IMG/VR virus record: IMGVR_UViG_3300044723_001885
Coordinates: 1 to 35,528 of that record
Source: a virus
Taxonomy: Duplodnaviria > Caudoviricetes
DNA: 35,528 bases
Direction: 5' to 3' (one strand)
Shown here piece after piece: positions 1 through 35,528 of the stretch (the first letter of the stretch is position 1; the number at the start of each line of letters is the position of its first letter). The translations under genes were made by a program, and so were the position numbers. The notes beneath the pieces were generated by a model. The model saw only the letters and a program-made list of their open reading frames with translations. It did no database searches and had not been told where the DNA came from.

Positions 1-2
1 AA

Positions 3-1550
3 TATCTTAGCCAAACGGGTAGTGGCGCGGCTTCTGCGGCTCCTGCGTGGGATGAAATCAACCTTGGCACGGATACGGCTGGCGACTATATTGCTACGGG
101 CGCAGTTAGCGGTGTAGGTCTTTCTGGCTCTGCTTCTGGCGAGGGTTCTACCTTTACCGTTACCTCAAACGCTACAAACGCAAATACGGCAAGCACCATT
201 GTTGCTCGTGACGCTTCTGGGAACTTCTCTGCTGGCACAATCACAGCGGCTCTTAGTGGCAACGCAAGCACGGCTACTGCTTGGGCAACAGGACGCAGCA
301 TTACCCTTTCTGGTGACGTAAGTGGTACTGCCGCAGGTGTAGATGGCACAGGAAATGTGTCGATTACGACTACGATTGGCGCAAACTCTGTTGCGCTGGG
401 TACGGATACAACAGGTAACTATGTAGGCACAATTACCGCAGGAACTGGTATTAGCGGAACCGCTACAGGTGAAGGTTCTACGCCAACTATTTCTGTTGCA
501 TTAAACGGGCTTACAACTTCTACCAACGATGGTGATGGCGATTACTTTGTTGTTGTAAGTGACGGTGGGGGTCAGCGTAAGTTGACTAAAGGCAACATCA
601 ATATCTCTGGTTTCAATAATGATTCTGGGTTTACAACAAACGTAGGTGACATCACGGGCGTTACCGCTGGTACAAACCTTACAGGTGGCGGTACAAGCGG
701 AACTGTAACACTAAACATGGCTACGGGCGGGGTAGGTTCTGGAACTTACGGTTCAACCGCTGATGGTACTAAAATCGACACTATCACCGTTGACGCATAT
801 GGGCGTGTAACGGCTGTTGCTACTGGTGCAACTGGCGATATTCTTGGTGTAACGGCTGGCACGAACCTTACAGGCGGCGGTACTAGCGGCACTGTAACGC
901 TGAATATGGCCACAGGTGGTGTTGGCGCAGGAACTTACGGTTCAACTGCTGATAGTACTAAAATCGACACTATCACCGTTGACGCTTACGGGCGTGTAAC
1001 GGCGGTTGCTACTGGTGCAACTGGTGACATCACGGGTGTAACGGCTGGTAACGGCCTTACAGGTGGCGGTACATCAGGGACACCAACCCTAAATGTCGGT
1101 GCTGGTACGGGTGTTACTGTTGCGGCTGATACAGTTTCTATTGGTCAGGCCGTTGCTACATCTTCAGATGTTCAATTCAACAGCATTGGCGTGAATACGG
1201 CTGGCTCTGGCACGGCTGGTCAGATTCGCGCTACAGGCGATATTACTTCAAACTATTCGGATGCTCGATTGAAGAACATCGAAGGCAATATCCCCGATGC
1301 CTTGGCAAAAGTTAAGGCTCTTGGCGGTTATTACTTTACCGAGAATCAAACGGCGAAAGACTTGGGTTACGATAATGACGCCCAACAAGTTGGTGTTATT
1401 GCTCAAGAGGTTGAAGAAGTTCTCCCTGAAGCAGTTAAACCAGCCCCGATTGATGAGAAGTACCTGACTGTCCAGTACGAAAAGCTGGTTCCTCTTCTGA
1501 TTGAAGCGATCAAAGAGTTAGAGGCTCGTGTAGCAGAACTGGAGGCGTAA
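3..1550 (+). CDS. Tail fibre protein with C-terminal intramolecular chaperone (peptidase S74-like); 5' end lies outside the window
   Basis: The frame is open from base 3 (YLSQTGSGAAS...), so the GTG at 357 is internal. G/T-rich repeats, then SDARLK...GVIAQEVEEVLPEAV...V.YEKLVPLLIEAIKEL, typical of S74 chaperones. Confidence 0.85.
   Translation, partial: YLSQTGSGAASAAPAWDEINLGTDTAGDYIATGAVSGVGLSGSASGEGSTFTVTSNATNANTASTIVARDASGNFSAGTITAALSGNASTATAWATGRSITLSGDVSGTAAGVDGTGNVSITTTIGANSVALGTDTTGNYVGTITAGTGISGTATGEGSTPTISVALNGLTTSTNDGDGDYFVVVSDGGGQRKLTKGNINISGFNNDSGFTTNVGDITGVTAGTNLTGGGTSGTVTLNMATGGVGSGTYGSTADGTKIDTITVDAYGRVTAVATGATGDILGVTAGTNLTGGGTSGTVTLNMATGGVGAGTYGSTADSTKIDTITVDAYGRVTAVATGATGDITGVTAGNGLTGGGTSGTPTLNVGAGTGVTVAADTVSIGQAVATSSDVQFNSIGVNTAGSGTAGQIRATGDITSNYSDARLKNIEGNIPDALAKVKALGGYYFTENQTAKDLGYDNDAQQVGVIAQEVEEVLPEAVKPAPIDEKYLTVQYEKLVPLLIEAIKELEARVAELEA
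645..1094 (+). repeat. 189-bp (63-aa) tandem repeat in the tail fibre, about 2.4 copies
   Basis: Units start at 645, 834 and 1023 (GDI[T/L]GVTAG.NLTGGGTSGTVTLNMATGGVG.GTYGSTAD.TKIDTITVDAYGRVTAVATGAT); differences are mostly synonymous. Confidence 0.95.
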
Positions 1551-2387
1551 ATGTCGTTAGGCTTCGCCGCCATTGCAGAAACATCCATTGCTGATGACGA
1601 TTCCCTCGGCCTTGCCATTGGTGAGCCTAGTGGTGTTTCCGCTACTTCTGCACTTGGCTCCGTTACCGTTGTCCCCCAAGGTGTTTTCTCTGTTACAGGT
1701 GTAGAAGCAACTACGGCTGTAGGTACAGTAGAAGCTAACTCACAGTTCATCGCTGAAGTTACTGGTGAGGAGGCTGTTGCCAGCCTTGACGAAGACTATA
1801 TTGTTTCTGGTAGCGCACCTGTATCCGTTACGGGCGAAGAAGCTACTTCCGCGCTTGGCTCCGTTACTGTTGGTATTATTTCTAACGTCTTCCCGACAAG
1901 TGTTGAAGGCACCTCCTCGCTAGGTGACGAAATAGTTGTTGGTACAGCAAATGTTGCAGTAACAGGGGTCGAAGGTGCGTCTACATTAGGAACCGCGACT
2001 CCGATAGCGGGTGCTATTGTTGGTGTTACTGGTGAAGCAACCACCTCTGGCCTTGGCGAAGAATCTGTTGTTGGTACAGCAAATGTCTTCCCAACGGGTG
2101 TATCCGCAACCGTAAGTGCTGGTATTGTTACAATTATTGGAAATGCCAATTTTTCGGTTACTGGAGAAGAGGGTGCCTCTGCACTTGGTTCGGTCGTGCC
2201 TTTCGCAGGTGCAGGTGCAGATGTAACAGCGGTTACAGGTACTTCTGCTGTTGGAACAGTAACTTTAACAGCGTCTGCCGTAGTGGTACCAACAGGTGTT
2301 GAAGGAACAGGTCAAACAAAACGACCAGTGCTTTGGGGTAGGATCGTTCCAGACCCGGGTACAACGTGGTCTGAAGTTGCGGCATAA
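1551..2387 (+). CDS. Virion structural protein with VTGxE(A/G)TSxLGxV repeats
   Basis: ATG abuts the tail fibre stop, GGAGG upstream; degenerate ~19-20-aa repeats rich in V/G/T/S/A; lies in the tail module. Confidence 0.7.
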   Translation: MSLGFAAIAETSIADDDSLGLAIGEPSGVSATSALGSVTVVPQGVFSVTGVEATTAVGTVEANSQFIAEVTGEEAVASLDEDYIVSGSAPVSVTGEEATSALGSVTVGIISNVFPTSVEGTSSLGDEIVVGTANVAVTGVEGASTLGTATPIAGAIVGVTGEATTSGLGEESVVGTANVFPTGVSATVSAGIVTIIGNANFSVTGEEGASALGSVVPFAGAGADVTAVTGTSAVGTVTLTASAVVVPTGVEGTGQTKRPVLWGRIVPDPGTTWSEVAA

Positions 2388-2411
2388 ACGTAAATGTAGT
2401 AGGATATCGAC

Positions 2412-3275
2412 ATGGCAAGCACATATACAACAAACACTGGTATCGAAAAACCTGGAACTGGAGAACAGTCTGGTACATGGGGTACTACGGCTAACTTGAA
2501 TTTTGATATTATTGATCGTGCAGTTAATGGTGTTGGAGCTATTAGTTTATCAGGAACGACCCATACGCTAACAACTTCAGATGGTAGTTTATCTGACGGT
2601 ATGTATAAGGTTTTAGTGCTTGGCGGCTCTCCTTCTGGTACGAATACAATAACTATTGACCCTAACGATGCTCAAAAGTTTTATGTCGTTATTAACAGCT
2701 CTGGTGAGTCAGCAATATTCACTCAAGGCTCTGGTGGTAACGCTACAGTTGCTAATGGCGCGACTAAGTTAATTTATGCAGATGGAGCTGGGGCTGGCGC
2801 ACAAGTTGTTGATCTTAGCTCCACGCTTGTAGCTAATGCTCTTGGCACGTTAAATATCGTAGACGATACGACTCCGCAATTAGGGGGATCGCTTGATGTT
2901 AATGGACAGGCGATTGTTTCTGCCAGTAACGGAAATATTGTCGTCAACCCCAATGGAACTGGCACTATTGAACTTCAGGCTGAAACCAATGTAACTGGTG
3001 ACGTCCAAATAACAGGCACAACTACCGCTGTTGGAAACATCGTCCCCGATTCAGACGGTGCGAGAGACTTGGGTGCGGATGCAACTCGTTGGTTAAATGT
3101 TTATGCTGATAACTTTACATCTGGTGATTTAATACTGGACAATACTGACAGAGAATTTACAAATAATATAGACGGTACACAAGGTCGTTGGCGTATACAA
3201 GAAGGTTCAGACGACTTGTTTATCATTAACGAGGGAACGGGCAAACAGTACAGGTTTGCTTTAGAGGAGATTTAG
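2412..3275 (+). CDS. Tail fibre/tail-associated protein
   Basis: N-terminal MASTYT...GEQSGTWG..N.N is typical of podovirus tail proteins; C-terminal DLILDN...IDGTQGRWRIQEGSDDLFIIN..TGKQYRF resembles marine phage fibre ends. Confidence 0.7.
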   Translation: MASTYTTNTGIEKPGTGEQSGTWGTTANLNFDIIDRAVNGVGAISLSGTTHTLTTSDGSLSDGMYKVLVLGGSPSGTNTITIDPNDAQKFYVVINSSGESAIFTQGSGGNATVANGATKLIYADGAGAGAQVVDLSSTLVANALGTLNIVDDTTPQLGGSLDVNGQAIVSASNGNIVVNPNGTGTIELQAETNVTGDVQITGTTTAVGNIVPDSDGARDLGADATRWLNVYADNFTSGDLILDNTDREFTNNIDGTQGRWRIQEGSDDLFIINEGTGKQYRFALEEI

Positions 3276-3286
3276 GTTATAATTCG

Positions 3287-3892
3287 ATGAAACAAGTACA
3301 TATTGACCACTATATTGGTGTCTATGACAATGTTGTAGATGAAAACTATTGTAAGCAGGTGATTAGGAGATTTGAAGACATTGAGGATACATCTGGTTTT
3401 ACCCACCAAGACGGTAAAGAGCAGTTTCAAAACGGCTCACTTGGAAGACGGGACAACAGTTTATTCTTCTGTCAGGTGAGTAAGGATTTTGCAAAGGATA
3501 TTCAAGGAAAGGTTATTAATTGTTTAAATCAATATAAGCAGGATTATGTGGGGTTAGACGGGATGGGTCTTGCCTCGTTTACTTGTAAAGTACAAAGAAC
3601 AGGATCTTCTGGAGGTTATCATGTATGGCACTCAGAACATGCGGGTGATCCTGGCTCTATGAGAAGAGCCGCCGTATGGATTTTGTACCTTACAAGTCAT
3701 GAAGATTCTGGTGAAACAGAGTTTTTACAACAAGGAATAAGAGTAAAGCCACAAGCAGGTAGAGTTGTTATATGGCCAGCTAGTTTTACTCACCCTCATA
3801 GAGGTAATCCTGTTTATGACAGTGTAAAATATATTGCGACAGGCTGGTTTGAGCATTATTATGATATAGCAAGGGAAGTTGAAAATGGCTAG
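3287..3892 (+). CDS. 2OG-Fe(II) oxygenase (prolyl 4-hydroxylase-like)
   Basis: YHVWHSE (HxE), WILYL, GETEF, PQAGRVVIWPASFTHPHRG (distal His), KYIATGW. Confidence 0.85.
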   Translation: MKQVHIDHYIGVYDNVVDENYCKQVIRRFEDIEDTSGFTHQDGKEQFQNGSLGRRDNSLFFCQVSKDFAKDIQGKVINCLNQYKQDYVGLDGMGLASFTCKVQRTGSSGGYHVWHSEHAGDPGSMRRAAVWILYLTSHEDSGETEFLQQGIRVKPQAGRVVIWPASFTHPHRGNPVYDSVKYIATGWFEHYYDIAREVENG

Positions 3893-4262
3893 ATATGCAA
3901 TAGTAGAAAACGGTGTCTGTGTTAATATTGCTCAAGCAGAAGCAAATGAAGCACAAGACAACTTTGTTTTGTTGTCAGATGAAGATAATGTGGGGATTGG
4001 CTCTCCTTACAATGCTTCAACTAATACTTGGGGTGAAGTTAGTCAAAACATTTTAGCTGGAGTCAGTGATCAAAATATTGTTAACATGGCTAAACAAGAA
4101 TTAATTGACACAGACTGGACACAACTACCAGACGTTGGTTTAACAGAAGCAAATGTTTCAGAGTGGCGCACACACCGTGCCATTCTTAGAGAAATTAAAG
4201 ATGGAATTAAAGAGGTGGATCTTCATGAGTGGCCAGAAGCCCCAAGCAAGGAGTATGTGTAA
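3885..4262 (+). CDS. Tail fibre assembly chaperone-like protein
   Basis: MARYAIVENG.. N-terminus; L..TDWTQLPD...W..HR..LR..I...WPEAP C-terminus; start placed at ATG 3885. Confidence 0.7.
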   Translation: MARYAIVENGVCVNIAQAEANEAQDNFVLLSDEDNVGIGSPYNASTNTWGEVSQNILAGVSDQNIVNMAKQELIDTDWTQLPDVGLTEANVSEWRTHRAILREIKDGIKEVDLHEWPEAPSKEYV

Positions 4263-4867
4263 TGGCGTATATTATTGGAAATACAACGGTAATAGATAAT
4301 AATGCAGCTCTTGGTGCAATAGACGGTAACTCATTAAACATTGCAAACAACACTAACCTTCCGTCTGGTGGAGCTAGCACTTTATTTATAACCAGTACAT
4401 CTAACCAAGCTAATATTGGTTCAAACTATGCCTATTTAATAGGTCAAGGTGGCGGTGGTGGCGGTGGTCGTTCTGGCGATAGCCAAGCGTTTTATGGAGA
4501 CGGTGGGATGGGAGGCACTAGTTTTGCTATACCTAATGTATCCACTGGTGGAAACGCTACGTTTACCATAGGGGCTGGTGGGAATCCTGCGAATAATCAC
4601 CCTGCTAGTGGGAGTGCTGGTGGGAATACTACTTATACAGGAAATCAAACTCTTACAGTTGGCAGGGCTGGAAACGGTGGTACTTCTAGTCAAGGAAATA
4701 CTCAAACAAACCCAAGAGGCTATGACTCTTCTTTTGGTAACACTGGTGCCAATAGTGGCGGTATTTTCCAACCTGAATCAAATTACGGAGTAGGTGGAGA
4801 GGGAGGAAGACGAGTAGGACCATATGGAACAGCAGGAAGTTCAGGGGTTCTATTCGCTATAGGCTAA
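4262..4867 (+). CDS. Glycine-rich tail fibre/receptor-binding-like protein
   Basis: TAATG coupling at 4260-4264 gives MAYIIGNTTVIDN; GGGGGGG tract and TIGAGG...G.AGGNT motifs of glycine-rich virion domains. Confidence 0.65.
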   Translation: MAYIIGNTTVIDNNAALGAIDGNSLNIANNTNLPSGGASTLFITSTSNQANIGSNYAYLIGQGGGGGGGRSGDSQAFYGDGGMGGTSFAIPNVSTGGNATFTIGAGGNPANNHPASGSAGGNTTYTGNQTLTVGRAGNGGTSSQGNTQTNPRGYDSSFGNTGANSGGIFQPESNYGVGGEGGRRVGPYGTAGSSGVLFAIG

Positions 4868-5382
4868 TGAAAAAACCAATTCAAGCCCCTGGAATTGATC
4901 ACAGATTTGATGAACAGGGTTGGGTGGAACGCTTAGAGTTACCGCAAGAGGATGCTGTTAGGCGGTTAACGCCCACATTTAACTGGCTATTTGGGCACTG
5001 TAAAAACCTATTAGATACTAAGGTTTTTGACACAGTGGTAACCGATCCCTATAGAAATGGTGAAGATTTTCGAGCTTCTTGGGAAGAGGCTTTTCTTTTC
5101 CAAGGGTTTGACAATGGAAAAGCTGCTTTTCTGACTAGTAGTGTTATGTATCAAATAGACAGGCACGGTTTTGTTTCTACTGCTACTTTTCACTGGCCTG
5201 AAAAAAGAAACCCAGCCTTGGGAAACAATGAGATAATAGTAAGGCTTCAATACAAAGATCAAGAGTGTATTCCAGAAAACGACAAGTTTGGTAGAAAAGT
5301 AATACAGGGACTAACAAACCCTCGTGATTACTTGCCTAGTATAGTTATAAAACTTTTGGATGAGGACTTTGGTCAAAAATGA
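4867..5382 (+). CDS. Hypothetical protein
   Basis: Translationally coupled on both sides (TAATG, ATGA); no motif recognised. Confidence 0.6.
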   Translation: MKKPIQAPGIDHRFDEQGWVERLELPQEDAVRRLTPTFNWLFGHCKNLLDTKVFDTVVTDPYRNGEDFRASWEEAFLFQGFDNGKAAFLTSSVMYQIDRHGFVSTATFHWPEKRNPALGNNEIIVRLQYKDQECIPENDKFGRKVIQGLTNPRDYLPSIVIKLLDEDFGQK

Positions 5383-5942
5383 AACTATTTTCATTAGCAA
5401 AACATGAGTTTCCAAAAACCGTATCTATCTATAGAGGATTTTTGCCATCAAGATATTGTGAAGATATTATTCAAGCGTACAAGAAACTTAAAAAAATAGA
5501 TAACACAGGCGACAACCAAGACAACCTATTTAATACTGAAAGAACTGATTGGTTTGCTCATAACGACCCCGTTGTTAAAGACGTTGCAGGTCAAATATTT
5601 CTTGCATTTGGAAAGGGTTGTGTTTTTGATGAAATAGAGTCTAATAAAGCAGATCTGAACCTTACAAATAGTTGGATAGCTGAATCTAAAAGCGGTGCTT
5701 TTGTCGAACCGCATCACCACGGGCTTAATTTTTACAACTGTTCTTGGTCTTTTGTTTTTTACGCAAAAATACCTAATGGTATTTCTTCTCTTGTGTTTCA
5801 AGATAAAATCTGTGGTAAACATGAAATCTTAGTAAAAGAGGGCGATTTTCTTCTATTTCCTTCTGATTTTGTTCATTATACTGATGATACTTGCGAAGGT
5901 AGAACTATATACTCAGGAAACTTTAATCTGAGTTTGAGATAG
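5379..5942 (+). CDS. Putative 2OG-Fe(II) oxygenase (TIGR02466-like)
   Basis: SW....G....PHHH, SFVFY, EGDFLLFPS...H, RTIYSGN. Confidence 0.8.
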   Translation: MKLFSLAKHEFPKTVSIYRGFLPSRYCEDIIQAYKKLKKIDNTGDNQDNLFNTERTDWFAHNDPVVKDVAGQIFLAFGKGCVFDEIESNKADLNLTNSWIAESKSGAFVEPHHHGLNFYNCSWSFVFYAKIPNGISSLVFQDKICGKHEILVKEGDFLLFPSDFVHYTDDTCEGRTIYSGNFNLSLR

Positions 5943-5949
5943 GAGGAAG

Positions 5950-6483
5950 GTGTTGTCAGCAGTAGACTTATTCCCTATTAAGTGTTTTCACTTAAAAGTA
6001 GAGAACTATAAAGAAATACTAGATGAGGCTTTAACAAACAAAGAAAAAGTCAAAGAGGCTTGTGCTCAAAGCAGAGTTACAAACTCACCCAATCATTTCA
6101 CCGATTATAGTAACACCATTACTAATCACGCCTTTGAAAAACAGTTAAAGGAACGTCTTAAAATATTTTCTTTAGAAAACGAGTTTAGTATTGAGGTTCT
6201 TGAATACTGGACAGCGTTTTATGGGGAAGGTTCACAGCATGAACCGCATGTGCATACAAACGGTGTTTTTGATTCGTGCAACTACTCTGGAATATTGTAT
6301 TTATCAGATGTTGGGGGGACAACTTTTTTCCCACCCCACGGTATGACCAATGTACAAAAGACCCAGATATTTGGAAAAAACGGAGATGTGTTTCTTTTCC
6401 CATCTTCTTTGTTACATACGTTTTCCCAAATAGAACCAAAAGAAAGAGTTATAATTTCTTTTAACCTCTCACTGAAAAGTTAG
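5950..6483 (+). CDS. Putative 2OG-Fe(II) oxygenase (TIGR02466-like)
   Basis: AGGAGG RBS before GTG; W..Y..G..HEPHVH, SGILYL, GDVFLFPSSLLH, RVIISFN. Confidence 0.8.
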   Translation: MLSAVDLFPIKCFHLKVENYKEILDEALTNKEKVKEACAQSRVTNSPNHFTDYSNTITNHAFEKQLKERLKIFSLENEFSIEVLEYWTAFYGEGSQHEPHVHTNGVFDSCNYSGILYLSDVGGTTFFPPHGMTNVQKTQIFGKNGDVFLFPSSLLHTFSQIEPKERVIISFNLSLKS

Positions 6484-6513
6484 CCATATGGATGACCGTG
6501 TTGCAGTAGTCCT

Positions 6514-6542
6514 TTGATTTTTGCCCTAAACTACAGTATTAT
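6514..6542 (+). promoter_or_regulatory. Putative sigma70-type promoter
   Basis: TTGATT-N17-TATTAT in the gap before the 6568 gene. Confidence 0.45.
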
Positions 6543-6567
6543 GACGTAGGATAAAGGGGTCTTGTCT

Positions 6568-7086
6568 ATGCCACTAACAAAACTACAGTTCAGACCAGGT
6601 ATTAATCGTGAGTCAACCTCCTACTCTAACGAAGGTGGGTGGTTTGACTGTGATAAAATACGCTTTCGTTTTGGATACCCTGAAAAGATAGGCGGCTGGA
6701 CAAAGTATACGGAAGCAACGTATCTTGGTACACCGCGTTCTTTACACGCGTGGGCTACTTTAGCTTCAGATAAGTATCTTGGTGTTGGTACAAGCCAAAA
6801 ATACTATATAGAGTCTGGCGGTGCCTTAAATGACATTACTCCAGTAAGACTTACCGTAAGACGCCCGATTGAAGTCTCCGGTGTTTCAGGAGCTCTTGCT
6901 GTTGGCTCTGCTGTTGGAAGCACTGCGATTGCCCCAGAAATCACAGGCTTTGAATCTGCTGGAGAACTGGGCACATCAGGAACTCTGACGACTACGAACA
7001 TTCCAATAGAGGGCACAAGTTCCGTGGGTTCTGTAACAATTGAGACTGTTGATGGCTCTAATGTAGATGTTCCAGTGGGTGGATAA
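6568..7086 (+). CDS. N-terminal part of a P22 gp10-like head/tail stabilisation protein, plus a repeat-type extension
   Basis: MPLTKLQFRPGIN...W.DCDKIRFR.G.PEKIGGW...DITP is the characteristic start of this family; the residues after about 6856 resemble the repeats of ORF 1551-2387. Confidence 0.7.
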   Translation: MPLTKLQFRPGINRESTSYSNEGGWFDCDKIRFRFGYPEKIGGWTKYTEATYLGTPRSLHAWATLASDKYLGVGTSQKYYIESGGALNDITPVRLTVRRPIEVSGVSGALAVGSAVGSTAIAPEITGFESAGELGTSGTLTTTNIPIEGTSSVGSVTIETVDGSNVDVPVGG

Positions 7087-7088
7087 CA

Positions 7089-8642
7089 ATGTCTTTAATA
7101 ACTTTTGATACTACTTCCGCCAGTCCTGTAGTAACAGTCAACCATGTAGATCATGGTTCCGTTACTGGAAGCAGGGTCATATTTTCAAACATCACCTTTG
7201 GCGCAGGGCCAACTTACGACTCTCTGATTGCATTGTTGACCGGAGAGTTTGTCATAACAGTTCTAACTGCTAACGAATACACCGTAACGCTTTCCTCAAA
7301 TAGTGGCTTTGATCTAACGAATGCGGGGGAATGCGATGCTGACTATTTGCTTAACAAGGGTAGCACAACGCAACTTTTAGGCACTGGTTGGGGTGCAGAC
7401 GCTTGGGGTTCAGGTGGTTGGGGTGAGGCTGCAAGTGAAGCAATCAGTCTGGAAGAGGCTCTTCGTATTTGGCGGCAAGACAATTTTGGCGAAGACCTGA
7501 TACTACTGCCTCAAAATGGTCAACTGTATTACTGGGATAAAACAAACGGTCTTGACTCTAGGGCAATTCCGTTTGCAAGCAGGACTTCTGATGCTCCGAC
7601 ACAAAGCAAAAATGTGCTTGTTTCAGACAGAGACAGGCATGTACTTGTTTTTGGCACCACTCCTTTAGGTAGCACAGAACTTGATCCTCTTTTGATACGG
7701 TTTAGCAGTCAGGAAAATCCGTTTGATTGGACGCCTACCGCAACAAACACGGCAGGGGATCTACGAATTGGGTCAGGTTCTGAGATTGTCGCCGCTGTTG
7801 AGACAACACGCGAGATCGTTGTTATTACTGACACTAGCGTTCATTCATTGCAGTTCATAGGGCCTCCATTTACTTTTGGGTCTACGCAGATTTCTGGCAA
7901 CATAACAATCAGAAACTCAAACGCCGCGATTGCTAATAATGACTCTGTGTTCTGGATGGGGATAGACAGGTTTTATGTTTATGATGGTCGTGTACAGACT
8001 ATACCTTGTACAGTAAGGGATTATGTTTTCAATGATTTTGATGAAGATAATTCTGAAAAGGTTGTTGCTGGAGTAAACTCTGAATTTGGCGAAGTTATTT
8101 GGTTTTATCCGTCTTTATCTGGCGGCACTGGAGAAAACGATAGGTATGTTGTATATAACTACGAGGAAAAGGTTTGGTATTATGGCAACCTAGCCCGATC
8201 TGCTTGGCTTGATCGAGGCATTTATGAGTATCCGTTTGGGCTCACTGCCGAAAACAATTCAGTTGCTGCGTCTACCTTGTATAGTCATGAGGTTGGTTTT
8301 GACGCAGATAATCTTCCTCTTGAAGCCTACATAGATTCAAGCCCAATTGATATAGGTGACGGGGAAAAGTTTTTGTTAATTAGTCGATTTATCCCCGATA
8401 TTGATTTTTCAAAATCCACAAGTGGAGCAACAAAAGAAGCCGTATATACATTAAAGGGCCAAACATATCCTGGAACTGGTTTTACAATTAACGATGCGTT
8501 TACCGTAACAGACACCACCGAACAGAAGAACTCTAGGTTAAGAGCGCGGTCTTTTGGCTTGAAGGTTGAGACTACAGAATCAGGTGTGTCTTGGAGACTT
8601 GGGTCTAATCGTGTGGATTTGAAAACGGATGGTAGACGATGA
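7089..8642 (+). CDS. Main part of the P22 gp10-like stabilisation (tail nozzle) protein
   Basis: GWG...WG..GWG, W..DNFGEDLI, DRHV..FG, DPL.IRFS.QE, W.PTATNTAGD.R, EV.WFYPS, WRLG..R.D...DGRR. Confidence 0.75.
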   Translation: MSLITFDTTSASPVVTVNHVDHGSVTGSRVIFSNITFGAGPTYDSLIALLTGEFVITVLTANEYTVTLSSNSGFDLTNAGECDADYLLNKGSTTQLLGTGWGADAWGSGGWGEAASEAISLEEALRIWRQDNFGEDLILLPQNGQLYYWDKTNGLDSRAIPFASRTSDAPTQSKNVLVSDRDRHVLVFGTTPLGSTELDPLLIRFSSQENPFDWTPTATNTAGDLRIGSGSEIVAAVETTREIVVITDTSVHSLQFIGPPFTFGSTQISGNITIRNSNAAIANNDSVFWMGIDRFYVYDGRVQTIPCTVRDYVFNDFDEDNSEKVVAGVNSEFGEVIWFYPSLSGGTGENDRYVVYNYEEKVWYYGNLARSAWLDRGIYEYPFGLTAENNSVAASTLYSHEVGFDADNLPLEAYIDSSPIDIGDGEKFLLISRFIPDIDFSKSTSGATKEAVYTLKGQTYPGTGFTINDAFTVTDTTEQKNSRLRARSFGLKVETTESGVSWRLGSNRVDLKTDGRR

Positions 8643-8866
8643 GTAGACAACTTGTACCTCCCCAGTTTTCTGTTCCACCTGATCAGTACGATAGAGCGTA
8701 TTTTGATGACATGGTTCGTAGTTTATCTCTATTAGTGATCCAGTTGAACAATCCAGGGGAACTTCGAGGGACTACAATAACATTAACTGATCTTCCTACT
8801 TCTCCTACAGGTTTAGAAACTGGGGCGTTATATAACGATTCTGGGACAGTTAAGATTGTTACTTAA
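8639..8866 (+). CDS. Small virion-associated protein
   Basis: ATGA overlap; ends TDLPTSPTGLETGALYNDSGTVKI, a motif I recognise downstream of gp10-like genes. Confidence 0.6.
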   Translation: MSRQLVPPQFSVPPDQYDRAYFDDMVRSLSLLVIQLNNPGELRGTTITLTDLPTSPTGLETGALYNDSGTVKIVT

Positions 8867-8935
8867 GTAAAAATAGGATAGTATGAAGTAGTTTTATTGA
8901 GGTTCTGTGTCGACTACAACGTCATAGGTGTTTAA

Positions 8936-9739
8936 ATGGGTTTGAGTTTAAAGTCACTACTACCAATCGCAGGCGCAGCGGCGGGGTACTTCTTTGGTGG
9001 TCCTGCGGGTAGCGCGGCTATAAACGCGGCTCTCGGCTCTGGCATCGGCACATTAGCGGCTGGGGGAGACGCAAAAGATGCTGTGAAGAATGCTGTCTTG
9101 GCTGGTGGTTCTGGAGCTTTATTAGGTACGGCAGGTGTCCCCGGCGCAACTGCTGGAGCGGAAGCCGCTAAACAAAAAGTTTATCAAGATGCAGTGATGC
9201 GAGAAGCGGCTAAACAAACCGCAACCCAAGCCGCTACAACAGAAGCCGCTAAACAAGGCATCTTTGGCACAGGTATTACAGGTGGCGACATCTTCCTTGG
9301 CTCTTCTTTGCTAGGACTATTAGAAGAACCAGAAGATATCTCAGATGACTTTGATCCATCGAGCCTTGAATCTCGCCCTGATTACGAGGGTACACCTATA
9401 AGTGGATTATTTGTGGATCCAAAGACAGGGAAAGCGTATAATACGCTTGAAGAATTAGAAGCCGCTGTTCAAGAGCGACAAACCAACAATTTCGCAAATG
9501 GCGGGATTGCAGCACTTGCCGATAGCGTAGGCGGACTCATCGAGGGTCCAGGTACTGGAACATCTGATAGTATCAACGCAGGCATTTACCAAAACGGACA
9601 AAAAGTTCAAGAGGCAAAACTCTCTGATGAAGAGTTTGTCATGACGAAAAAGGCTGTTACAGGTGCTGGAAACGGCGACACCAAGTTAGGTGCCAAACGC
9701 ATGTACGCCTTGATGGATAAATTTGAAAGGATGGCGTAA
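8936..9739 (+). CDS. Internal virion / DNA ejection protein
   Basis: Gly/Ala-rich hydrophobic N-terminus; C-terminal GGLIEGPGTGTSDSI.A...LSDEEFV.T.KAV.GAG.G....GA..MY.LM motif. Confidence 0.6.
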   Translation: MGLSLKSLLPIAGAAAGYFFGGPAGSAAINAALGSGIGTLAAGGDAKDAVKNAVLAGGSGALLGTAGVPGATAGAEAAKQKVYQDAVMREAAKQTATQAATTEAAKQGIFGTGITGGDIFLGSSLLGLLEEPEDISDDFDPSSLESRPDYEGTPISGLFVDPKTGKAYNTLEELEAAVQERQTNNFANGGIAALADSVGGLIEGPGTGTSDSINAGIYQNGQKVQEAKLSDEEFVMTKKAVTGAGNGDTKLGAKRMYALMDKFERMA

Positions 9740-10620
9740 TGGCTGAAACAGTACGCACCGAAGCGGTTACGGTACTTCCTGAGTATCAAGAAACCTTCTT
9801 AAAAGATCTTTTAGCTAGCACCTCGACTCTTGCTAATCAGCCTACGGGGATTCCAGCATATCAAGTGGCAGGAATGACGCCGCTACAGCAACAGGCAATT
9901 CAGCTTGGGTCAGGAATCGGTGCATATCAACCAATGATGGAAGCGGGAGCCGCGACACTAGGACAGGGCGTCTCGCAACTTGCACCTGGTGCCTATCAGC
10001 AGTATATGGATCCTTATCTTGGTGAGGTTCTTGGTCAGAGCCTTCAGGATCTCCAGAGGCAGGCCGACATCGAGCGTCAGCGCATCGGCACATCGGCTAT
10101 TCAATCTGGTGCATTTGGCGGATCCCGTCAGGCAGTGGCGGAACAGGAACTTCAGCGTAACGTGGGGGATGCATTTGCAAAACAGTCCGCACAACTTCGC
10201 TCACAGGCATTCGAAAGCGCACAAAACCGTGCACAGCAGGCTGGTGAACTCTTCGGTAAACTGGGACTGCAACAGGCTGCAATGGGTGAAGCTGCACAGG
10301 CGGCACAGCAACGCGATGTGGGTATGCTGTCACAGCTCGGCGGCATGGAACAACAGCAACAGCAAGCTGAACTAGAAGCACAGCGTGCAACCAGTCTTGA
10401 GCGGCAGTTTGAGCCGTATCAGCGTATTGGATTTATGTCAGATATCTTCCGTGGCGTGCCGTCTACAACCAGCACTCTTACATCTGTAACTTCTCCGTCA
10501 CCTAGCAGGTTATCTCAAATTGGCGGTATCGGTATGGGTATCGCTGGGCTTCAGCAAGCTGGCGCATTTGGGCAAGGCGGTATATTTAGCGGACTTAACC
10601 CGTTCGGTGGAGGCGGCTGA
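9739..10620 (+). CDS. Internal virion / DNA ejection protein
   Basis: Q/A-rich helical protein with YMDPY and GAFGGSRQAV motifs; coupled to its neighbours. Confidence 0.65.
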   Translation: MAETVRTEAVTVLPEYQETFLKDLLASTSTLANQPTGIPAYQVAGMTPLQQQAIQLGSGIGAYQPMMEAGAATLGQGVSQLAPGAYQQYMDPYLGEVLGQSLQDLQRQADIERQRIGTSAIQSGAFGGSRQAVAEQELQRNVGDAFAKQSAQLRSQAFESAQNRAQQAGELFGKLGLQQAAMGEAAQAAQQRDVGMLSQLGGMEQQQQQAELEAQRATSLERQFEPYQRIGFMSDIFRGVPSTTSTLTSVTSPSPSRLSQIGGIGMGIAGLQQAGAFGQGGIFSGLNPFGGGG

Positions 10621-12683
10621 TGAGCGTAACTAACCGCAAGATGTTCAAGCGTAATGCTCGTGAGAAGTTAAATCAAAGTGCTGGCATTCAGAATTTTAAC
10701 CTTGGTGGATCAGTCACCACAAATTATATGCAAGCTATTCCACAATTAGGTCAGCAGGGTCAGGTTAAAACGCTTCAGAATATCTTTCAAGATAATCGTC
10801 TTCCTACAAATGTTCGTATTGCGGCCAGGGATATGCTTGGTCAAATCACGGCTCGTGCTAATACTCCACCACCCGTCCAAGGTATCAGAACACTATCAAC
10901 GCCAAGTTTTGACCCTACTCTAACGAGACGAGCGTATGATATGAACTTACAATCGCCTTCGCCTCGAATAAAACCATCTGGTATAGATGAACTAGCAACA
11001 GAGCCGTTTACAAACATTGCTTCTAGTGGCCCGTTGATGTCGCCAGATGACATGATGCTTCAGAGCCCAACTGGAGTTCCTAAACCCACCGATCAAGTGG
11101 ATCCTATATTGTTTACTGACGCTTTCGCCGACAATCGAGATCGAGATGAAACTTTTCTTCAATCCTTAAACATATTTGGTTTGTATGGACCGGAGGCGGC
11201 AATAGCAAAAGAACGCCAGATGCAAAAGTTAGATCCTGATATTCCTGGATTTAGAACCCCGAACCAAGAACCTCCGCAAGTTCCGTATTTTCCAGATCGT
11301 TCTCTTGGTCTTGGGCAGCCTATGCCTGATGAGTTGACAACAGAGCCGTTTACTAGTGCTGCCCGTGCGGATCGCGATGCTGGTATGCCTGATGAGTTGA
11401 CAACAGAACCATTTACCAATGTTGCTTCAGATGACGCAACGCTGTCCGAGCAAACTAATCCTGGCAGAACAGCCGCAGAAACCGCGATTGAAACTGTTGA
11501 AAACATGTCAACGGAAGATCCTGGTTCTGCTGTTAATGCCGTTGGGGACATCGTCAAAAACTTCTTGGAGAATGATGATCAAGAGTCTGCCTCCGACACC
11601 TTGCTTGCGGCACACGGTCAATTGGATCCTGACGAACCTTTGTCTACGGATGAGCGTATCGAGAAGATGCGTGAAACGATCCGTAAGTTTTATGGGAAAG
11701 ATCCTGGTGAAGAAAGACGCATTGATGGTCTGAACTTAGCCATGATGGGCTTTGCTATCGCTGGGGGTGATAGCCCACAAGCGTTGCAGAACATTGCTAA
11801 TGGTGCCTTGGCAGGTGTCAAGGCCATGAAGGAAGAAAAGCAACGCCGTCAGGATCGTGAAGACAAGATCACAGGTCTTGCTGTGTCAACCATCCTTGGT
11901 CGTGAAGAGAAAGAAGAAGATCGTACCTTCCGCAAGGAAATATTGGACATCTCCAACAAGCATGATCTGACAAAGTTTTCCTTACAGGACGCTTCAACAA
12001 TGAAACGGTTCACCACAGAGTTGAACTTTAGAGCCCTGATCAACGATCAGAACAATACTCTTCAACTTGAGTTGAAAAACAAGGACATAGATATTACCAA
12101 CGCTCGTATGCGAAACGACATGAACTCACTGATTATGCGGCTAGAATCGGCTGAAGGGATCGCATCGGACGACAGAAATTCAAGAGAAACTATCGCGCAG
12201 GCAGGTGAAGACTCTGCTTTAATCCGTTCTGTTATTGCTAACCTACCTGATGGATACGGGTTTGCAATGATCGAGGGTCAAAACAAAGGTCTTAAAGGCA
12301 ATGATTTGATTGAGTATGCAACAGAAAACGGCAAGAAGTTTGCCGCAGATACGCTGTTGACTGGGCCGGACAGCCTGAAACGGGCTGCTACGACCATCGT
12401 TCCTCAGATCATGAAAGAGCGAGGGCTCAGTTTTGATGAGGCTTCAAGGTCACTGTATAATGACCCATCGTTCCAAGGCATGTATGGTGATCAGATTACT
12501 TCGTTGAATATTCCTCTTGTTGAAGTTCAGGATGCAGGTGGTCCAACGGGGCAGAAATTAGTTGTCGGGACAATACTGAACTCAAACGGTGATCCTGTTA
12601 CTGGGATAGGTGACATAGGCAAAAACAAGAATTACCTGGTAGTAAAACAGGACGGCACACTAGAATTACGAAAGAACAAGTAA
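10620..12683 (+). CDS. Internal virion protein
   Basis: 687-aa ORF starting MSVTNRKMF; Pro-rich low-complexity N-half, helical C-half; sits among the ejection genes. Confidence 0.6.
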   Translation: MSVTNRKMFKRNAREKLNQSAGIQNFNLGGSVTTNYMQAIPQLGQQGQVKTLQNIFQDNRLPTNVRIAARDMLGQITARANTPPPVQGIRTLSTPSFDPTLTRRAYDMNLQSPSPRIKPSGIDELATEPFTNIASSGPLMSPDDMMLQSPTGVPKPTDQVDPILFTDAFADNRDRDETFLQSLNIFGLYGPEAAIAKERQMQKLDPDIPGFRTPNQEPPQVPYFPDRSLGLGQPMPDELTTEPFTSAARADRDAGMPDELTTEPFTNVASDDATLSEQTNPGRTAAETAIETVENMSTEDPGSAVNAVGDIVKNFLENDDQESASDTLLAAHGQLDPDEPLSTDERIEKMRETIRKFYGKDPGEERRIDGLNLAMMGFAIAGGDSPQALQNIANGALAGVKAMKEEKQRRQDREDKITGLAVSTILGREEKEEDRTFRKEILDISNKHDLTKFSLQDASTMKRFTTELNFRALINDQNNTLQLELKNKDIDITNARMRNDMNSLIMRLESAEGIASDDRNSRETIAQAGEDSALIRSVIANLPDGYGFAMIEGQNKGLKGNDLIEYATENGKKFAADTLLTGPDSLKRAATTIVPQIMKERGLSFDEASRSLYNDPSFQGMYGDQITSLNIPLVEVQDAGGPTGQKLVVGTILNSNGDPVTGIGDIGKNKNYLVVKQDGTLELRKNK

Positions 12684-12686
12684 GCC

Positions 12687-15600
12687 ATGGGACGCTTTGA
12701 TGTATCAAGCCTTATTGGTGAGTCGGAAGATCAGGACGAAACCGTCAAAAGCGCGGCGGCGGCTGTTGGGGCTGACGATGATTCCGAATACGAAGGTGCC
12801 CTCTGGGAACTTGGTGAAGGGATTGCTTCTGGTATAATCGGTATCGGCCAAGGGATCTTGGAACTTGGCGCATCTGGCATCGATCTGATAGCGGATACGG
12901 ACTACGCTTCTTCCGTTACAGAGGGGGCAGAGGCTCTTCGTGACACACTGGGCATCGATCCTGAAGGTCTTATTGGCAAGGGCGCGGAAGTTATTACGCA
13001 GTTTGTTGTCCCTGGTTTGGGTGCGGCAAGTGCCGTTAGCAAACTTTCTAAGGTCGGCAAGTTGCAGAAAGCATTGCAATCCGGCAGAGCCTCCGCACTT
13101 CCAGGTCAAGGAATTACCAAGGCAGAGAAGTTGGCTCTAGGCGCACAACAGGTAGCCGCCGCAGGTCTGGCAGACGCCGTTGTGGCAACGGATGGCACCA
13201 CTACAATCGCGGATTTCTTTGAAGGTGGTCCTACACAAACCGATAAAGAGATTGGTTTGAGCGGCAGGGAAGAGGCCACACGCCGACTCTTGAACAAGTT
13301 TAAAATTGGTGTCGAAGGTGCAGGTGCCACGGTCATTGCACCAGCGGCTCTTGGTATGACGGCAACCGTAGCAGGCAAGGGTGCGCAGGCCGTTGGTCTG
13401 GACAAGGCCGCTAGTTACGGCGCACGCAAAATCCTTGAAGGCGGTGGTAAAGTCAAGGATGTCCTCGATGATCTTGAGTATCAAAGAACCTTGGGCAAGG
13501 ACTTCACCGATGACGCAACCGGAATTGTAAGTACGGGAGTAGGTAAACTAAAGAACGCGGTTCCTGATGTCTTGGCCACTCTTCGTTATCGCGGTGTTCT
13601 TCCTTACGATATTGGTGAAACCCGCTCCTTGGTTCAGGCAAATGTTCAGGCTGAACTCAAAAATGCTACAGCGAGATTAAATCGCATTGAGGCGGGGCTC
13701 GACAAGGCAATTAAAGATCCAGGGGTTGAGACTGGTGATCTGGTCAAGCAAGACTATTTCAATAAGATCGAAGAGTTCCTGACCACGCCTTCCCCAAGAA
13801 GAAAGGTGGAGGCATTGAACTCTCTTCCGTCTTCTGTGCGGGACGATGTCGTTGGTATGCGGCGGCAGATCGATGATCTTAGTAAAGATGTTATGAACAG
13901 CGACTTTGTGAGAACGCTGGAGGGCAAGGTTGTTGGAGGTCAGGATGTTGCGGATACTATCCGTCAAACAATCAACAAGAACCTCAACTCTTATATGCGC
14001 CGCAAGTATCGCATGTTTGAAGATGCAAAATATAAACCCGATGAAGAAACCATTAATGCTGGTATCGCTGGGTTCAAGGCCAACAAACGCATGGCGGAAA
14101 AAGAACTCAAACATCTTCGTGACACGGGACAGATGGATGCAGCCCGTTTGGGGTTGGATGACAAGGGCAGAATTGTGGGTGAGGTTACGGACGCACAAGC
14201 CAAGATGGCTGTAGACAGTTTCCTTAATCGATTCAATGTGGCCAATAAAGGGAAACGAGCAAAAACATCTACTCGTGTTGCTGAAGATCGCTTGAAGACA
14301 GGAATGTTCTTGAAACGAGATCGGCTTCAAGACTTTCAGAAACGCTTGCTTGGTGAAATCAAAGATCCACAAGAGTCCTTTATTAGCACAATCGCTGACC
14401 TTGCGGAGTTCAAAGCCATCGATGATTTCTATGGCAAGATTCGAAATGATATCCCAGGAAGCGAAACACTACAAAAGATGTTCGTGAGCACAGAGAATAT
14501 GACGGACGCTGCAAAGCAGGGTTTGAAAGAAAGAGGCTATTATATTCTTGGTGAGCAAGGAGCGACCTCGAAAAAAATTAAGACGGCTGAAGACTTTGCC
14601 GAAGCGAAAGGCAAGTCAGGGTGGGGTTCTTTGCAAGGCTACGCTGTTCCTGAAGCAGTGTACAACCAACTCACAAAATCTGTGGGTGGCGGAATGCTTC
14701 CTGATTGGGTGAAATCCTCATACGGCGGCCTGCTTAAACTCAAAGGTATGAGCCAATACGCAAAGACTGTTCTATCACCTATCACTCAAATCAGAAACTT
14801 CACTACGGCTGCTTTATTTGCAACGGCACAAGGGAATGTTGGCCGTGGCGCAAATATCGGGGAGTCCGTTGCCCTTGTCCTTCGTGATATCGGGAGAAAA
14901 CCTACCGAGGAAATCGCCGCAGAACTGTCAGAGATGCAGCGTTTAGGGGTCATCGGCACGCAGGCAGAACTTCGAGAACTCCAAGATCTAATCCGTCAAG
15001 GGGCAGCATCAAAAGGCGGAAGCGTTTTTGTTGAAGGAGCAGAGATTAATCCTCGTCTTCGAAGTGAAGCCATGAAGAAACTAACGGATAACTATATTGC
15101 TAAACTGGCAGGTGCGGCCAATCAAACAGCCCAAGACCTTTACAAGGGCAGTGACGATGCGTGGAAGATGTATAACTTTAAGTTTGAGCAAAGCAAACTA
15201 AAGAATGCATTGCGTGGCTCATCCCCCGAAGAGCAATATCTTGCGCTTACTGGTCGGGCTGCTCCTGAAGGATCCGCTGTAACACCGCAATTAATTGACG
15301 ATCTAATTAAAGAAGAGTCTGCTCGTATCGTCCGTAATACGGTGCCGAACTACAACCTTGCACCTGAAGCAATCAAGACCTTGCGGAAGATGCCTATTGG
15401 TAACTTTATCACCTTCCCATACGAGATCATGCGTACAGGAACGAACACGATTACTAGAGGTATTCAGGAACTTGCTTCAACCAATCCTGAGATTCAAAAG
15501 ATTGGTATGCGCCGTTTGACAGGAGCGATGACTACATTTACAGCCGCTCCTATTGCCATGACAGAGTTGGGTTACATGGTAAGCGGTGTGACGGCGGAAG

Positions 15601-16835
15601 AGATGGATGCATATAAGCGTTCTGGTGCTCCTGAGTGGGAGCGCAACGCCAGGCTTATTCCTATCGGAAGAAACGATGACGGCAACATTGAGTACATCAA
15701 CTACAGTTACTCAAATCCATACGACTATCTGACACGCTTTGCGTCTGGCGCACTCAATGCGTTTGATACATCACAGCGCACAGGCGAACCTCTCAGCACC
15801 AACCTTCGCAAAGCATTGACTGAAGCCGTAGGCGAATTGGCTTCTCCGTTTACAGATCAGTCGATGATCGCGGAAGCATTGATCGATGTGCTCCCTGCCG
15901 AAACAGGGTTTGGTCGTGGCGGTAACCGCATAAGTGGCGCACGAGTATACAACCCAGAAGATGACGGCGTTACGCAAATGCAGAAGTCAGCGAACCATGT
16001 GATCAATGCGCTGTTGCCTGGCGGTCTTCCTGTGGATGTTCGTGGCGGTGAGTTTGAGCCAAGCCGATTCCTTCGTGGCGTAGCAGCAGCAGTAGATGCA
16101 GACGAAGGGTTTTTGGGAATCTCACCAAGAGATCGGTATGGTCGTGAACGCAATGTGAAAGAAGAGATGTCTCGTGCGCTCACGGGTGTCACGGTTCAAG
16201 AGGTAGATCCTGCCAGAACCCTTGAATACAAAGGTTTCGAGTTCCGTGAAGCACGACAGGACACATCTGGTATCTTCAACTCCGTTGCTCGGCGTCAGAA
16301 TGTAACATCCGATGATCTTCTGAATGCCTATGTGGATGCAAACGAAGCACGCTTCCGTGTGTTCAACGAGTTCCATCGGACGGTAGAAGACATGAGAACC
16401 ATGGGCATGAACGACAGGGATATTAAAAAGACCCTTGAAGATGCAGGTGTCGGTGGCGTCAACCGTTTGGTTCGTGGCGACTATGAACCACTTGAAGTCA
16501 GCAAGACCATCATTGATGAGATGCGCCGCAACGGCACGATCAATCTGTTGCCTCGTGGTGAGATCCGAGCCTATCAAGCAGAGCAAAAAGGCAGAGAGTT
16601 TGGTGATGTGGAAGAGGATGATTCTGGTCCCTTGGAAGCACCAACAGGTGGATTCAATGTCGCTCCACTACTACAACAGCAACAGTCTATGACATCTCCT
16701 CCGACTGTCGCACCTAGCACCACGGCTCCCGCAACTGGAACCACGGCCCCTGTTGCAAGGAGTTCAGGACGGTTTAATGTATCGCCGCTTTTGGTTCCTG
16801 ATCCTGCAACCAGAGCAACCTTTGGGATAGAGTAA
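12687..16835 (+). CDS. Large internal virion (ejection) protein
   Basis: 1382-aa ORF, last of the internal-protein block; KTVLSP.TQ.RNF and GNF..FP.EI.R motifs seen in podovirus large internal proteins. Confidence 0.65.
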   Translation: MGRFDVSSLIGESEDQDETVKSAAAAVGADDDSEYEGALWELGEGIASGIIGIGQGILELGASGIDLIADTDYASSVTEGAEALRDTLGIDPEGLIGKGAEVITQFVVPGLGAASAVSKLSKVGKLQKALQSGRASALPGQGITKAEKLALGAQQVAAAGLADAVVATDGTTTIADFFEGGPTQTDKEIGLSGREEATRRLLNKFKIGVEGAGATVIAPAALGMTATVAGKGAQAVGLDKAASYGARKILEGGGKVKDVLDDLEYQRTLGKDFTDDATGIVSTGVGKLKNAVPDVLATLRYRGVLPYDIGETRSLVQANVQAELKNATARLNRIEAGLDKAIKDPGVETGDLVKQDYFNKIEEFLTTPSPRRKVEALNSLPSSVRDDVVGMRRQIDDLSKDVMNSDFVRTLEGKVVGGQDVADTIRQTINKNLNSYMRRKYRMFEDAKYKPDEETINAGIAGFKANKRMAEKELKHLRDTGQMDAARLGLDDKGRIVGEVTDAQAKMAVDSFLNRFNVANKGKRAKTSTRVAEDRLKTGMFLKRDRLQDFQKRLLGEIKDPQESFISTIADLAEFKAIDDFYGKIRNDIPGSETLQKMFVSTENMTDAAKQGLKERGYYILGEQGATSKKIKTAEDFAEAKGKSGWGSLQGYAVPEAVYNQLTKSVGGGMLPDWVKSSYGGLLKLKGMSQYAKTVLSPITQIRNFTTAALFATAQGNVGRGANIGESVALVLRDIGRKPTEEIAAELSEMQRLGVIGTQAELRELQDLIRQGAASKGGSVFVEGAEINPRLRSEAMKKLTDNYIAKLAGAANQTAQDLYKGSDDAWKMYNFKFEQSKLKNALRGSSPEEQYLALTGRAAPEGSAVTPQLIDDLIKEESARIVRNTVPNYNLAPEAIKTLRKMPIGNFITFPYEIMRTGTNTITRGIQELASTNPEIQKIGMRRLTGAMTTFTAAPIAMTELGYMVSGVTAEEMDAYKRSGAPEWERNARLIPIGRNDDGNIEYINYSYSNPYDYLTRFASGALNAFDTSQRTGEPLSTNLRKALTEAVGELASPFTDQSMIAEALIDVLPAETGFGRGGNRISGARVYNPEDDGVTQMQKSANHVINALLPGGLPVDVRGGEFEPSRFLRGVAAAVDADEGFLGISPRDRYGRERNVKEEMSRALTGVTVQEVDPARTLEYKGFEFREARQDTSGIFNSVARRQNVTSDDLLNAYVDANEARFRVFNEFHRTVEDMRTMGMNDRDIKKTLEDAGVGGVNRLVRGDYEPLEVSKTIIDEMRRNGTINLLPRGEIRAYQAEQKGREFGDVEEDDSGPLEAPTGGFNVAPLLQQQQSMTSPPTVAPSTTAPATGTTAPVARSSGRFNVSPLLVPDPATRATFGIE

Positions 16836-17296
16836 TGGACGTAAACAAACTCAAAAAAGAACTTGCCCTTGATGAGGGCGTTAAGCACGAGATCTATCTT
16901 GATCATCTAGCCTACCCCACGTTTGGTATAGGGCATCTAATTAAGAAGGATGATCCTGAATATGGCAGTCCTGTCAAAACTCCTGTGTCAGAAGAACGTG
17001 TTGACGAGTGCTTCAAAGAGGACATCAAAGTCACGCTTGCTGACTGCCTGACGTTGTATGATGACTTCTATGAGCTTCCAGAAGAAGCCCAGCTAATCAT
17101 AGCCAACATGATGTTCAACATGGGTCTTCCTCGAATGAAGAAGTTTCGCGGGATGAAGCGCGGGGTTGATGCAAGAGACTGGAATAAAGCAGCCGATGAG
17201 ATGGTAGATTCGGCTTGGTATTCGCAGGTAGGTAAACGCAGCGAGAGATTAGTTAACCGTATGAGGGCATTAGCTGATAGCTCTAAGAATGCTTAG
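16835..17296 (+). CDS. Phage lysozyme / endolysin (T4-like, GH24)
   Basis: DEG....IYLD..AYPTFGIGHL (E-x8-D-x5-T catalytic pattern), NMMFNMG...M.KF, W..AADEM.DS.W..QVG.R..RL. Confidence 0.9.
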   Translation: MDVNKLKKELALDEGVKHEIYLDHLAYPTFGIGHLIKKDDPEYGSPVKTPVSEERVDECFKEDIKVTLADCLTLYDDFYELPEEAQLIIANMMFNMGLPRMKKFRGMKRGVDARDWNKAADEMVDSAWYSQVGKRSERLVNRMRALADSSKNA

Positions 17297-17699
17297 TGAA
17301 TTAGACACAGGCAAGATCGGCGAATATATCTGCGCTCTGCGTATGCTTAAATCTGGCATCTCGTGTCAGATCGCCAATTTCGAGGCTTTGGATATCATCG
17401 CTTACCATGAAAATAGGTTGATCCGCATTCAAGTCAAGTCCAGCACCCTAAAAAAGAATGGATCTGCACCACGAAACGGATATCAATTTAACCTTGGTGT
17501 TGGCGGGAAACAAAAGAGGGTGATGACCAGCGCAGATTGTGATGTCATAGCACTGGTCGCCATCGAACAAGAGCAAGTAATCTTTTACCCGCAAGATAGA
17601 CTTCCGCAAAAAACAAAACGCCTATCACCGAAACGATTTGACAATGATGGTGTCTGCCTTAGTTCTTGGAACAAGACTATGTCTCATCTGTTTGACTAG
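17289..17699 (+). CDS. PD-(D/E)XK endonuclease
   Basis: G.IGE helix, DII, RIQVKS motif, D...LV. Confidence 0.75.
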   Translation: MLSELDTGKIGEYICALRMLKSGISCQIANFEALDIIAYHENRLIRIQVKSSTLKKNGSAPRNGYQFNLGVGGKQKRVMTSADCDVIALVAIEQEQVIFYPQDRLPQKTKRLSPKRFDNDGVCLSSWNKTMSHLFD

Positions 17700-17853
17700 G
17701 ATCCCAACCCTCTGGGGCTGGGTGATACACGAGATGAAACGCTCCGCATTCTGGGCAACTCAAGTTCGACACGATAAAGTATGCGTCATCGTCATCGATG
17801 TCATGGTCGCCGCCCCAGATTACTTCGTGATTACAAAGAAAACAGTTAGCCAT
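17677..17853 (-). CDS. Small zinc-ribbon protein (58 aa; absent from the ORF track)
   Basis: MANCFLCNHEVIWGGDHDIDDDDAYFIVSNLSCPECGAFHLVYHP...; two CxxC pairs; TAATG coupling to the polymerase stop. Confidence 0.8.
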   Translation of the reverse strand: MANCFLCNHEVIWGGDHDIDDDDAYFIVSNLSCPECGAFHLVYHPAPEGWDPSQTDET

Positions 17854-19757
17854 TATCCTACTTCTCCCCAGTTGTTGCCTAGTTCCTGATCCACCTTGCT
17901 CGGCACTTTAAGTGGCGTGCTGGTTTCCATGATCTCCGTGATTCTCGATGCTTGCTCCTTGGACTCTACATTGAAGCAGAGTTCGTCATGAACCGTGAGC
18001 AATGGCACAAGACCCTCTTTGTAGCACTCAACCATCGCGGTCTTCGTTTGGTCGGCTGCCGAACCTTGGATCAATCGGTTTAACGCCTTGTAGGTAAAGG
18101 CGCGGCGGATGTTCATGCCGTACTCTTTCTCCGCATCTTCACGCTTCATAGGCTTGTTGTAACCAAATGTCCTTGGCTCCCACATATCAAACCGACACTG
18201 CCGCCCTGACATAGTCCTGATCTTGCCGTGCTTGCTAGCCTGGTTTGACACCAGATCAGCCAACCCTTTAACAAAAGGAACTTTGGTGTGGTATTGCCCC
18301 AACAATTCGGTGGCTTCGTCTGTGCTGATGTTCATCGTGTTGGCTAGTTTAGCTTTGCCCATGCCATACATGATGCCCAGATTCACGGTCTTGGCCTGCT
18401 TGCGACTGATCCCAGCCATGTCTGCCACCATCTGGTGGAAATCCGCATCGCCTTTGTGATACTGCTCAACCAGTTCGTCAACCAACGGATGCCGCATGTT
18501 GTCGTTGAGGCTGGCGCAATAGTGCACCAAGAGCCTTGGCTCCTGACTCGAATAGTCAAAACTACCCCACTTGCAATCCTCGTCTGGGATGAACAACCCA
18601 CGGATTAACGACTTAATCTCTGGATCTCGTGCAGGGAGCTGTTGCAAATTAGGATTACTGGAACTAAACCGTCCTGTTACCGTGCCGCCATCGTCCGAAC
18701 GGAGCTGATGAAATTCGCAGTGAATGCGGCCCTTGTGGGAAAACTTTAGGATGTTATCCACAAACGTATTGCTTGCCTTATCTAGTTCACGCAAGCGCAG
18801 GATCTTTGCCGCAACAGGGTGCGGTGAGGCTTGTAGAAAGGCTTTTGTAAAAGACGGCTGACCGTTACCTTCTGTTCTGTTATAATGAAGATTATAATAG
18901 TCAAATACTTTAGCCACAGATGTTGACACCCAAGGCTCTACCTGAAAGCCTGTCTCGTGCTTGATATCTGCCACAAGATCTTTCTTTGCTGCGATCAACG
19001 CTGTTTTTGCCTGCTCGGCACCGTCTATGTTAACCTTGACTCCCGCCTCTCGCATATCAAGCATAAGAGGAATTAGGTTCGTTTCCATCTCAAACACTGT
19101 CATAAGGCTTTGCGCCTGTAGCTCCACCTTAAATCTGTTCCACAGCTTCAATGTGAGTTCGGCATCTTTCTCGGCATATGCCCCCACAAACCGTGAGTTG
19201 AGCCGCCACATCTCTGCCTTCGGATCAAAGCCGTGGTCAAGAGCCGCCGCTCTTAGAGTCTTCTCGTCCTTGCGTTCGTTTAGGTAGTCTCGCGCCAAGT
19301 TGTTAAGGCTATAGCTGAAGCGGTTCTCGTCAATAAGCGGAGCCGCTACCATGGTGTCGATTATCGTCCCTTGAATCTTGACTCCTGCCCATCGCAGCCA
19401 GCCAGCGTCATAGGTGGCATTGTGCATAATCTTAGGGATTTTAGGCGTAGCCAACTGATCTTTGAGCCATGTCATCACCTTCTTCAAAGGGATGTTGCCG
19501 CCGCCCTCGTGAGCAATAGGGTAATACCCAACAAAATCCCCAGCCGCGATAGCGATACCGACAATAAACCCATCGCTCCTAGCCCAGCCTGGGCCTAATG
19601 TCATGAGGTTTGGATCATTGGTTTCCAAGTCAATAGCGATATATTCGCTTCTGGTTAAGTCAGGGAAGACCTCTGGTGGTAACCAGTCCTGCTCTATCGT
19701 ATCTAGATCCATACGATTAAGAAAACTTAATTGGCTTTTTTCCTTCTTACTCGCCAT
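17853..19757 (-). CDS. Family A DNA polymerase with 3'-5' exonuclease
   Basis: Exo motifs AIDLET, HNATYD, YAEKDA; polymerase motifs TGRFSSSNPNLQQLP, DYSSQEPR, RKQAKTVNLGIMYG, IQGSAAD, VHDEL. Confidence 0.97.
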   Translation of the reverse strand: MASKKEKSQLSFLNRMDLDTIEQDWLPPEVFPDLTRSEYIAIDLETNDPNLMTLGPGWARSDGFIVGIAIAAGDFVGYYPIAHEGGGNIPLKKVMTWLKDQLATPKIPKIMHNATYDAGWLRWAGVKIQGTIIDTMVAAPLIDENRFSYSLNNLARDYLNERKDEKTLRAAALDHGFDPKAEMWRLNSRFVGAYAEKDAELTLKLWNRFKVELQAQSLMTVFEMETNLIPLMLDMREAGVKVNIDGAEQAKTALIAAKKDLVADIKHETGFQVEPWVSTSVAKVFDYYNLHYNRTEGNGQPSFTKAFLQASPHPVAAKILRLRELDKASNTFVDNILKFSHKGRIHCEFHQLRSDDGGTVTGRFSSSNPNLQQLPARDPEIKSLIRGLFIPDEDCKWGSFDYSSQEPRLLVHYCASLNDNMRHPLVDELVEQYHKGDADFHQMVADMAGISRKQAKTVNLGIMYGMGKAKLANTMNISTDEATELLGQYHTKVPFVKGLADLVSNQASKHGKIRTMSGRQCRFDMWEPRTFGYNKPMKREDAEKEYGMNIRRAFTYKALNRLIQGSAADQTKTAMVECYKEGLVPLLTVHDELCFNVESKEQASRITEIMETSTPLKVPSKVDQELGNNWGEVG

Positions 19758-20007
19758 TCTTTTCCCCTCCTAATGCCGCATACCCACAAAGATCAATCCA
19801 ACTGTCCGCATGATCGGTCTTCATTAAACGTGCCGCCTTAACCATGATCATACACAAAACAAACTGTTGCTCAGTGATTTCTGTGCCAAGAATAACAGAC
19901 CAGAGTTTGGCAATGTCTTGAAAGTTCTTGTGAGCATCCCCATAATCTTTGTGCCTGTCGCCGTTAACTAAACCTTTGGCTGTGTCTAATATCTCTTCAC
20001 GTTTCAT
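19747..20007 (-). CDS. DUF6378-like phage protein
   Basis: MKREEILDTAKGLVNGDR..DYGD...NF..IA.LWS...M..VK.AR......DSW.D..GYAALG; GGAG RBS before ATG 20007. Confidence 0.75.
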   Translation of the reverse strand: MKREEILDTAKGLVNGDRHKDYGDAHKNFQDIAKLWSVILGTEITEQQFVLCMIMVKAARLMKTDHADSWIDLCGYAALGGEKNGE

Positions 20008-20176
20008 GCTTATCTCCGCGTAAGTACCGTTCATGCTCCATGCCATTGTCAAAACCTTTTTGATACGCTTGGTTCAGCGCAGATGTCATCTCAGGTCCAA
20101 TCGAAAGGTTAAAACTTGTTGTGACCCTTTCACGAAAGCCCTCAATTATTTCCTCTACAAATTCATGTTTTGTCAT
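19997..20176 (-). CDS. Hypothetical protein (59 aa; absent from the ORF track)
   Basis: MTKHEFVEEII...AYQKGFDNGMEHERYLRGDKHET; ATGA overlap with the helicase stop; fills the gap exactly. Confidence 0.65.
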   Translation of the reverse strand: MTKHEFVEEIIEGFRERVTTSFNLSIGPEMTSALNQAYQKGFDNGMEHERYLRGDKHET

Positions 20177-21687
20177 ATTTCATACCTATATTTACATTCT
20201 GGATCTACGATATGCAGATTGTGTTTCGTTCTCGTGATGCCTGTATAAAACACACGGTGCTCATCATCTTGTTCAGGGTTCTTGACCGCCGGATAACACG
20301 ACTCCGTGAACAGCATGATATTGTCATCCTCCCCACCTTTCATGCGGTGGATAGTAGATAGGCTGATCCTTGCTTCCATGTTGCCCCTCCGCTTGATCGC
20401 CGCCAGATAGGTGCGTTCTTCTGGGGACATGTTCACGATGTCCTCGGAACTGGTAGACTTTTGCGACAACATACCATGATCACGAACCAGATCCTCATAC
20501 TTATATATCGCTTGAGGATCCACAGCATCGAGAGACTTGACCGAACCTCGTTGAACCACGGCTCTTGAACCTTGCTTCGGCACTTGCTTGTACAGTTCCC
20601 GAACATCTTCGAGGCTCACGCCCTCTTCCTTTTGTAACCGATCCCAGATCTTCATCGCCTTGAGCAGTTCCTCGTTGAAACTGAGGCGATCATACATCCG
20701 AAACAACTGACCATCGTTGCGCAGTTGAGTGGCTACTTTGGCTATTATATTGTTGGTTCTCCCCATGATTGTCCACGAACCTTGATCCGTGTCCACATCG
20801 TGCCAACTCGAATACCACTGGATATCCCCCTCACGATCCATTGGATTCCAGTCCTTGGGCTGGCGATACCCGATCCTCTGAACCACACTGTTGGCTAGAT
20901 CGAACACCTTCTTCGGCACGCGATAACTTTGATCCAAGATCTTTTTGTTGTCGCAAGCATTCATGAAGTTGCTGACTTCTACGCCATTCCAACGGTGGAT
21001 ACATTGATCGTCATCCCCCGCATAGTAGATACGATCAGCGTGTTGCTTGAGCACATTAACTTGATGCCACTGCAAAGGCGTTAGATCCTGTGCTTCATCG
21101 ACAATAAGAACATCAAGCGTGGGTGCCGTGCCTTGCCTCACGAACTCCTGCACCATATCGGTGTAGTCGTGCTTCATGGCATCCTTTTTATACAAGTTGT
21201 ATGCCTTTGCAATATGCTCGACATTCTCCCAGTACAGACTGTAGTCGGCGCGATCATTGAACTCTTCTTCGAGTGAGATGCAGCGCATGGCAGATCTGGC
21301 TATGATTTCCAGATACTTGTTGCCCTCCTTGTTGGACATCGGAACCAGTCCGTCTTCCATTGCTCTCGCCGTGTTGCCATCAAAGACCATGCCCAGATCC
21401 CTACCAAGCATATTGAAATCGTAAGCATTCATCAGGTCTTCATGGTTGTAGCCAAGCCAGCGGTGGCCAATAGAATGTAGTGTCCTGAACCACGGAACAT
21501 CCTTCTCCGTCAGTCCAAGATCGGAACCAGCCCGAGCCCGAGCCTCTTCGATAGACTTCTTAGAGAAGGACACAAAGCCGATACGGTCAGGGGGCGTGCC
21601 TCTTGACAGTTCTTCTTTTATCAAGTTGATCAGGGTGTGGGTCTTGCCACATCCTGGTGGTCCGAAGATCAGCGTTTCATTCGTCAT
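20173..21687 (-). CDS. UvrD/Rep-like SF1 DNA helicase
   Basis: GPPGCGKT, FRTLHS, VDEAQD, GDDDQCI..W.G, QSYRVP, STIH..KGGE, FYTGITR; start reassigned to MTNETLIF. Confidence 0.92.
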   Translation of the reverse strand: MTNETLIFGPPGCGKTHTLINLIKEELSRGTPPDRIGFVSFSKKSIEEARARAGSDLGLTEKDVPWFRTLHSIGHRWLGYNHEDLMNAYDFNMLGRDLGMVFDGNTARAMEDGLVPMSNKEGNKYLEIIARSAMRCISLEEEFNDRADYSLYWENVEHIAKAYNLYKKDAMKHDYTDMVQEFVRQGTAPTLDVLIVDEAQDLTPLQWHQVNVLKQHADRIYYAGDDDQCIHRWNGVEVSNFMNACDNKKILDQSYRVPKKVFDLANSVVQRIGYRQPKDWNPMDREGDIQWYSSWHDVDTDQGSWTIMGRTNNIIAKVATQLRNDGQLFRMYDRLSFNEELLKAMKIWDRLQKEEGVSLEDVRELYKQVPKQGSRAVVQRGSVKSLDAVDPQAIYKYEDLVRDHGMLSQKSTSSEDIVNMSPEERTYLAAIKRRGNMEARISLSTIHRMKGGEDDNIMLFTESCYPAVKNPEQDDEHRVFYTGITRTKHNLHIVDPECKYRYEI

Positions 21688-21898
21688 CGACTTTGCCTCT
21701 AGGTCGATTAGCCAACCACTCTTCAACTTCTGACCGCAGCCACCTCGTTGTGCTGTTCTTGTCCGTATGCGGACCCAACACAACTGGCTTTGGGAAGTGG
21801 CCTTCTTTCACCCAGATATATATGGCAGATCGAGAAACACCCAACCATTCCGTCAGGTCCCCGACCTTCAGGTATTGCTCGTTAGAAAGGGATGTCAT
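21677..21898 (-). CDS. AlpA/excisionase-like HTH DNA-binding protein
   Basis: YLKV.DL...LGVSRSAIY.WVKEGHFPKPV.LG....RW..SEVEEW. Confidence 0.85.
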   Translation of the reverse strand: MTSLSNEQYLKVGDLTEWLGVSRSAIYIWVKEGHFPKPVVLGPHTDKNSTTRWLRSEVEEWLANRPRGKVDDE

Positions 21899-23414
21899 CC
21901 ATGTTCTCCTTGTTGCTTGGTAGTTTGATTTCTGTGTCTTCGAACTCAGGCACCCACCATACTCGAATATTGTGCCATTTGCCCGACTCATCTTTCAGTT
22001 TGTAGTATCCATTGCATTCGCCGCCATTGTTCAAACGCTTCAGTCGTTCTTGCAACTGAGGTCTGTTGAACGCTTGGAAGCCTCGTGTCCGCAGGAACTC
22101 CTGCAAACCTTTCATCGTGAAGTAAACAAGATCGTTCTCTGTCCACGGCTTGCCTAACTTCAACTCCTCTGGTGACCGCGCCCTGATCCGGCTGGTGCAA
22201 TAGAACTCTAGCAGTTCCTCGAACTGACCTGTCATTGTCAGTTCTGGTGACACTTCGATGTTTGTTGCGGTCATCATCAGGTTGTTCACCAACACCTGCC
22301 AGTCCCCTGGTTTCATAGTAGGGGGCATGAAACTAATCTGATCCATGCAGGCTCGTTGGAAAAGCGTTGGCATCTGCAACTGCTCGGTTGAGAGTTCGAG
22401 TCGCTGTCCGTTGACATCGAGGAAGTAAAGTCTGGGCTCTGATTGCAGGATGGTCAGGCCGCCCATCGATGGCATGGCGGATGATTTACCTACGCCGTGC
22501 TCCATGGTGATGCACTGATCTCTGTTGCAATAACTAGCCATCGGTTCGTCCTTGCACTTGTAGCCATACTTATCTTTTTCTACCTGCTTCTGAAGACGGA
22601 CAATGTCATTGGCTGGAAGCGGCGGCTTACAGATCTTGCCGTTCCATTCTTCCATCTTCTTCTTCCAGTTGTCGGGGTATTTCTTTTTCAAGAATATCCC
22701 TGTATGCAACATCGTGTTGTCACGGCCACCTTCACCGACACCCATCATCACAATATACTTGATGCATGGTATCAGGCCATCGAACTCCTGCTCCTTGGAC
22801 TCGAAAGACAACCTGGATAAATCCTCGATGGTGGTCTTCTTTTTATCCACCAAGTCAAGGAACTCTTCCAAAGACAGATCATTGCCTTTGGCGTCCACGG
22901 CATATCGCAGTGTGTTCTGATGGTCAAAGTATGGCAGGTTAATAAAGTTGCCAACATCCCCCCGATCAGCAAGGATCTGATCCTGCTTTGGGAAAACCTC
23001 GCAGCCCGAGTAACCAAGCACGGCAGAGAACTCTGTCAAGTAGTCACGCATATCCACAGCCCGAACCCAATCCTTCATGAATAGGTAGAGGTGTGCTCCG
23101 CCAGACTTGGATCGGCAAACAACAAATGGAATACCTAAACTGTCGCACTTCTTCTGGATCTCGGCATGGTCGATTGGATACTTGTCAATATCAAGAACCC
23201 CAAACCGACAAACATTTTTATCTGTAATCGGGATCGAACCCACACCTTTTGTTCCATCTAAATGTTGTGCAATCAACTCCTTGGTTAGCGGCTCTTTGAC
23301 TATGAAACTTCTTGCTTCTGTCTTTCCGTTACGCCGCTTGGCTCCGACTGTTGTTTGACCGTGTGCCTTGTCTGATCCTTCAAACACAGCCGCAAAGCGG
23401 TCAATCAATTCCAT
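21882..23414 (-). CDS. AEP-superfamily DNA primase with C-terminal accessory domains
   Basis: LDID, RSKSGGAHLY, E.FPKQ, GNFINLPY motifs, followed by PC...G..EGGRDN (PriCT-like). Confidence 0.85.
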   Translation of the reverse strand: MELIDRFAAVFEGSDKAHGQTTVGAKRRNGKTEARSFIVKEPLTKELIAQHLDGTKGVGSIPITDKNVCRFGVLDIDKYPIDHAEIQKKCDSLGIPFVVCRSKSGGAHLYLFMKDWVRAVDMRDYLTEFSAVLGYSGCEVFPKQDQILADRGDVGNFINLPYFDHQNTLRYAVDAKGNDLSLEEFLDLVDKKKTTIEDLSRLSFESKEQEFDGLIPCIKYIVMMGVGEGGRDNTMLHTGIFLKKKYPDNWKKKMEEWNGKICKPPLPANDIVRLQKQVEKDKYGYKCKDEPMASYCNRDQCITMEHGVGKSSAMPSMGGLTILQSEPRLYFLDVNGQRLELSTEQLQMPTLFQRACMDQISFMPPTMKPGDWQVLVNNLMMTATNIEVSPELTMTGQFEELLEFYCTSRIRARSPEELKLGKPWTENDLVYFTMKGLQEFLRTRGFQAFNRPQLQERLKRLNNGGECNGYYKLKDESGKWHNIRVWWVPEFEDTEIKLPSNKENMDDIPF

Positions 23415-23426
23415 TATAAACTCCGT

Positions 23427-23459
23427 GAGAAAAATGGGGGGAAGCCCCTCTTCCCCCCA
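23427..23459 (-). terminator. Intrinsic terminator after the SSB-like gene
   Basis: TGGGGGGAAG-N5-CTTCCCCCCA stem, followed by a T-run on the minus strand. Confidence 0.8.
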
Positions 23460-23469
23460 AGTGGTTCAA

Positions 23470-24258
23470 TTAGAATGGCACATCATCGTCCGGTGCGGTG
23501 GACGCTGGTGCTGGTGCTTCCTCGGCTACTGCCTTGGCCTCGCCTTTCATAATTGACTCACGGAATGATTTGGCTTCATCGAACAAATTCTTGTCCTGAA
23601 TGAACCCAACCTTTTCAATCTGCCAGTTGTACCAAGTGCCCATGGTGTTGGACTCCTCAGTAGTAGACAGTTTCCACATGGTTGCATACAGGGCAGGCGT
23701 GCGCATTTGTCCCTTGCTATCTTTCACCTTCTGCATTGCAATCTGTGTTTTCCAACGGCGACTGACCTTCAACTGTGTGGACTTCATGTCCACGATTGCT
23801 GGCTGGGTCAGGCCATCTGCACCCACCAAGATGCAGTAATGCTGGTCAGACTTAACCAATTCATTACCGTTTGGCAGGATCTCTTTGGCACCGTTGCGTG
23901 TGGTTTGAGAAAGATCTGGATCAGCAACTTGCCGCTCCCCAACAAATCCACCACCGCTGTCCAACGGAACAAACTCAAGGTACTTCGTTTCCTGGTAGCA
24001 TGGGATGACAGTGATGCCATCTTCTCCGCCCCAGAACTCCCCAGTCACCGTATTGAAGGCATCGCCCTGTGATGCACCTTTAATAAATGCAGGGTCGCTC
24101 TTCTTGATTTGCGGTGACAGTGCTTGAATGACACGAATGAAAGGGATCTGTAACTCCGAAGTATCGTAGTCGATACCCTCTCCAGCCGTAGCCAGAATGT
24201 CATCCATCATTGCGGCTGGAAGACCAGCCTCTTCTTTTTTTACGATTTCTGTGCTCAT
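23470..24258 (-). CDS. Putative single-stranded DNA-binding protein
   Basis: Replication-module context; acidic C-terminal tip DDDVPF after a flexible A/P linker. Confidence 0.6.
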   Translation of the reverse strand: MSTEIVKKEEAGLPAAMMDDILATAGEGIDYDTSELQIPFIRVIQALSPQIKKSDPAFIKGASQGDAFNTVTGEFWGGEDGITVIPCYQETKYLEFVPLDSGGGFVGERQVADPDLSQTTRNGAKEILPNGNELVKSDQHYCILVGADGLTQPAIVDMKSTQLKVSRRWKTQIAMQKVKDSKGQMRTPALYATMWKLSTTEESNTMGTWYNWQIEKVGFIQDKNLFDEAKSFRESIMKGEAKAVAEEAPAPASTAPDDDVPF

Positions 24259-24260
24259 GA

Positions 24261-24830
24261 TTATTTCCTCTTCACATCAGCAGTTCTTGCAACATATGCT
24301 CCAAACATATCCAGATCTAAAGGTAGACCTTGTTCCACCCGCTCTTTGACAAACGCCTTGAGCGTCATGGCATGGATATGCGTCTTTTGTTCTGGGTGAA
24401 AACCACGCTGTTCGAGGTCATACATGACATCGCCAGCCTGATTGTCTTGCCCACGACCAAACGACACGATGATGTCGTTCTTAATGATGTCGTCCAGACC
24501 ATGTTCACGGAGCCAGTTGAAAGCCTCCTGCTTACGGTCAGCAGGGATAGACGCTGAGACAAACGGTTTTAGTGTTACGGTTGCACCTTCCACATCGACA
24601 CGCTCGATACCCATCTCATCCATGAGGGCTGGGATCTGCTCAAACGATATCCGCTGTTTCTCCTGCTTGAGTGCCTTCAAATGTTCTTCAGCGTCATCGA
24701 TTTGCTGTTGAACATTATTTAAAAGACGAACCAAACTGGAGAGCTGTTTGCCGCCATCCGCATTTACACCGCTAAGTGTATCCGCATCGGCGAACATTTC
24801 TTCTTCAAAGATTGTTTCACTCTGCTTCAT
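24261..24830 (-). CDS. Conserved replication-module phage protein (coiled-coil N-half)
   Basis: IP.LM.EMG, AF.WLREHG..DIIKN, H.MTLKAFVKER motifs, commonly found upstream of this SSB type; function unknown. Confidence 0.65.
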   Translation of the reverse strand: MKQSETIFEEEMFADADTLSGVNADGGKQLSSLVRLLNNVQQQIDDAEEHLKALKQEKQRISFEQIPALMDEMGIERVDVEGATVTLKPFVSASIPADRKQEAFNWLREHGLDDIIKNDIIVSFGRGQDNQAGDVMYDLEQRGFHPEQKTHIHAMTLKAFVKERVEQGLPLDLDMFGAYVARTADVKRK

Positions 24831-24858
24831 AGCAAGTACATCCTCTTCAGGTTAAGTG

Positions 24859-24887
24859 TTGACTAGCCAATCCAATCAACTTATATA
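24859..24887 (+). promoter_or_regulatory. Putative promoter in the divergent gap between the replication and SNF2 units
   Basis: TTGACT-N17-TATATA, then GGAGG and ATG 24908. Confidence 0.5.
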
Positions 24888-24907
24888 TAACATAATGGAG
24901 GACATTA

Positions 24908-26380
24908 ATGAAAGTCAACTACAAATTTAAAACTGAACCGTATGAGCATCAACGCAAGGCGTGGTCAGCAAATTTGCAGCGTCAGTGCTACGCTTATTTC
25001 ATGGAGATGGGAACTGGTAAGTCCAAAGTTCTCATCGATACCATGGCCTATCTTGCTAACACACAACAGATAGACTTTGCGTTGGTCATCGCGCCCAAGG
25101 GCGTATACCGTAACTGGATGAACAAGGAAATACCAGAACATTTTCCTAATGACATCCGGCGGCACACCTTCTTGTGGCAACCTTTGTCCACGAAGAAGTA
25201 TAAAGATGCACTGAAAAATTTCTTCTCGAACCCCGAACCTGGGCTCAAGATCTTTGTCATGAATGTCGAAGCGTTTAGTTCTGCCAAGGGCAAGAAGGCA
25301 GGCGAGTGGATCGCAAAGAAGTTTGGTGCAAACGGGATGATTGCGATTGACGAATCTACCACGATCAAAAATCCAAAGGCAGCCCGAACCAAATCCCTTC
25401 TGAAGATCTCCCAAGAATTTAAGTGTCGGCGTATCTTGACGGGTTCGCCCGTGACCAAATCCCCTCTGGATCTGTATGCACAATGTGCGTTTCTCGATCC
25501 TCGGATCTTGGGCTACGATTCCTACTATGCATTCCAAGCACGATACGCACTCATCCAACGGCGCACGATGGGATCACTCAGTTTTGATGAGATCATCGGG
25601 TACAAAAACCTAGACGAACTGACAGAAAAACTGGATACCTTTAGTTATCGTGTGCTCAAGAAAGATTGTTTGGATCTGCCCGAAAAGAATTATACCGTGC
25701 GTTATGTCGGCATGACACCCGAACAACGACAAATGTACCAAGATATATCAGAAGAGGCCATGATTGAGTTTGAAGATGGGGAACTTGTGACATCCTTACA
25801 GATGATCACGGCATTGCTACGCTTCCAACAGATCTTGTCAGGGCATTTACCGACTGATGATGGCAACCTCGTTGAGTTTAACACACAGCGTCTTGACGCT
25901 ATGATGTCATGCATCGAGGAGGTTTCTGGCAAAATCATTATCTGGTCACGCTTCAGATATGATATAGTGCGTATCAAAGATGCGCTTGCAAAGAAATATG
26001 GTAGTCACAGTGTGGTCACATATTACGGAGATACTTCTGACGAAGAGCGTCAAAACGCTATAGCGTCATTCCAACATGGGGATGCTCGGTTCTTTGTAGC
26101 CAACCCAGCCACGGCTGGATATGGGCTCACGCTGACTGAGGCTAACACCGTGATCTACTACGCTAACGACTTTAATCTCGAAACTCGAATCCAATCAGAG
26201 GATCGGTGTCATCGTATCGGACAGAAGAATACTGTCACATACATCGATCTGATCTGTGAAGGCACAGTGGATGAGAAGATTGTTCAGGCGTTGCGAGATA
26301 AGATTGACATTGGTGCCAGAGTTCTAGGAGAGGAGGCAAGAGAATGGTTGACTTTAAACCACAAATATCAGGAAGCATAG
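24908..26380 (+). CDS. SNF2-family (SF2) helicase/ATPase
   Basis: PYEHQ, EMGTGKS, IDEST.IKN, ILTGSP, GYGLTLT.A, QSEDRCHRIGQ. Confidence 0.93.
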   Translation: MKVNYKFKTEPYEHQRKAWSANLQRQCYAYFMEMGTGKSKVLIDTMAYLANTQQIDFALVIAPKGVYRNWMNKEIPEHFPNDIRRHTFLWQPLSTKKYKDALKNFFSNPEPGLKIFVMNVEAFSSAKGKKAGEWIAKKFGANGMIAIDESTTIKNPKAARTKSLLKISQEFKCRRILTGSPVTKSPLDLYAQCAFLDPRILGYDSYYAFQARYALIQRRTMGSLSFDEIIGYKNLDELTEKLDTFSYRVLKKDCLDLPEKNYTVRYVGMTPEQRQMYQDISEEAMIEFEDGELVTSLQMITALLRFQQILSGHLPTDDGNLVEFNTQRLDAMMSCIEEVSGKIIIWSRFRYDIVRIKDALAKKYGSHSVVTYYGDTSDEERQNAIASFQHGDARFFVANPATAGYGLTLTEANTVIYYANDFNLETRIQSEDRCHRIGQKNTVTYIDLICEGTVDEKIVQALRDKIDIGARVLGEEAREWLTLNHKYQEA

Positions 26381-26577
26381 ATGTGCTCATCGATTACAAG
26401 AAAGGATTGCTTACGCAAGAGCAAGCAGTAGACCGATTTAGGAAACTGACTGGGCTCAACATAGAAGTTGCAAAAACTTTTTTGAAAGGGATGAGTCGTG
26501 ATAACATCATATCGCTTGAAGCAAAGAGAAAGATCCTTAACCAACAGGAGGAGACAGACGATGATCGAGCAGGGTGA
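26344..26577 (+). CDS. Hypothetical protein
   Basis: GAGGAGG upstream; overlaps the end of the SNF2 gene. Confidence 0.6.
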   Translation: MVDFKPQISGSIDVLIDYKKGLLTQEQAVDRFRKLTGLNIEVAKTFLKGMSRDNIISLEAKRKILNQQEETDDDRAG

Positions 26578-26776
26578 TGGCACTATTGCAAAGCGGCTGA
26601 GTCAGGGGATGTGCCCTCGATGCAGGACACACTTGCCGCCCGTTGATGTTCACGGGCATCTACAATGTGCCGCTTGCAAGGTTGTGATCAGCGATTGTTG
26701 CCAAGGCGAACAAGCCGAATGTTTAATAAAAGGAACAGCAGATGGAGGATGGCCACTTGATCGGTCAGACGATTAA
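26561..26776 (+). CDS. Small zinc-finger protein
   Basis: AGGAGG RBS before ATG 26561; CPRC...VHGH.QC..C.....CCQG. Confidence 0.7.
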   Translation: MIEQGDGTIAKRLSQGMCPRCRTHLPPVDVHGHLQCAACKVVISDCCQGEQAECLIKGTADGGWPLDRSDD

Positions 26777-26782
26777 ATGGAA

Positions 26783-26923
26783 TTATTGTGATACTGGTGG
26801 TCTTGTACCAAGTGAAAAGGGGCGGTTGATCCGCCCCTTCCTTGTATATAGTTTCTTTGATTTCACAACTCGTTGCCTGAACCTTGGCTCACGAATCTTA
26901 AGTGCTACTGGATTGCGTTTCAT
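26783..26923 (-). CDS. ArfA-like small basic protein (46 aa; absent from the ORF track)
   Basis: MKRNPVALKIREPRFRQRVVKSKKLYTRKGRINRPFSLGTRPPVSQ; aligns by eye with the core of E. coli ArfA. Confidence 0.65.
   Translation of the reverse strand: MKRNPVALKIREPRFRQRVVKSKKLYTRKGRINRPFSLGTRPPVSQ
26811..26839 (-). terminator. Intrinsic terminator inside the ArfA-like ORF (possibly bidirectional)
   Basis: Minus strand AAGGGGCGG-ATCAA-CCGCCCC-TTTTCACT; lies where the + and - units converge. Confidence 0.8.
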
Positions 26924-27077
26924 AGGCTCTTCGGATTAACACGCCAATCTGCCGCGCCATTGTCCGCTCCTCTCTGTCTGCAACTTGCCTCAACATCTCA
27001 TATGTTTCAAGAGGCACAGCCACATTACGAAACCTTGCTTTTTCTTCTACCTTTGGTCGTCCGACTGGCTTTGCCAT
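26898..27077 (-). CDS. Ribbon-helix-helix-like DNA-binding protein (59 aa; absent from the ORF track)
   Basis: MAKPVGRPKVEEKARFRNVAVPLETYEMLRQVADREERTMARQIGVLIRRAY; GRP + beta strand + two helices; AAGGAAAGG upstream. Confidence 0.7.
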   Translation of the reverse strand: MAKPVGRPKVEEKARFRNVAVPLETYEMLRQVADREERTMARQIGVLIRRAYETQSSST

Positions 27078-27690
27078 CTACCTTTCCTTTCTTCTTTGCG
27101 TGATACTTTTCTCTCGCCTTGCGGTTTCTTTCTAGTCGGGCGGCTTCACTTCTTTTTCTGTCCTTCGCCGACTTCTTTTTTAACGCTTCCCGTTCCTCTG
27201 GACTCAAGTGCGAGTTGTATAGAGCATACTCCACCCCGAACAACGCATTGAGACCTGGCTCTAGCTCCTTGGCTAGTTGTGCTCTTGGGATGTTCGTGTG
27301 TGATGACTTAGCATCCCTCAAGTCCTTCCGTATCTCCCTATCCCATGCGTGTTCAAACGCTTCTCGAAGCTCCTCGTCTGGTTCTTCTTCGGGTTCGGGT
27401 TCAGGTGCATCCTCGTCATCACGAAAAAAATCATCTTCAGGTTCTGGCAATTTGTTTTTTAACTTCTGCCAGATCGCCCTGTCTCTTTCTTCGTTGATCT
27501 TGGCTCTGATCTGAGTTTCCTTTGGATCTCGATACACCATCCCCTCTGGATCGTACTTCAGTCCCATTTCGTCTACTACGGCTACCAGATTGGCGATCAT
27601 CCTTAGATCTCCGTCCTCCAGAATGTACCGTATCGACTTTCCTCGTAGCAGGTTTAGTGTGTCGTTTACTAATACTTGTTGTTTGTACAT
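27025..27690 (-). CDS. Hypothetical protein with an acidic linker, a capsid-N-terminus-like peptide and a basic tail
   Basis: AAGGAGG RBS; EPEPEEEP tract, RAQLAKELEPGLNALFGVEY, K/R-rich end. Confidence 0.7.
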   Translation of the reverse strand: MYKQQVLVNDTLNLLRGKSIRYILEDGDLRMIANLVAVVDEMGLKYDPEGMVYRDPKETQIRAKINEERDRAIWQKLKNKLPEPEDDFFRDDEDAPEPEPEEEPDEELREAFEHAWDREIRKDLRDAKSSHTNIPRAQLAKELEPGLNALFGVEYALYNSHLSPEEREALKKKSAKDRKRSEAARLERNRKAREKYHAKKKGKVDGKASRTTKGRRKSKVS

Positions 27691-27886
27691 CTTTGTGCCT
27701 CCTTATCTCGACTTCGATGTAGTATCCATGATGACCGTCCCCTCGCCTCGGAATACTCGCTTCCTCATCGAGCAGATCAATCACCTTCTCTAATTCGGTG
27801 GGTTTTGCTACCACCTCTTTCACAACTTTGCACCGATTAGAATACAAAGTAATTGTGAAGTCCAGTATTTTATTTGCGTTTTTCAA
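27437..27886 (-). CDS. Hypothetical protein (C-terminal part overlaps the next gene)
   Basis: TTG start overlapping the upstream stop; the first ~65 aa look globular and the rest overlaps 27025-27690. Confidence 0.45.
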   Translation of the reverse strand: MKNANKILDFTITLYSNRCKVVKEVVAKPTELEKVIDLLDEEASIPRRGDGHHGYYIEVEIRRHKDVQTTSISKRHTKPATRKVDTVHSGGRRSKDDRQSGSRSRRNGTEVRSRGDGVSRSKGNSDQSQDQRRKRQGDLAEVKKQIART

Positions 27887-28104
27887 CTGTCAAAATTATC
27901 CTCTGAGTTATATCCCAGGATTTTGAACTCGTGTGTGCTACCTCCAACAGGCAACAGATCCTCGTCCTGCTCGATGAGCGCGATTGCTTCGCCCATGGTC
28001 TTTGCCTTAACCACATAGTAGTTTGAGGCATGAACCATGAACTCCTGCGCTATCAGGTATTCTTTCTCAGTAACCTTGGGCACGGTATCTCCGCTCGATT
28101 TCAT
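27883..28104 (-). CDS. Hypothetical protein
   Basis: GGAGG before ATG 28104; V.A.T..EA motif common in small phage early proteins. Confidence 0.6.
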   Translation of the reverse strand: MKSSGDTVPKVTEKEYLIAQEFMVHASNYYVVKAKTMGEAIALIEQDEDLLPVGGSTHEFKILGYNSEDNFDS

Positions 28105-28282
28105 CGCAAGTGTCCTCCATGTGAAGGTCAACACATAAGCGAATGATGTCGGCCACGCTCACTTGTCGCTTGGTTATATCTGACAGACGACTAGCCTTCT
28201 TCATAAGGATTTCATACTGCCGCTCTCTCATGACCAAGTTAAATGTCTTGGTTTTACATTCGAATTTTTTTGGTCTACTCAT
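28067..28282 (-). CDS. Ribbon-helix-helix-like DNA-binding protein
   Basis: MSRPKK...KTFNLVM...QYE.L...A.......VSVADIIR; GAGGA RBS. Confidence 0.6.
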   Translation of the reverse strand: MSRPKKFECKTKTFNLVMRERQYEILMKKASRLSDITKRQVSVADIIRLCVDLHMEDTCDEIERRYRAQGY

Positions 28283-28327
28283 TTTGTCCTCAAGTTGTAG
28301 TCGTGAATAATTGATCCTAGTTTTGCA

Positions 28328-28471
28328 TTACTCTTCGATGCATGGTTTTTTATCTTTAACCTTCTCCTTTGCGGATTTCATTATGTTGACTATTGACCGC
28401 CCCCTGCTTCTAAACTTAGACAGCTTCTTAACCTTTGGGACTTTCAACAGTTCCTGTAATTCTTTATTCAT
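28328..28471 (-). CDS. Small Lys-rich hypothetical protein
   Basis: MNKELQELLKVPKVKK...; start overlaps the end of the upstream gene. Confidence 0.4.
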   Translation of the reverse strand: MNKELQELLKVPKVKKLSKFRSRGRSIVNIMKSAKEKVKDKKPCIEE

Positions 28472-28715
28472 CTTCGACAAGGTATCCCTCCCCTTCACAA
28501 GTGTCACAGGTATCCATGTACCCTTCCAGATATCCGCCATTGTTCCAGTCAACGACAGAGCGTTCATATTCGCATTCCCCCTCGCCACCGCACTCAGGAC
28601 ATAAAACATATCCTGAGTCCAACATACTTTGGTGATGCTTTCTTTTTATCTCGCGGCGCAACTCATGATGTTTTTTCATCTGAGCCGCTAGTTCCTTCGC
28701 TGTCAGGTTTCGCAT
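28464..28715 (-). CDS. DnaJ-type zinc-finger protein
   Basis: CPECGGEG and CDTCEGEG (CxxCxGxG twice). Confidence 0.75.
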   Translation of the reverse strand: MRNLTAKELAAQMKKHHELRREIKRKHHQSMLDSGYVLCPECGGEGECEYERSVVDWNNGGYLEGYMDTCDTCEGEGYLVEDE

Positions 28716-28833
28716 TATTCACATCCTCGTATATTTTAATTAAATCTGCGCCGTAATTCTGAATCCACTCTTCGCGAGTCATGTCCAAGGCGTTCTCTTC
28801 CATTTCGATTAACCAATCCTTCACTCTTCCCAT
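28663..28833 (-). CDS. Hypothetical protein
   Basis: GGAG before ATG 28833; MGRVKDWLIEMEE.A..MTREEWI. Confidence 0.65.
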   Translation of the reverse strand: MGRVKDWLIEMEENALDMTREEWIQNYGADLIKIYEDVNNAKPDSEGTSGSDEKTS

Positions 28834-28942
28834 TTTTAACTCCATAAAGTTCAAACCAATGATCTACGCAATATGGTATGTCCATATCCATCGCGTCCGC
28901 TTTCTTTATGCATTTAGAGCATATTGTTATGCTTCGTATCAT
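28736..28942 (-). CDS. Small putative zinc-binding protein
   Basis: CSKC.KKAD.......YC.DHW; GGAG upstream. Confidence 0.55.
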   Translation of the reverse strand: MIRSITICSKCIKKADAMDMDIPYCVDHWFELYGVKNGKSEGLVNRNGRERLGHDSRRVDSELRRRFN

Positions 28943-29180
28943 GAAACCACTCCCTTTGCTTTTCCGTCATGTACGGCTCAATCACCATCGTGGTGACCAT
29001 GTCCCTAAAACTCCTGCAAAAATTGTTCATGTCCGTGTGGATTAAATTTTGCGGGGTGTTTTTTGGATATAAATATTCATAGTCGCGTATCGCCGTCTGA
29101 AACGCATCCAATAATTTGTGCCTAAACTCAGCGCATACAGCGTCTATGCGGTCATGTGTGGATCTGTTGTTAATGCTCAT
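28914..29180 (-). CDS. Hypothetical protein
   Basis: GAGGAG RBS, ATGA coupling. Confidence 0.6.
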   Translation of the reverse strand: MSINNRSTHDRIDAVCAEFRHKLLDAFQTAIRDYEYLYPKNTPQNLIHTDMNNFCRSFRDMVTTMVIEPYMTEKQREWFHDTKHNNML

Positions 29181-29365
29181 GATATCTCCTCAAGGTCTGA
29201 CAGATCTAAATCGTCCATAAATTGCGCTAGTTTCCCTGCCGCTATATTTTGTAAATCCGCGTCCCATAAGCGAAACTTCGCAACTTTGCCTTTAGCGTTT
29301 TTGACGAATTGATTATCAACTGAGTCGACAACTACAAATTCCATTTTATAAAGCCTAACCTTCAT
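29177..29365 (-). CDS. Hypothetical protein
   Basis: AAGGAGG RBS, coupled within the operon. Confidence 0.6.
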   Translation of the reverse strand: MKVRLYKMEFVVVDSVDNQFVKNAKGKVAKFRLWDADLQNIAAGKLAQFMDDLDLSDLEEIS

Positions 29366-29756
29366 CGTCTGCCTCCTTCAAAAACCATTGCTTGCTAGTG
29401 TCAGTGTTCCAGAAACCATCATCATTCAGGAAGCATTCATAGACCACGCACACTTCTGACTCTGCGCCCTCTTCCTTCCAGACGCACAGATCAAACATCC
29501 GCTCACCGACTTGAATGCCATACCACTGATTATCCTCGTCACGTCCACTATGCTCATTCTGGATGTGGGTATCACTTTCGTAGAACGCGGTCAGATAGCC
29601 CTTCTCGTAGTCGGACAATTCCAAATCGTCATCGTCACTGTCTGGGTCTACGCTGAAGCACACCTTCACAATGCCCTCGTCCTCATCGGCAATGAACCAA
29701 TCATCGCGGCTTGGTAGCATCATTTCCAATGCTTGCAGTAATTCATATCTAGTCAT
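29355..29756 (-). CDS. Acidic hypothetical protein
   Basis: AGGAG before ATG 29756 (MTRYELL). Confidence 0.6.
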   Translation of the reverse strand: MTRYELLQALEMMLPSRDDWFIADEDEGIVKVCFSVDPDSDDDDLELSDYEKGYLTAFYESDTHIQNEHSGRDEDNQWYGIQVGERMFDLCVWKEEGAESEVCVVYECFLNDDGFWNTDTSKQWFLKEADDEG

Positions 29757-30066
29757 TATCGATCTCCTGAACTTCATAGTAAGCGTTTGACCAACAAAAA
29801 TGGTCTCTGGCCTCTAGTTCTGCCTGTTCATGATCTTCGGCCTCCACCGTCACCACGATCGTTGCCGTTACCTCATACTTTTGCATGGGCGGCCTTGGGT
29901 ATTTCACCGCCGCCGTATCACGAATGACATCCCAGTTGATGCCGATCGTTGCGTCATGGTTCGCCTTCAGACCATGCAACACTTCCAATGCCTGATCCCT
30001 TGTCAACCAACGGCACTCCTGCATTACATCATCAACAGACCAGATGATTTCGATTTCCTCTCTCAT
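29749..30066 (-). CDS. Hypothetical protein
   Basis: I.I.WSVDDV...LT.DQA.EVL.....HDATIGINWDVI, plus a YEV...V.VEAED..QA module; AAGGAG RBS. Confidence 0.7.
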   Translation of the reverse strand: MREEIEIIWSVDDVMQECRWLTRDQALEVLHGLKANHDATIGINWDVIRDTAAVKYPRPPMQKYEVTATIVVTVEAEDHEQAELEARDHFCWSNAYYEVQEIDND

Positions 30067-30467
30067 GCCGCTACTCCTTCCCTGAGTAACATATGATCCA
30101 ACGATACGGCTTCTTCCTCAAGCCACCGACTGCCCATCTCAGCACAACTCACTCGCCTATATACTTGAACCATGAGCCTGTCGGTAAAGCCTACCACATA
30201 GCAGTAGTCACACCACGACATCTCCGCCATCAACTCCCACCGATCCTTGTATGGTGGGATCAAACGAATGCCGCCGCCCTCCTGACACTTGTTCGCCGCA
30301 ACAAACGCCGCACCGAACTCATCAGCCTCGAACCTCGGCAGTCGCCACGCATGAGCCTTCGCCGCCTCAATAAACTGAGCCGCACCGCTCGGGTAACTGT
30401 CGTAATGCTTGTAAACAGCAACCTCATCATGTCCATCTTCGAAAATAAAAATCCCTCTAGTTCCCAT
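30063..30467 (-). CDS. Conserved hypothetical phage protein
   Basis: MGTR..........VY.HYD.YP.G pattern; AAGGAGG RBS. Confidence 0.7.
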   Translation of the reverse strand: MGTRGIFIFEDGHDEVAVYKHYDSYPSGAAQFIEAAKAHAWRLPRFEADEFGAAFVAANKCQEGGGIRLIPPYKDRWELMAEMSWCDYCYVVGFTDRLMVQVYRRVSCAEMGSRWLEEEAVSLDHMLLREGVAA

Positions 30468-30642
30468 GATCTGCCTCCTTCACATATTGGAACTCATAAC
30501 CAGAGCCGTGGCACTCGTTACACGATACCACAGCCCCATCCTCTGTCGGTTCATACCCATGACCACCACACCAGTCACAGGTTAAACCGAACACGATCCG
30601 AGTGCCTTGAACCTCGAACCTCGCTTCTTGCCGCGCTTCCAT
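30457..30642 (-). CDS. DnaJ-type zinc-finger protein
   Basis: CDWCGGHG and CNECHGSG; TAATG coupling. Confidence 0.7.
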   Translation of the reverse strand: MEARQEARFEVQGTRIVFGLTCDWCGGHGYEPTEDGAVVSCNECHGSGYEFQYVKEADHGN

Positions 30643-31205
30643 TACGCATACTCAGACTGAAGATGCTCATCAATCTCAGCATCCTCATCAAGGTTGTCGT
30701 GCCAATTACCGCCATCGCTGTTCCACGCACCATGAAACCCCATGCCGTATTCAATATACTCAGCACGAACATGAAAACCCATGTCGTCCATGGCCTCATA
30801 TACAGGAAAAGGCGGTGACCACGCCGTATCGAACTTGAACACATGGACAACGCTGTCCATGCGATAGGTATACATCTCATCAGTGTCCCATGGGTTGCAG
30901 GCATCCCACTTCGTTCCCCAATGCTTAAGAGCCCAGTCATACCACGATGCTGTGCCATGCTCCTTCTTGATGGCTTCCAGTTCCTCGGCAGGGATAGCAA
31001 TGTCATTGCCGTCCTCATCACGCCGCCACTCATTGACATGAACACCGTCAATGGTGTTGCCGCCTGTGACGATGTCCTTCAAGACCTCGGGCATTGGGAC
31101 AATATGGTTGAACATCGCACCTTGCTTCAGGGCTTCAACCAATGCATCCATCTTTTCTTTGTCTGGATGCGAGACATAAACAACATTCTGACACCAGTTT
31201 GGCAT
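30642..31205 (-). CDS. DUF1281/YubB-like ferredoxin-fold protein
   Basis: MPNWC.N, WYDW...HWGTKW, F.FDTAWSPP, Y.E.GMGF.G; GGAG RBS. Confidence 0.8.
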   Translation of the reverse strand: MPNWCQNVVYVSHPDKEKMDALVEALKQGAMFNHIVPMPEVLKDIVTGGNTIDGVHVNEWRRDEDGNDIAIPAEELEAIKKEHGTASWYDWALKHWGTKWDACNPWDTDEMYTYRMDSVVHVFKFDTAWSPPFPVYEAMDDMGFHVRAEYIEYGMGFHGAWNSDGGNWHDNLDEDAEIDEHLQSEYA

Positions 31206-31239
31206 TTCAAAATCTCCATGTTTCATTGTTGATGAGTTA

Positions 31240-31268
31240 GTTATACATGAAAACAACATATGACGCAA
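31240..31268 (-). promoter_or_regulatory. Sigma70-type promoter of the long early operon
   Basis: TTGCGT-N17-TATAAC, about 35 nt upstream of ATG 31205. Confidence 0.65.
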
Positions 31269-31287
31269 TAGACTTTATATACATAAT

Positions 31288-31584
31288 TTGTCACGGTTGT
31301 CACGCTTGTCACGCTAATAAGAGTATTTCCTGAAAAAAAAAAAATAAAAAAATTTTTCTGTAGAAGTGTGACAAGTGTGACAAGTGTGACAAGGAAACAA
31401 AGGTCTTTGTTTTTCAACGCCTAGCGGATGAGATTTTTGTCACGGTACGTCACGTTTGTCACGGTACTAGGGTGCTATAAGGGTTTTTGACAGTATATAA
31501 TTTGTGGGATTTATGCGGAATCTTTGCTATAAAAGGGGTAGTACCGTGACAAGTGTGACAAATTTGGAGGACAAGTGTGACAAG
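31288..31584. repeat. Array of 12 GTCAC/GTGAC boxes in alternating orientation, with an A-tract
   Basis: TTGTCACG x3 (9-bp period, 31288-31313), A12TA7T5, AGTGTGACA x3 (31365-31391), GTCACG x3 (31437-31464), GTGACAA x3 (31546-31583). Confidence 0.95.
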
Positions 31585-32143
31585 ACTAGAAAAGGTTGTA
31601 GCTACCATCGAGGAAGAAACAGGACGCAAACTAACAAATCGTCAGCGTGAGTTCTCTCGATACTATGTAGAGGGGATTTATTCCAATACTGAATGTGCCA
31701 AGAAGGCAGGCTTCTCACCTGCCACGGCGGATGTCATGGCATCCAAATTGCTCAGTGGAAAATATCCTCATGTAACCGATCTAATACAGGAACTCAGGCA
31801 AGAGCGTGAACGGCGTTACGGCGTGACCGTGATCGGGCAACTCAAACGCCTTCAAGAACTGTCATTAGGGGCTGAAGATGCAGGCCAGTTCTCTGCCGCA
31901 ATTAACGCTGAGAAAATTAGATCAGCCCTTGGCGGCCTGACTGTTGATCGGCGAGAACAAATCCACCATCTGGATGACCTGTCGCGTGAAGAGATCACGG
32001 CAAGGTTGGCGCAACTCCGAAAAGAATACCCTCAAGCATTCATCGAGGGGGAATATACCGAGGTAAAGAATGGCGGCGGAGAAGAACTTTTGGAATACAG
32101 TCAAGAAGAATCTGCCGAAGGGTTGCTTCTCAACGAGGATTGA
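31577..32143 (+). CDS. terS: Terminase small subunit
   Basis: LTNRQREF...YV....NTECAKKAGFS...A...ASKLL HTH, A...GQFSAAINAE; GGAGG before GTG. Confidence 0.85.
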   Translation: MTRLEKVVATIEEETGRKLTNRQREFSRYYVEGIYSNTECAKKAGFSPATADVMASKLLSGKYPHVTDLIQELRQERERRYGVTVIGQLKRLQELSLGAEDAGQFSAAINAEKIRSALGGLTVDRREQIHHLDDLSREEITARLAQLRKEYPQAFIEGEYTEVKNGGGEELLEYSQEESAEGLLLNED

Positions 32144-32486
32144 AAACCGACACGGCGGCGGCGTGCCTGATGTGCATTTAGTTTGGTCTGGGCTTGTGTT
32201 TTGGATCGAATTAAAGGTAAGTAAAGGTAACACAGTTCGCCTCTCCCCAGAGCAAGTTGCTTGGAATACCGCTTATTCGCGCTCTGGTGGCCTTAGTTTC
32301 ATCTTGGTTAAAGACCCGAGGGACAGGAGTCTATTTTTATTTGGGGGCTCTGACGCGGCTCTGGTGGCCAAAGAAGGCCTGCGGTCTGCCTGCGCCCTGT
32401 ATCATGGTTCTAGTTTCGAGGAACTGTGGACGTGCCTGCGGTCTGCCTGCGTGCCTGCGCCTTGTAATGAAGGGGAAGAGGCATGA
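32070..32486 (+). CDS. PD-(D/E)XK Holliday-junction resolvase / VRR-NUC-like nuclease
   Basis: E..FW..VK, RIEN..G.GVPD, WIELKV, LSPEQVAW.......GG.SFILV. Confidence 0.8.
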   Translation: MAAEKNFWNTVKKNLPKGCFSTRIENRHGGGVPDVHLVWSGLVFWIELKVSKGNTVRLSPEQVAWNTAYSRSGGLSFILVKDPRDRSLFLFGGSDAALVAKEGLRSACALYHGSSFEELWTCLRSACVPAPCNEGEEA

Positions 32487-32545
32487 GCCTGCGTGCCTGC
32501 GCCCTGCGCCCTGCGCCTTGGCTGATATAATCAAGAGTAGGCATG

Positions 32546-32577
32546 AAAAAAAACCATAGGCCTATAGGCCTATGGTT
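32546..32577 (-). terminator. Terminator after the GP88-like gene
   Basis: Perfect 26-bp palindrome AACCATAGGCCTATAGGCCTATGGTT (32552-32577), followed by a T-run on the minus strand. Confidence 0.8.
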
Positions 32578-32585
32578 AATCCGGT

Positions 32586-33248
32586 TTAGTGTGTTAGGAA
32601 TATCACTTGCCTGTTGGGTTGATCCCAACATAGCGTGCATGTTCCGCAACCATCATGGCCTTGCTGTTCAGGGCAGATGATGGCCTTGCCCTTTTCTGGT
32701 GATTGTAAGGCCTCACTATTGGCACTGTAGGCCAGATCTGGCCTATCTGACCAACGGATAGAAAACCGCTTGCCGAAAGTCTGGCGCGTGTTGTCAATTG
32801 CCCTGGCAATATTGCGCTCTAATTTAACCGGGCTGTCCGGGTGATTATGTGTGTATCCCCATATTGCAATGTTAGGATATTTTGCCAGCCAGCCAGCCCA
32901 TGCGTTAACGTATTCAGGCGACCAAAAATCACCTAGTATATGAAGGCGGATTAATAAAGACTTGCCCTTGTGCTCTTTTAATTCTTGATCAATCCGGTTA
33001 ATCAATTCTTGACCATGCTCTAGCCTATGGGCAAAGGGCATATTGTTCCCAAAGCATGTATTCCAGTGATGGCATGATGATGGGCACGTTGCGCGCTCTT
33101 CTAGCGTCAAGGTCATGATCTTATAACCTTTAAATGCGCCAGCTTTAACGCCTGCTTTTAGCTTTTTATTACTGGAAAATTTTAAGACTTTATACGGATA
33201 ATCGGCCAGCTTGCGCTTGCTCTTTTGATATCGTGTTGCTGTTAACAT
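32586..33248 (-). CDS. GP88-like (gene product 88) phage protein
   Basis: N.KL, LTLEERATCP.SC.....C.GNNMPFAHR, RLHILGDF, WGYT, CPEQ....C.TC.LCW; start reassigned to ATG 33248 after GGAAGG. Confidence 0.7.
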   Translation of the reverse strand: MLTATRYQKSKRKLADYPYKVLKFSSNKKLKAGVKAGAFKGYKIMTLTLEERATCPSSCHHWNTCFGNNMPFAHRLEHGQELINRIDQELKEHKGKSLLIRLHILGDFWSPEYVNAWAGWLAKYPNIAIWGYTHNHPDSPVKLERNIARAIDNTRQTFGKRFSIRWSDRPDLAYSANSEALQSPEKGKAIICPEQQGHDGCGTCTLCWDQPNRQVIFLTH

Positions 33249-33284
33249 AATGTTTCCTTCCATAATTCTGTTGCTGCATAGTTT

Positions 33285-33312
33285 ATTATACATAAAACTA
33301 TTTACTTTGCAA
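33285..33312 (-). promoter_or_regulatory. Sigma70-type promoter of the GP88-like gene
   Basis: TTGCAA-N16-TATAAT. Confidence 0.7.
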
Positions 33313-33350
33313 GGCCTGCGTGCCTGCGGCCTGCGCCCCTTCTATATATG

Positions 33351-33382
33351 AAAAAACTCCTAGGTATAGTTATACCTAGGAG
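33351..33382 (-). terminator. Terminator of the putative sRNA
   Basis: CTCCTAGGTATA-AC-TATACCTAGGAG-TTTTTT on the minus strand. Confidence 0.8.
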
Positions 33383-33416
33383 CCTTGCATCAACATGGGA
33401 TATGGAGGCATCCCAT
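33351..33416 (-). ncRNA. Putative small regulatory RNA with an anti-Shine-Dalgarno loop
   Basis: Own promoter and terminator and no translatable ORF; 5' hairpin GGGAUG-CCUCCA-UAUCCC, linker AUGUUGAUGCAAGG, 12-bp terminator stem, U6. Confidence 0.7.
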
Positions 33417-33420
33417 CCCT

Positions 33421-33450
33421 GTTATACAGTCAGCCCCAGCAATCGGTCAA
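33421..33450 (-). promoter_or_regulatory. Promoter of the putative sRNA
   Basis: TTGACC-N18-TATAAC directly after the preceding terminator's T-run. Confidence 0.65.
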
Positions 33451-33482
33451 TAAAAAACAGGGGCAGGTTTCCCTGCCCCTGT
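33451..33482 (-). terminator. Terminator of the 34081/33770 two-gene unit
   Basis: ACAGGGGCAGG-GAAA-CCTGCCCCTGT followed by a T-run on the minus strand. Confidence 0.85.
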
Positions 33483-33497
33483 CCGCCCTATGGAGGC

Positions 33498-33770
33498 TTA
33501 CTTAACTATCCTAGGCCATGTTCTGGGATTATCCCTATGATCCTCATCAGGGATATACCTATCGCGGATTTCATATTTAACGCCCATGCTATCCAATTTG
33601 TTCAGATATTTTGGGAAATCCACATCTTCTTCTAAGGCATAGATTTCACCGTTTGGCGTTTGATAACTGAAATCACTGAAATCGGCAGGCGCAATGCGCG
33701 CCTGCTTTAATTGTTCCGCTGATACAATGCCCCAGCCATGGCCGTTATCTGTAATGCATACGATATTCAT
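33498..33770 (-). CDS. Conserved hypothetical phage protein
   Basis: TAATG coupling; D.GHGW..V...L......FS.FSY.......LEED.D pattern. Confidence 0.7.
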   Translation of the reverse strand: MNIVCITDNGHGWGIVSAEQLKQARIAPADFSDFSYQTPNGEIYALEEDVDFPKYLNKLDSMGVKYEIRDRYIPDEDHRDNPRTWPRIVK

Positions 33771-34081
33771 TATTCTTTCCCTCCATAGATTTCCGCCCAT
33801 TCATCTGTGCAATCGACTAGCTTGAAGTTATGCGCGATTTCCAAGGCGTACTGATCACCGAAATCCCAGCCGCCAAATGTCATATCCGACTTGGCCGCCG
33901 TAAACCAGCGTGCATACTGGTCTTTCTTTTCGTTTTCTGCCAGTTTATAGGTTTTTAGAATAGCGACTGTTGTTTCGCCCCAGCCGCCAAAATTACCTTT
34001 GAACAAGGCATATGGTTCAGTCTTTCCGCTTACAAAATCCTGAATGTTAATTGATTTACTAAATGGGTTTTTCTTTCTCAT
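33770..34081 (-). CDS. Conserved hypothetical phage protein
   Basis: KNPF.KS...PYA.F...LKTYK...NE.KD.YARWF.AAKS.MTFG.W..GD.Y; GGAGG RBS. Confidence 0.7.
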   Translation of the reverse strand: MRKKNPFSKSINIQDFVSGKTEPYALFKGNFGGWGETTVAILKTYKLAENEKKDQYARWFTAAKSDMTFGGWDFGDQYALEIAHNFKLVDCTDEWAEIYGGKE

Positions 34082-34127
34082 AATATCCCTCCATAGGATG
34101 CAAGTTTAGGCGTCATTGCCTATAGTC

Positions 34128-34157
34128 ATTATAATACGAAACACAAGCAAAACACAA
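34128..34157 (-). promoter_or_regulatory. Putative promoter of the 34081 unit
   Basis: TTGTGT-N18-TATAAT. Confidence 0.55.
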
Positions 34158-34264
34158 CAGGAAATATTGCCTGCCTGCCTGCGCCTGCGCCCCTGTTTCT
34201 ATAATAGAAAACCACGGCCTGCCTGCGCCTGCGCCTGCGCCCCCGCATTATAAAGAAGAAGAAA

Positions 34265-34678
34265 AAAGAAACTGGGACAGCAAATGCTGTCCCAGTCTGG
34301 TTCATTTGGCATGAGGCTGGTTCATGTGTTTCAGGCGGCATTTTTTCGCACAGGAAGATTCCCCCTGCATAACAAAACTACATCGCCCTATGATCCCATT
34401 GACATAGTAGTAATAGCCATGATGTTTTCCGTGTTTGGTCACCGGAAATACCGGACACTTCCAGACAGTAGGATCCATATTATCTTGCGTATATTTGTCA
34501 AGAAGACCTTCCAGCCCATTGAATCTTTCGATCCAATCCGATTCAACTGTGACAGGATGATAGATTTTAATTCCATCACTCGTATACCAAATTGCACAGC
34601 TCGCGGAGTATTTCTTTCCCATCTTTACCTCCATAGTTTCAAAGAAACTGGGACAGCAAGTGCTGTCCCAGTCTGGTT
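34265..34678. repeat. 38-bp direct repeat (one mismatch) containing a 12-bp hairpin; two copies
   Basis: AAAGAAACTGGGACAGCAA[A/G]TGCTGTCCCAGTCTGGTT at 34265-34302 and 34641-34678, each just after a minus-strand stop codon; terminator-like. Confidence 0.95.
34302..34622 (-). CDS. Hypothetical protein
   Basis: Starts MGKKYS after the repeated AAACTATGGAGGTAAAG leader. Confidence 0.6.
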   Translation of the reverse strand: MGKKYSASCAIWYTSDGIKIYHPVTVESDWIERFNGLEGLLDKYTQDNMDPTVWKCPVFPVTKHGKHHGYYYYVNGIIGRCSFVMQGESSCAKKCRLKHMNQPHAK

Positions 34679-34914
34679 TAACGGATCAGTTTCAGTTTGT
34701 CATGCTCAAGCCGATAGAACTTGATCGAGTGAAACTCTTCCCCTCGAGCAGGTCGTTTACCGACCGTGATGACCTGTCCATCACAAGATTTACTGGGGAA
34801 TGCCTTATTTAACTTGGCTAGTTTTTCCCCGGCTTCTTTGAGTGACGAAGCACAAGACCAGATAATAGCATAACTATTGATCTGAGTCGGTGTGTGATAC
34901 CATATCTTACCCAT
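34678..34914 (-). CDS. Hypothetical protein
   Basis: Starts MGKIWY after the repeated leader. Confidence 0.6.
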   Translation of the reverse strand: MGKIWYHTPTQINSYAIIWSCASSLKEAGEKLAKLNKAFPSKSCDGQVITVGKRPARGEEFHSIKFYRLEHDKLKLIR

Positions 34915-35119
34915 CTTTACCTCCATAGTTTGATAGTGTTTCCGCCGTTTCAAGAACATCAAGAGTATGCATGAGTTTGTTGCGAGTATAAAAATACTCA
35001 TCTGCTCCGAACTCTACTGATGCTTTGATGTCTTTTCGGACAATATCAATTAGTTCTTCGGTGCACAGTGGATGGTTAAATAACTTCATCCAATATTGCT
35101 TTAGTTCTTTAGTGACCAT
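34907..35119 (-). CDS. Hypothetical protein
   Basis: Starts MVTKEL after the repeated leader; reads through the next leader. Confidence 0.6.
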   Translation of the reverse strand: MVTKELKQYWMKLFNHPLCTEELIDIVRKDIKASVEFGADEYFYTRNKLMHTLDVLETAETLSNYGGKDG

Positions 35120-35145
35120 CTTTACCTCCATAGTTTGATGGTGAT

Positions 35146-35525
35146 GGTGGGGAGCATTGTGCTCCCCACCGGAGTGATTAGAACCAGAAGAACTTGGTTC
35201 TTGGATTGCCTACTCTCTTGACCTTGTCGAACTCTTCTTGACCATACAGTTCGATGAACTGATCTTTGGTCGGTGCAAGTTCGGATGGCTTCGAGATGGC
35301 TTTTCTCTCTCCAACCCCAGTCTCTTCTCCCATCTTCTCGAGAGTTGATTTTGCCTCGGTCAATCTCTTCAGCATGAACTCGACAAGTTCATGCTGATCT
35401 TTCAATGCCAGTTCATCGAACTGGTCGATCGTGCCGAGTTGGGGATCAGGAAAGATATCCGTCATCTTGAGTGCTTGATTGTTCATAACTACCTCCATAG
35501 TTGAGGGGAGCATTGTGCTCCCCTC
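35146..35525. repeat. Second hairpin family GGGGAGCA-TTG-TGCTCCCC; two copies
   Basis: 35146-35170 and 35503-35525, each immediately upstream (minus sense) of a leader; no U-tract. Confidence 0.9.
35178..35486 (-). CDS. Hypothetical protein
   Basis: Starts MNNQALK after the variant leader. Confidence 0.65.
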   Translation of the reverse strand: MNNQALKMTDIFPDPQLGTIDQFDELALKDQHELVEFMLKRLTEAKSTLEKMGEETGVGERKAISKPSELAPTKDQFIELYGQEEFDKVKRVGNPRTKFFWF

Positions 35526-35528
35526 GAC

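Follow-up and report, generated by a model that had tools for sequence, protein, structure and literature searches.

The internal-protein genes of phage T4 are early genes and lie outside the head cluster. Their products IPI, IPII and IPIII are unrelated, small, basic and dispensable proteins that share a short peptide, the capsid-targeting sequence (CTS), which loads them into the prohead (PMC9026906). In Family 1 encapsulins, cargo-loading peptides of 10-20 residues bind inside an HK97-fold shell, at a site made by the N-helix and the P-domain (PMC11664910). In phage P22, the C-terminal helix-turn-helix of the scaffold gp8 binds the helical N-arm of the coat protein, and this arm unfolds on expansion (PMC9965877). 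Immune triggers can also be met by competition: DSAD1 is an inhibitor of DSR2 that competes with its trigger (PMC11087589). Here we describe a podovirus locus in which the N-arm of the major capsid protein (MCP) recurs inside a non-capsid protein.

The window, by which we mean the whole 35.5-kb stretch of DNA analysed, is a fragment of an HTVC023P-type podovirus genome (61% complete) with close matches in estuary metagenomes. Tail and ejection genes on the plus strand are followed by PolA (51% to HTVC023P), primase and helicases, and then by small genes on the minus strand. As in HTVC023P, three 2OG-Fe(II) oxygenase genes sit amid the tail-fibre genes (3287-6483, plus strand). Two small CxxCxGxG zinc-binding proteins are encoded at 28464-28715 and 30457-30642 (minus strand), with weak DnaJ-central and anti-TRAP matches below the cut-off. 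Promoter and terminator matches in the window were at chance level. A GC-rich hairpin at 26817-26839 (plus strand), within a small frame at 26783-26923, is terminator-like, in a count at chance level, and lies at the convergence of plus- and minus-strand transcription.

A first-pass annotation had pointed out a 28-residue capsid-like peptide flanked by an acidic tract and a K/R-rich tail in the minus-strand ORF at 27025-27690. We located it, with these flanks, at residues 134-161 (27291..27208); its capsid-like portion is I134-Y155 and its best-matching 20-mer R136-Y155. The locus contains the following features.

27025..27690, minus strand: carrier gene (family A), 221 aa, with a conserved N-domain, a variable acidic linker, the capsid N-arm copy, and a basic helix and tail
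27698..27704, minus strand: Shine-Dalgarno-like purine run, 7 nt ahead of the ATG
27526..27690, minus strand: N-terminal domain of ~55 aa, modelled as a helix-helix-beta hairpin
27361..27444, minus strand: acidic proline-rich linker, which most homologues lack and which some have behind the peptide
27226..27291, minus strand: copy of the MCP N-arm helix, I134-Y155, with its core 20-mer R136-Y155 at 27226-27285
27097..27147, minus strand: residues 182-198, a conserved basic helix preceding the K/R-rich tail (dN/dS 0.11)
26898..27077, minus strand: ribbon-helix-helix gene downstream of the carrier (PF07878, E=3e-7)
27437..27886, minus strand: conserved upstream gene whose frame extends over the carrier N-domain and stops short of the peptide

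The carrier ORF had no Pfam or PHROG match, and 963 proteins matched it at E<=0.01. The N-domain also exists without the peptide, in proteins of 68-77 aa that end in an AT-hook-like basic motif (PF02178 E=0.061, 13.7 bits, below the cut-off of 17.4). A fold search with a family-A model, built from a 132-aa homologue, returned generic helical hairpins (best Z 6.3) and no assignment, and the peptide-less form had no usable match in the ESM Atlas. From its composition, the basic helix 182-198 may bind nucleic acid. A loose ribbon-helix-helix motif lies downstream in 57 of 58 closed loci, and the locus is syntenic with and without the peptide. On two contigs (L151:10413-10592 and L278:1807-2031, carrier strand), the gene two places downstream of family A encodes an amphipathic N-helix and an AT-hook-like tail; it resembles the peptide-bearing family I described below, which suggests hopping between neighbour genes. 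The upstream gene (27437-27886, ~65 aa) has its frame open over the carrier N-domain in 49 of the 50 loci having the gene, with no stops where 3-4 are expected (P ~0.005-0.025 per locus, for 8 related loci that are not independent), and the extension is likely a real overlapping basic tail. We rejected constraint from this overlapping frame as the source of peptide conservation, since the two frames part at 27437, ahead of the peptide, and it is the third positions of the carrier frame that vary.

When the whole ORF was searched by tblastn against 50,697 phage records, all nine matches fell within query positions 134-182. Seven lay in annotated capsid or head genes and two in hypothetical proteins, in every case where an MCP query also matched. 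Each of these nine cultured or deposited records matched at one place, the MCP, and none held a second copy. The identity is to MCP residues 3-24; similarity stops at the arm, and the carrier ORF has no HK97-fold body and no match to a capsid family. The window holds a single copy of the peptide and no MCP gene, the capsid gene lying beyond it as the first-pass annotation had stated. An MCP start is present in a near-identical phage, G001, which is 99.8% identical to the window across 18,502 nt. Past the window, G001 encodes terminase, portal and GroES, then a scaffold candidate of 302 aa and two more genes, and reaches the first 27 codons of its MCP at the contig edge (labels other than GroES were assigned by motif and HTVC023P gene order). 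The copy shares 18 of 20 residues and 41 of 60 nucleotides with the G001 MCP, and 13 of the 18 shared-residue codons differ. Over these 20 codons, copies compared with their own MCPs gave, as identical residues/differing codons, 18/13 (G001), 18/12 (G002), 18/14 (G006), 18/12 (G007) and 18/13 (G018) in family A, 16/11, 14/8 and 14/8 in family B and 19/14 in family D. At the level of sequence, these comparisons establish the segment as a copy of the MCP N-arm helix derived from the MCP 5' end. The earlier proposal of a captured capsid N-arm is borne out, and the idea that the peptide fails to match capsid proteins is dismissed.

An exact 15-residue match in the six frames of the window has a chance expectation of ~1e-14. 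A contig from a second estuary sample crosses the peptide and both flanks with no differences, which excludes misassembly. RNA runs yielded small shares and contigs only, with none bridging the peptide within the carrier gene. All nine carrier records long enough to include an MCP hold one of the HTVC023P type, to which G001 adds a 5' end, and each of the six carrier genomes at least 90% complete has an HTVC023P-type MCP and one copy. The MCP gene at G006:C1:17696-18594 was matched piecewise with in-frame stops, probably a frameshift or an assembly error.

Within family A, the best 120 of the 963 homologues, a list ranked by similarity and therefore favouring peptide bearers, comprise 109 that keep the 11-residue core under the strict pattern, five with one Glu-to-Gln change, three diverged and three with the core lost or deleted. 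Loci found by the N-domain pattern gave 70 distinct DNAs and 66 closed frames: 51 with the peptide, 11 short forms (N-domain and AT-hook-like tail), two partial deletions, one loss and one frameshift. Peptide-less versions occupy the same locus as peptide bearers, and in this unrooted comparison the short form appears ancestral. For 49 of the 52 distinct peptide-bearing DNAs, dN/dS was 0.12 in the 20-mer, 0.04 in the 11-residue core, 0.18 in the N-domain and 0.11 in the basic helix; the core value is biased low because two diverged copies and a truncated one were excluded. Third codon positions of the carrier frame hold 62% of the pairwise differences. Linker lengths vary widely, and the site that is Leu or Met in 119 of 119 sampled MCPs is unconstrained in the copies. 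The peptide was lost or degraded in at least four lineages. One family-A lineage (L006:3256-3711; P0080, P0101, P0102), with a shortened copy, replaced Gly positions and an acidic tract after the copy, is a natural loss-of-function candidate. The substitution pattern establishes that purifying selection at the protein level keeps the copy despite saturated synonymous change. The protein and DNA comparison with the phage's own capsid gene, proposed by the first-pass annotation as a sign of selection, gave the anticipated outcome, and its counter-case of a one-off insertion decaying neutrally and absent from homologues did not hold.

We wondered how widely the peptide occurs outside capsid genes. 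A plain motif scan of IMG/VR gave an estimated ~17,000 stretches, and all 119 recovered were MCPs. A relaxed N-arm scan (with a non-hydrophobic relaxed position) recovered 120 of ~160 loci, among which 42 were non-capsid: besides 78 MCPs there were 11 family-A loci and 31 in five other architectures. All 22 loci found with a second pattern were non-capsid and added families G and H. Searching 1.84 billion representatives with a profile yielded 391 matches; the best 150 include 11 internal non-capsid copies and added families I, J and K. The carriers beyond family A are as follows.

Family B: AlpA/HTH_17 with a hydrophobic C-terminus
Family C: GcrA/Myb-like HTH with a hydrophobic C-terminus
Family D: winged HTH
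Families E and F: DUF6378 preceded or followed by the peptide, F having a zinc-finger-like tail
Family G: basic repeats and DUF6378
Family H: holin-like membrane protein, between portal and GroES
Family I: amphipathic helix and basic AT-hook-like tail
Family J: zinc ribbon
Family K: DnaA C-terminal HTH, one sequence

The product of family H, which had no PHROG match, we take to be holin-like from its motif and position. A DNA-context scan for family I gave MCP starts alone (79 of 80 recognised by the profile and the remaining one truncated), so the evidence for families I, J and K comes from protein records, in clusters of 4 and 2 members for I, 4 for J and 1 for K. Among the best 150 profile matches, 64 begin with the capsid N-terminus followed by unrelated or short sequence; these, and five of the 16 internal matches, were read as truncated or chimeric gene calls and left uncounted. 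The window encodes a PHROG 474 member without the peptide just before PolA (19747-20052, minus strand); families E, F and G bear the peptide on PHROG 474.

With ten architectures beyond family A (11 in total), mostly small basic DNA-binding-type proteins, the survey called for by the first-pass annotation revealed a recurrent module, which that annotation had missed. In its label of an early non-structural gene, "early" is a matter of gene position. The peptide is inserted in linkers of at least eight gene types known in DNA context, and ten carrier types lie outside the head module as far as seen (neighbourhoods of A-F; H is between portal and GroES). Two control MCP motifs put through the same relaxed scan gave no copies in 130 loci, 117 of 120 and 10 of 10 being MCPs; the three others, from one enzyme family read as asparagine synthetase, were rejected as a chance match. 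Non-capsid copies are rare, with ~56 scaled stretches (a lower bound) against ~17,000 motif-bearing ones. In 12 of 13 example carriers the peptide is internal or C-terminal (residue 136 in the window carrier), and 12 of 13, spanning 68-255 aa, are net basic. A strongly hydrophobic 19-residue segment is present in three of the 11 architectures (B, C and H), and B, J and one I variant lack the terminal Tyr or Glu-Tyr. The core invariance in B-F is a product of the search pattern. At a site where 73 of 119 sampled MCPs carry Val, Ala is found in every one of the 42 non-capsid copies, and carrier loci have a GC content of mostly 44-52%, with one at 39%.

On a quick MCP tree, four changes are required to account for seven carrier rows (types A, B, D and H) and are forced by well-supported branches, which argues for multiple insertions. 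Family A, family E and one family-I protein have flanks in common, so the cassette may also move from carrier to carrier, and the copies need not all be fresh captures from an MCP. Family H shows a recent capture from the MCP 5' end: copy and MCP of the same phage use different codons at 3 of 18 positions, and the captured segment includes the MCP start codon. In L359:972-1268 (minus strand), L366 and L375, the MCP 5' end is fused in frame before the holin-like gene's own ribosome site and start, and carries a 15-nt tandem repeat.

To see where such an arm might sit, we turned to structural models. The G002 MCP model (pLDDT 80) has its N-arm as helix 5-25; Foldseek placed HK97-fold capsids and encapsulins on top (E ~2e-9, TM ~0.5), with a PF25209 match, while the PDB held no sequence match to the MCP or to its profile. 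The 302-aa ORF is a putative scaffold by gene position and its conserved C-terminal motif. Co-folding with scaffold and capsid, another suggestion of the first-pass annotation, was run as a three-chain job with the arm-less MCP (28-303) of the relative G002, the 40-residue scaffold C-terminus and the 32-residue peptide of the window. The complex scored 0.74 (runs 0.73, 0.74 and 0.78) against 0.05 for the best of three controls, with partner pLDDT of at least 76 and contact agreement between runs of at least 88%; the mark, which 116 of 157 solved pairs and 2 of 215 mismatched ones attained, applies only roughly to three chains. The copy is predicted at MCP 99-119 and 266-283, the HK97 P-domain region, as a split-gene-like pass. 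In the model it lies in a groove of the spine helix and P-domain, with its Leu, Phe, Gly, Glu and Tyr contacting MCP 107-115 and 281-283 and its terminal Tyr/Glu-Tyr on the spine helix. The C-terminal helix-turn-helix of the scaffold packs on the Pro-Gly/Ala face, where Pro, Gly, Ala and Leu of the copy make the predicted contacts; three of the contacted scaffold residues (Ala, Leu and Tyr) are invariant in 21 scaffold ends. When the MCP body was replaced as a control, the score was 0.05. A pair of peptide and scaffold alone is thus unsupported, which is no evidence against binding. Docking of a near-identical arm in an emptied groove is expected, and the high score speaks for likeness rather than for binding in the cell. 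In family A, P, G and A on the scaffold face and L, F, G and Y on the MCP face are near-invariant. This conservation of both faces, where the DNA search did not impose the core, suggests a partner that grips the helix all round: MCP and scaffold, or a host protein that would engulf the arm.

We favour, with a probability of roughly 0.45, that the copy is a capsid-docking tag working like the T4 capsid-targeting sequences but made of the capsid itself. The copy would sit in the N-arm groove of the MCP with the scaffold C-terminal hairpin on its other face, replacing the native arm of certain subunits while the capsid assembles, or once that arm quits the groove at expansion. The small basic carrier would thereby be held on the inner capsid wall and packaged, and possibly delivered with the DNA like T4 internal proteins. 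In favour of docking are the mostly small and basic carriers, the fit in the model and the precedents set by T4 CTS and encapsulin tags. Against it, the native arm, being in cis, should win over a copy supplied in trans, the hydrophobic segments of B, C and H look awkward for packaging, ten carrier types lie outside the head module as far as seen, the trait is rare and in several lineages lost or degraded, the terminal Tyr is lost in B, J and one I variant, and the carriers are so varied that their identity may not matter, which fits a decoy equally. Among the functions offered by the first-pass annotation, targeting into proheads thus gains predicted support; we favour simple competition for the scaffold less, since the residues facing the groove, and not just those facing the scaffold, are conserved. 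It is very unlikely that the copy interferes with co-infecting relatives by poisoning how they assemble: the arm is nearly universal in the capsid family (an MCP at each of the 119 motif loci sampled) and one peptide could hit many, but it would strike the identical arm of the carrier phage's own MCP, so the carrier pays first.

These objections, together with the patchy distribution and the skew to Ala-type copies and higher GC, are why we keep a decoy right behind docking, tentative though it is. A free arm copy made before capsid synthesis would occupy a host capsid sensor without triggering it. A phage would make such a copy because its N-arm, fixed by groove and scaffold, is unable to mutate away, and any dispensable small protein could carry it. 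Insertion is indifferent to the carrier across the gene types known in DNA context, membrane anchors are no hindrance, and the GC range and the all-Ala copies hint at lineage or host dependence. Against this, in the Lit/Gol system, where a structural protein is the immune trigger, the T4 Gol peptide activates Lit and does not block it. A host search of GTDB contigs found no family-A relative among 62 pattern matches, and in the model MCP and scaffold already account for the conserved surfaces. MCP sensors are known (10.64898/2026.01.04.697583) and DSAD1 is a trigger-competing inhibitor (PMC11087589), but Avs7 is described as binding the entire MCP monomer. Rather improbable is assembly-coupled control, in which free scaffold and MCP bind the copy, so that a DNA-bound regulator or a lysis protein is titrated by late proteins, or, as a variant of the same reading, the carrier slows assembly or keeps proheads close to the DNA of the phage or to a membrane. 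The presence of HTH, zinc-finger or basic motifs in most carriers, the ribbon-helix-helix gene beside family A and a holin-like carrier would fit, but a single logic is hard to extend across AlpA-, GcrA-, wHTH-, DUF6378- and holin-like proteins, and the recent holin-like case retains a second ribosome site and start. A neutral by-product of frequent MCP 5'-end duplication, or convergence, has the least to recommend it. The fresh family-H capture with its start codon and short tandem repeat, and the deleted or degraded copies, are what it would produce; synonymous saturation with 18 of 20 residues kept, the excess of third-position differences and the absence of copies of two other MCP motifs oppose it. 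It is contradicted for family A and possible for family H alone. All other explanations together deserve hardly any weight.

Together, the analyses confirm from the genes that the copy is real, selected and recurrent. On balance, it is probable that the N-arm is a portable cassette among unrelated accessory genes, which either swaps for the arm in the capsid/scaffold site or decoys a host sensor; structural-motif self-mimicry would then be a general phage strategy, in one of the ocean's most abundant capsid families. We found no description of capsid N-arm copies in accessory proteins in the literature searched, where supplementary gene tables may list carriers as hypothetical. A 20-residue motif that is repeatedly inserted and selected is a natural experiment naming a binding site that matters beyond shell building. 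As a loading tag it would be a second capsid-targeting principle after the T4 CTS, in a globally abundant phage group; as a decoy, a ready-made 20-residue bait for a capsid sensor in marine bacteria, with phages answering immunity by copying its trigger. The search recipe (a conserved virion motif with a relaxed flank) is applicable to other phage families.

How, then, does the carrier peptide compare with known systems? By sequence criteria it falls outside every family tested. Like T4 internal proteins, the carriers are small, basic (12 of 13 examples net basic) and unrelated bodies sharing one tag. The T4 CTS is an N-terminal propeptide of 10-19 residues that binds the core and is cleaved (PMC9026906), whereas the peptide here is mostly internal, has no known cleavage and copies the capsid protein, and its loading is predicted. 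The MCP has the HK97 fold of encapsulins, yet encapsulin tags, as far as described, are terminal and lie beside the N-helix, whereas the peptide is itself the N-helix, for which it is predicted to substitute, internally and in a phage genome rather than terminally in a cellular encapsulin operon. The scaffold hairpin on the N-arm is the P22 arrangement, predicted here with mainly hydrophobic contacts instead of the acidic/basic pairs described for P22, and with the arm duplicated outside the coat gene. The decoy alternative has parallels in the MCP sensors Avs7/8/10 and CapRel, for which structural proteins are immune triggers, and in DSAD1, a phage protein in competition with a trigger (PMC11087589; 10.64898/2026.01.04.697583); the available account of DSAD1 does not state that it copies its trigger's sequence. 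Finally, the phage resembles HTVC023P-type and CRP-901-type marine podoviruses in MCP family, PolA, GroES and gene order, but where the nine matched records hold the MCP copy alone, it carries a second.

Follow-up and report, generated by a model that had tools for sequence, protein, structure and literature searches.

The window analysed here, the whole 35,528-nucleotide viral record IMGVR_UViG_3300044723_001885, carries on its minus strand, at 33450-33351, a short segment that an earlier note, made from the letters alone, had read as the gene of a phage small RNA. According to that note, an anti-Shine-Dalgarno (anti-SD) loop and a second seed in the linker behind it pair with the leaders of several of the phage's own early genes. 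The locus raises the question of whether this segment is an RNA gene at all, and whether its complementarity to the early leaders goes beyond the general likeness of one ribosome-binding site to another.

The predicted RNA gene and its surroundings

The record has a GC content of 46.7%. Its PolA, helicase, primase, SNF2 helicase and TerS are closest to those of HTVC023P, HTVC027P and psg01, with identities to psg01, HTVC023P, HTVC027P or DSL-LC04 of 48-54% for PolA, 48-51% for the SNF2 helicase and 33-37% for TerS, and these protein comparisons place the window as a distant relative within the HTVC023P type. HTVC027P, which belongs to this type, is described as lytic (PMC12753301), and no antirepressor or integrase was found among the window ORFs scanned, the record being about 61% complete. 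A search for the host by genome scans returned no TerS relative and one contig that looks mis-binned.

The segment sits in a block of small minus-strand genes (32586-35528) that faces TerS and the endonuclease and whose genes we take, from their anatomy, to be early. Genes of this block are set apart by promoters and terminators and are swapped among strains at repeated spacers; related-strain contigs skip or replace whole cassettes at the repeats, which suggests that the cassettes behave as exchangeable modules. Spacers made of a hairpin plus a leader bound the small early genes repeatedly (34269-34298, 34645-34675, 35151-35172 and 35504-35525, with the leaders of 34622, 34914 and 35119). Directly downstream of the segment is a GP88-like gene (32586-33248, minus strand; PF17338, E = 1.2e-10). 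A comparison of this slot with that of four related loci (L019, L020, L041 and L052) shows that it is occupied by four or more proteins that are distant relatives or unrelated, several being rich in cysteine, and that a complementary leader is kept. The conserved small gene upstream (33498-33770, minus strand), which has 43 homologs and served as a synteny marker, is without a match in Pfam or PHROG, and none of the 43 homologs is functionally named. Each early transcription unit is bordered by short tandem repeats of the CCTGCG type in like orientation (32440-32525, 33316-33340 and 34165-34225), their place being taken in other clades by CCCGA-type repeats. Clusters of GTGACA/TGTCAC repeats in both orientations lie between the left operon and TerS (31280-31400 and 31435-31585) and mark a candidate origin, packaging or regulator-binding region.

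Read along the minus strand of this HTVC023P-type phage, positions 33450-33351 comprise a promoter, followed by a hairpin that has CCUCCA as its loop, then a linker and a terminator, and the coordinates and letters quoted in the earlier note were all found in the sequence. The sigma70-type promoter (33421-33450, minus strand) consists of TTGACC at 33450-33445 and TATAAC at 33426-33421, separated by a spacer of 18 nt. A simple consensus scanner listed neither this promoter nor the unit's own terminator, and the promoter call in the window therefore leans on conservation. The predicted small RNA (33351-33418, minus strand), indicated by its fold and by the covariance model described below, would be about 65-70 nt long, with a start placed at 33418 +/- 3. 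Its fold has an energy of -30.2 kcal/mol (z = -4.9), much of it supplied by the terminator, and none of 200 shuffled sequences is as stable.

Hairpin 1 (33395-33416, minus strand) has an 8-bp stem, in which 33416-33409 pair with 33402-33395, and a CCTCCA loop at 33408-33403 that is enclosed by 15 different stem families among the relatives. This loop carries seed 1, CCUCCAUA (33408-33401, minus strand). The 12-nt linker between hairpin 1 and the terminator (33394-33383) is mostly unpaired and provides seed 2 (33384-33396, minus strand), a clade-restricted sequence that is complementary to promoter-proximal early mRNAs in their 5' part. The intrinsic terminator (33351-33382, minus strand) is indicated by sequence, fold and paired changes across the family. 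It ends in U6 at 33356-33351, as had been noted earlier, and in place of the 12-bp stem given there it has an 11-bp core round a 4-nt loop, which extends to 15 bp once G-U pairs are added.

An overlapping ORF of 95 codons runs over the unit on the plus strand. We rejected it as a gene, as its 95-aa product has no match in Pfam or PHROG and the frame is retained in none of the seven close relatives checked, where the open frames measure 25-60 codons; the description of the unit as ORF-less therefore stands in effect. Transcription of the unit in the opposite direction was rejected because only the minus strand gives the hairpin a U run. We also rejected the idea that the unit is a leader or attenuator of the GP88-like gene, since this gene has its own promoter behind the unit's terminator and other genes are inserted between the two in relatives. 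An Rfam scan, which the earlier note had called for, yielded no hits at gathering score in the window and none relevant at E <= 1 in nine related loci. RNA run X20 (share 0.16) yielded nothing but related-strain contigs, whose depth stays flat over the unit and both terminators, and contigs cannot reveal starts, ends or strand. On sequence grounds, the unit's own promoter, its intrinsic terminator and its lack of a conserved ORF are as expected of a trans-acting base-pairing small RNA.

Units at the equivalent place in related phages

Relatives were fetched through the neighbouring proteins, without use of the motif, and a promoter-hairpin-terminator unit with compensatory stems recurs in them at the equivalent place, as would be expected from the search suggested in the earlier note. 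It is present in 47 of the 48 related loci whose upstream gene has at least 55% identity and whose sequence extends at least 1.7 kb downstream, and in none of eight distant loci. Stems and promoter spacers are replaced across the family and the loop is retained: the L019 unit has an altered spacer and a compensated terminator, and those of L020 and L021 have wholly different stems enclosing an identical loop. A motif-and-fold detector returned 62 distinct hits in 121 locus hits, 53 of which were kept after removal of 3'-UTR copies and of six divergent or doubtful rows (L190, L218, L268, L170, L174 and L176). Because the detectors demanded CTCC, the invariance of the loop is partly by construction.

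A covariance model built from 32 of the 53 units matches the window unit, itself one of the training sequences, at 40.1 bits. In one set, 22 of 85 sources score at least 26.9 bits, the next score being 19.8, and in another 55 of 100 sources score at least 33.4 bits, the next being 23.4, these counts including the 32 training sequences and some loci that are one contig fetched twice. There is one match per locus, and all matches are on the early-gene strand. Fourteen of 15 pairs change on both sides in the model alignment, which was fitted to the model and includes eight weak rows, with a covariation score of 0.55 against 0.19 for shuffled and at most 0.19 for slid alignments; the terminator shows changes on both sides at 9 of 9 model pairs. 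An arm-swap test on the 15 stem families, which is independent of the model alignment, gave -6.7 kcal/mol for cognate and -3.2 kcal/mol for swapped arms, a difference reached in 0 of 100,000 permutations.

The promoter is conserved in much of the family. A pattern of the form TTG...-N16-18-TA..., located 1-10 nt before the stem, occurs in 36 of the 53 distinct units compared with 4.6% in shuffles, and the closest relatives keep both hexamers with a varying spacer. Most -10 boxes of the family are without the last T, a feature typical of alphaproteobacterial promoters. In L045, L166, L261 and L272 the promoter spacer (17-18 nt) frequently contains an inverted repeat, which might be an operator where a regulator of the RNA binds; the window shows no evident repeat of this kind.

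A recognisable promoter is missing in 17 of the 53 units, and those of L041, L043, L144 and L282 directly follow a stop codon, as would suit an element that acts mainly in cis, a 3'-UTR anti-SD sequence that folds back on the ribosome-binding site belonging to its own operon, being transcribed by read-through or lying directly behind the last gene. A second anti-leader copy, absent from the earlier note, points the same way: CCTCCATAGG (33487-33496, minus strand) lies between the stop codon and the terminator of the upstream operon, within its 3' UTR and immediately behind the stop. Such a copy lies at most 16 nt from the stop in 51 of 91 homologous genes (e.g., in L133, L045, L020 and L230) and pairs best with the leader of its own operon in 19 of 31 cases. 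There is a precedent in icaR of Staphylococcus aureus, where an anti-SD sequence in the 3' UTR pairs with the SD of its own mRNA (PMC3868564), and the second copy is possibly an icaR-like fold-back brake in cis or the source of a 3'-UTR-derived RNA. For the main unit we consider cis action improbable, because a strong terminator (33455-33484, minus strand, found by terminator scan) and the conserved promoter, whose pattern recurs in 36 of 53 units, divide it from the upstream operon, and because seed 2 matches the leaders of four transcription units, two of them downstream. The cis explanation suits the copy at 33496-33487 better.

Outside the kept set, L170 (1420-1530), L174, L176 and L268 (3420-3525), all on the plus strand, combine a promoter and a terminator with a hairpin whose loop is CCUCCC, in a clade whose leaders read GGAGG(G); in the L170 class the terminator loop contains CCUCC once more. 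These units possibly form a sister family.

The family model scored no higher than 13.2 bits in the fetched regions of six phage genomes (CRP-901 and CRP-5 whole, the first 50 kb each of psg01 and DSL-LC04, and 18 kb each of HTVC023P and HTVC027P), so that no cultured carrier is known, and BLASTN of 31000-35528 against cultured phages was likewise without a match. An exact search for the hairpin recovered one near-identical contig only. A two-motif pattern scan returned 24 stretches, five of which are true relatives (L029, L124, L126, L127 and L020) and 19 apparently chance matches.

Complementarity between the RNA and the early leaders

The early leaders of the window have in common an unusual UAUGGAGG site. 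TATGGAGG occurs in six minus-strand copies, all at 33780-35492, and in the opposite sense only twice, in the unit's loop (33401) and at 33496-33489. It is the 8-nt sequence that the earlier note had ascribed to five leaders, and it was found at each of them on the minus strand: 33780-33787 for gene 33770, 34628-34635 for gene 34622, 34920-34927 for gene 34914, 35125-35132 for gene 35119 and 35492-35499 for gene 35486. Three further leaders match both seeds exactly as had been described. The leader of gene 34081 (34082-34104, minus strand; matches at 34088-34095 and 34097-34104) has the best two-seed score in the window, and pairing scores also predict as targets the leader of the GP88-like gene (33249-33278, minus strand; matches at 33259-33264 and 33269-33278), which has its own promoter at 33312-33285, and that of gene 31205, the first gene of the left operon (31206-31234, minus strand; matches at 31214-31219 and 31227-31234). 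The triplet (U/C)AU precedes GGAG in 7 of 7 early starts against 1 of 16 other GGAG starts.

The expectation that early leaders would outrank late ribosome-binding sites in pairing energy found weak support. Early starts are enriched relative to other GGAG-containing starts (p = 0.028; 7 vs 16), and 5 of the top 7 starts are early when the two seeds are summed, but the groups are not cleanly separated: a home-made single-duplex ranking with an approximate correction for accessibility, which cannot score two seeds, places the eight early leaders at ranks 2, 4, 7, 13, 14, 18, 20 and 25 of 46 starts, and with seed 1 alone the late-gene sites 10620 and 1551 equal the best early sites. GGAGGC(A) sites of other genes pair over 7-9 bp with seed 1, and the GGAGGCA sites of the left operon may be real extra targets or off-targets. 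The best single score in the accessibility ranking belongs to a 9-bp pairing of seed 2 with the first codons of gene 29180, which may be chance.

The earlier note had also considered a multi-target antitoxin. A type I antitoxin is an RNA antisense to a single toxin mRNA, whose protein is toxic; the predicted targets in the window are several and lie on the RNA's own strand, rather than forming one antisense partner, and the small target genes are without a named family.

Covariation between seed and leader was the comparative check that the earlier note had proposed, and the loop flanks do covary with each phage's own early leaders. A U stands immediately before GGAG in 94 of 101 distinct leaders, at a position where 16S pairing would favour A. 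Across 13 seed classes (3 of 16, with fewer than three leaders each, were left out), cognate combinations reach 9.6 contiguous bp and -16.4 kcal/mol against 8.4 bp and -14.5 kcal/mol for non-cognate ones, with a permutation p <= 1e-5 that ignores relatedness; the window's own seed class is without cognate preference (-13.9 against -13.2 to -13.8).

Seed and leader changes were placed on a TerS and endonuclease tree of 37 loci, in which units commonly have UAGU ahead of the loop and leaders of the form GGAGG-AC/AU. Nested among the UAGU-type units, L140 has GUUGC before the loop (UAGU to UUGC), and five of its five scored leaders read GGAGGGCA (GGAGG-GC). The L020 clade has AUGA before the loop and mostly GGAGG-U leaders, and the window's clade has GAUG and GGAGG-UA leaders. 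The tree gives about three clean compensatory shifts and one counter-example, the clade of L045, L191 and L192, in which many leaders have moved to GGAGGU with an unchanged RNA; about three shifts are 3' of the SD and two or three are 5' of it. On the 5' side of the SD, UUGGAG leaders accompany CCUCCAA RNAs in 10 of 31 cases against 4 of 65 otherwise (p = 0.0014), and the L052 unit has a perfect 13-nt match to its own first leader. At the level of sequence, the loop flanks match the leaders lineage by lineage, and on the small-gene cassettes the leader has the form U(A/U)UGGAGG and is specific to each phage. A further mark of a trans-acting small RNA is that it shares short complementary stretches, covarying between the two, with targets encoded elsewhere; here such covariation is seen in few independent events, with one counter-example.

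More distant relatives have a different element in the equivalent slot before the GP88-like gene, an apparent H-type pseudoknot, read by eye, followed by a pyrimidine tract and a terminator. It is found on the plus strand at 4215-4295 of L002, and also in L003-L006, and on the strand opposite TerS in L054, L059, L068, L069, L078, L080, L083, L085, L086, L089 and L105. In L080 and L089 the pyrimidine tract is the complement of a GAAAGGAAA(G) site on 3 and 4, respectively, of the listed early leaders, and in L002 and L004 it matches GGAGGGU leaders. That the tracts complement each phage's own, differing leader indicates that the seed follows the phage leader and is not a fixed 16S mimic.

These flanks and tracts bear on the notion of a general anti-SD RNA that would chiefly damp host translation and match the phage leaders as a by-product. 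Any GGAGG can be paired by CCUCC, the scores of several phage sites that are not early equal those of early ones, and anti-SD loops are known from the cuckoo RNAs (PMC4615179). We nevertheless hold a main role in host translation to be quite improbable, given that the flanks beyond CCUCC track the phage's own leaders and that the analogue in L080 and L089 is without CCUCC and matches its own GAAAGGAAAG leaders.

Deviations from perfect complementarity between seed and leader are biased towards wobble pairs (52 of 92 where the RNA has G or U, against 12 of 84 transitions where it has A or C), which indicates recognition of RNA rather than of double-stranded DNA, although hairpins in the leaders could also produce the bias, UGGA sitting in a hairpin loop in 68 of the 105 distinct leaders. 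The possibility concerned is that the motif is a DNA operator or recombination repeat, whose inverted copy is a binding site or the scar of an inverted duplication that by chance precedes a terminator. The leaders are repeated and cassettes are exchanged at repeats, a protein that changed its specificity would likewise make all sites covary, and the start-associated sequences of Cluster K mycobacteriophages include single inverted copies whose function was left undetermined (PMC3203893). Besides the G-U bias, what makes a DNA site very improbable is that the inverted copy is always in a hairpin loop held by unrelated stems, in a unit that follows a promoter and precedes a one-directional terminator.

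The leader hairpins themselves suggest a CsrA- or RegA-like protein, for whose sites the RNA would compete, or which it would remodel, rather than simply blocking ribosomes; UGGA in the loop of these 68 leaders resembles the ANGGA loop bound by CsrA. Such a protein is absent among the 48 and 39 window ORFs scanned in this partial record (about 61% complete), pairing would cover the SD anyway, and leader hairpins are equally explained as kissing partners, so that this scheme too strikes us as having very little probability.

A mere coincidence of SD sequences had been disputed in the earlier note on the strength of matches outside the SD, and the behaviour of seed 2 sustains that argument. Its pairing with four promoter-proximal leaders sums to -45.8 kcal/mol against -23.5 +/- 4.9 kcal/mol for shuffled seeds, with 0 of 5000 as good. 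It pairs with the 5' part of the three leaders already named (31205, GP88-like and 34081) and over 10 bp with a fourth, that of the first early gene, which is outside the window and was read in the near-identical L001. Seed 2 is identical up to TGCA in eight close relatives (L019 and L223-L229), shorter in the L020 clade and absent in most other clades, and is thus confined to two clades instead of marking the family as a whole. As the leader motif complementary to the linker occurs also in clades without the linker, seed 2 is best seen as a gain by two clades and not as family-wide covariation.

Proposed mechanism and comparison with known systems

The unit probably makes a trans-acting RNA of about 65-70 nt that represses early translation, working like the C4 RNA of P1 and the cuckoo RNAs and belonging to neither family. 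From the conservation, structure and complementarity described above we infer its transcription, its pairing in vivo, repression and the timing of early expression. The host sigma70 polymerase would transcribe the RNA along with the early genes, and the loop would then nucleate on a leader, where a loop-loop start is plausible because most leaders of the family are small hairpins with UGGA in the loop. Pairing would spread into the stem arms or, in the window's clade, through the linker onto the 5' ends of promoter-proximal mRNAs, and the covered SD would shut out the 30S subunit. Being short and closed by hairpins at both ends, the RNA could accumulate and trim early-protein synthesis to a pulse, one switch serving freely swapped cassettes.

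If the RNA works as predicted, a phage from a group described as lytic would time its early genes post-transcriptionally, without a repressor protein, and new cassettes would join the regulon merely by bearing the leader. A more speculative extension, which we regard as rather unlikely, is an RNA-addressed early regulon in lytic marine podophages, in which the ribosome-binding site of each cassette is a lineage address and one RNA both ends early expression and silences the first genes of a kin phage arriving later. In effect, an RNA would exclude superinfection, and a few nucleotides would set the immunity type. The sister lineages with the pseudoknot element would then seem to have arrived at such a function a second time, on another scaffold. 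The window, L020, L133 and L140 are natural cognate and non-cognate pairs that would be cheap to compare.

Comparison among relatives gives good evidence that the RNA pairs with the early leaders of the phage that encodes it, and it argues for a real small RNA family, apparently undescribed, in a group of uncultured marine phages. No description of it was found in the literature searched, and five short motifs are absent from six supplementary files of a phage candidate-RNA catalogue (PMC10690425), three further files lying outside the search. The phage small RNAs reviewed in PMC12197685 are for the most part those of temperate phages, with a single phage gene or host genes as their targets, and none of the examples given there is a single RNA tuned to the whole set of a phage's own leaders.

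The cuckoo, alpha-r14 and CcsR RNAs of Alphaproteobacteria have two to four hairpins, each with CCUCCUCCC, and are encoded on bacterial replicons (PMC4615179). The present RNA resembles them in its anti-SD motif in a hairpin loop and in highly variable stems, but it has one seed hairpin and a terminator in place of two to four motif-bearing hairpins, and it matches no Rfam model in the window or the nine related loci. The invariant part of its loop is CCUCCA(U/A) rather than CCUCCUCCC, and it is phage-borne and tuned to the non-canonical UGGAGG leader of the phage's own genes.

Cluster K mycobacteriophages have repeated extended SD sequences (SAS/ESAS) before non-structural genes that follow large intergenic gaps, with a single copy in opposite orientation unlinked to a gene start, and the authors left open whether the partner is an RNA or a protein (PMC3203893). 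Repeated extended SD leaders and a lone inverted copy are common to both cases, although sequence, host and phage differ. The inverted copy described here sits in a promoter-hairpin-terminator unit with covariation, whereas the account of SAS in that paper, as far as it covers the inverted copy, describes no RNA gene. The present case offers a testable answer for SAS, as to what binds the repeated extended SD and what the lone inverted copy is for. The likeness to icaR is confined to the second anti-leader copy at 33496-33487, as the main unit has its own promoter and several predicted targets.

The C4 RNA of P1 and P7 (RF01695) is phage-encoded and trans-acting, about 77 nt long, with two short seeds, one of which partly covers the ribosome-binding site while the other binds upstream and gives specificity; changes in the seeds accompany changes in the targets between related phages (PMC5320573). 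Two seeds, occlusion of the ribosome-binding site and specificity set by the seeds are features of the present RNA as well, as predictions here, with seed 2 found in the window's clade and missing in most others. Three stem-loops, processing by RNase P and a role in immunity and lysogeny characterise C4 (PMC5320573). The present RNA, in contrast to these three stem-loops, has one hairpin and a terminator, its own promoter and no Rfam match; its targets would be five to eight separate leaders, and the phage type concerned is described as lytic (PMC12753301).
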